Origin: Vezdaea acicularis
Taxonomy: Eukaryota
Length of the DNA: 55,128 nt
Assembly (NCBI GenBank): GCA_026025075.1
Contig: JAPEUI010000051.1
Location: forward strand, 62,001-117,128
Reading direction: 5' to 3'
The notes under the pieces are model-generated. The model worked only from the letters and a program-made list of their open reading frames with translations. It had not been told where the DNA came from and did no database searches. Position 1 is the stretch's first letter; each line of letters opens with the position of its first letter. Made by a program: the position numbers and the translations under genes. Of the stretch, positions 1-55,128 are shown piece by piece.

Positions 1-1094
1 AGCCCCACATCTCTATACCGCGCTGCGCTCACTCCGGTCTCCCCCGCCGTCCCACCGGTCTTTGGCGTGCCAGGCGCCGTCGGCGTGGGCGTCATCGCGC
101 GCACGTTCGTAGAGGCGGTGAAACTCGGGGTTTCTGTCCAGGGCAGCGTCCGATGCGGCCGCTCTCCCGTCTTGGGCGTCGGCAGGCCCGTCTCCGCCTC
201 GTCTTCTTCGTCGCCGCCCACTACCCCCTCTGCGAACAGCACGCGCCCTGTGCTGCGCTTGCTGGTGGGTGTTGTGAAGGGATCGTCGGCGCCGCTGGGG
301 GGAGCGCGACTGCGGGCGGCGGCGGCAGGTTCGGTCGCGGCGCGTTTGCCTGGGGAGGTGACAGCGTGGGTACGGGCTGCTTTGCGGGGGGTGGTGGGCG
401 CGGCTGTCGGAGGGTGCGTTTTGGTGGGTTTGCGGGTTGGTGCTTGGGTGGATGGTAGGCCAGATGTGCCCCTGGGCAGGGTGGGGTAGATGGAAGGCAA
501 TTCCTCCGCAAACGGTGGGGACGGGGTCCGGTTGACGTTCGTGGCGTCGTCAAAGTCATGGGCGAGCTGCGCAATGTCGTCGTCGTTGTCGTCATAGTCC
601 ATGGAAAATCCATCAGCTGGCGGAGTGGGGTGGCGCTGGGTTTGCGTTGGTGGAGGTGCTGCTGCTGAGGTGGAAGGGGGCGGGGCGGGAGGCGCTTCGG
701 AGCGGAAGTTCGACATCAGCACCGCGGCTTCGCGGGGCTTGGCGTCGTCGGCCCAGAGGAAGAAGTTGCAGCGGACGTTCTGTGCTTTCTGACAGGTATA
801 GACTGGTGCCTGTTAGTCACAATCCCGGACGTTGCGGACAGAGGGTATATCGCCTTACACCACCGTCCGTGGTTCTTGCCGCCGTTCTTGGTCTGGAAAT
901 ATTCCGCTGGCATGCGAGGATCGCAGTTGCCTAGGTCTTGTTAGAGCTTAGCGGGCTTGGAGAATCGTGCAGGAGAGCCTACATTTCCAGATGCCATTGT
1001 CAAAGAGCCCTTTGAGGGGGGCCTTAGAATATTGTTGCTGATTTGCACCTGCCGAGGCGCCACTTTGGAAGGTGGTCATGTTGCTATGGGGCAT
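1..1094 (-). CDS. GRF zinc-finger domain protein with Pro/Thr-rich tail (3' end outside window)
   Basis: Manual splice across two GT-AG introns gives MPHSNMTTF...KGLFDNGIWKC/NCDPRMPAEYFQTKNGGKNHGRW/FYTCQKAQNVRCNFFLWADDAKPREAA, matching the zf-GRF pattern (GRxFYxC...CxFFxW). The frame stays open to base 1. The start could instead be ATG 1079. Confidence 0.8.
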
Positions 1095-1564
1095 GGCGTG
1101 CAGGCGTGCGCTCAAGGCGGTATCAATCGAGGTTTCTGATAGAATTCAGTTGTGACGATAGAGGAATATGGCTGGAGCATGTTGCGCGCCCCGTTCTTAT
1201 GATGGTATGGCATTGGAAGGCTACACCCGTCGGTGGCGGGGAGAGACAAGATCGTTGCCTACATCTCGCGTTGTGGTAGGGAACCGATTGGTCGACTTGC
1301 TATCATGCGTCAACCTCTAAAAAAAGCTTCGGCGTCAAACAAAACCGGAGACCTCTCGAATATTTATTGGTTGTGTATTAATGGCAATAGGAATTTATAT
1401 TCAGCGCAATTCTATCAAGATAATCGAGACCGGTCTACCTGTATGCGCCCGCGACGCCTTATTGACGCCCAGCTGTCTATGGATAGCTACCTGTCAGTAG
1501 AGCTCTAGTTCCTCCTCCACAGCCTTACAATGGACCCCTCCCCCTCCCCCAAAAAGAAAATAGA

Positions 1565-3492
1565 TCAATGTTTATGATGGTAAGCTGTCAACTTCTCGTC
1601 CGAGCTGGTATCATGAAGCTCGTTTACCGCGAGCGACATCCGTCCCGACCGTCTCCGACTAGTTGGTAGTCCAGTCTCCGGATCAACGACCGATTGTCCC
1701 CTGCGCGCGGCCTGTACCAAGTCTGGGTTCTGCTCCTTCAGCATAGCAAAATTGCGTTCAGCGTCCCAATTCCAGGGTGAATCAGCCGCGAAGAGGAGGT
1801 TCATTTCCTCAAGCGTGCGTTGATTCGACTCGGGATACAGCGCCCAGACCATCGGTATGCTCAGAATATTGGCAACGCCGAAGATGAACAGCGTATACGA
1901 CGTGATGTTCTTGAACATAACGGGGCTGATGAGACAGAGCCATCCGTTTCCAACGGACCACCCGGCGACGCCCCATGCGTTCCCTTTGGCGCGAACTTCG
2001 AGCGGGAAGATCTCAGCCGGGTATAGCCATGGCACGGTCAGCCAGGTGGCGCCGAAGACGAAAGTAAAGATAAATACAAAGGCTGCGCCGCCCGCACCGT
2101 ATATCTTGGCCCGAGTGGCATCTTGAGCAGCGCGGGCTTTTTCGCCTTCGACGCAAAGAGCGCCAGCTGCGAACATGGCGATCCCTTGGGCAACAGAACC
2201 CCAGTAGAGAGTCCAGCGGCGCCCAATCCGGTCAAGCGTGAACACACATATGAGTGTAGAGAACATGTAGAAGATGTCGTTGGTGCCAGCCAGCCAGGCT
2301 GCTTTGTCCGGACTAAAGCCCGCGATAGGGCCGAAGATGGTAGGGGCGTCTAGGTGAAAGGCGGCATTAGTAAAAGCAAGAGGAGCTATGAGATTTGCCA
2401 GTACTTACAAACAGTCACGACAGCAATGCCAACCCATTCTTGCATAATTTGAAGCCAGATGACCAATTGTACTCGGCGGCCGGTATGGAGCTTCCCAGAC
2501 CCGATCCCGAAAAACATGGACCAATAAGAATTACGACTAGCAGTCTTCCGTTCGAGTTCAACGATGTTTCTGATGTCCTGGAACTCGGCCTCCGCGCGAC
2601 CGGCATCTTCCCCGGTTTCACCACGGAGTCTCCCAAGGATATATCGAGCTTCACCTTCACGGCCAACTTTGGTGAGCCAACGGGGCGATTCGGGGAAGAT
2701 CCAAACGATGAGGAACAAGAAAAGCAGTGGCACGATCTGGAAGCCGATAGGAAAGCGCCAGGTAAATGCCGTGGCACCCCCCTTAAATTTCCTCAGACCA
2801 CTGTAGCGGGTAAGCAAGTGCTGTGAAGAGACGCAAGTACGCTTACAATTCAAGCCAGTATGCGACGACGACACCGAAGATATTCAACGTGAACTCAATC
2901 GCGATGAACTGGCCTCGGGATGTATGCTCAGATGTTTCGGTAGCCCAGACTGGGACGATAGCGTTGAGGATGCCAGTTCCAATGCCATTGACTGCGCGGG
3001 CGCAGATCATCCAGGTTGCATCCTGAGCAGAACACTGTAGCGCAGCACCAAGAACAGCCCAGGCGGCTCCCAGTGCAATAGTCTTGATACGGCCGACCTT
3101 GTCACCAAGCCAACCCCCAAGAAAGCATCCAAAGAGAGTACCGAGATAATAGACCGAGATCTGGAGTTATTAGACCTTGAGGATAGCTTAATGGGCTGCA
3201 ACGGCACATACAATACCACCTTGCCGAATGGTATTGTCGATTACGACCTGACCATCTTGCCCTATATGTCCAATTTCCATGAGATGAACATAGTGAGGGG
3301 CCGTATTGACTCCTCCCATCATACCCTGATCGTATCCGAAGAAGAAAATTGACAAGCCAGCGACGCAGTTTATTCTGGTGTCCGGATCAGTACTGCAGTC
3401 TCTTCTATCTGGAAAATACCTTCTGCTTACGCAATCAGAAGACTGCGTTTCTGCAGTCCATGGGCAACGTTGAATTTCCCAATCCGATCCAT
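1565..3492 (-). CDS. MFS sugar porter (STL1-like sugar/polyol transporter)
   Basis: Multi-exon. Starts MDRIGKFNVAHGLQKRSLLIA. Motifs FFFGYDQGMMGGV, PESPRWL, DRIGRRW, YPAEIFPLEVRAKG, YPESNQRTLEEM. Stop at 1565. Confidence 0.93.
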
Positions 3493-6400
3493 TGCGGTCA
3501 ATATTATACTGCCTTGCGGCTGGTCGAAGACTATCAGAGGTCTTCAGTTGTCTAAACAAAGAGAGGCAACGGTCGACAGAGTAGTATTAATACGGAAAGG
3601 AGGAAGAACACGGAGCTGGAGAGGAGAGAAAGGAGCTGCTAGACAGCTGTATCAGCTGGAAGGACTCGGAAACTCAAAAGAGATGGTTACATCAGCAATT
3701 GACTAGTGGCGTTAGATTGGGAGATCGTGCCCAACGTCCGGACAGTGATTGATATTTAAAGTCCTCCAGAATAACACAATATTGTTCGTTCGTCCGATCC
3801 ATAGGCATTTCATGAAACAAACAAAAGGGGTCCGTGATCAAAGACAGTTCCCTTGATCAGGGCCAGCATGGGTCCTGGAGAAAGTGGTAGTATAAAGGAA
3901 TAAAATCCCACATGGCACTAGATAGCATCCGAGCTTTTTACACGAGTATTGTTATTCCTCTTCTTCGCGCTCCTATCCTAGAGGACATACACAAGATTGT
4001 TAACATCCGATATACGAGGTTGAGAACTTGATATGCATGCAAGATGGACAGACAGATAAGATATCAAATCAGCTTCGTCGATTGGCAGCGTGCTCTTTCT
4101 TTCGGTGTAACATACTAGCCTGATCCATCGACTTGTAAAATTCTGCTGGTACCGTAGTTTCTAGACGCAGGGCGGCCCCTCCCCCTTTGCCCAACCAGCC
4201 GAGGATTCCTGTAAGGTGGAATTGTCGGGTTCACGCCAATCAACTTTCGAGATACTTTGGTATGGCTGCATGGGGGCATGGTAGCCCCTTTGCTGGTGAC
4301 AGAACTAACTCCAACCGACAAATTTCTACCATTGAAAGTATCGTTCCTGGTCGAAAGAGCTCCATGGCTCCTTGGCCAGGAGGTATCATGCAAACGCCGC
4401 GATCTTCTTTTCCATTAGGTTTAGGCCTCGTGGCTGCTCGGACCCCAAACTTTACCATGCACATTATGACGTTGGTTTATGCTATTGGGGACGGGTACCG
4501 CGTCATCCGTGGCGCTGTGTGCGGGATTATCAAGCCGAACGGTTTTGAGCAGTCGATCTCTGCTTTGGGCGCGAGGTTCGCCATGCCCTCCATTTCAATC
4601 GCCCCAGCACAATATGTAGACAACTCGTATTTGTCTTCAGATCTGATTCTTGATTGAAGCGCCACGTTCGTCCGAAGGTTTGTGCGGGGTTGGAAGGATT
4701 CTAACCTGGGATGTGGGGACGTCGTGAGAAGCTTGTCTTGTCTCCAGACGAAGCCACTCCCGCTCCACGTGGCAAAAACAGTCTAAGCTCCATTAGGAAC
4801 ATCCTACGGAGGGACGGCGCTTGATTTCCCCGTCTTGCCTTCAACGTCCTCAATCTACTATGAGGTCTGCTCACACCTCTTAGATCACTAATCCCCCACA
4901 CATCACATCGTTTCAGAATGCGATCAGTCGAATATTGAGCGATAAGTCGCATTTTAGGGGGCCAAAGGAATGTGCGATGCGCTCTTTAGCACGCTCGGCT
5001 CTCACGGCACCTAACAGAGATATCCGAACACCTATATTGTCATAGACGTTGTGATACTTAGAGCTGCCTCTTCATTATCTATGGTCATCGGTCATAGCTT
5101 ACGTTGTTAGAACGAGGCCAATAGGAGGGGGGGTCTTTCCTGACGCTGCTACTCATTCCATTGCTCACCAACAAGCTTTCCCCACTCACACCTGCAAAAA
5201 GCTTGTCCAAGCCAACTTTGAATTCTCCCAGGCATCCAGTCATCTCCATAAGCGCCTTGCCAATCCAGCCGCCTTTGAGACCTTTCTCCGGATAGCCTCC
5301 TTTCCCAGGCAGCCATTCTGTAAACCCTTCATTTTCTTCTGCCTTGTTGCTGAACACGTAGATGTTAGCTGTGGCTTGATGTGGAAGCAATGATCTTCCT
5401 AGCATGGTGTGCGGCAAAAAGCATCATGATCTGTGCCCTCACCACGTTCTTCCCAGGTGGAGACAAGATTTCCGGGATTGCGCCCAAAGAGGCAGGGATC
5501 GTGATGGTACCAAACCAGTGACACACGGGAAAAGATCCTGGAGCCTCTTGACAGCCGCTTCGTCGTGATGTTCGAAGATGTGGTCTGCATCGCTCCCCTT
5601 GAACTAGGGAGTCGTGTGGCGAGCTATTCAAGCTGACGTGTAGCCATTTTGCTGAAGCAACCATAGCGGAGAAGCCTCCCAGACGAGAAGTTTATTCTTG
5701 GTTTGGCTGTGGGCTCTGAGACTTGACTGATACTTCCATGTCCAAGATGGATTTCACAAACACCGAGACTAGAGTTGGGCGGCTGCTGCCACATCTTCCG
5801 CGTGGTCTAGGCCTCCGATCTACAACCAGTCAGTCGTCTACCGTTGAATCACACCCCATAACACTTCTATATGCGATATTCATGTCGAAAGCCTCATATA
5901 TATATCTCTGACCATATAACTCTAAAGTGCTCTATACCTCAATAGAACATCGAGTGAGTAAGCGCTCGCTTCTATACGACCTCGTTCCGAAGTTCATACC
6001 TGACACCCCTCTTACTGCTCCTAACACTCCTGCAGCCATTGAGCCTAAACCTGCAGGGAACATTAGCTTAAAGGTAGCTATTTCGGCAAATTTGGCATAT
6101 AAAGGTTTCAAGGCTGGTGCTTGTGCTTACACAGTCAAGCTGTAGGTCAGCTTTTCAACACAAAAATGACCAACGGAAGATGTCCCGAGCAATACACGAC
6201 CGAGATAATAGGACGAGGGAAGGGGAGAATCGGTCATGAACTCTACTCAAGATCTCACCTGTCCCAGGCTCCGCAATATTTCCTGGACCAAGTCTAATGG
6301 CACCTTCCTCTTAAATTAGCTAAGCTATCTCGTTCTCACGAATTGGGGGGGCTGCCATAGTTTATAGATCTTGAGATATGATGGTATGAAGCCTAGATAC

Positions 6401-6985
6401 TAGACAGAAGCTAGCTCTAATAATTGGAAAATGGTGCTTAGAAGAAACAGAGCAATTGCAGCACATGCTCAAAATGCGAAGGAGAAGCAAATTCACAACG
6501 CTCTTTCCTAGAATGGGTAGTGGAGTACCCGCAGGTCTTAGGGTCCTTCTTAACATAACTTACTGCCTCCGCAAGCTCTAAAGATCCCGTTGAAGGGTAC
6601 GCCGGAAAGAATGCATTGTGTTCATTTTCAAGCCATGCCGAATCAAGCTGAAGTAGCATGTTCCGTCATGGTAAAAGTGAGAGAACATCTTTTGTCGCTC
6701 GGATTTAGTAGCGTAGATACTTGTGCTATAGCACTTCCTGATCACCAGCTATAGTTCTGACACATCAGTGGTCGGACTTTTTACGCCATTCCAAAGTGAG
6801 AGCAAACGCGGTAGCAAGAGAAAGTGTGAGCGTTTTCCAATCGTTAATTTTATGCAAGCCTTTCTAGCCCAGACTATAGACTGGTGTTGAACCGACTGCT
6901 GCATGCATCCCAGCGGAGTCTTCCACCATGACACAGCAGTACAATTCTATCGTTCGTTACAGGGCGTTTGATGAGCCAAAAACGT

Positions 6986-9900
6986 TTAAAGAGACTCTTC
7001 GATCACGATCTTCGGCTCCATAATAGCATCGACCTTGCCAGTTGCGCCAACAGACTTTGCGTCCTTCTCCCCGTTCTGGATTGTAGAGCCTACATTACTT
7101 GACTGTCTTCGGAGGCCTTTCCGAACGGTGACTAGGGAATCCACAATCACCGCGTCGATTTCTTGGTCGGCTTGCACCTATTCAATGAATGATTAGCTTC
7201 CAATTCCAATTCTTACGGGTGGTTGCGCCATATATTACTAACCTGCACATTCACAGGGTCGTTGTTGAGCGTTCCGTACGATATGCAGACTAACCCAGAC
7301 TCCTTTACAACTCGAATAAGCCTTGGCGCGATGACCAAGGGTAGCGCCGTTGTTACAACGCCAAGCAGGTTCCAGCGACTGGCGAATCGAATTGCCTCCT
7401 GTAGACTGGAAGCTCGAATATCTCCAACGGATTCAGTCCCAGCGTCAGTGAGAAATAGAACCGGGATTGACGGCTGCTTAAAAGAGAGCAGAAGACATAT
7501 ATCGGGGTTGAAGGATGAGAAGATAATATTCCGGCCTTTATTCTTTCCGTACACTTTCGCCAAGACGGTATCCACAAATGTATTGAGATCGATTGCGTAG
7601 GTATCCATCTCCTGAGCCTCGGATTCGAAAAGCATTGGATACTCTGAAGTTATGAATTAGTTTGGAATTCGGACCGGGAACCTATTAGACTCACTCATTT
7701 CAATATTGAATCCCACCCCTTGTGGGACTTCTTCGAACATTCGATCGAGGGTGGCAAATTTGTCTTTGATAAAGTTTCCAATGCTGTTGCTCTTGAAACC
7801 TTTGATCTTGAAGTCACGAGTATGTTTCATTCGCTCATTCATGTCTGCAACCGATTCGTTATAGGACTGACCCATTGATAGCGAGCGGCTCTTTCTTATG
7901 TCATTCTTCACGCTATTAATCCGAGTGTCCGCAGACCGCACGGGAGAGTGCTGTCTGGACGGCTTCGGTGTCACCGCCTCTCCCACGTGGAGGAACTAGA
8001 CGTTGTTAAAATCAAGACGTTTTCAGAGTAAAGTCAACCAACCCACCTGCTCTAGGGTGAGGGTATAAACAGGCGCATCTATACCCGTTTCGCTGACCAG
8101 GAAGTCATGGTAGATTACCGGTACATGATCTTTGGTGAGTTGAACGTCTATCAGTGTTAGCAAACAATAAGGGGGTCTCTCTCCTCCCAAGTGTTACCAA
8201 ACTAAGATTGGTCAGCAATTTTCTGTATCCTCAAATTTTCAAACTTCAACTCACTTCTATATAGTTCGCCCCAAGATTTGCAGCTGCGATGAACGACTAG
8301 ACTACTAGTTAGATCATCTTTTGCGTGATCTGGAATATTTCATACCTGTATGGTGTTCTCCCCCAGTTGAAGGGACTTAAGAGACGGTTGATTCTTCCCG
8401 AGACCTTCACCAGGATTAGATGTAAAACCGAGAAAGACACCCTGCAAAGCTACCTCGATGCCCAATAACCATCGGCGATGCCAAACTCTTCCAATAGGTC
8501 TGCTTCTCGGTAATCAACATGTTTGGATGTGAGAAGGGCGTGATCACAAGGAAATTGAAGTTGACAGAGCCTATGACGTCCAGAGTGTTCGCAGCCATGA
8601 TGGGTACGCTTAAGTCGCCTTGAAGATTAATGCGCGCCGTCCCGATAGTCGGTTTTACCGTTCCAAGCATGGCAACAGCACGGCCAATTTTCTTTTCCTT
8701 AGAGCCTGAATACGTCGGAACAATGTCAAATAGAAGCTTAACCTTTGAAGGATCTTTCGTGTGGAAGACCATTGGCTCTGTGCTAATGTTGTCTTGCACA
8801 GGAAGATCAACGACTGTAGACTCCCCGTGACCACCAACAACCGACACCACGACTGATAAAGCAGTGTCGAGTTGTGTAGAGTGAGCATGCGCAATTGGGA
8901 TGCGGTCAAGCTTCACAGCCTCGAGAGCCTTTCGATAATCCATAGAACCTAGGCTTACAAGGACCATTGTCTCATCCGTGAGATACCTATGCCCAAACGT
9001 CTTCACAGTTTCAGAAGTGCGAACAATCCCCGCTCCATACTTGGCCACATGAGATGTCCTGTCTTCAAGTGATGATGATGATTGAGGAGAAGTAGATAGC
9101 GTAGGCGGGCTGTCTCCGGAGCCTTCCGTCTGGCAGGCGCTGGCCAGCTTCTTGGCAATGCCAAGGTGTCCACGGAGCGCTGCATGCTCTTTTGGGGTCC
9201 AGCCTGATGAATCAATCCTATCTAGTTCAGCGCCTGCCTCTATCAGAAGATCAACGATTGGCGGATGCCCATCAATACAGGCAATGAATAGCGGGGTCCA
9301 AGCGAAGGTATTCTCAGCAATTTCAAAGTTGGCTCGTTGTTGAGAAGACCCATTCAGAAGAATCCTCGCACATTCTTCATGGCCAAAGCGTGCCGCAATA
9401 TGCAGCGCAGTTTCGCCTTGATCATCTTGATAATTGATATCAACGCCTATATCGACCAGGAGCTTAACGATAGTGACAAAGTTGGCCTTCGTGGCGAGGG
9501 CAAGAGAAGTGCCTGACTTTTTTATTGCCTTACGAGGAGCACCTATCTCTTGCTTATCATTCATCCAGCTTTCAGCCTCGATGAGAGTCTTTGTTGTCAA
9601 AGGATGGCCGCCAATGATACTTAAGTGAAGTGGTGCCCAGCCCTCATTGTCTTGCCATCTAGGAGCATCGATTCCGCTGGACACATCGAATTGGTTCCAC
9701 AGCTGCATATGCTGGATGACAATTTGAGTAATCACAACGAATCCAAAACGTGCAGCGTAATGTAAGGGCATCCGTCCATATGAGTCGCGAGCCTCCAGGG
9801 CAACTCTCTGGTAAGGTCGTAATTTGTCGAGGAGGTACTGTAACATAACGACCGACTCATCATTTCGTCCAAGGAGGGTAGTTCCGTCCTGTTCTGTAGT

Positions 9901-11010
9901 TCTACACTCAGGGGGTATTTGGATTGGAGAAGCAGCGGGGGTAATGTAGTTAGATCTACTGCCTGAATCATCTTCCGTGATATCTGTGATCTTCTTGCTG
10001 CCTTCTATAGTTTTGGATCGACCGATAGAGATTACTAAGCGATGGATGCAATTGCGGCCATTGATGTTGTCCTCCTCCGAAAGAGAAGATATCCGAGTAA
10101 GCAACATATCAACGCAGGCCTTAGATCTGCAGGAGATAGCTCGCTGCAGGAGGTTGAGGAAGAGGCTTTGAGAACTGACAGCGTCATCATCTTTGGCATC
10201 GCTAGCGTTTTCTAATAAAACCTCGGCCAATTTTGATGCATCATCATTACGGAGAGCTCGATCAACGGTATCAAGGAGGCCAGGAGGTAGCCGCATTATA
10301 GCCTTAGAAGAGACTGTGCGATATGAATGATCTGACCGAATAGAGCTTGTATCGTCCGACAACTTCGCTTCTCCTAGTGTAGAGAGCCATTCGTTGATAA
10401 TATTCATGCTCTTCTCGAGCTCATAATTCCTTGCAAACTCTTTTGGATCGACCCTTGACTTGAGATACTGTTCCTGTGCACATAGGTTCGGCACCTTCTT
10501 GTCAAGCTTCTTCGTAATTTTAACGAAGCCCCTCCGATTGACTTCGCCGTACCATTGTAGCTTCCTTAGATGGGCTCGAAGCTCTAGGAGAGCGCCGATC
10601 AGTTCCTCAATCTCGTCATAATCGATGCTCTCAGGGATCGATGTAGAGGGTCCATAGCGATCTTGCAGAAGTTTGAGTCGCCTTGAAGACTCGCCAGACT
10701 TCTTATTGTAAAAATTGTCTACTGTTTCGACGTTCCGGTCGAGGAAGAAAAAGAATCCTGGCATCATTTAGCTTTGGTGAATTCATGGTGACACGAGACA
10801 AGGGCATACCAGCAAGATCAGCATCGCCTGTACTCTTCAGCTCTGCAGAAGCAGACCTGATCAACTTCTTCAGGCTCTTATAATTGATGTACGACGACGA
10901 CCATTCCGGTACCTGGTTACGAGATAAGCTGATACACAAAGATGGATTAGCGAGGTTTTACAAGGCTATCTTTTAGTGGTGAATAGAACTAACTTCCGAC
11001 CGAACTTCAT
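6986..11010 (-). CDS. GDE1: Glycerophosphocholine phosphodiesterase (SPX-ankyrin-GDPD)
   Basis: SPX start MKFGR(N)...YINYKSLKK and GFVKITKKLDK; ankyrin repeats (GRMPLHYAA, GETALHIAA, WTPLFIAC); GDPD motifs VIGHRG, GENT, YIEFDVQLTKD, IIFSSFNPD, AVIVD. Multiple introns. Confidence 0.95.
8198..8201 (-). other. GDE1: 4-nt micro-exon (TTTG) of GDE1
   Basis: Flanked by intron 8254-8202 (GTGAGT...GCTGAC...TTAG) and intron 8197-8148 (GTAACA...GCTAAC...ATAG). Its inclusion restores YIE|F D|VQLTKDH. Confidence 0.85.
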
Positions 11011-11128
11011 GTTCGCACTTATATGTCAAGCCAATCAACAGGTGAAATGGGAAGTCCTGTGTAATTGAACAGGACACCGCTGCGTTGAACCCGTCAACAT
11101 TGAGACTGACATCTGCATGTTGATGATA
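11011..11128. promoter_or_regulatory. Compact bidirectional promoter between GDE1 and DAD1
   Basis: Head-to-head start codons only about 118 bp apart. Confidence 0.65.
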
Positions 11129-11621
11129 ATGGCTTCGAGCTCCACCCATAGCCGATCCACAGCCGCATCTTCAGCGAACGCGCCACTGACATCGGCACCA
11201 ACTGCCGGTGAAAAGTCGTTTTTTGAAACTCAACGTGAAGTCCTCGTGTCAGAAATTGCCATCGTGAGTAGGGCGGGACATCCTATATCTCTCATCGCGC
11301 AATCAGCTGATGATACTTTGCGACACCCTCAGAGCCTCGAACATGTCTTACAAAACATGAACAAGCTAAACCGCAGTCTTGAAGGTGTCATCGCTGTGAG
11401 CATTTCCGGATAATTTCTCCATTCGAGTTGAAGGGTCATCATTGACTTATTTTTGCGGCCAGGTTGGGAACGAGTTTTCGTCAGTCGAAGCCCTATGGAG
11501 TCAGTTTGAAAACGTCATGTGGAAGGATCCAAATGCCGTAGATATCGGTGGAGATAGAAGTAGCAGTAGGGAAGGCGATGAGGAAGAGATGGAGGATACA
11601 ACCATCACGTCTGGTGGATGA
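11129..11621 (+). CDS. DAD1: DASH/Dam1 complex subunit Dad1
   Basis: Three exons giving [58 protein letters not shown], the typical Dad1 core. TGA at 11619-11621. Confidence 0.92.
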
Positions 11622-11848
11622 GGGTACGAAATTCTAGCGTATTGGTCACGATAGATCGGTCAGAGCGGCTTCAGTTACGCGTTCCATACATTTATTCCTT
11701 ACCCCGGCTACGCTCCAGGAGATAGAAAGATTCAGAGAAAAACAACGCTCCCAAACGCCATCGTCCGGCCGTAATGATCCGGCACGTTGTGTATCAAGAC
11801 ATGCCGAGACTCCGATAGTCTTATGCTTCCTTCAAGTCGTCATTGCAC

Positions 11849-12770
11849 TTAGAGAATCACACATTTTCTGCTCTTCTGCTTCCCACTACCAAGAAAGCCG
11901 CTTAACGACGAGCTCTCCTTTCGATCTTCACCCACAGCCATTGTCACTGCCGTCTCAAAGAGTTCATGTACGCCGCTCATCTCTTTACTGCTGCATTCGA
12001 AGTACGTCGCTCCCATGCGCCTTGCGACTGAGGAGCCCTGCTCGGGTGTGACGGGCGTTAGACCTTGAGTTTTGAGCAAATCAATACACGTTCGCTTGGT
12101 CCTAAGGTCTGACTTGAGGCCGACAAGTATAATGGGTGTCGTTGGGCAGAAGTGCATGACCTCCGGATACCACTAAGAGATGTCAGAATAAGTACTAAAC
12201 CGAAAGCAACTAAGGAACGTACCTTATCCATGACGTTTTCTAGAGAGTTTGGGCAATCGATCGCGAAACATACAAAGAGAAGGTTGGTCTCTGGGTAGGA
12301 GAGAGGGCGAAGGCGGTCATACTCTTCTTGGCCAGCAGTATCCCATAAAGCAAGCTCAACAGTCTTGCCGGTTGGCTGATGAGTCGTGTTCGTGATGTAG
12401 TTCTCAAAGACTGTGGGAACGTATTTCTGGCCATGTTAGCCGCAAAACATAGTCTCGGACTCGTATATCTTACCTCTGGAAAGTATCCTTGGCTGTAGCT
12501 TATCAGTAAACATGTCTTCCCGCACCCTCCATCTCCAACTACGACAATCTTCCGCGAGAACTCTGGTGGCTGTGTGATGGCTGTCTCTGCGGACACATCG
12601 CCAGTGGATGTACTCATAGTTGTGCGAAAAGTGCCGTTACTGGCGCGATGGCTCTGTTCCCGAACAGGCTTTCGTCGAGGAGATGTGCTTGCAGATGCTG
12701 AGCGTTCCGTGTTAAATGACGGTTGGCGGGAAGAGGGACGGTAATCGTGATCATAGAGTTGAGAAGGCAT
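11849..12770 (-). CDS. RHO4: Rho-family GTPase, Rho4 type
   Basis: N-terminal extension; [20 protein letters not shown]-loop; YVPTVFENY effector loop; [19 protein letters not shown]-terminal CaaX (CVIL). Two introns. Confidence 0.9.
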
Positions 12771-13244
12771 GACTTCGTAAGGTACAGATCAATCAACTTT
12801 GGCCAATTATCGCCGGCGTTGTGTTGGCAATTCGAGGGCACGAAAGCAGTATACGAAGGAGATATTTGCAGTCTATTGAGAATAACAATGAACTCGTATT
12901 AGAATGTGTATTTGCAGGTTTCTAGGAAGTATAGAAGACGCAAGGTATGAATTGTGCCTTTCCTTGGTTCTGACAGCTCTGTTTAGACGGTGGTGTTGAC
13001 ACAGCAACGGGAGCTAGCCCCACCAAGGCCCCTGTCTCTTATAAGCGTGCTCTCAGTGTTTTCACGATTGGCAGGGCTTGCCGAGGCCGAACCGTGCTGA
13101 AACCCGATCTTGTTCATTCTAAAGGGGTATAATGCGACTACCTCAAGTTTCGTGTAAATACGTCGCGCAAGTCGATTCCTGCACGCTGCAAGCGCACCAG
13201 AAATGTTGAAGTAATTGCAACTTAGTAATGTTCACCTTGCGACG

Positions 13245-15249
13245 ATGACCGTCATGATGCCCACGGGGGCCACGGAAGTCCCGGATGCGGGATTGCGGAG
13301 TGTGGTTCATTGTGAGCACTCAAATTAGCGCGTGCAAGACTGTTCTTTGGTCACCTTGCCATTCGTTCAGTATGGGTATAACACAGGAAGGGCTAATACT
13401 GCCTTCAATTTCTTCAGACAAACGTAGACTCCCTCCATGGCGGCATAGGTTGCGAGAGAGGTGTCTCCCGCTGATCCGGTGGGAGACACCATACCTTGCC
13501 AAAATACAACAAGCACTTCGGACACCTGCACTTGATTCTTACTTTGCAATCACAGCAAATTTGGGCACACATACATTCTTCATGGTCGCTCTACCTGTTC
13601 TGTTCTGGTTCGGATATACGGCCATGGCTAGAGCGTGCGTCTTTGCTACCTAATTATTTTGTCAATGGCTGACTTACTACTGCTTAGAATGATACACATC
13701 CTGGCATTAGGAGTATTCTTTACTGGATTCATCAAGGATATGCTGTGCCTCCCGAGACCTCTCTCGCCACCCCTTCGGCGCATAACCATGTCAGGCTCTG
13801 CCGCATTGGAGTACGGATTCCCTTCTACACACACAACTAACGCCGTTTCTGTTGCCTTTTACGTTGTTCAGGTCCTTCGTTCCTCAGAATCTACGCTCAA
13901 TCCAAACACGAGCGTCATACTGGAGTCACTGACGTACCTTTATGTTGTCACTATCATTGTGGGAAGAATATACTGTGGTATGCATGGCTTTGCAGACGTA
14001 ATTGTTGGAGGTACACTCGGGGCCGCTATCTCATATCTTCAGTGGATATTTGGCGAACGAATAGACGAGTACTTATATTCCGGATCTTCTGTGGCGCCCA
14101 TACTAGCCACGTTAGTGACTATCGTCCTGGTTCGCATACATCCAGAACCTGCAGACGACTGCCCATGTTTTGATGACGGTGTTGCATTTGCCGGAGTTCT
14201 GATTGGATGCGAGCTTGGCTGTTGGCATTACGCTACCAGCGGCTGGGCATGGGATACTCCGGCGCCTGCCACAGTGCCATTTCTTATCGATGAGATGGGC
14301 TGGCCTAAAGCTATACTTCGTGTAGCGATTGGTATATTAGCCATATTCGTATGGAGAGGGGTTATGAAGCCGTCACTCTTACGAGTATTACCACCAGTGT
14401 TCAGGATTATCGAAAGAATGGGGTTGAATCTGCCTCGACGCTTCTTCGTTCAAGCTTCGTAAGCCAGCATTCTCTTCCTGCTATCCTCAGACTGACAGGT
14501 TTAGTGAATACAATAAGGTTCCAGCTCAAATCAAGGATGACAACGTCATTCCCTCTGTTTCAGAGCTTCCAGCATTGATCACTTCAATGCGACACCCCAG
14601 ACGGAGGGCAGTTTCTGTCGGACCTCAGTCAGCTGCAGATGCTTATGAAGCCCTTGCACATAGAGATAAAGTACGCCGGGAAAGCGTCTCTAAAAGCGCG
14701 ATGGCTAGTCCGGCAAAGCTACCTACGGATTCTCCCAGCGCCCCAGGGGACTATTTCACTCTTCAAGTCACTGGGCCAGAGACTCGCGCGAGCTCTGAAT
14801 TTTCCTCCGTTCCACCCACGCCTCCCCTCTCAAAAGTAGCTTCCTCTGACCAACTAGTTGATCATGGATCATCTGTATATACACCTTTAACGTCCTCAAG
14901 TGAGGCTCCATCAACTTCCAATTTTGTAATACGAGATGCGGAGAGAAAACAAGATGAGAAAGAAGAGCGAGAGATCTTCTCGAAGCTTGAAAAGCCCCGA
15001 GTGCGGTACGATGTCGAAGTAGTTACGAAATTAATAGTATATTCTGGTATGTTTCGTTTGATCACAATCTGCCTAGGTTGGTTCATACTAAGATAACTTT
15101 TGAATGTAGGTATTTGCTGGATAGCAGTGGAAGGTGGCCCTTTATTATTCGAGCTGTTGGGTCTTGGAATGCCAAAGCATTATCCTTAAAAATCAGCTGG
15201 GCTGGTTTACCACTTTGCTATTGTAACTAGACTACATGTAAATAGATGC
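13245..15249 (+). CDS. LCB3: Dihydrosphingosine-1-phosphate phosphatase (PAP2 family, Lcb3/Ysr3-like)
   Basis: PAP2 motifs KDMLCLPRP, EYGFPSTH and GRIYCGMH; conserved DDCPCFDD and PRVRYDVEVVTKLIVYSG. Four introns. Confidence 0.88.
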
Positions 15250-15766
15250 TCGACGAGAAGTATCTAAATTCCTAGTCAACAATTCGCCATGAATATAATG
15301 CTTTCCTACATATACTCATAGCTTCTTGAATATTAGGTAAAAGGAGGAACCCATCCGTTTGAACTTGGAGTCTTCCTTCCCTAATACAATGATGCAGTCT
15401 TGTGATCTCTCCTATCTTACTATTGCTACAAAGTACTTACGCATGGTGGCCAGTAACGCCGTGACGCTATGCTGTGAATAGATGCTGACAGTCTACAGCA
15501 TCTTCAAGACTCCATAAAACCACAGGCCGCATAAAATTACCATACTTTTGTTTTAACAATGTGGCTCATGTGGTCTGAAAAGCCACTCCCCCTTTTCAAG
15601 CTTCCTGTTCGCCGCAAGAATTTCTCTCCACCCTTCGCTGGCCTGAGTCAAGCTTTGGGCGACGTAAACTTTCTCGCTGGTATGGCCATTAGTGGAGAAA
15701 TCGGTTCCCACCATGCCTCAGCTCATAAACCCTTGACCGCTAACCACAGACAATTACCGCTCCGTA

Positions 15767-16561
15767 TCATAAGGCTCGCAGCCCTCTCCATTTGAATTTC
15801 TTGTTCGCCCTTTCTGCTGGTCTTGCAACCATCATATCACCATGTATCTCAACCACGACCTTCTCCAGTACTCCCTCTCTGGCACTTGTGTTTACTTCGG
15901 CTTCGTCTCTTTTCTCTTTGTCTAGAAGAGGGATCTCCACTCTAAAGACGCACTCTTTCTTCCCGAGAACTTTCGCCCCGCCCTTCTTTGCCCCATCGGC
16001 TTTAGTGACGATCACTACGCTCTCTCTTCCCTCCCTTAAAACCATTCCACACAATCCCACCTGACTCACGCACTTACTCTGTGCCACGGTGAGAACCATG
16101 CCATGCCAGTCAGCAGCAGCAATCTTCGCCCCCGCATCATCCTTGTTCAGTCCTCTCGTTATATTCCCGTTCAGCCCTAAAACCTCTCTTATATACCCAA
16201 ACCACAGCGTTCTTAAGGAACGATACAGCTCCCACTTCTGCTCTTCCTTGGGGATGTGGAACAGCCCCATTTCCCGCTTGTCCTTTGCGGACAGTCGCAA
16301 AGGGCGGCCATCATTTTCTGATGCGCGAGTTTTTCGTTTCGTAGTTCGCAGCGAGCGGGCTTTCAAGGAGCGCAGATGCCGGCGTTCGGCGCGTGGGTCG
16401 AGTTGTGGAGGCCGTTGGAGAGCAAGTGGTTTGTCTTTCACTTTGGTGAGATAAATATTTGCCGCGGTAGTAGGAGAGTGCTGCCGCTGTAGGAGCTTTT
16501 CAGCGAAGGCGACGGATGAATTCGGTGAAAGGTACAATTTTTTCTGTATTTTTTGCTCCAT
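15767..16561 (-). CDS. POP4: RNase P/MRP subunit Pop4 (Rpp29)
   Basis: Intronless 264-aa ORF: LWFGYIREVL, ADWHGMVLTVAQSKCVSQVGLCGMVL, EIHG...RPAERANKKFK. Confidence 0.9.
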   Translation of the reverse strand: MEQKIQKKLYLSPNSSVAFAEKLLQRQHSPTTAANIYLTKVKDKPLALQRPPQLDPRAERRHLRSLKARSLRTTKRKTRASENDGRPLRLSAKDKREMGLFHIPKEEQKWELYRSLRTLWFGYIREVLGLNGNITRGLNKDDAGAKIAAADWHGMVLTVAQSKCVSQVGLCGMVLREGRESVVIVTKADGAKKGGAKVLGKKECVFRVEIPLLDKEKRDEAEVNTSAREGVLEKVVVEIHGDMMVARPAERANKKFKWRGLRAL

Positions 16562-17626
16562 GTTCAGGACGATAAGACCAGATTGGCTAGTGCCAAATAG
16601 AAAGGTGTAAAATCACTCCGAGGAAAGAGGGGGATGTTCCCAATGATTGTCGATCGTAAGAACGCGAGGGGTCGTCCGAGAGTTTGGCAACGTAACTGAG
16701 CCTCGTTACATCCCACCAGGATCCTACGTGTGTACCTTAAGTCACAGATCCGTGCAGTAAGCTTATTACTACTATCAAAAAAGAAGTTTATGCGTCAGAT
16801 TCGCGAGGCGGAAAGCCCGCAAGGTCTGTTATGTCTAGGGACAACATTTCGAAGTCCATAACGTATCGCAAACTTCAGTAATCGTGCTTATTGGTCATGA
16901 AGAGGTCCTTAAGATGCGCCTACATAATACAAACGCTTAGAGACCTCTCGCCTCGGCGCTCGAGGTTAGTGGCTCACTGTGTGTCCAATATTACGGTGGT
17001 TACGAGGTTCGGAACCTTAAGTCATCATCATGTCCTTAAGCTTTCAATCATGATTATTGCTTCATTCTTTTATGAGAGCGATTTCTTCACTCGTTTCCCT
17101 ACGCGACTACCTTCTCTACATGCGCTGTAGGGACGGAACCCCCCACTTATGTCTCACAAGCTCGGCATTGCTTACCATGGTTTCAGCTCCTGTGCCTCAA
17201 AGGGTAAAAGCACTTCATGACGAGGCCACCTAGAGGCGCCTTGCCATGTGGTTGAGCCTAGTCTTCCTTGACGATATTTCTTCCGGAAAGTCTCAGAGTC
17301 CATTCAATGAAGCACGTGGGTTACTCTTTGAAGCAGTTTCCTGACAGTGTCTCAATTATAGCGCATGCTTGGGTTCAACAACGGTTTGTGCGTGCGCTAC
17401 CGCAATTGGTCCTCGGATCCTACCAGCAGTTGGCGATAGCTTCTCCTTCGCAATCACAGCAAGCTACTGCACAGTTAGGTATCGCAGTTCAACGATTCCA
17501 TGGCCCCTGGACAAGTTTTACCGTTCACTCGGCTATCCTATATCCAGTATATATCTCATGTATATCCCGTCATTTCAACCATTCTATCCCTGAATATGAA
17601 GCTCGAGATACAAGGAGCTTCCTTCA

Positions 17627-19271
17627 ATGACTACTAAAATGCAAGACTCTCTTTGTTCTCTTGCTTTCCTGTTTTGCTGTCTGTCAAGAGTCCTTGCAGC
17701 TCCCCAAGCTGTAACCTTGAGCCCGCCGTTGAACCCGGCCAACCACTCTTCCACGAAGAATACAAATCCATTAACATTCTCTCTTTCAAATAGTACTAAT
17801 ATAACAGCACAAGCGTCGAGCTTGAAATGTCGAGACACGACTGTCTTACATCCTGAGTGCTGGGACATACTTAATCTCACCGAATATGTCCGTGAGTATT
17901 GGAATCGTAGCTCGGATACTTGCGCCCGGGAGTATGATGGGAGCTTTTCCCGTTGCTTTATGTCCTCCCTACATTACTATGAACAAGATTGCACTGGTAT
18001 CAAGCCTGACAGCTGTACCTCCGCCTTTTCGAAGCTCAACCTATCTGCTGAGGAGTATTACATCGCTTGGAACATATACGCCATCGCTACCTTTTTCACT
18101 GACTATTGGCAAGCCCTTGAAACGGCGAATGGTACGTCCTAATAGTCCCACATCAGTCTAGAACCACACTGACTGGCACACAATCACAGGCCTCGCCTCG
18201 AAAAAAATCGACGCAATCACTGGGGTAATCAACCCACCACTGGATACAAGCACCCCCCTCGACTCAGTCCTGCTTGCGCTGCAAGCAGCCTTTTCTTTCG
18301 TTATACTAGACACAAAGCCCATTGAAAAAGCTATTCAATCTTCGCCCTCAGTAGGCACCGTCATCTACCCGCCTGGTTCTTCAGACTCTCGATTTATTCA
18401 ACTTGGGCAAATAAAGGAGCAGTTATCCGACCTGATCAATGGCTATCAGCATAACGTCAGTGACGCAATTGCCAATATAGAGAACGATGTAGATATTTTC
18501 ATAAACTTTGCCAGTTCGGGTTCCTTCAACAGCGACCTTCCAAGCATGCAAAACCAATCCGATACCATTCTCCAGGCACTTATGACTATGGTAGTCTCCC
18601 TCTCACTAAAAGCCAACAAAATCATTGTCACCCGATCCATCGGCATCGATCCTCGCCAGCTCGAGCGCGAGTACGCAGATACTACCTACGGCCTTGCCTA
18701 TAACTTGGGCTGCCAGGACTACAATGCTCTTGGTATGTGCGGACCTTGGTGGTATGACGCTAGTACGAACACCACCTATTCCCTGGACAACCTTGATCAC
18801 ATGGACAGAGACTACACGGATCTTTTGGGCACTATCTTCACCAATTACACAACACCCGAACTCCTCTTCGCAGGCGCGAGCCACTGTCATGATAGTATCC
18901 TAGCCAAAACCCCGTCGCCGTCCTATGACATAACTGCTATCGATTCAGCAGCTGTTACTGACACGCCCCAAGTCACGTACTCAGTTTCGCGCCATCGTAG
19001 AGATACCTCAACCACGCCTGGCGCCGTTCAAGGCATTGACTCAAATGGGATTGAGACTTCTTGTATCAGCGCGGTGGACGTTTGCACGTATAACATGACA
19101 TGCTCCCCGGACGTGTATTGCGAGTTTACAGATTGCCCCATGCAGAGTAATTTTGGGAATGCTGGGTGCCCATATAATGCGGATGGAAGCCTTGAGACTG
19201 TCAATGTTCCCTTCGCCTATCTTGGGCCGTGGCTATGGGGTGCGACGGCGGACACTATAGTCTGCCGATAG
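17627..19271 (+). CDS. Secreted Cys-rich hypothetical protein
   Basis: Signal-peptide-like N terminus (SLAFLFCCLSRVLAAP). One intron at about 18132-18189 (GTACGT...ACTGAC...CAG) joins ORF 17627 to a frame open through 19271. Many N-glycosylation sequons and Cys. Confidence 0.78.
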
Positions 19272-19581
19272 TCAGAGGCTTGCTGTCTAGAAGAGTATAT
19301 TTGAACAAGGTAATAATTCATCGTGAAGAGGTACTTGAGACGAGAGTGATGAGAGTAACATAAGGTCTTCTCTCTATCCGGCTCCATGGGATAGCTGCAG
19401 ACTCTTACTCGCACTGTATTCCTCATCGTACGGTGCATGCTTAGGAAAGTATTCAGAGGGAAAATATGATATTTAGACAGCGTCAAGATATATTTGTCAT
19501 TTCATTCTGGTTAATATACATTGGCTACTCTCTCAAAGCAAAAATACAAGAATTTTTTAGTTCGCAAGTGAACAATTTGTC

Positions 19582-21351
19582 TCATCCAAACATAGCATCT
19601 CCAAGGCGAATGGTCACACTCTTCGTCTGAGTATAATTGGCCAGCGCCGCCTCGCCCAACTCACGGCCTATACCGCTTTCCTTGAATCCGCCGAAAGGTA
19701 TCTGGTGGTGGAGCAAGTTGTAGCAATTGACCCAGACGGTCCCAGCCTTAAGTGCATTCGAGACGCGAATAGCGGTGTTCAAGCTGCTAGTGTGCACAGC
19801 AGCGGCAAGACCATAAGTCGTATTGTTCCCAACGTGGATCGCATCTTCCTCAGTCTTGAACTTCGCAATGGAGCAGACAGGGCCAAAGATCTCCTCCTGC
19901 ATAATCTTCATGTCCTCCGTAACATTCGAGAAGATGGTGGGCTGGATGAAGTATCCCTGCTTGCCCTCGCGCTCGCCACCGATCTCAACCTTGGCGCCGG
20001 CCTTCTTTCCGGCATCGATATAGCTCATGATGCGATCAAACTGCAGCTGGCTGACCTGCGGGCCCTGGAAGGTGTCGCCCGCGAACGGATCCCCGACCTT
20101 GTTCTGGAGCGCACGCTTCTTGAAGGCTTCTACGAACTTGTCGTAAATGCCCTCTTGCACGTAGATACGCGAGCCGGCGCAGCAGCATTGCCCATGGTTG
20201 AAGAAAATGCCGAAGTTCACCCAGGAGATCGCATTCTCGATGTTGGCGTCATTGAAGACAATATTGGGAGACTTGCCGCCGAGCTCGAGCGTTACCTTCT
20301 TGAGATTAGATGACGCGGCGGACTTCATGATCTGCCGGCCAACAATGGTGGAGCCAGTGAAGGCGACCTTATCGATGTCCATATGCGAGGAAATGGCTGC
20401 GCCGGCAATTTTGCCAAAGCCGGAAAGGATGTTGATGACACCAGGAGGAAAACCGGCTTCCTTGACCAATTTGGCGGCGTATAAGGCGGAAAGGGGCGTC
20501 TGTTCGGCGGTCTTCAGGACAACAGTGTTACCAGTAGCGATTGCGGGGCCGATTTTCCACGCCCACATAAGAAGTGGGAAGTTCCATGGAATGATTTGGC
20601 CACAGACCCCGATCTGTACACTTGTTAGTGATAGGATAATTGGCATCTTTAGAGACTGAGAGGACGCATACAGGTTCTTGTCTAGTGTAACTGAACATCT
20701 CATGGTTCGTATCAAGGACAGAGCCTGTGATCTTGTCTGCCCATCCGCCATAGTACCTCAGGCAGCCAGCTACCATTGAAACATCAACCTTCGCCATGCT
20801 AATGGCCTTGCCATTGTCAAGGGCTTCTATCGCAGCGAGTTGCTCGGCATCTCTCTCAACCAGGTCCGCTAGCTTCACAAGGTACCTTCCTCGCTGCTCT
20901 GGTGTTGTTTGCCTCCACTCTCCATTGAATGCCTTCCGTGCGGCCGCGACCGCGATGTCGACATCCTTCTCGGTGGCTTCTTCAACGGCTACAATCGGCT
21001 TCTCGGTGCTGATATATTGTGTTAGGTCGCATGCACTAAGCTCGCGCGGGATTAGAATACGAACGCTGGGTTGATCTGATGGAGTCTTAGCCTAATTAAC
21101 TTCGATTGGTATCATTGGTAGCACCTACAGTTTCAAATGTCTTCCCATCTACCCCTTTGACAAATTCATTGTTGATGAACCTATTGCACTGTTAGACTTT
21201 CAAAGTTATGACGTTGTGGCGAAAAGCCTCGGCTATGGATATGGCGGGGTATCATGGGGTACGCCCATTGCCGTGAGACTGCTAATACTTACAGGCCTGT
21301 GGGCTGCGTGTACTTTCCGCTATGCGGAGTATGGAGCTCTTTAGTGACCAT
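19582..21351 (-). CDS. aldA: NAD-dependent aldehyde dehydrogenase (AldA type)
   Basis: [37 protein letters not shown] (catalytic Cys), [20 protein letters not shown]. Start [19 protein letters not shown] with several 5' introns. Confidence 0.95.
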
Positions 21352-22881
21352 TACGAGGTTTGATGTTGTTTACGGAGAAATATGGTGGGTGTCTACTGTA
21401 GAAGGATATATAGTCCTAACTTGGGGATTCTACTAGACTAAATGCTCGGGTCAAATGGATTTATGGCCTGCTCTTTATGCAAAAGATCTACCTGCATACC
21501 GGCTCAACATGAGGGGCGACTTCATCGGCCCCACATCCGGCAAGGTTGTCACCGATGGAGGCAAATGCGTAAACGTGGGGTCCAAGATCAACGAATGAGG
21601 TGCATCTTTCGTACGGCCGAGGTCCTTAGGAATGCTCCAGTCTATGTGACTATGTTCGCACTAAAGTAGGCCGAGATGTGGCGCTGTTTGATTGTCATAA
21701 GTATGGCAAGGATAGAATCACTTTTGCGATGAGCTAAACCACTCCAAGTTCATCGAGTATGAATTACTTGCGAATGCGCGTAAAGCGAATCAACTTTTTT
21801 CTACAATTCGAAGACCGCGACAGACTCTATAGTAATAGGGGTGTTTCAATCTCTACTGAGGTCGGATATCTCGTCCCTTGAAACTACGGGTGCCGTCCGA
21901 TAAGCCGATTCCGCTGTCGTAGGTATTGTTCGTACCACCAGAGTTACACCCCATTACCCCGCAATACACTAGACTGTTGTGGGGAACGCACAACCTTCGA
22001 ACCGTCGTCCTACCGAAAGCGTCGTTTGCTAGGAGAAAGCCTCGGCTAGCTTGCCCTAGTAGCCTCAATTGAGCTCACATGGTCTCGAACATATCCGTTC
22101 CAGACACTCTTGATCTCGAGAGCCTTTTCCGTGGAGGCACATGCATGCTCAAGCTTCACTCCACCAATCGGCTTCATTCATCTCCGAGAGTCAGGCAGAT
22201 GCTATGAAGGACTTGTCGAGCAAGCTAGTGGCGCAAGAAATGCTATTGAGTGACACTCGTCAATCGTAGTTGGGCTAGGATTCGCTACTGATGTATGAAG
22301 AATCCTGAGCCTTCAAAGATCAGCCTCAAGGGACTCCAGAATAGATGTACTAATTGGAGAACTGTTGAGGTTTCTGTGTGTGTGACGATGTATCTCACCT
22401 TCAAACCGCACTTCTCAGTGACCTGCCAGAATGGACTGATCTCGAATAACAGTCTGCGGGTGAGCGGATCTTCGTCAATATTTAGACTAGATCGATTCCC
22501 TCTGTGCCAGTCGTATACCCTGTCAACCATGTTTATTTAATCCACAGAGGGAGGTTGGCAAGGAGATAATTCTGGCAATAGTATAAAATGGGGGGTTGCA
22601 AAGAAAAGGGCTGAGATATAGAAATGTAAAGTAATAGAAAGTCAAGATCATTGAAATCTTGATTAGTTGGCTTTGGACACTTGAAAGCTAAGACCATGGC
22701 TTTCCTCACAGGAGTGGCTAAGTATGAGCGTCATCGTACGCGAGATGGGCCAGTGTTGCTCGATACAGATTGTTGTGATGATTTCTTGGAATTGGCTGGA
22801 GGTAATACAAGCTATGGCCGATGCCCCTTCCTTAGTACATCACGAACCAAATTAAGCCCTCGCATTCTAGGCCTTTCTACT

Positions 22882-23448
22882 CTACTTGCCCTTTTGCTTG
22901 ATCTCGCGGCCTTTTGCAATCCTCTCTAAAATACTTTCACGATCCTTGTCGAGCTTTAATTTCGTTACAGTGATCTTCGAAGGGTGTACGCCGATAGGAA
23001 CTGATTGGCCGTTGGACTTCTCGCGGGATACGCGCTCAATGTGTACGACATATTTGAGACGATAAACTGATGTGACCTTTCCCTCTCGCCCTTTGTTCGT
23101 CCCTCGAGTGATGAGCACTTCATCGTCCTTCCGAATGGGAATCGAGCGAACCTATAGAAGGATAGTATTAGCTCTAAGTGCATTGATACCCATGACGATA
23201 TCGTCCGGCAACTAGATATTTATCAATGAGGTTGTAATTCCATACATTGTGCTTCTCTCTTAATTCCTTGCTAAGCGGAGCACTCATAATGGTTCTTCGA
23301 ACGCTTGAGGGAGCCCCATGATGAGCCTTTCGGGATTTTCTCCGCGACGAGTGCAGGGCTGGAACAACGAGCATTAGTTATCATAAACTTATGGAAGACG
23401 TGCAAGATTCCTAGACTAATGAAGCTTACCATTGTTTATTTTTGTCAT
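22882..23448 (-). CDS. RPL26: 60S ribosomal protein L26 (uL24)
   Basis: MTKINN/..[74 protein letters not shown]. Two introns. Confidence 0.97.
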
Positions 23449-23937
23449 GGCGAGAGACCTGGGTTCAAGCCTTCGCAGGTAATCTGATTCCGAGATGCGG
23501 GAGTTGAGAATCTTTGAGCTTCAAACATAGCGAGACTTTTGTGGGATGTGCAAGGCGAAGTCTTGGCGTTAGGGTTCAGTTTTAATTGGTTTCCGTAGCG
23601 AGTGGCGCTAGCAGGGGCCGCGGTACGTTTAGTTATTATCCGCGGTCTGGAGTCTTTCGCAGATGGACTTCACTTGTTGAAAGATGAAAGTTTTGGCTAA
23701 GGCGGCAAAGGAGAACCCATAGATGTGAATCGCACTGTCTGTTGTCATGCTGTCTTGGCGTATCTTCAGTCTTTTGATAGGTTTTTGACTATCTGCGCGA
23801 AGAGAAGCAGTGAAGATTGCTCCAGCATATCACTAGAGATCAATTGAGGTGAGTGTGACGATCACGATGCGTCTATGGTCGGCCTAGCTTAATATAGCGA
23901 ATATGTAGGTTTCCTCTCTTCCTTGCGGTGCCGTAGC
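23449..23937. promoter_or_regulatory. Divergent promoter between RPL26 and the C2H2 gene
   Basis: Head-to-head genes. Contains TTAGGG (23569) and the inverted repeat TAGCG-N5-CGCTA (23596-23610). Confidence 0.55.
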
Positions 23938-26900
23938 ATGTCCAACGGGTACAACTATTTGTACTACCAGCAAACGGACCGTCATCAAGCCTCACAGTCA
24001 GCTCAAGCTTTAACTCAGGGCTCAACCTCAGCTTGCTTTCCATCTCAACAAGAACCCTCTTCGAACCGACCGCAGAGCTTAAGCGCCTTAGAAGCTTTTG
24101 AGCGAAGTCAGTATGCTTCGGCGCGCTCGATGAAGAATACCTTGCCAGAACACAGGCGCGACTGGTATAATAACTCTCAGAATGAGAGCGCGAGCTCTGA
24201 TGTTGGAGGCTCACTAGGTCTTTCAGGAAACCAAGAAAGAGTAACTTCGCGACCTCCGGATGGGCGTACTTACGATACGTCAGCTTTAGGAAACCTGGCT
24301 CACGCTTCTGGTCTAGACTTCAATGGTACAAGTACACACCTTGGACAGTCCAGACCCGCGCCTTCTACTTCGCAGTACGCGCTATCTGACGCCAATCTCC
24401 AGAACTCGGAGTCCTTGAGTCAGGATCAAGGTGGTGCGTCGTCCAAGAGGTACTGGCCTTCGCGAATGGACGCCACGAATTCTGGCGTATCTTCGATGGT
24501 TTCGAACTACAATCAACCGCCCAGCGCTTCTCTTGTTTCCAATGCACGACATTCGTCTCCCTACACCAAAGAAAGGGCTCATTCTCGTCATCAATCCAGC
24601 TCGAGCGGTGGTACATACAAGCGAGGGGGACCATCATCGGCATCAGCTTCTTCCACCTATAACCAACATCATCAATATGGCGCCCAAACCACTTTAGCTC
24701 ATGGAAATCTTGAAGTAGGACGAAGCAACGTGAGAACTCCTACTATAAATACTTCAAATCACAGACGACCCTCTGCACAAAAATACTCCCAGCCTGCAAA
24801 TTTGGATTCTCCTGCTCTGCAAGACCCCCATGCATCTAAATCTTCAATGCGGTTTGCCTTTCACACGGATCCAGGGGCTAGTGGCTTATCTCAAGGAGCT
24901 CGGCAGGTCCAACAGCACTCACCAGAGCCGTTGACAAGCCAAAGGACTTCAAACAATAATATTCAGCCTCAACAATCTAGTGCGCTCGACCATTTAGAAC
25001 CACAAAATAGCTCCCGTCCGATCCAACGGATTGCTACTCCAACGTACTATTCTCAACACCATCATGCGCAGCGTACCTCTTCGCCATCACAATCCAGCAC
25101 AACCCAGCGTGACGAACAGCAGCCGAACCCTGTTACGGTAGATCCAAGCCAAGTCTATAATCCATATCACGAATATGAGAGGCAAGTACAAGCAGGCCAA
25201 GCTCTTGCAGCGCGAAGAACTGTTGAGCAGGCTGCTATGATCCCTGAACGGGCCCAAGAGATCAACCAAACTCAGACAGTTACTGCTCCTCTTCCACAAG
25301 ACCAGCCAGCGGAAGAGACATCTTCAATGGCCACTAAAAAGAACGGAAAGTCAAGGCCACTACGGCAATCCAAAAGTATGAAGAAGAAAGGCACTAGTAG
25401 TATCAATAATGAAGTACAAACGGCTACAGCTGAAATCAAGGGCCTTGATGCCTCAATCGTCCAACATGAGAGTGACCTTGCGACGATGGAGGCTGAGATG
25501 AAAGAAATGGTTGAGAAAATGCGAAAATACTCGACGCAGAATCCCGAAATGTTCTTGCAAGTCTGGGGGCAAGTTAAGCGTACTGTGTGTAAGCTCCAGC
25601 CAATTCAAAGATATATTCCTAAGTTTATACTAAGGGCTCGCAAAATACTACTCCTCAACCACCGCTCCCAAAGTCATTGGTTTCAGAGCAGCCTCCGACC
25701 CAAAGCCCTGTTCAGCAGACCACTCCCTCTGTTGAACCGCAGAGAAAGCGCAAGAGAAGTAATAAGACCCGAGACCAGCGACATCAATCGAACCTACAAA
25801 GGCCGCAATATGAATCTGGACAGCTCAATCCCGTCAACGCAACATCGGAAACTCGTCCCGATATGCTGCAGATAACTCAGGCCGATGAATCCCAGAGCCA
25901 GCCTTTAAACGTAGTTAGTCCGGGCGTAGGCTCTCAAGCCCGTGCAGGTCCTGTTAAGAATGTCCAGGGAGAAACCAAAACAGTCCAAGTTACGAGTCGG
26001 CCGGATGTCAAAATGGAAAGCTTAGCCACCGCTGCTCTCGTCCATTTGAGATCCATGGACGGGAACACGGAAAAGATAGTGGACAAAGAGAAGTTCCTTG
26101 GACTCTTAGCAAGTAACCCGACGTACGTCGGGTTGTGTGAAGCCCTAGAAAGGCTAGGACTACTCTTCGACAGAGGAAAGCTCGCAAGAGCACTATTGAC
26201 AGCTGTTCCAGACGCAAATTCTACGGCTAGACGGATATCACAAGAGATAAATCTGACACTAACCCAGGCTCCGCCGCATCTACATGAAAATCAACCTATA
26301 GTTACAGCAGCAACTGAAACCAATCACTCAACTCAATCTGCGAATCCGGTTGCAGCGAGTTCAAACAGCCCGTTGCCAAACTCTGGACAGAAACGAGTAG
26401 TTGGAACATATAATGGCGGCACTCCCGCAGCTTTAGAGGCAGAAGCTAGCGATGCTTCAGCAGATAAGGTAAGAGTTTCACCAACAACTCAGCCGCCAGA
26501 CCAGGACGCAATTTCAGCAAGCAATGAGCCTCAGCCTAAAGTCCCTGCTGTGCCTCAAGTACAAAGATTACAAAACAGCCCGACGGCGCCAGCGCATACG
26601 ATTCCTCCAAGCTTACAAACTCCTCCTCTGTTTACTCAGCAAAGCAGAGAAACAATAGCCCGCTTTATTCCCCCACGACACTTTCCACCTCCACCGCCGT
26701 ATTATTTTCCAGCAAATGGAGTTCCTCCTTTCAATCAAAGTGCTTCGAAGCTAGGCATCAATTCTCATCATTCTCATCATCCTCATTCTCAGGTACCACA
26801 TGCGCCTATTGGGTCACCGTTTGCGGATGGTGCTAAGATCTCGCTTAATCACAACGGCGATATGCCGACCACAGCAAACCCTTCTTTCACTCACACAAAC

Positions 26901-28811
26901 AGTCCCTTAGTGCCCAGGCCACTACCACCACCCTCTCAATATCAGTCACTTCCAGTTCATCAACAGTTATTATCTCACAAGCGTCGAATATCAGAGGTTG
27001 TAGATCTCACGGACGGCCAGCCAGGCTACTATAAAGTTGCGCGGCACGACTCACCTCACTTAGAGCTTGGCGCTAGACACGCGAACCTTCACCCGTCGCG
27101 CTCAATGACATCCATCCAGTTGCCGTTTGCTGGTACGCCAATATCTGCCCCAGACGCTTGGTCCAAACTTCACCCGTTGAGAAATGCCGATCTTGTTAGT
27201 GCCATCGATAGAAAAAGAGCCTTGCGAAGGTCGACGTACAATCCAAGATTTATCGCACGTGACATCCTTCTTGCTAGTGGAAGACATCCTGACGTTGGCG
27301 CGCTAAACCAACATCTGGAGCTACTGAAAAAGAACTTTTCCTGCATTAGTAACGACAGCGAATTAACTACTTTCCGGTGGGACTTTGTTGATCCAGGTGG
27401 TGTTCCTGTCCGGTCTAGAGCTTCTAGCAACACAGTTACTAAGTTACACAGCGCGGGCGTTAATGCAACTCAGAGTGCCCATCCCTCGCCTAACCATCGA
27501 ATTTCAAGTCAACCAGTTCCAGCCGATCCAAGCGACGGCGACATTGAAGAGATTCGTGAGTATTTGTGAATTTTTCAAGATACATGCGGTTCGCTAACCG
27601 TCCCATAGCTGCATCTGAATTTCGTACCACTACAAACGGGGCGAAAGAACTAGTAGATCGGGATACCGAACAAGGGAAACTTGACAGAAGTCGATCTTCA
27701 CTAGGAAATCCAAATAACAAAGTCAAGGCCAATCACCCTGTTCGATCCGTCGAGACTGAGCCGGACCAAGAGTCATCAGATTCCCCGCTAAGAAAGCGTC
27801 ACAGCCACCGAGGAACTTCTAGCGATAAAGCTGTATCAAAGTCCACAATGATACCTGCAAGAGGCAAGTCTAACCGTGGTAAGAGCGTTAGCTCTATGCC
27901 ACTTCGTCCCAGTGGTTTGAGGCACTCTATGTCCAGCTCATTAAATTTTGAGGGCAAATTTGCAGTTGTCGTCGAAAGCAGTCCGCCAAGCTCAACGACT
28001 AGCAGCAATGAAAGACATGCAAAGGCTGTTCAAATGGCTACCCAGCGACGCCAGCCAGCGGATATCTTCATGCAGGCGCCTAATGCAACGTTCAAAGAAT
28101 ATCGTTGCGGTTGGAAGGAATGTGGGGCTACTCTTCATAACGTCAATACACTACGTAAACATGTAGAGAAAAAACATGGAAAGCCAACAGACGGTATTCT
28201 TACCTGCTTTTGGAAGGACTGCGATACCGAGGAGATGATTGTTGAAGATGAGGTCTCTGGATGTGATAGGATTGTCTCCGGTCCGAAAACTTTCGCCTCG
28301 CAGAAGGCATGGGAAGACCACGTAGAGAAGGTGCATGTAACGCCGTATCTCTGGGAGCTTGGCGATGGTCCAGTCTCAGAACCATATGGTTAGTAAATCT
28401 TTTCCCTTTCTCTAGCTTGTTGCTTACTTGAACTCGTTGCATCATCTAGACGGCCACACCTCTGACTTGTCTGGTCACCTTACTGATGACCAAGGTCGCC
28501 GTCTTACGCCAATTGCCAAGCCACTGCCTAGGAAAAGGAAACCAGGCCTTGCTCCAGGCGAAGATGAGGGGTCCGTGTCTTCCTCACTTTTATCAGAGAA
28601 GGATATTGGCAATAAGCGTCTCCGCATAGCTCTAGAACGCTTCCACGAAGTTCAGAAAAGACGCCGCATAGATGGTCTTGAAGGCCCAGACATGGGACCT
28701 TTCATTGAGCGTGGTGGCTGCCGACTTGCAAAGAATGAGTTTCGCCAAATCTTCGACCTCAAAAAAGGCTATTCTAAGATTGTGAAGATAGACTCTGATC
28801 CGGAAGTTTGA
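23938..28811 (+). CDS. Large Ser/Gln/Pro-rich protein with C-terminal C2H2 zinc finger(s)
   Basis: Four long frames joined by introns at about 25585-25634, 27556-27608 and 28388-28449. YRCGWKECGATLHNVNTLRKHVEKKH is a C2H2 finger, followed by CFWKDC...HVEKVH. Ordered block YNPRFIARDILLASGRHP. Confidence 0.82.
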
Positions 28812-29615
28812 CCGGGTCTTGCAAAGTATGGAAGTGGGAGGCTGCAATTATCTTGCAGTACTCGGTGGGGAGGACATCGGTATATATTATGGCCTAGCAA
28901 TGAGGGTGCTCGATTAAGTGTATTATTAGAAGCGCCATGTCCGAGCGGTATACCCTAGTTTTTCTGCCTTGCAAGCGTGTTTGCACTGAAGCGGTTCTAG
29001 AACGCAAGTAGTATAGTAACAAGGGTTCAGTGCACAACACCAAGCTCTTTGCTGAAAATAGATAGTGTGATGAAGTTATCTTCATTCGTGGGCGTACTTG
29101 CATGACTTCTAGCTTTATAATCAAGAGTATACTATGCTATCTAAGTGTCTAACTAAAACTGCTATGGGTAACGCTGCATCGTATCGTCCTTCCCTTCTCG
29201 CAAAGCTGTTAAAAAGTTGTAAGGGTCCCTGCCATGTCATCATCACAAATTCCCAACGTCCAGCGCTATGACGGCTCCACCGCAGTCTCTGACAACAAAA
29301 TCCCGATGATGCCGCTGCAAACGCTGTAACAGACCCGACCCATGAAGAGATGCCTCGCACATGCATGCATGCAACACGCGGCGCCAGCCTGCGCCTGATC
29401 TTCCAAGTTCAATGCAATACCGCCGCCACGCTAATGTAACGGCACAGCCAGAACAGTGAGGGCGCCAACCTAGACGCATGGCAAACGCGATCGCGATACA
29501 CAACGTTCAGAAATCCAGAGAAAAAAATTCGAATCCTGTTTCCGAGGTAATTTCCTTTGATTCGCTAAAGGTAGTGATAGTAGGGCGAGCGTCGTGCGGC
29601 GTCCTTCGATCTGCC

Positions 29616-30276
29616 TTACTGTACTCCAGGGTGTAGGTCGTCATAGTAAGAGCTGGGGCTGGCGCCGTGATCGATGCCCAAGACAGTAAAGACAGTAGAG
29701 ATGACCCGGGATCCGATCATGGCGTGCGGGGTCATCATGGTGCTGTATGCAATCATGGCCTCCCGTTCGAACTCATGGATTAGATGTGGCGAGATCTTAG
29801 CACCATGGTTAAGGCGGTGGGTAGTGTAGGGTAGGCTTGCAGCCAAGAAAAGAGAGACAAACATCGCAGGAGCGGACTCGAGTACCGTTGAAGAAAAGAT
29901 CAGAGGGCATCGGTCGAAGGGCACTTCCGTGGTGTTACAGGATGGGGAAGAAACCTCCGTACTTTCGCGACCGGCTGCCTAAGGAAGCGGAGATCTGGTT
30001 AGTAAAGCCGGGGTTGGGCGGTCTAGTAGGGATAAAGGGGTATCTGCAAACACCGGACAAAAAATGTATATAAGAACACGGTAAGGGTGAGACTCGAGCT
30101 GCGAAGTAGTTGTTGACATATCACGACGTACGGTGGCGGTACCAAGGGAAAGTGAGAAAGTGAAAGCGACGTACGACACACTCGGCGCAGGCAGAACCGT
30201 TCACCCACACCCAGTTCTCGCAATCGTCGGTCAAGAAATATTTGCAGCGATACTTATAATAGCCGTTGCCGCTCAT
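29616..30276 (-). CDS. Small protein (about 154 aa) with N-terminal 4-Cys putative zinc-binding motif
   Basis: Exon 1 30276-30175 encodes MSGNGYYKYRCKYFLTDDCENWVWVNGSACAECV. Intron 30174-29979 (GTACGT...TACTAAC...TTAG). Exon 2 continues in frame AAGRESTEV... to TAA at 29616. The C-terminal extent is less certain. Confidence 0.72.
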
Positions 30277-33200
30277 CTTGAGAATCGAAGAAAGAAAAGA
30301 AAAAGGACGATTTAGAAAACAAGTAAACGAAAGAAACGGAGGGTCGTGAAGTTGCAATCGACGTGTTGATCCACGGCTGACTTGACTTGACTTGAGAGGG
30401 ATGCGGGGCAAGCACAGGCTTCATGCGAGTTGCCAATACTATATACCCATGCACAGTCTTCACTTCCCCTCCCTCTTCTCGTATCTGACTGCGCCAAGAT
30501 GGAGACGAAGGCATTGCCACGACTGAGGACGGTCTTTGCAGAGATCACAAGCGAAGGCGGCCATCAGAGGTGGTGTATAGACCTTCAAGGGGGGCCCCCT
30601 GGTGGGTTCTCGCCCGAAAAGGGCTAGGAACAGAATTAGCTGAGGAATCCTTCCAATCATTACTTGGGATAGAAAATCACCATGCCTTTCTGGCACGACA
30701 GACGTATACAGGATGCCCCCCCCCTTCCCCCCCCCCTTCTTCCCAGTGGGGCCAACATCATCCCGACCCCATCCTGACCCGGATATTAACCGGATGCCTC
30801 GACCGTTGGGTGTCATGGGATGAACTGAGGGCGCCTGCGGCAAGGGCTTGTGAGTATGCTGAGTGAATGGTGATCGCGTGCCGAGAGCCGCCCATGATTG
30901 CCTTGAAACGAGGCTAGCTGTTCGACTCCCGCTGCTGCTCCATCAGAATGGAATAACCATTCGAGCTTCTTCACCCTGAGGAGCCACGAAGTATGCCCAT
31001 TCCCAACCCTTGATGCAGAAGTAGCTTCTGCATCTCAGGCGTGCATCGACCTACGGAGAAGAGGGTGCTGACAACTGCGTGGCAATCACGAGCCACTCAC
31101 GAAGAGAGGCTCTATTCAAGCCACGATGGCGCAAGGCTTCTTTCGTATTGCTTTTGCATCCCCCTAGCGACCGGTTTTTCATGGTAATTTTCTGAAGCCG
31201 ACGTCATTTGAGATCTTGACGAGCACGAGCGAGATGGGACGAATGTCATGTTGTGTAACCTAGACCTCACTAAATGCGGTAGCGTTGTTATGCAATTTCG
31301 CTGCAGCCCTAATCCATCTCGACGACGAATTATGGGGTTCGGTCAAGCCGCTAAGGGCTTTATGAGCGCTCACATCTTGGCAAACGCACCCACGGCGGCT
31401 CGAGGCAACAGAAAGGAGGGTTCGTTTCTGTGTGGGTCTGGCTCGCTTCAATTGGCACACATTGGACTGTATAGATCCTTGGTCGTGCATGCAGACGTTC
31501 CTCTAGGGATGTGGCAATCGCTGGCTTAAATGGTTGGTGGACGCTTCGTGTGGTGTTATTGAATACGAAGACGATACGTTTGTGTGGTCCCCATAGGGGC
31601 TAGATGCTCTGGGCTCCGGTTCCGATGAGAAATTGCAAGTATAGACAGAAGAGAGATATGGCGCTGACAGGACATGACACGTCGAATATTTAGATCCCTT
31701 TCGCGAACCATCAACAATACATGCCCACGGCAGCGGAGTTCAGGGCTATTTGACTTACAGGTTGGGATTTGGGAGAGAGAGCTGAAGCTATACTGCTCTT
31801 TCACAGGCCCGAGGAATCGATCGATGCCACCATTACATTTAGAAGTCGCACAGTAACAACGGAGAGAGCAGAGCACCAAAAGTACACACTAGAAGTGCGA
31901 ATAATAAGATAATTCTGGATGAATTAAGGTCAACAGTTGCGTGCACACCTTATTAATCTCACATGATTGAAATTGGTTCGTCTGGGGGGCCCCTGAACAA
32001 TTTCCAGATACAATAATGAACTACCCTTCCCAAGCGAAGGAACTTTTAGCTGAATTACACACGAAAAAGAAAACTTGAAAACGCATTCCTCTGCGGATAT
32101 CGAATGTTTCCACCATGGGCGGCCAAAAAGACGGTAATGCTTACAGATGGCATGCCAGTGGTACCAGGTGTTTAGCTTGAAAGGCTCCAGAACACGTAGG
32201 TAAGTTTAGACAGAGACTTTCTGCAAGCATTGACTCGATCTCAACCCTTTAAGACAGTCCCGCTAGATCAAGTGACAGAGGACTACGCATTCAACAGGGA
32301 CTCGGCCTATTCTCGGAGCTACGTACTCCTTTGGTGATGTACCCCGAATTGATGGCTGGAAGGATCATGAAGGTCATGAAGCATCATACAGGGCCTAGCC
32401 GAAGCAGCTTTAGTTCCCGGAAAGTTTCGCATAAAAGCTAATAACCGTGATCTCCATTGCATAGACATAGGTCGGAGCTATCGCGGATATGAAAATGGCG
32501 AGCTGATGGGGAGTCCAGTGGTCAACAATAGGCGATATGCTATTGATTGACTCTGGCGGACCTTGTACCGTCTTGGAACGGACCATCAAATGGCCGAAGC
32601 CGACAGCTTCGCCTCGAAGAACCCGTCCTGCGTCAAGTCTTTTTTCAGCCGGCTATATAGTCGCAGCATGGTCTGAGTTGTTCGCCTATTGAGACAGTGG
32701 ATTGAAGCGCTTGTAGGGACCGAATGTCCCTGCACCTTCGCTTCTGATCCTTCCGTAGGATACTAACCTCAGGTGAGAGCCCTGGCGGTGGCGAGGAGTC
32801 AGCGCGCTGCCTTGAACCGAGCGAGGTTCGTCATGATCAGGATCAACAAGGCTCCTCGTCTCCAAAATCTAGGCGAAGGTGTCAGCCATGAAGTTAAACA
32901 TACTGGTAAGGGTGGAGGGGTGTCTCAGGGTCCCAAACCTTCAACATCTTCAACGGCCAAGAGACTTCTCCTATTTTGGACTGCTGCGTGTCCTGGACAA
33001 ATACGCAATAAAACAGCACATTCAGTAAAGCATAATAAGCGGAAAAGCTCGTTCTTGACACCGTTGCTCTAGTTTACACAATCGCTATTCGAAGGCAATG
33101 TTCGGAGAGCGAGGTGCAGATCGACGTGCAATATGTAATCGTCATCTCCCGAATAAAGTCCGGTCCCGCCACAATCTGGCAGCCCCTTTTACACCAGCTA

Positions 33201-36200
33201 AGACGGGCGTGGCAGAAAAACAAATGAAAGTAGCGTGGACCTCATATTCCTACAAGGGATCCTCTGATCCTCTGTCCATATCAAAACATGTCTTGCAATG
33301 CTTCCTTTTTAAGAATGAGAACGGGATGGAATATCAAAGACTCAATGCTATTGGCTGACATTGGAAATTGACGTGATAAAGCGGGGAACCCATCCGATCC
33401 TTGATCTGCGCTTCCAAGATTGCGAAGGGCCCGTCCATATTTCACACACACCTCGGAATATGGAGAGACACGTCAATGAAGACCGCTGCAGCGTAATCAA
33501 CAGAGCATGAAATCGCTCAGAGAATTATGGAATCTAGCTGCTCAAGTTGTCAACAACCTTTACGGATGACATCTAGAGAAAGTGGATCGTTTTTCTTTAG
33601 GTACTCATAGAACAAGGCAATAAGCCGACAATCCTCCACCTTAAGTCATCTGCCAGTACTGCAATATGTTCAATGTATGCCGATAGCCAAAGCCACTTTG
33701 GACTCGACAAACATCTCCGTTTGTCGGAAGTCATCTTGGCGAAAATTTCTTGCACCGAGAGTGGACGACAACCAGGAAATACTCCCTGGTGTCGGCCTCT
33801 TAGGGCCCAGAGGATTTCTCCATGATCGCAGCTAGCCCTGTGCTCGTAGTGGTCTACGGAAAACCAATATATGTGGGAGCGTCAGCTAAGTCCGTGCAAT
33901 TCACCATTCCGTCAACTCCCGAAGTATGGGACAGGACTTTACCGCAAGACCAATATTCCTCCATCAGCCTCGGAATCAACGGCGGCCAGGAAGATACAGA
34001 CTCAAGGCGAGAAAGCACGCCTATTGTGACCCGGCGTGTGCGATGAAGGGGGGAACTTAGCTCGAGATGGTTTCGAAGCCTAGTCGACGGGCCAACTCAC
34101 TAGCCGCTAGGGATCAAGCATTACACCAAGTCAGAGCAGCCGATCAATTCGGTTGCGGCGCTGGCCAGCAGACTAGAGATGATAGGGGAGCGCATTGATA
34201 GATGATCCAAGGACAAGCTGGAAGCGGCGGACGGGCGACCCAGAGGATCGAGAATTTCCCCGCATCGAACAGCGAACTAGCTGAACAATCTCTGGTCGAG
34301 AGGATCAACCAAGATGAACCAAGCGCAAGGTCCTCCCAGAGATCGTCCAACCGATGGCGAAACGCTTTGATCACAAGGTACAATGGAAGCGAGGAGGGCG
34401 ATATTAAGCATTGAGTCTATTTGCCCTGGAAGTACAAGCTTGGACAATCGATGTCACCAGATGACAGGGCCATCACAGCTGGCGCTCGAATTTTACGATC
34501 TCCTCCCTGACGAGAGCAGCGAGCGAACGGACTTTCCCTTCTCAAGCATTCCAAAACGCGCGAGGCATTTTGCTCGTATGGCCTGTCGCCATCGTAGACC
34601 TGCTTGGTCGGCTTCTATGTCGCTGCTGGGTTGTGGGTGGCAGCATGCATGAGGCACACTTGCATCGAAAAAGAAAGTACGGGCGCGGCCAATGGCTGGA
34701 ATCGACGAATCAGGGGTGGCGGACAATGCTTCTGGAAGGCGATCTGGGTGGGTTCAATTCCTTCTCTCGCATGACGCTAACGAAGCTCCGTTCTTCCATG
34801 CAGCTTCGAAAGCCTCGAAATGCTGTCACGCTTCGGCGCTAGCGGGATTTATCACTTTGCCCGCGCCTCGGAGTCCGCCGTGCAGACCGCGTCAGTGACA
34901 ACTTCCCAGACGGCCCTCGATACGGCTGCGGGCATGCTTACAGGAGAATCATGTATTATGTTACCGCGAGCGGACGAACCATATCAGACCAACATCGCTC
35001 GAGCATCAGCACTGGAGCGTGCGGCTAGTGGGCATGCTAGGGTTGAAGGCTGTTCGATCTGAGTTTGGCCCTACGCATCGCCCGCGATGGTCCCTCGCGG
35101 TTTCCGAGGTTGAGCTCGCGTCAACCCTGCCGCCTCCCAAGCCTCATCTGCACAGTCGCAACAACGTCCGAAGCGTTTCTGGGCTGGGGCTGCTCAGGCG
35201 CAACGGTCGCCCGCATTCGCGCACCGTGTCATCCTTGCGCTTGGGAAGTGATATCTTGGGATATCCTATTCTTGACTCGCAGCGCGGTGATGGCAGTGTC
35301 GTCCTTCCGCGATTGCGCCGAAGAGGATCGCAAAGGATCCATGGGATGGGCAAGAACAGCCCCAGGCTGAGTGCAGCCAAGCAGCGTTACTCCCGAAGGC
35401 AGAAGTCGATGGCCTGAGGGGGCCAGGCGTCGACGGCTGGATGATTACCGTCACGCCCCGACCGGCAAAGTAGGCCCCCCCCTCGAGTGAAGCTACTCCA
35501 TGCGGCGCGCCGGCCCTGACCTAGGGAAAAAGCAGAAATGCGCCTCTGGGCGTGGGCCTGCATGACTCGTGCTGGCCGTTCATGGCCAGCTCATACGCGA
35601 ATGGCGACGGCCAGAGTGCCTGGCCAGCGCGAGCGAGGCAGGGCCCTAGGACATCCGCTCGTACTCGACTAGAGAGAAAGAGTGGGTGGAAGGCGGTCGC
35701 ACGGACGCTGACTACGGAGCCAACCGCGCTTACCCTGGTCGTGTTGTGGGCAGCGTGCGGGATGACCGTATAGACAGCGCGGTGTCTAATGATGCAACGA
35801 CTCTAGCTCCTCGATGCGACAAATGATCGACGAGAGACAGACAGGAGGAGAGAAGGAGAGAAAAAAAGCTGATCCTGTGCAAGTATCAAATCTTACAGAA
35901 CAGCTTGGCGGGGAGGCATCGTGTTCGCCTCCCCCCCTTCCCCGGACAGACGAGCGACTCCTCCAATCTCGCTCGGGCTTCCATCGAAAAGTTCCGCGCC
36001 GCTTCTACTCTCTCGCTTAGTGAGCGCTCTCCGCCATTCGCCGGCCGCCCCCGGCGCCGACCCCGGCTCACAGTTTTTCCACGTCTCGCGCTATCCTCAC
36101 GCACTTCGCACCTTCTCGCCCACACCGCGGCCGGCTCTTGCGGAGCCTTACTGGATCGATGCTAGCCCGGGGGGTAATGATTTTCCGGCCGAACGAATCA

Positions 36201-37282
36201 CACTCACCCGCGCGTCGTGACGTGCGCTGGGGGCGGACTTTCGCACCACCTTTTGCCTTCGTCATAACTCCTGCATGGACGCCTCCCACCAGCGCGAGCA
36301 TTGGGACCCGCAGACCGTCGACGGTGGACCCCACGAAGAGAGACTAAGCTTTTGCTTTTTCAACTTGGAGGCCGCAGTCACTGGGTGTGGAGCACGAGCG
36401 TGGAACAGATTAGCCGCGTCTGACTGGCCCAAGCCCTCCGCTGCGGTTGTCCTGCGTCTACGTCGAGTGCAACCGCTCCCGTTCGCCGCATCCCCAGAGC
36501 CAGCGCGAGGTCCTTGGCCTCAGACTCGGGGTTAACACCGTCCCCCCACCTGAGACCGAGCTGATCCAGATGGTCCGATATGGAGCGCTTCCCCTTTGAC
36601 CATCTCGTGTCTCGGGCTTCCGGTGCGCGCGGCAGGCGTGAATCCCGACCGGCGCGGGGAGGCGTTGGTGTTGGGGTGGGCAAGGCATGTCTCAAACGGC
36701 CCGCTTGGTATCGCGCAAGAGCAGCTGGTCGGCCATTTGCCCTTGAGTCTGTACCACCCTGCATCATTACCCTTACCCTAACCTCCCCCCGACCACACCA
36801 TACCATACCCTCCTACTACTGCGCTGTGTACAAAGCCCTCACACGCACGTACACCGTCCGCCAACTCCACCCCATGTCGCCTCGCCCCCAGACACGACCT
36901 GGCTTGCCCTGGCCCCGCCGGCGCGGCCTACAGACACCAATGCAACTGGATGCATCGGCCGCTGCATCGCATGCAGGTGCGGCGCCGCTGATCTATCTTT
37001 TGCATGTGTCCCACTCTGCGTGCAGTCAACCTCCCCACGCTTTGCTGGCCTTGAAATAACCTCGACGCCCCCCCCAGTCTTCCTCGTTCCTGGCTCCCCT
37101 TGATCTTACTCACATCAACACTCATAAAGCAAACGGCCCGTCAGCCTGATATCAATGGTTGTTATCTTCAACGTCACATCTTCTTTAATGACTGTTACCT
37201 CGACTGTCTCTTCCTCGTTGATGACCATACACCACGGTTCCTCGTACACATCTAACCACGATCGACGACCACGACCACGACC

Positions 37283-38807
37283 ATGCCTTCCACCTCCGAG
37301 AACCTTCACCTCCAAGCACACCCCTCCGGCCCAGCGGTAGTCCCCAAGAAGCGCCGTCGGCGCAACGCCGCCACCGGCGCCGCCAACGACTGTTTTGCCT
37401 GTCAGAAGCGCGGGACGAAGTGTGATCGCCGTCGTCCGTACTGCACGCCCTGCCTCGAATTTGGGAAGGATTGCTCGGGTTACAAGACGCAGTTGACGTG
37501 GGGAGTCGGCATCGCCTCTCGCGGCAAGCTACGAGGTCTCCCCTCCCCCGTGGCCCAGCGTACATCTTCCTCAAAGGCGGAGACCAGCAGACGCTCCTCC
37601 CCTGCCAAATCCGCAACCTCCACCCCCGACCTCTCCTCTTCGGCCACTACCTTTGAGGACGCCCTCTCAGCTGGTCATCCCTCTCCAAGCGCCAACAGCA
37701 TCTCCTACGACTTCATCCCTTCCCAGCACTCTCCGCTGCCCCTCTCCCCCCAACAGCGCCTCCTACCTCAACACACGCCAGACTGGCGCATACCCTCCCC
37801 CGCCACCTCCACTCCGCTCAGCGGCCTCAACGACAACCCGAACGAAGACTTTTCGCATATCAAGATCCTCGGCGCCGCCTACGAGGTTGATCATCCCTAC
37901 TCCGAGCTGGCACAGCTCCAGAGCCTAGGCTACAACAGCCTGACGCAATCCTCTCTCGAGCATGCCGCTCAGTATGCCGCCTCCAGCTTCGGGAGCGCCT
38001 ACTCGGACTGCACGAGCGACTTTGGAAGTCCGCTAGAATATCCCATGTCCCCACAACAGCCGCTGCCGATGTTCCAGCCGCTCCCACCGCCATCGTTGCA
38101 GCAAGTGCAGCAGCAGCAGCAGCAACATCTGCAGGTACAGCAACAACATCAGCACCAGGGACAGCCTCAGCCTCAGCACCAGCACCACCAGCAGTTCCAG
38201 CTCTACACACATCCACCGCACCCCCAGCAGCAACCCCGCCCAACCTCCCTCTACTCCAACACCAACCGCGGCCCAACCTCCTGTCCAGACCCCTATAGCA
38301 CCGCCACCACTTCCTCGCTCAAAGAGAGCCTCCTCAGCGACGCCCACAGTATCTGCAGCGGCAGCCTCGATGGCTCTTCCTCCTCCGTCGGCGCTGCCGG
38401 CGAGCTGCCCGGCCGCGAATGGGACGGCCTCGGCAGCTTGCTCTTCGATGACGAGGTGCTCGGGCTCGGAAACGCGAGCGGCATCGGCTTAGGACGGGCC
38501 GGCGCCGATTTGGAACTGGGCTATGGGTGAGTTCACCTCTCATCCAAAACATCCGCCTTGTAAACAGAGCGGATGGATGCCCATCCAGGGGAAAGGAGGC
38601 TTTTTTACTGATGCAAACGTGCGCAGACTTGGCTATGAAATGGTCCCCTCCCTCTTATCGTCTACCTCCACCTCCACCGCCTCCACCGCCTCCACCGCCT
38701 CCACCACTACCGCTGCCGCGTCGACGGGTATGAACGAGCTGACTGGCCTGCCGACGACAGGCTACGAGAGCCCGATGGTAGGCCAGCCATTTATGTTTGA
38801 TTGCTAA
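37283..38807 (+). CDS. Zn(II)2Cys6 transcription factor (Acr-2-like zinc cluster) with polyQ region
   Basis: KKRRRR NLS; CFACQKRGTKCDRRRPYCTPCLEFGKDC followed by YKTQLTWGVGIASRGKLRG. Intron 38527-38626, stop at 38807. Confidence 0.9.
38098..38232 (+). repeat. CAG/CAA/CAC-rich tract encoding a Gln/His-rich region
   Basis: cagcaagtgcagcagcagcagcagcaacat... encodes QQVQQQQQQHLQVQQQHQHQGQPQPQHQHHQQ. Confidence 0.8.
38671..38706 (+). repeat. 9-bp coding tandem repeat (CCTCCACCG) encoding STASTASTAST
   Basis: cctccaccgcctccaccgcctccaccgcctccacca. Confidence 0.8.
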
Positions 38808-39859
38808 GGGTTGGGTCGTACTCGTTTGCTTGGTACCTCGTTTACTTGGTTGGTTGATATACGGCTTTTCTTGACTTATTGCATCGTCCGTTCGCGCGTC
38901 TCGGGGTTCATGTTGGAAAGTATTCGAGTTGTTTTGGCATCGGCCTGCGCGTGTGTGGTCTCTTGTTCTTTCCTGTCTAATGGGGGGTGAATCTTGTCGT
39001 ATCTCATATATTTTCTCACTCTCTTTCCCTCTCTTCCACAGCATCTCACCCCCTCCCCCCCCCAAAAAAAGCAACAGCATAGCGCGAGCGAAAGGTCTGC
39101 ACGAACGTATTTTCTTGTCTTCTATTATTTTCGTTCCTGGATTTCTGTCTGTCTCTCTGCATCCTTTGGTTACTCTCGTCATCGTCGGGGTTGTTATTCT
39201 TCTTAATTGTTGTAGTAATTAGCGAAGTTGGTCGACAGGGTAGCGGAATCAGTTGGTTGGTTGGTTGATTGAGTAGCTGGTTAGCTATGTATTATTGACT
39301 ATATACTTATTTCATCCGTGGGAGATGTTGGGGCTGGCTGGCTAACTCGCTGGCTGTTTAACTGGCCGATTGGCAAGCTGACCAGCTATACCGTGAATAT
39401 CACACCAACACCCCAACATCCCCCGCAATCATCCCGGTTCATGATTCCGTACTGGATTATACGATACTGTAATGCACTGGATTGGATTGGACTGTGCAGA
39501 ACTAAATTGAGATTTTGCCTATGAGACCCATTTTTTCGCTGTGCATTGCATTGCCTTGCCTGACTATCGGTGTGTATGAGAGGTACGATCCCTTCCATCC
39601 GTCCATCAATCCAGTGATCCATCTAGCAAAAAAAAGAACAAGGCAGAAAGACAAAAGGAGAAAAGCCCGGATGGTACTATACAACAGAAAGAAAAGGGGA
39701 TGAGTCGAGGGCACACGTGTCTGTGAAAAAGAAGACCGAGTGAGAGGACTATGAGCCGCTCCCTCCATCAACCAACCCCTTACAATTTACGATCCCATCC
39801 CGAACCATCTCCACGCGGCCACGTCCATCATCCCATCTTCGAATATCCCCAGTGACACT

Positions 39860-41768
39860 CTAAGAAATCTCATCCATCCCCTCGTCACCCCCATTAGCAG
39901 CTCCATCCATAGCACCATTCGCACCCGCGTTCTCCACGCCAGCAGGCCCGGTGCTAGTGACAAAATAATCGTCCATCTCGACGTCGAGCTCGGCGGCAGT
40001 CTTTGGCTTCGGCTTGGGACGACCGGCGTTGCGGCCGCGGACGCCGCGACCGCGGCCTCGACCGCGGGTGGAGCTGGCGGCGGAAGCTTTCTTGTCGGTG
40101 GCGGGCTTGGGCTGGGCTTTCGGCTGGCTGTATACTTGTTAGTCCTTGGATTTTTGATATGCAGGTTTAAAAGCTTTAGAAGGGGGCTTACGTGACGCGC
40201 TCGCTCAAGGCTTTAGCTGGAGCTGGGGCGGGGGCGTGTTGGGCGTCGAGGACGACTTCGATCTGTGGAGGACTCAGCGCAAACTTCTTCTCGGATAAAA
40301 GAGATAGACCTACCTTGATTGGGCGTTGATCAACCTTTACTCCGTTTAGTTGGGACATGGCTTTGTCGGCAGCATCAGAGCGGAAGAAGGTGACCATGGC
40401 GATCCCACGGCTCTGTCCATTGGGCCCGTAGGTGATTTGAACTCTCTTAACGGGAGCAATGGCTTTGGCGAAATAATCCTAAAAGGTAGAAAACGAGGGT
40501 TCGGGTTAGTCCAACGGTCTCCTAAAGGTTTGTTTTGAGCGCGGCGTTCGAGTACGACGGGGGATAGACGGTGAAAGATGATGGCACGACTTCTCGACTG
40601 CGCTCCACCTGAGATGACCTTCACTCGATACGCAACTCAAGATTACACAACCCATCCATCAGCGAGCGAGCAGTGAGAGTTAGTAAACCGTTAGTATCCT
40701 ATCTCGATATGGTCCACTTCCGACGTGGTATGGTGCGTATGGCGGGTAACAGAGCAATTTCCCAGCTCCTCGACTTCCTCTCAAGCTCTTTAACCTGGTC
40801 CTGATCCGACAGTCCAATTGTTGTCCATCTAAGCTTTTCGAAAATAGTCGCTGGTCGTATGTATCAAATGTAGAAAAAGGCGATTCCTCGAGCAAATTCT
40901 ACTAGGCCCGAGTACATACTTCATCGAACCATGTTGATCATACGAAAGGAAGGATAACCCTTGATCAAACTTTGAAGTCCTCAAGTCGAGGCGATTTCTG
41001 ATAACATCCAAGTTATAGTGTTGCTGAACCAGAGCTGGTAGCTAGTATGTCCAGTACTGCTGTGCTAGACTGCTTGTTCTCACTGCTTCGCTCGCTGATT
41101 CTTTGAAAGTCGCGAGCCACTCGAATCGTCGATACCAAGAGACAGAGAGAGGGAGAAAGAGGTATGCCCCTTAAGGCACTACCGCGAGGCCAAGCCAACT
41201 GCACCAAGCTGCTTTACGCAAGTCATGGGTTTACGCACGGCAGCGACATTTCTCAGCTTCATAACAAGACTCTGCATCAGGCTTATAGAGAAGCGAGCAA
41301 GAGCATATGAAGGAGGTAGTCATTTTACGGCAAGCTCCAGCATGAAAAGGATATCGAAAGCCATGAATGGCAGTCGATCATGACGTCGCATGAATCGAGA
41401 ATTTCAATGTACGTTGTCGACGAAAACTCCAAAGGCTTGTTGGGCCTCATCAGTTACATACCTTAATCTGGGTCTCGCTAACATCGGTGGGCTGGGAAAG
41501 TGGTCAGTACATGGCTCCAAACCTTGGACAAAATGACATAACATACCAGTTGGCTAACGATAACCTTGCTATCACCCTTGGCGGCTGGGCCGGTCGGTAC
41601 TACATTCTTCTTTGGAACCTTGGTAGCCTTCTGAACACCACCTACAGGAGCCACGGTGCGGCCTTTACTAGGTCTAGCTCCACGTCGGGCTCCGCGACCT
41701 CCACGCACACCAGCCTTACGGTTCGATCCGAGGATATCCTCGAGCGACTGATCGAGCTTTCCAGACAT
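39860..41768 (-). CDS. YRA1: mRNA export adaptor / RNA annealing protein Yra1 (ALY/REF family)
   Basis: REF-N box MSGKLDQSLEDIL; RRM; REF-C box KTAAELDVEMDDYF. Exons 41768-41547, 41491-41462, 40478-40314, 40262-40192, 40127-39860. Confidence 0.95.
40479..41461 (-). other. YRA1: 983-nt YRA1 intron, probably regulatory
   Basis: GTATGT donor at 41461; GACTAAC branch and TAG acceptor at 40479. It splits TQIK|DYF and is far longer than the other introns here, which are about 50-200 nt. Confidence 0.9.
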
Positions 41769-43394
41769 CTTTACAAGGGCTGACCGGATTGTAGTCTCAA
41801 AGGGTTTGTGTGAAACGCTGGCAGACTTGAAAGCGCGTTTGAAGTCTGTAATAATCGTTCAAGTCGCGTCTTCGAGCGGTAGCTGATGTTGACGAATGGA
41901 GACTTGGTCGGCAGGTGTGAATAATTCGTCGGTTCCTGAAAATGGGAGCTGCAAGCCGGTGATGAAAAGAATCTGACTTGTGTTCGGACGTTTGTCGCGT
42001 CGTTGCTTGTTCGCTGTTGGCAGCCTTGTCGGAGAATGACGGACTAACGCCTTGTTTGTCAAAGATGGTAGACTTCTCTTCGAAGCCGAGTGTCGAAAGG
42101 ATTAGTGAAGAGTGGTAGAGTAGAAGGCAAGTCTTGTGGGAAAGGAATTTTTATAACGATCAAGGATAGTTGGACTTGTGTTGATGCCGAGTAAGTGTTG
42201 ATGAATGGCGAGGGAGATGGAGAGAAGGAAGACGCAAGCGCAGGAAAAACCCACAGGAGACGTTTTAGCGAGAGGTTCGCGCTAAGCCCTTTTGGATCAA
42301 CGTAGCACGTGGGTTCTCATTCATGCTCAATAGGTCATATTCTCTTCAAGGCTCTTCGTAGGTTTCATAGTCTTTAGTAGTACTAGTATTCTTTACAGAT
42401 TAGTCTAGAGTCTTTGAACAGATTATCTATATAGGTAACGAGCACCTTTGAACGAAAATGAGTTCATGGATGACGCGCCATCCTTGATGCCCCTTCAAAG
42501 GCACGAGCACCCTTTACTGTTCAGGGATATCATGCAAAGCCTACGCCAGATGTATTATACAAGCACGGCTGCGGAAAAGCCCGAGATAATTTGGCGGCGC
42601 TGTTGAGTAGTTCTAACCAAGCCTCGTTTGTATATGCCACAACTCCGTCTTGTTACGTCGAAGAAAGGACCATTCCCAAGCCCACGTTACACTTTTTATG
42701 ACCGTGGTCCAACCCTGGCTCTTCCTTGCGATGCTGGGCCTGCGTCTGCTTTCTTTTCGTTCGCAAATGTCTCGTCTTTGGCGTTGACCTCTAAGAAATG
42801 ATATAGAACAATGAGAAGCATGGAAGCGGATCCTAAAAAGATCGCAAGGCTATACAGTTGCGTATCTGAGATCATCTTGGGATCGCTTGGCTGAAGGTGA
42901 AAGGGTAAGAAGCTGTATGAAGGTCGCGTTGGCGCCGTCGAATTTACACTTTAAGAGAAACTGTAAGAATTGTAAGCAGAGAATACGGAGGGATAAATTC
43001 TCAAGAGCGCATACTATTTCGTGGGCTGTATATGGATCGACCAGGTATTTTTGAAGGATTGCAATGGCTGATGGCGTGAAGTAGATGATATGCCTTCTTC
43101 GCTCGAGCCAGGTCTCCAAAAGAGCGAAATGCCAAGCCTTAACTTATGTAAGCAATTTCGAGCACTCGGGTCATGGTTCTCTGCGCAGCCCCACCAGAAG
43201 TATTTCGGTTTAACGTTGCCTCTTAATTATCCCCTTCACAACATAAGAAGCGTCTGCTTTGCAACACTGCACTACACCGACGCTCATTTAAGGCTCACTT
43301 GAAGTGCATGATTTTTACCCGTCCTACACTGTCCTTCCACAAAACACCACTATAAACCCAGCCCAAGAGCCCGACATCCGTTCAACCTTTCAAG

Positions 43395-44747
43395 ATGGCG
43401 CCCAAAAAGGATGCCGCGGGCAAGAAGGCTGGGGGTACGAAATTAGTAGAAGACAAAGTAAAGTTTGCCCCCCACTTTATAGATGGATGCACGCTGATTT
43501 CTTGCCCATAGACATTTGGTATGAAAAACGTGAGTCATTGCCACAATGGTCAAGGTGTACCTCTACGGCGCCTTACACGCAGACCTGGCCGGCTTTTCTA
43601 GTTTGTCCAGTGTCCTGATTTCAAATAGAAAAAAGGGGGGAGCGCCAAAAAGCAGATCGCCCAACTACAATCGCAAGTAGCGAGTTCGAAAACACCCGAA
43701 CAGAAACGAAAGGATGCAGAGAAGGCGCAGCGAGAGGCAGAAAAGAAGGCCTCAGAAGCCGCCAAGAAGGAGGCTGCGGACCTGTTCAAACCTCTTCAAG
43801 TGCAGAGGGTTCCGTTCGGCGTCGATCCCAAGACGATAGTTTGTCAATATTATAAAAAGGGCACGTGCGAGAAAGGCAAGAAATGCAAATTCTCTCACGA
43901 CCTAGCAGTCGAGCGGAAAGCCGAGAAAAAGAACTTGTACGTTGATGAGAGGGAGGATGGAGAAAGGAAAGACAAAAAAGACGAGGGCATGGATGACTGG
44001 GACGAGGAGCAACTACGTGCAGTGGTACTCTCCAAGGCTGGTAACCCTAAAACAACAACGGACAAAGTGTGCAAGTATTTCATTGAAGCTGTGGAGAACG
44101 GCAAATACGGATGGTTTTGGCAATGTCCGAATGGCTCAGATAAGTGCATGTACCAGCACAAGCTGCCTCCAGGGTAAGTCTACACAGTCTGAGAACGGGA
44201 CTGAGACAGTCACAGCCTCTACTTTACCTGTCATTTGATCCCCTACAGACGGGTAGGGCTGAAAGCAGGCGTACGGATGGCTTTGGATCACCTGGCTAAC
44301 CATACAACATCTAGATTTATACTGAAGACCAAGGAACAACGCGCAGCAGAGAAGGCTCTTATGGATAAATCGCCACTAAAGACCCTGACGCTAGAGGATT
44401 TCCTCGAGACCGAACGACAAAAGCTTTCGGGGAATCTCACCCCTGTCACGCCAGAAACCTTTGCAAAGTGGAAAAAGGAGAGGCTGGATAAGAAAGCAGC
44501 CGAGGACGAAGCCCGAAGGGCGAAAGATGCCACAGGAAGAGCAATGTTTGAGAAAGGGGATTGGGAAGTATCAGAAGACGAAAGCGAAGAAGACGACGAT
44601 GATGACGATGATACATGGAACCTCAACGCTCTCCGGGAACAGACAGAAGCTGCTGCTGCTAAGAAAGAAGCAGACCGAATAGCAAGCGGGGGTGCGCGAG
44701 ACGAAGGATACACAAATGGGACGAACGGAGTCCATGATGGAGATTGA
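43395..44747 (+). CDS. TMA46: Translation machinery-associated protein 46 (ZC3H15/DFRP1), tandem CCCH fingers
   Basis: MAPKK...[97 protein letters not shown]. Confidence 0.95.
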
Positions 44748-45648
44748 GATCATCATGTTCCGGTTACTCTTCATACATTGAAAGGGCGTACTGGACAGGG
44801 CACGAGCGTGTCGCGTGCGATTATGCTTACTTTAGCGTCATTGCGGGTAATTCCTTTTGGTCGCTACGCGATTGAGTCTCCGGCTGAGATACAAAGCATC
44901 TCGACGGTACCCAGCGTTAGCATACAGCGAGCCCATACGGGTACCATTGCATGGGGAGGCAATGGCACATAAAAGGTGTGCTATGATGTGATCTCCGATC
45001 ACTACATATTTAGCTAACAGCGGATGCAATTGATTGGTTGCCACATAAGCGATCTGATGTCTACCTTTGTTAGGCTCGGATGGGATTGCGGGAGGAGCAA
45101 GCTGTAGGAAAGCCATCCAGGCGCGAATTGCTTCTGATCTACTCTAAGCTATTAGGGGTTTCCCCGTTTAGAGGTAGCATTCTATCGTCATCAATTGGAT
45201 GACCCGACTGTGCTGGCTAGGCGTCCTCTCCGCCGTTGAAGTTCACATGTTCGTGGTGGGAGGATCGTCCGCGCGCGGAGTTCAGGCCTGCGAAGCCGAT
45301 ACAGAAGCGAAACGCAAGGGATCCAATCATCAGCCTGGGGCTTGCATCCAAGGCGCTGCACAGATAGCGACTCTGAGACGGCGCCCGCATACCGCGACCA
45401 ACTGCAGCCCGCCAACCCATGGACCCCATTCCCCCGCGCTCTCGTGCGCAGAGAAAATGACAACAACTCCACCACTCTATCTCTTCATATCTCCTCATTC
45501 ACTTTCCCCGCGATGCCGCTATCTTAGCCGCAGTCTTAATCTTATTTTTGCTCTTCCGAATTGCGTTCTGTGCGTCATTTAGTGTCACATATCCCGTTAT
45601 TTACTCGGCCTTCTGTTGATTCCCCGTCTTCCCCTCGTCGTACAAACA

Positions 45649-47936
45649 ATGGCGACAATCGTCGTACCCCGTCCACAGCCTACTCCACCTCCTCTAGCTC
45701 CTTCATTGACCCTCAACACATCGTCAGCTTCTGGCCCTGTTCCGGTCCCAAACAAGCACCTTCCTCTTTGTTCTCCCGGCTCTCCACCTCCCGTTACACC
45801 GGAAACACCTCCGGCGTCTCCGCCCAAGAACCTCTCGATACAGACTTCCTCAATCCTCTATCCTCCAGACGAATTCCCAATTGTTAACATCACCCCGCGT
45901 GTCTACTCGATTGACGGCGAAGGATTGACGGCAGCACTTGATCACCTGTCGTCGCAGCCTTTACCCGAAGCAAAGCAAGTCTTTCCCTGGTTACATGGCC
46001 TCCACGCCGATAATCAGGTTCAGCTCGCGTTCTTTGTTGCTCGTCGTAAAACGCTGAGGAGGATTCCAAAATGCATCAGAGGGGTGACAATTGTGAAGGC
46101 GGGCGGAGACCTAAGCCACTCGAAGTTGAAAGGCTCCATTGCTCCCGACGAGCTCTTACCTTTCGGAAAGGCGGCCGAAAATGGCTTCCTTGAGGTTGAC
46201 CCTAAGGAAGGCTTTTCAGTTCGAAACTTCCAGATCCAGGCCGCCAAATTAGCCATGTTGTCGGACATAGTCGTTTACGGAGACGACACTACAAGCAAGG
46301 AGGATGTTGTTCGCCTTGCTAAACGACTGTCCAAAGCTCAGGTTCTGTGGAGGTCAAGAAATGATCCAGGAGGGAAAGACTCCCTGACATTTCACACGTT
46401 CATACTATCAAGTAAGCGCTGGTCAGCTTTCATACGTTGATGCGTAGTGTTTGCCTTTTCATGATCCGCTAGAGCATATGGTGCTAATATCTTAATCGAC
46501 AGCTCCGTTTAAGGAGTTCGAATCCTCGTTTCCCCATCTTATTGCGATAGGTTCGAACAGGCAAGTGACAGGGAAGGTCATGGACTTCTGTAAGGACTAT
46601 TTTACTTGTGACTAGTCTCATGTGGTACTGGGCATTTCTCTAACCTACAGCAGTCCAATGGGAGCGATTGGAAATGTGCACAATGTCGAAATCGTCCGAG
46701 ATATCGAAGAACGTCTGGCTCGGTCCTACTCCAGAAGTAACGCCAGACCCCCGAGAATCCTCAAGATCGGGCGACGACGTGTTCGACGTTCTTATCGAAG
46801 CAAGTGACCTTGCTCAAATGCCAGACAGGAGAACTCTAGACCGTGTCGAAAATATCTTGGAGCAAACGGAGGAGCCTCAGTTCATCGAGTTTCCATCCTC
46901 CGGGTCTATCATGCCCCCTTCCTGGTCGCAGGCCGAGGCCGATGGGATTCTGGACACCTGCAGGTGGATATATGAGCTTGCCAATCCCAAGGAAGACGAG
47001 AGTGGCTTAGACGACAAGGATTGCGACGGCGACTCCATCATGGCTTGCCGCCTACCATCGCCATACAAGGTCCTCATCCACTGCACTGATGGTTATACTG
47101 AAAGCTCCCTGCTGGCATTAGCATACTACATGTATGCAGAGGGCGTTCCTGTTCACGAGGCGTGGCTACAATTGCACTGCGACAAAGGACGCAACTTCTT
47201 CGCATACGCATCAGACGTCGCATTACTGAGCAGCATCCAGCCTCGAATACTGCAAGAGAGCCCGCACACACCAAGTCATTTCTCGCTCTCAAAAGCGCCT
47301 GCGGAGCCGGCCTGGCTCTCGAAAATGGACGGCTCGCTCCCAAGTCGAATCCTCCCGTACATGTATCTCGGGAATCTTTGCCACGCAAACAATCCCGAGC
47401 TCCTTCGCGCGATTGGCATTCGTCGCGTGCTGAGCGTTGGCGAGGCGGTGTCTTGGTCGGCGGAAGAGCGCGAGAAATGGGGTGAGGACAACATCCTCTT
47501 CGTCGACCGCGTGCAGGACAACGGTGTCGACCCCCTGATGGATGAATTCGACCGCTGTCTATCCTTCATCGGTACGGACCTCCTTTTCCTTCCCTCTCTA
47601 GCTCCACACCCACATAACTAACTCTGCGCCCCAGAAAGCGGTAAGCTCGAGTCCACCGCAACGCTAGTCCACTGCCGCGTCGGCGTCTCCCGCTCCGCCA
47701 CCATCTGCATCGCGGAGGTGATGAACTCCATGGGCCTCTCCTTCCCGCGCGCCTACTGCTTCGTGCGCGCCAGGCGCTTGAACGTGATCATCCAGCCGCA
47801 CCTCCGCTTCTCGTACGAACTCCTGAAGTGGGAGGAACATCAGCAGCAGAAGCGCGGCCTGCCCCTCAAACGCGAGCTCGAGTGGGCCACCATCGCAAGG
47901 GAGATTGCGTTGATGAATCGGCCTTATTCGAGATAG
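45649..47936 (+). CDS. PPS1: Dual-specificity protein phosphatase Pps1
   Basis: VFPWLHGLH, FSVRNFQIQ, degenerate IHCTDGYTESS, PSRILPYMYLGNL, catalytic VHCRVGVSRSAT, RARRLNVIIQPHLRF. Three introns. Confidence 0.92.
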
Positions 47937-48894
47937 GGCTGGGTTTTGTTTGGCGTCGAAGGGTATCGTGGAGTTGGGGTGGAGTTGGGGCATGTCGGTT
48001 GAGGAAGAATTTGGATGGGTTGTCAAGGGGGCAGGAGGCGTTGGTGCCACGATATTAAACGATCTTCATGAATCACGGAGCCATCTATTCCACGTCTATC
48101 AGGGCGGGTTGTTAAGTGGATGGGGGCTCTTATGGCGTTTGTGTGTAAGTGGTTCTTGGGGCACAATATCCGTAACCGCTGGAACGGAAACGACTCCGTG
48201 GAAAGTAGGACTTGGGCTTGGGGGACTCGTTCGGGGAAGAAATATATTGGCGTTTTTACTATTTTTTTTTTCTTCCCTTGGTTCGGTCCGGGCGTTCCTG
48301 GCTTAGGTGGCATGGGGGTTATTATGAATGGTGGGTGCTGGTACTTGTATCAGTAACCGTACCCACATGAAATTAGATGGATATCCCGCATCACAACGCA
48401 CGTCTTAAGCCGCTGCGTGTCCCTCCCAGTCAAAAGATCATCGTGACTGCCAACAGCGGCGTAACTCCCCCTTTGCTAAGATGGTTGACTCTGACTCAGG
48501 AGTCATCAGCGACTCTAGACGCCTCTCGCAATGAAGTTACTGCTAACGCAAGTCGGGGAACGTGCAGAACCCCACCTCCGAAGACGGCGAACGCCGCCCC
48601 TACATAAGCGCGTATGCCTCCGTCCCCCCTCACCTGGCGCTGATCTCCTGCCCCCGCATCGACCAGGAAGTAACCGTTCCTCTGAGTCATAAGCGCGAAT
48701 CCAGCTTCCACATCAGCTGTTGCCGTGCGTCCCCCCTTTTCTTGAAGTAGAACAGACTACACCACACCCCCTTCTCCGCTCCCCCTTCTCTCTCCTCTCC
48801 ATCTGCACACAGGAAAAGAAACAACCAACCAACCGCCTTCACTTGCCCTACCCAACCTCCTTCTCGCTCAAAGAAACCCCCCCCTTCTCGAAGA

Positions 48895-49944
48895 ATGGTA
48901 AAATTCTACCCGGCCCTCCCCGCCACCCCGGACCTAACCTCCTGGCTCCTCGCCCAACCGCTCTTCTTCGTCTCCTCCGCGCCCCGCTCCGGCTCCCACA
49001 TCAACCTCTCCCCCAAAGGCCTCCCAAGTGCTTCCTTCCGCGTCCTCTCGCCCTCCCGCGTCGCCTATCAGGATGCCACCGGCAGCGGCTGCGAGACCAT
49101 CGCCCACGTCTATGAGAACGGGAGGGTCACGCTCATGTTCTGTGCGTTTGGGGAGAGTCCGAGGATCCTGCGCCTTTTCTGCTGGGGGCGGGTCGTGGAG
49201 CGCGGTGGAGGAGGAGAAGGAGAAGGGGCGGAGACGGAGAGGGAGGGGGAGGGGAGGGACGGGGGGAGGAGGGGGAAGAAGAGCAGGTGGATGAGCGCGT
49301 TGCGGGAGTGTGGCATGGAGGAGCAGCCAGGGGCGCGCGCCATCATCTTCTTGGATATCTGGAAAGTGCGCCAACCCTTTCCCCCCCCCTCACAAGCTTC
49401 TCTCCTTCTCCTTCTTCTTCTTCTTCCTTCCTCCGCGCTTCATCTCCATCCTAACAATTTCCGTATCCGTCTAAAGGTCCAAACTTCCTGCGGCTTCGGC
49501 GTGCCTAAACTCGCGCTCCTCCCTCCCCCCTCCTCCTCCTCCTCCTCCTCCACCACCCTTCCCCATCCAATCCTAACCGACCGCCCCACCCTCACCACCT
49601 TCAACCTCGCCAAACAAGCCACGAACGAGCTCCTCCCCTACCAGACCGCCAACAACGCCGTTTCCCTCGACGGGCTCGTCGGCCTCCACGCCGCCGTCCG
49701 CCGGCGTGGGCGCCGCGTCGGGCTCGAGCGCTGCAAAGCACGCGTCAGACATTTGCTCTGGGGACAGTGGGCGGGGTTGCTAGTGGGCTGGGTGGTGGGT
49801 GTGTTGGGGTTGTTGGCGGTGCAGATGGGGGAGGGGGGAAGGCTCGAGCTGGCGGGGGTGGTGGGCGGGCTGGTCTTGGGTTTGGGGTGGTGCTGTTGGG
49901 AGGGAGCGGAGTCGAAGGTGGAGAGTGTGGGGAGTGCGAATTAG
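48895..49944 (+). CDS. Pyridoxamine 5'-phosphate oxidase-like FMN-binding protein with C-terminal hydrophobic segments
   Basis: QPLFFVSSAP, HINLSPKG, DATGSGCETIAHVYENGRVTLMFCAF..PRILRLF, KVQTSCGFGVP, NAVSLDGL. Intron 49366-49476. Confidence 0.88.
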   Translation: MVKFYPALPATPDLTSWLLAQPLFFVSSAPRSGSHINLSPKGLPSASFRVLSPSRVAYQDATGSGCETIAHVYENGRVTLMFCAFGESPRILRLFCWGRVVERGGGGEGEGAETEREGEGRDGGRRGKKSRWMSALRECGMEEQPGARAIIFLDIWKVRQPFPPPSQASLLLLLLLLPSSALHLHPNNFRIRLKVQTSCGFGVPKLALLPPPSSSSSSSTTLPHPILTDRPTLTTFNLAKQATNELLPYQTANNAVSLDGLVGLHAAVRRRGRRVGLERCKARVRHLLWGQWAGLLVGWVVGVLGLLAVQMGEGGRLELAGVVGGLVLGLGWCCWEGAESKVESVGSAN

Positions 49945-50834
49945 GCTTTTATGGGAGGAGTTTTTGGTTGGGATTACGCTGGATGGATAGAGCAGGGGAT
50001 GGGATCGAGGGCACGACTACGATCACGGGCGTTCAGGGCGATACAGGGGAAAGGGTGGGACGGGTAACGCGTAGAGCTTCATTCATTCATTCAGTGCGGC
50101 TCGTATGAAACAGGGGGAGGGGGTTCTGAGATGTTGAGATGGGGATTGTGGATGGAGGGGATGGAGAGGATTGGTTCCAGGGTTGATGATACTATTGCTA
50201 ACAACAACAGCAGAAGCCAAGAATCGTGGCGGAAGAATTGGCTACATCGTGAAAGACATCGCCCGTCCACTGTTCTCTGCATGCCATCTCCCATCTCCAT
50301 CGCACGTAGCTTTCCTCGTACTCTCATTCTCCAACGAACCTCCCCCGCCCAACACACACACACACCACATCCACCCATCCACTAGACGAAGCACGCATCC
50401 ACCCCAATCACCCATCCCACAGCCACATACACACCCCCAAAAGAACAAGGTCGAAGCGAAGCGGAGGAAAAGCCCACCAAAAAGAAAAGTTGCCAGACGC
50501 CCATGAGAATCATTCTACAGAGAACATTTCTTTTTCCGGTCGCAAGCAAGCAAGCGAGCAATCGCATTCGTGTCTAGCGAGGAGAGGAAAGAAAAGAAGA
50601 CGAAGAACAAGAGTTGAAGAGGGGATATCTCGCCATATGGGGGAAAACCGACAAAACACCAGCCAGCGAGCGATCGCGGCGTTACGAGGAGGACAAGAAG
50701 AAGTCTCTGAGCAGCAGCAGCGCGCAAGAGGAGAGTGTGAGAGGGAGTCATATACACATATCCCGGAAGCAGAAGCGAGTCGGACCAAAGAGCAGAAGGC
50801 GCGGTCGACCAAAAACAGCGAAAGACGACGAAGG

Positions 50835-53800
50835 CTAGAAGCAATTGAGGGTACCCTTCTTCTTCTTCTTATTAATAGCGTTCATGCGCTCCTCGAGATG
50901 GGTACGCGCGGCCTCGGCCTGCTTTCGTTTATTGCGCTCCTCCTCGACGGCCTGCATGCTGAAGCGGCTGCTCTTCTGCGTGTTCTTGAGGCCCTCGATC
51001 TCGTCCTCGTACGACCACGCCTTCTTCTTCCAGTGCTCGAGATCTTCCTTTACTTTCTTGCCCTGCGTCTCCAGGTCCACCAGCGCCTCTTCCAGCGTCG
51101 ATGTCAGTTGCTTCTCGGCGAATAGGTGCTTCTCGATCGTGCGGATGCGCGCTTCTTGGTCTTCGGCCAGTTGCGAGCCGGCGAGGTCTTTGCTGGGGTG
51201 CCGCGAGCCAGTGGGTGTCCCGGGCGGTTGGGAACCGCCGCCGGGCATGGTGTTGGGGAGAGGTGGCAAGGGAATAGCTGGGGGAGGGGAGGGAAGGGAA
51301 GCAACGGAGGCGCTTTTGCGGAGGTTGGACGTTATAGAGCTGGAGCGTTGGCGGCCGCCTTCTTCACCGGTGCCGTTGGGCTGGTCGTCGGACATCTTAG
51401 ACTGAGGCTTATTAGAAAGGGGGAAGACTGATGGAGAGGTAAAACTAAGACATACCTGGAGCCTGGCGATCTCTGCTCTCAGCTCTTCGAGTTCAATCTC
51501 GGCTTGCTGCCGCTTGGCGTGCGCTTCCTCGACCTGGACACTGCTGTGTGCCTCCAGCGCCGACAGGCGCTTGTTCGCCGCCACGTGCTGATCAAAGTTC
51601 GCGGAAAGCTGTTCTTCCAACTCGTCGACAAGGCGCGCGCTCTTCTTGTTCTGCTCGTTGAGTCTTTCAATCTCCTTGAGGGAGTCGGCGTTGATGGTAG
51701 AAAGCTCCTTAATAGAGGCCTTGTTCTTCTCCATCTCTGCGTTTATCGCGCCGAGCTGCTCCTTGTTTCCATGGAACAGCTTTCGCGCTTCGTCGCGTTC
51801 CTCGACGATCGCTTGGATCTGGGTCTGGAAGCTGCTCACGTGGACAGGCTCTCCGAGCGTGGCCGAGGCGCCTGCGAGCAGGTCGTTGAGCTCGCTCTTC
51901 GTGACATCCAGCTCCGACTCGAGCGAGGTCACCTTTTTGAGATGGCCGGAAAGCACAGCTTTGTGGTTGGACTGCATCTCCGAGAGGTCCCTCGCATTGG
52001 ATTCTTGCAAGGATTTCAAGCCCTTCTCATGTGCAATGATGGTCTCCTTGTGCTGTGTGAGTTGCTGTTCGAGCTGAGCCACCCTCAACCGATGAGCAGA
52101 CAGCTCCTGTTCGTTGGCAGCATTCGTCTGGTAGGCTTCCTCAAGCTGGCCCCGCACGCTACCATGAGCCTGTTCCAACTCCGCAGCCTTCTGTTGGTAA
52201 GTCAGCACGGTCGTCTTGTGCTGATCAATCTCCTTTTGCAGAGAAGCTTTCTCCTCCTCAAACTCAATTCCCCTGCTTTGGCCAGCTTCATCAGCTTCTG
52301 CGGATCGCTGAGCCCGGTGGGCTACAACCTCGTCCATCTTCGATTCTAGCTCAGTAATCGTCGCGAGCAACTGCTGTTCCGAGGCATGCATGGATGCGAT
52401 TGTCGATTTGTGTCGATCCTCCCATTGGCTAAGTTCGTGCTCTAGCTGACTGATCTTCTGGTCAGAATCTGACCCACGGTCTTTGCCTTCCTTGTCCGTA
52501 CTGTTCATAAGGCTGTCGAGTTCGGCCAGGAGGTCTCGCTCACGCGCTGCGTGGTTTTCTTGCAGCGTCCGGATTTGGTGCTCGCTCTGAACCAGCTGGT
52601 CACGCATCGAAGAAACCACTGACATATCCATGGGAGAAGAGTTCTTCATGCTCGATCTCTCCCTAGTCAGGCCGGAGATGATAGTCATCTTCGTCTCCAT
52701 CTCCTTTTTGACGCTTGCAATGTCCGCTTCTAGTTCCTGGACGCGTTCCGACCGGGAATGAAGCTCATGCATCGCAGCGTTGAGGTTGAGCTCGAAGTTC
52801 TGCATGACATCTGGCTTATCCTCAAAGTTCTCAGTCGCGATATTTCGCAAGGATGCAAAAGACCGATGTGCACGGTCGATGATCATTACGTTCTGGCTTG
52901 ACTTTCGGCGTATGACAGGAGCCGTGGGCGAGGTCGGGCTCTGTAATTTTACCTTCTGAACCTCGGCTTTGAGTTCCTCGACGTAATCGAGCGTCTCGTT
53001 GTGCTGCTCCTCGAGCTCCGCATACTTCTCGGCCAGCGCGTTCATGTTGTCCTCCTTCTCCATATGCAGTCTTCTGAGATTCTCCATCTCCGCCGCAAGG
53101 GCCCCTTCTCTTCTCGCAACTCTGGCCAGGTCGCTTGAATTGGAAATTCTCCGGTTAATACCAGTCTCCGAAGCTTCTGTCGTATCTTGAGAAGCCCCAG
53201 CTGAGAACAATTCCGACGAGAGCGATCGCGAGGATGAGATATGTTCTCCATCCTTCACTTCGTCCATCCTCGCGTCCTCTAAAAAAGACGTAGGCCTCGT
53301 TGATGCAACGGAAGGCTGGGAGGGGTGCCGTGCTTCATCCACGGTATCTTGAAGTTCGGCAAGGGTGCGAAGTGCCTCTTCGTATTTTGCTGCGAGCAGG
53401 TCGTAGTCGTTACGGGTGTTCTCATGATCGACCCGTAACTCGAACAGCTCTTGCGTGACATTTTCGAGTTTGTCTTGGACAAATTTGGACTGGGCGGGGC
53501 TTTGCGGAGGGTATTCCTTGTCGGCAGAAGGCTTACTCAGCCGATCTGATTTCTTGTGCTCAGGGCTGATCGTCGGGGCTCTCTCGCCAGATTGCTCCTC
53601 CTCATCCTCCGACTCATGAGCGTCTCCGTTGATGCTCTTAGCCTTCTCTTCTGCGTTGTGGAAGTCTTGACTCGAACCAGTGCTTCTCTTGCCATTAACG
53701 ATAGTCTCCTCCTCGTCGACCTTCTTGTCGTCTTGTTGGATATGGTCAAGCTCGTATAGTAGATTGTCGAGCTTCCCAAGGCTCCTCTGGCGTTCGACGA

Positions 53801-55128
53801 CATGTTCGAGGCGGTCAATCTCACGTTGCATCAGCTCGACATCCTGGTCAGCTTCTGCGAGGCGCTCCTCAAGGGTCGAGATGTAGTCCTCGCAGCTCGC
53901 TTCATTCTCCCTCACACGGGCAATCTCTTTCCGCAGCTCAATGACAATTGCAGCATTCTTCTCTTCTCCAGATGTATGTCCATCAAGCTTGGCTTCAAGA
54001 TCATGAAGGTAGTTCTCGGTGCTCGATTCGCGATCCATCATCTTGTGTACGCGAGCCTGCAGTTGCTGGTTCACAGTTTCGATGTAGGCACACTTCGTCT
54101 CCTTCTCGAGGAGACTACTCTCAGTCGCAGAGAGGGAGCTTCGAGTGCTCGAGAGAGATGTCTCGAGACTTTCGATGGTCTTTTCGTATTCCATGACGAC
54201 CTTTTCGACGGCCTCTGCGAACGCGTTCGACCGCTTCAGCCTCTCGACCGCGCTATCTTCATGGCCCTCGGTGGAAGAATCGTCGTCTTCAACATCTCTC
54301 GCCTTGGCAATCTCGGAGATGAGCTTCGCGTGCCGCTGGCTGAGAGCTCCATAGCTTTCCTGGACATCCAATAGTCGGTTCTGGAGCTCAATCTCCTTTT
54401 CGTTTTGCCGTTCGGCCCGTTCTTGTGGTACGTTGCTCCGTCTCTCGGTTCGCTCCGAGTTCCGGATCTGCTCCCTGAGGAAGGCGACCTCCGCGCGAAG
54501 GCGCTCGATGAGGGCAACCTTATCTCCATCGTCCTGCACTTGTTGTATTTGGGGTTTGCTCTGGATGGCACGGGCTCTTTGAGCATACTACACATGGTTA
54601 GTAGAGGAATTGAGAGAGAGAGAGAGATAGTCAAGTGCAGTACCTGGACAGTGTTGAGCGTTTCGCTTAGATGGAACTCGGCGGGTGTAACGCAAGCAAT
54701 CATGTATGTGATGGCATTCCCACCCAGCGAGTCCTGCAGGAGACGCGTAAGCTTCGAGTCACGATACGAGACGTGAGAACCGCCCGAGCGCGTCGAAAGC
54801 TGCGAGATGACCTTGCCCAGACTTGCAAGACCAGCATTGATGGAAATACCCTCTTTGGCCCTCTCACCCTGAGCACCTGTATTCTTCAGTCTCTCACTAC
54901 CAGCAAGATCGACAAAGTGAAGTTTGCTGTCGACGGTAATCATATGTTCCGCTCCGGTCATTGCCTCCAAGGGGACAGAGAATCGCTTGTCGGCTGCGGG
55001 CGTGGTCTGGTTCTTGTTCTTCCGCTGAACGAGGTTCAGACTGAAGACGGCATGTGAGCGGGAGGATTTGGCATTGATTGCCGTCGCATCAGTCTGTCGA
55101 ATGGTAGAACCAAAATTCAAGGCCGCCA
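50835..55128 (-). CDS. Kinesin-4 family (chromokinesin-like) motor, 5' part outside window
   Basis: Switch [12 protein letters not shown], switch [40 protein letters not shown], then a long coiled-coil tail. Introns 54643-54588 and 51455-51402. Confidence 0.92.

Follow-up and report, generated by a model that had tools for sequence, protein, structure and literature searches.

The window analysed here is a 55,128-nt stretch of Vezdaea acicularis contig JAPEUI010000051.1 (positions 62,001 to 117,128), and it carries, on its minus strand, a gene for an mRNA export adaptor of the Yra1/ALYREF type. Translation of the five exons reproduces, letter for letter, the 251-aa protein P0003, which is 100% identical to the query and which its source describes as hypothetical, from a Vezdaea acicularis MAG. 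The Pfam assignments precomputed for P0003 are PF00076 and PF13865, exon 3 gives an RRM_1 match (E = 5e-11), and relatives of the protein bear the source names RNA annealing protein, THO complex subunit 4 and mlo3. An RRM flanked by N- and C-terminal REF/FoP-type regions places the product in the Yra1/ALYREF (REF) family; these domains, with the 983-nt size of one intron, support the first-pass annotation of the locus as a gene of the Yra1 type that contains a very large intron. As an mRNA export adaptor, Yra1/ALYREF is both essential and sensitive to dosage; Yra1 is named after its ability to anneal RNA, and the protein it partners with, Sub2, is a helicase. How Yra1 controls itself through a long intron that splices poorly is textbook knowledge. 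The features of the gene, from its outline down to the signals of the long intron, are:

39860..41768, minus strand: coding sequence of the Yra1/ALYREF-type mRNA export adaptor, with RRM and C-terminal FoP domain
41768-41547, 41491-41462, 40478-40314, 40262-40192 and 40127-39860, minus strand: its five exons, from translation
40479..41461, minus strand: intron 2, 983 nt, phase 0, between ...ETQIK and DYF..., from exon translation
41078..41099, minus strand: 5' arm of the helix, AUCAGCGAGCGAAGCAGUGAGA, intron positions 363-384
40697..41077, minus strand: variable looped-out spacer, without sequence conservation in the orthologue alignment
40696-40690 and 40685-40679, minus strand: tandem TACTAAC distal branch-site heptamers, the second abutting the 3' arm
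40658..40678, minus strand: 3' arm of the helix, UCUCACUGCUCGCUCGCUGAU, intron positions 784-804
40636..40637, minus strand: first AG downstream of the distal branch sites; the branch A is 44 nt away
40505..40512, minus strand: proximal branch site, GGACTAAC, 25 nt before the AG at 40480-40479

The other three introns of the gene measure only 51-64 nt. Intron 2 begins with the 5' splice site GTATGTAAC, and its retention would bring an in-frame TGA into the message at intron codon 4. The unusual length is accompanied by a branch site near the 3' splice site that departs from UACUAAC (here GACUAAC), and a CTAAC, CTAAT or CTGAC lies near the 3' splice site in all orthologous introns. Were the AG at 40636-40637 spliced to, a stop codon would follow after four codons. 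The spacer at 40697..41077 holds no ORF of note. At least one public protein model runs into the YRA1-type long intron.

The two arms form an inverted repeat of 21 and 22 nt with one bulged base, giving 12 + 9 bp around 399 intervening nucleotides. A repeat finder recovers it as two fully complementary blocks, one of 12 nt (40658-40669 with 41088-41099) and one of 10 nt (40669-40678 with 41078-41087). The longest ungapped run of 12 bp is unremarkable by itself, since at least 12 was reached in 2 of 60 dinucleotide shuffles. A gapped local-alignment score was too permissive (the window's value was reached in 22 of 100 shuffles) and was replaced by a duplex-energy statistic, although it was the alignment step that first revealed the shared arm sequences. 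By duplex energy the best long-range pairing of the intron stands at -47.6 kcal/mol against -32.1 +/- 3.4, a value reached in none of 200 shuffles. Folding of the whole intron recovers the helix in the minimum-energy structure and again in the centroid, with a pairing probability of 0.94 in the partition function. The long-range 21-bp intron helix described from the letters alone is thus confirmed by repeat search, folding and shuffled duplex energies. In its entirety, the intron is no more stably folded than 20 shuffled versions of itself (z = 0.15).

The smaller pairings proposed alongside the helix are all present in the sequence. A 7-bp outer match (41225-41231 with 40649-40655) is not conserved in the orthologues, and the TTGATCA/TGATCAA and GTATGTA/TACATAC hairpins lie in parts that show no conservation among them. 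Extensions of the helix outward and inward are likewise not significant across the orthologues (mean z -0.32 and -0.47, respectively); the outer extension stands out in the window alone (z -3.55). DNA contigs from four sequencing runs include close relatives, with identities of about 97%, 93% and 90%. The 40 differences listed for these contigs all fall outside 40617-40698 and 41078-41099; as a further 66 differences exist, no conclusion is drawn from the comparison.

Orthologous introns were taken from metagenome contigs, the loci bearing numbers with the prefix L. An intron occupies the same codon position in 28 loci, at lengths of 589-1139 nt, and three further orthologous introns measure 821, 752 and 753 nt. 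Near-identical arm sequences recur at the same places in 14 distinct orthologous loci. A pattern search found both arms within the intron in 15 of 59 loci, and inspection with duplex folding added variant arms in five more lineages (L006/7, L008/9, L035/36, L043 and L047). Orthologues keep the core of the 3' arm, UC[A/G]CUGCU-N1-3-GCUCGCUG, at a distance of 127-181 nt from the 3' splice site. In a protein tree the helix-bearing loci group with Dothideomycetes, Leotiomycetes, Sordariomycetes and one further lineage, and the window groups with Vezdaea. Distances along the intron are conserved across orthologues whereas the loop varies, so that the conserved module reads, 5' to 3', as some 350-410 nt of intron, the 5' arm, a freely evolving spacer of 166-531 nt (measured in orthologues between the arm cores and there including the distal branch-site motif), a UACUAAC-like branch site, 0-2 nt, the 3' arm, and a tail of about 125-180 nt that ends in an ordinary branch site and 3' splice site.

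The pairing is conserved together with the sequence. Arm-to-arm duplex energies in the orthologues range from -23 to -40 kcal/mol, and the helix reaches a probability of 0.67-0.94 in 13 of 14 whole-intron ensembles, the exception being L029 (0.04). In the L006/L008 lineage the outer half of the helix is retained, whereas both strands of the inner half have changed. Across the loci, what varies is the small internal loop that separates the two halves. The long-range helix is absent from one lineage (L012-16 and L020). Among 15 distinct sequences and 16 core pairs (240 cells), 95.0% of cells are paired, a value matched by none of 500 shuffles, while sliding the partner by 1-3 columns as a control leaves 20-52% paired. 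Of the 31 cells that deviate from the commonest pair, 19 still form standard pairs. G-U wobbles account for 18 cells, and as these would be mismatched on the other strand, the constraint evidently acts on the sense RNA. The helix is therefore conserved in sequence, place and pairing and dominates the predicted ensemble. Failure of the pairing to persist in orthologous introns, which the first-pass annotation had held out as grounds for abandoning the idea, is not what is seen over these several classes. As to the covariation that it proposed to test, two-sided change occurs in 4 of 16 pairs (5 cells), a number of pairs reached by 22 of 500 shuffles, and 7 of 16 pairs are invariant; conservation is mainly of sequence, and covariation proper is weak. 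Searches of Rfam 15 gave no match at E up to 1 for window positions 40300-41800 and no gathering-score match among 10 orthologous loci.

The helix is also coupled to a branch-site motif, and this coupling is conserved. A branch-site motif lies 0-2 nt before the 3' arm in the window and in L002, L003/10, L021/22, L024, L029, L030, L039, L006 and L035, so that the early remark that the 3' arm begins directly after a TACTAAC holds, for a site of the TACTAAC type, beyond this genome and over several fungal classes. In Sordariomycete-like loci the distal motif is degenerate and stands 10-13 nt from the arm. These observations point to an ancient, selected, sense-strand pre-mRNA helix in a Yra1/ALYREF-type gene that would set splicing efficiency within Yra1 feedback, a reading we put forward with moderate confidence.

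The mechanism may be pictured as follows. The helix of about 20 bp would form once the 3' arm has been transcribed, looping out the spacer and allowing the intron to act as one of about 550-600 nt. The strong distal branch site would then be held at the foot of a stable helix, beyond the reach of the U2 snRNP, and with the distal site inaccessible splicing would depend on the proximal branch site. With the helix open or unformed, the distal site would compete, and the balance between proximal and distal sites would determine how efficiently the intron is removed. In budding yeast, Yra1 autoregulation depends on this efficiency of intron removal. Action of the helix on U2 and branch-site choice, and hence a part in autoregulation, are what we infer from this arrangement. 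Masking of the branch site by the helix is a reasonable structural reading, since published modelling of the yeast A complex indicates that intron bases near the branch point cannot stay paired (PMC12350175). The steric argument given in that source was modelled upstream of the branch point, and its extension downstream is our own.

A splicing enhancer that works with a genuine distant branch point is somewhat unlikely in our judgement. Here the helix-adjacent UACUAAC would be the main branch site, the helix would bridge the spacer and so bring the 5' part of the intron close to that site, and the spliceosome would scan an AG-poor tail of 145-200 nt to the authentic 3' splice site. Summed over 13 orthologues, AG occurs 38 times in the stretch that runs from the 3' arm to the 3' splice site, where base composition predicts 80.8 (GA occurs 117 times), and the depletion is specific to that segment, the other two being undepleted (278 against 258.7 expected in the first, 212 against 248.2 in the second). 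It persists when the final 40 nt are left out (31 against 60.2, Poisson P = 2.5e-5) and when each lineage is represented once (20 against 38.5, P = 8e-4). In L029 the first AG past the distal site is the real 3' splice site, the distal heptamer matches U2 better than the proximal one in the window, L002, L003, L022 and L006, and the ensemble predictions leave the distal site largely unpaired. The scarcity of AG in the tail, seen in most orthologues, suggests that the distal site is productively used rather than hidden, and the original description of these branch points as "cryptic" or "decoy" may accordingly be wrong. Weighing on the other side, the depletion is absent in the window (10 against 8.6-9.3 expected), L006, L008 and L024, and in the window use of the distal site would select the AG 44 nt downstream and with it the stop codon. 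A helix that starts 0-2 nt past the motif should hinder U2, not help it, and distances of more than 30 nt from the branch point to the 3' splice site are described as rare and weak in fungi (PMC9508853).

The arrangement of the tail resembles in part the distant branch points with AG exclusion zones, with a consensus site 145-200 nt upstream and an AG-poor tail in most orthologues (PMC1431707). That class was described for human exons, whereas here a second branch site sits at the usual distance and the window lacks the depletion.

A stronger and conjectural version of the favoured reading is that the helix and abutting branch site constitute an RNA sensor of Yra1 feedback several hundred million years old, in which the level of Yra1 or Sub2 toggles the branch sites; we regard this as possible though improbable. 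The level of Yra1, Sub2 or both would govern how often the arms, which lie 250-550 nt apart, zip during transcription, the toggle between the strong distal and the weaker proximal branch site would separate unproductive or slow from productive splicing, and the near-invariant arm sequence could serve as a recognition surface. A structural switch in the strict sense, as first proposed for the helix, is unsupported, because it needs a competing structure and none that is conserved was found for either arm: candidate alternative partners of either arm are all at shuffle level across the orthologues, and the helix dominates in 13 of 14 of them. The window does have one local hairpin that would be an alternative (-20.9 against -15.9 +/- 2.6), but it is without counterpart elsewhere.

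The arms are conserved beyond what pairing needs (the invariant 7 of 16 pairs hold across classes), and for that reason a protein-binding site also fits. The helix would on this account be a double-stranded element that docks a factor deciding on export, translational repression or decay of the unspliced transcript, which we consider unlikely. A second conserved block in the orthologous introns, GCCTGGCAAGC, points to several sequence modules in the intron, and in retained-intron forms translation would stop within 3-4 codons. A specific reader would, however, be expected at the internal loop, and that is the variable part of the helix, while the tight, conserved spacing to the branch-site motif argues for the spliceosome. 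We know of no protein that reads such a helix. A related system is the constitutive transport element that lies within a retained intron of NXF1/TAP, an export receptor gene. The likeness lies in a conserved structured element in a long, sometimes retained intron of an mRNA-export gene; there the conserved sequence sits in the internal loops, whereas in the present helix it is the two halves that are kept and the internal loop that varies, and any binding of the helix by Mex67 would be hypothetical. In budding yeast the YRA1 intron has five functional modules (PMC2864733). A docking site of this sort would be comparable to the modular elements of that intron, which act through Mex67p and Edc3p. 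The unspliced YRA1 form of Y. lipolytica is an NMD target (PMC2911113), so that the Edc3 route is seemingly not general.

Cleavage offers another conceivable function, in which the duplex would be a Dicer or RNase III substrate that destroys the unspliced transcript or yields a guide RNA. Conserved arms, a variable loop and a duplex of about 20 bp suit a small-RNA precursor of the miRNA-like hairpin kind, but loops of 166-531 nt far exceed those of known hairpin precursors, no target is evident besides the opposite arm, and with Rfam silent for the window and the 10 orthologous loci the idea is very improbable. We give next to no credence to a functionless remnant of MITE terminal inverted repeats or to chance complementarity, because the arms and adjoining branch site are conserved across lineages: a 21-bp inverted repeat around some 400 nt does resemble a MITE, the arms are built of low-complexity CAGC/GCUG-like words, and the introns of L012-16 and L020 have about the length of the others minus the looped-out spacer, but the flanks differ and show no target-site duplication, each arm occurs as a single copy in the 55-kb window with 3 mismatches allowed, the same arms stand at the orthologous place over several classes around unrelated spacers, and the changes are wobble-compatible on the sense strand only. 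A nested intron, with a 5' splice site in the 5' arm and its branch site before the 3' arm, was rejected because the first AG beyond the branch motif lies anywhere from 38 to 142 nt from the start of the 3' arm among the loci and the L006/L008 arm has no GU. The SR-protein motif GUAG (PMC9767378) was also considered and has no bearing on the helix element.

The favoured helix-and-branch-site module shares much with the YRA1 intron of S. cerevisiae and other hemiascomycetes, which belongs to the same gene family and likewise forms one unusually long intron in the RRM-coding part, with a branch site near the 3' splice site that differs from UACUAAC and an early stop upon retention. The yeast branch point is GACUAAC, the same as the window's, and the yeast intron lies at the same codon. 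All hemiascomycete YRA1 homologues are reported to have a long intron whose branch point diverges, and splicing of the Y. lipolytica transcript to be inefficient (PMC2911113). Base-pairing mutants of the yeast intron (Preker and Guthrie 2006) vary in splicing efficiency (PMC2536676), and a conserved structure has been predicted for it, with conservation confined to Saccharomycetaceae (PMC4937481). The text consulted mentions neither a long-range helix next to a second, consensus branch site nor anything in filamentous fungi.

Likewise, the zipper stems of RPS17B and RPL7B are intramolecular intron helices that shorten the path through a long intron (PMC12350175). The linkers here are longer, about 364 and about 146 nt; added together they come to about 510 nt in the window and to no less than 450 nt in any orthologue, which falls outside the range given for zipper stems (PMC12350175). 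The position of the helix agrees with that described for zipper stems, but not with respect to the distal branch site, since the 3' arm lies downstream of it (PMC12350175); the 5' arm is about 400 nt upstream of both branch sites. Moreover, a second and stronger branch site is enclosed at the foot of the present helix, a feature that none of the zipper stems in the text consulted has.

The architecture appears undescribed in the literature we found, and related ideas exist for budding-yeast YRA1. The gene goes unmentioned in those large screens of structured fungal RNAs that were checked, possibly because its arms lie hundreds of bases apart. To our knowledge, work on Yra1 intron feedback has been confined to budding yeast, in which deletion analysis located the cis-elements and left them with no structural explanation. 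The finding of a long intron at the same codon in several lineages of Pezizomycotina, with a near-invariant helix of about 20 bp joined to a branch site, provides a concrete and mutable element for probing Yra1 feedback. The helix and branch-site elements may also serve gene annotators as a landmark, and the module would be one of the few long-range structures in fungal pre-mRNAs known to be deeply conserved.

The helix lies in intron 2 of a five-exon gene whose exact translation is identical to a 251-residue public protein, which its source calls a hypothetical protein and assigns to a metagenome-assembled genome of Vezdaea acicularis. Since this protein possesses an RRM and, according to precomputed Pfam domains, a C-terminal FoP-type domain, and since the source names of its relatives are RNA annealing protein, THO complex subunit 4 or mlo3, the gene is, judged by sequence, a Yra1/ALYREF orthologue, bearing out the identity proposed in the first-pass annotation. 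The relevant features, in order of transcription, are as follows.

41768-41547, minus strand: exon 1
41491-41462, minus strand: exon 2, a 30-nt micro-exon (PTDVSETQIK) flanked by introns of 55 and 983 nt
41461-40479, minus strand: intron 2, 983 nt, starting GTATGTAAC
41099-41078, minus strand: 5′ arm of the helix, intron positions 363-384
40678-40658, minus strand: 3′ arm of the helix, intron positions 784-804
25 nt before the AG of intron 2, minus strand: proximal branch site, GGACTAAC
40478-40314, minus strand: exon 3
40262-40192, minus strand: exon 4
40127-39860, minus strand: exon 5

The three remaining introns are only 51-64 nt long. Intron 2 itself is of unremarkable composition, with no notable ORF, and its retention leads to a stop at intron codon 4 (GTA TGT AAC TGA; 41461-41450). 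In orthologous loci with the 5′ splice site GTATGTTGA, GTATGTTAA, GTACGTTGA or GTACGTTAG, the stop occurs at codon 3. An extended 5′ splice site, GTATGTT[GA]A or GTACGTT[GA][AG], is kept among the orthologous introns, and in several lineages it contains the in-frame codon-3 stop. The micro-exon layout recurs in some orthologues (e.g., L003, L039 and L045), while the small intron has been lost in others.

Within intron 2, a repeat finder identified two adjoining blocks of 12 and 10 nt that are perfectly complementary; they give a helix of 21 bp that contains a single bulged base and whose arms are separated by 399 nt. A 12-bp ungapped run is not unusual by itself (reached in 2 of 60 shuffles), but the strongest long-range duplex, at −47.6 kcal/mol versus −32.1 ± 3.4, was matched in energy by none of 200 shuffles. 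Folding of the whole intron placed the helix in both the minimum-energy and centroid structures with a pairing probability of 0.94, confirming the helix first noticed in the sequence; the intron overall is no stabler than its shuffles (z = 0.15). The arm occurs as a single copy in the 55-kb window, even at three mismatches, no target-site duplication was found at the helix flanks, and Rfam gave no match to the element. Exon 4 (40198-40210, minus strand; coding for ...LSER...) carries GAGCGAGCG, 13 nt with 85% complementarity to the 3′ arm; this is probably chance, as the codons differ in other species.

A search of metagenome contigs, using an alignment of five Yra1 proteins as the query, recovered 59 orthologous loci (L001-L059). 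An intron in precisely the position of intron 2, between ...QIK and [DE]YF, could be defined in 28 of them, with lengths of 589-1139 nt, and three further loci carry the same intron at 821, 752 and 753 nt. A short intron of ~54 nt at this codon was found only in one distant group of 14 loci (L031-33 and L048-58), which has 33-46% protein identity and an unusual GTTGG intron start, suggesting either that the intron position predates the large size or that the size was lost there. Long introns at this codon are thus an old, conserved trait, in agreement with the report of a long intron and a divergent branch point in every hemiascomycete YRA1 homologue (PMC2911113). Two loci, L001 and L004, have a coding sequence without any introns and thus resemble transcript assemblies; the big intron is present in L002 and L028, which share a record prefix with L001 and may be intron-retaining transcripts. 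The public model of a Zopfia rhizophila protein (P0006; organism by source) reads ...QIKVSTCSKSPRNNGTEYFAKT..., with ~12 extra residues exactly at the intron position, pointing to a splice site mis-called within the long intron.

When each orthologous intron was scanned for its best inverted repeat, the arm sequences of the window recurred in several. By pattern search, 15 of 59 loci have both arms within the intron; variants were further recognised in L006/7, L008/9, L035/36, L043 and L047 by inspection and duplex folding. The 5′ arm consensus is CAGCGAGC-NN-AGCAGUGA and that of the 3′ arm is UC[A/G]CUGCU-N1-3-GCUCGCUG. From the end of the 3′ arm to the 3′ splice site there are 127-181 nt, and the loop ranges from 166 to 531 nt with no sequence conservation. 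Arm-to-arm duplexes have energies of −23 to −40 kcal/mol, other intron partners being at shuffle level, and whole-intron ensembles gave the helix a probability of 0.67-0.94 in 13 of 14 orthologues (0.04 in the exception, L029). In one contig of a second organism (run X3), matches to the 3′ arm plus TACTAAC (26 nt, 2 differences) and to the micro-exon are 777 nt apart, versus 758 in the window.

An alignment of 15 distinct sequences over 16 core pairs (240 cells) contained standard pairs in 95.0% of cells, a level reached by 0 of 500 shuffles; sliding the partner by 1-3 columns left 20-52% paired. Seven pairs are invariant and three have changes confined to one side; another four (5 cells) are changed on both sides, a number of pairs reached in 22 of 500 shuffles. 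Thus, the pairing expected in orthologous introns was found, while strict covariation is weak because the arm sequence is so conserved. Pairing is retained in 19 of the 31 cells that depart from the commonest pair. G-U wobbles occupy eighteen cells, where the opposite strand would have mismatches, so the constraint acts on the sense RNA. In L006/L008 the outer half of the helix (GCGAGCG/CGCUCGC) is kept and the inner half is replaced on both sides. Extensions beyond the core are not significant, save an outer one in the window.

Four loci with introns of 589-611 nt (L012, L015, L016 and L020), a sister lineage of L006/L008 in the protein tree, have neither the long-range helix nor a distal branch site; subtracting the looped-out spacer from the other introns would give about the length of theirs. 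The homologous place, ~400 nt in, holds just a short local hairpin (CAAGCAGAA ... TTCTGCTTG), perhaps the helix in collapsed form. A second conserved block, G[CT]CTGGCAAGC, lies about 200-273 nt past the 5′ splice site in 13 of 14 helix-bearing introns, the sole one without it being that of the window (41461-40479). L012-16, L020, L034 and L047 have the block as well, and L017 a variant of it; often CTTGCA lies ~45 nt upstream, with the potential to pair with the block, and GCAGAC ~30 nt downstream.

A branch-site-like heptamer is aligned ahead of the 3′ arm in the orthologues. In the window there are two TACTAAC heptamers, the second ending one base before the arm (7 in the whole window versus 2.7 expected). 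The motif is also UACUAAC in L002, L003/10, L021/22 and L006 (with ACUAAC next in L006), ACUAAC in L029 and L039, ACUGAC in L024, and ACUAAU in L030, L008 and L035, at 0-2 nt from the arm except in L008 (9 nt). In Sordariomycete-like loci it is degenerate (GCUACC, ACUGAU, GCUAAC) and 10-13 nt away. Predicted ensembles leave the distal heptamer mostly unpaired.

The helix is stable and conserved in sequence, position and pairing, it goes together with a consensus branch site, and the intron that holds it is conserved in both length and position. It would loop out the spacer and put the strong distal branch site at the foot of a stem of 20 bp. According to modelling of yeast introns in the A complex (PMC12350175), bases are not able to stay paired within 20 nt of the branch point. 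If this steric limit, modelled for the upstream side, extends by analogy to a stem starting 0-2 nt downstream, the helix and use of the distal site would be mutually exclusive, and the balance between distal and proximal sites could set splicing efficiency. In yeast, splicing efficiency is the established variable behind Yra1 feedback, as work by Preker and Guthrie from 2006 reportedly supports. PMC2911113 and PMC2536676 also support that dependence.

The tail between the 3′ arm and the 3′ splice site bears on this competition. Across 13 orthologues it holds 38 AG dinucleotides versus 80.8 expected by base composition (GA = 117), with AG near expectation in the other two intron segments. Depletion persists without the last 40 nt (31 versus 60.2; P = 2.5e-5) and with a single representative per lineage (20 versus 38.5; P = 8e-4); it is absent in the window (10 versus 8.6-9.3), L006, L008 and L024. 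In the window, the first AG past the distal site is 44 nt downstream, and its use would bring a stop four codons on. The scarcity of AG in the tail is an argument for real use of the distal site in many lineages, and may tell against the earlier view of these branch points as cryptic there, though not in the window itself. It supports competition between the two sites or, alternatively, the distal site being the real one. A riboswitch-like toggle, akin to the structural switch of the first-pass annotation, is unsupported, since no conserved alternative pairing for the arms was found across the orthologous introns.

Long-range intron helices controlling splicing and the YRA1 autoregulatory intron are both known kinds. 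Published work on the yeast intron describes a predicted conserved structure confined to Saccharomycetaceae (PMC4937481), base-pairing mutants reported to alter splicing (PMC2536676) and five modules from deletion mapping (PMC2864733). With linkers far longer than the definition in PMC12350175 allows, the present helix does not count as a zipper stem; nor does it belong to the downstream-stem class. Positions 41-78 and 782-820 of the L017 intron resemble a classical zipper stem more. No description of the helix and branch-site architecture, or of a Yra1 intron in filamentous fungi, was found in full-text literature searches or, by term, in two fungal structured-RNA screens, a yeast intron-probing study and PMC2864733.

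A tree inferred by maximum likelihood from 34 named Yra1 proteins and 15 proteins derived from the loci (omitting the very short L002, L024, L017, L034, L031 and L048) groups the window with Vezdaea aestivalis (support 98/97). It places L003 and L022 inside Dothideomycetes, L029/L039 and L035 with Leotiomycetes, and L037, L043, L045, L047 and L059 adjoining Sordariomycetes; L006/L008 and L012/L015 form an unnamed lineage near Dothideomycetes. Best-hit identities are consistent with these placements, from which it follows that the helix module is common to four or more lineages of class level, among loci that include no Eurotiomycetes or Lecanoromycetes. The original observation thus holds and its interpretation is supported in part: control of the helix by an annealing or unwinding protein is conjecture, while the element is real and ancient, and almost certainly functional.
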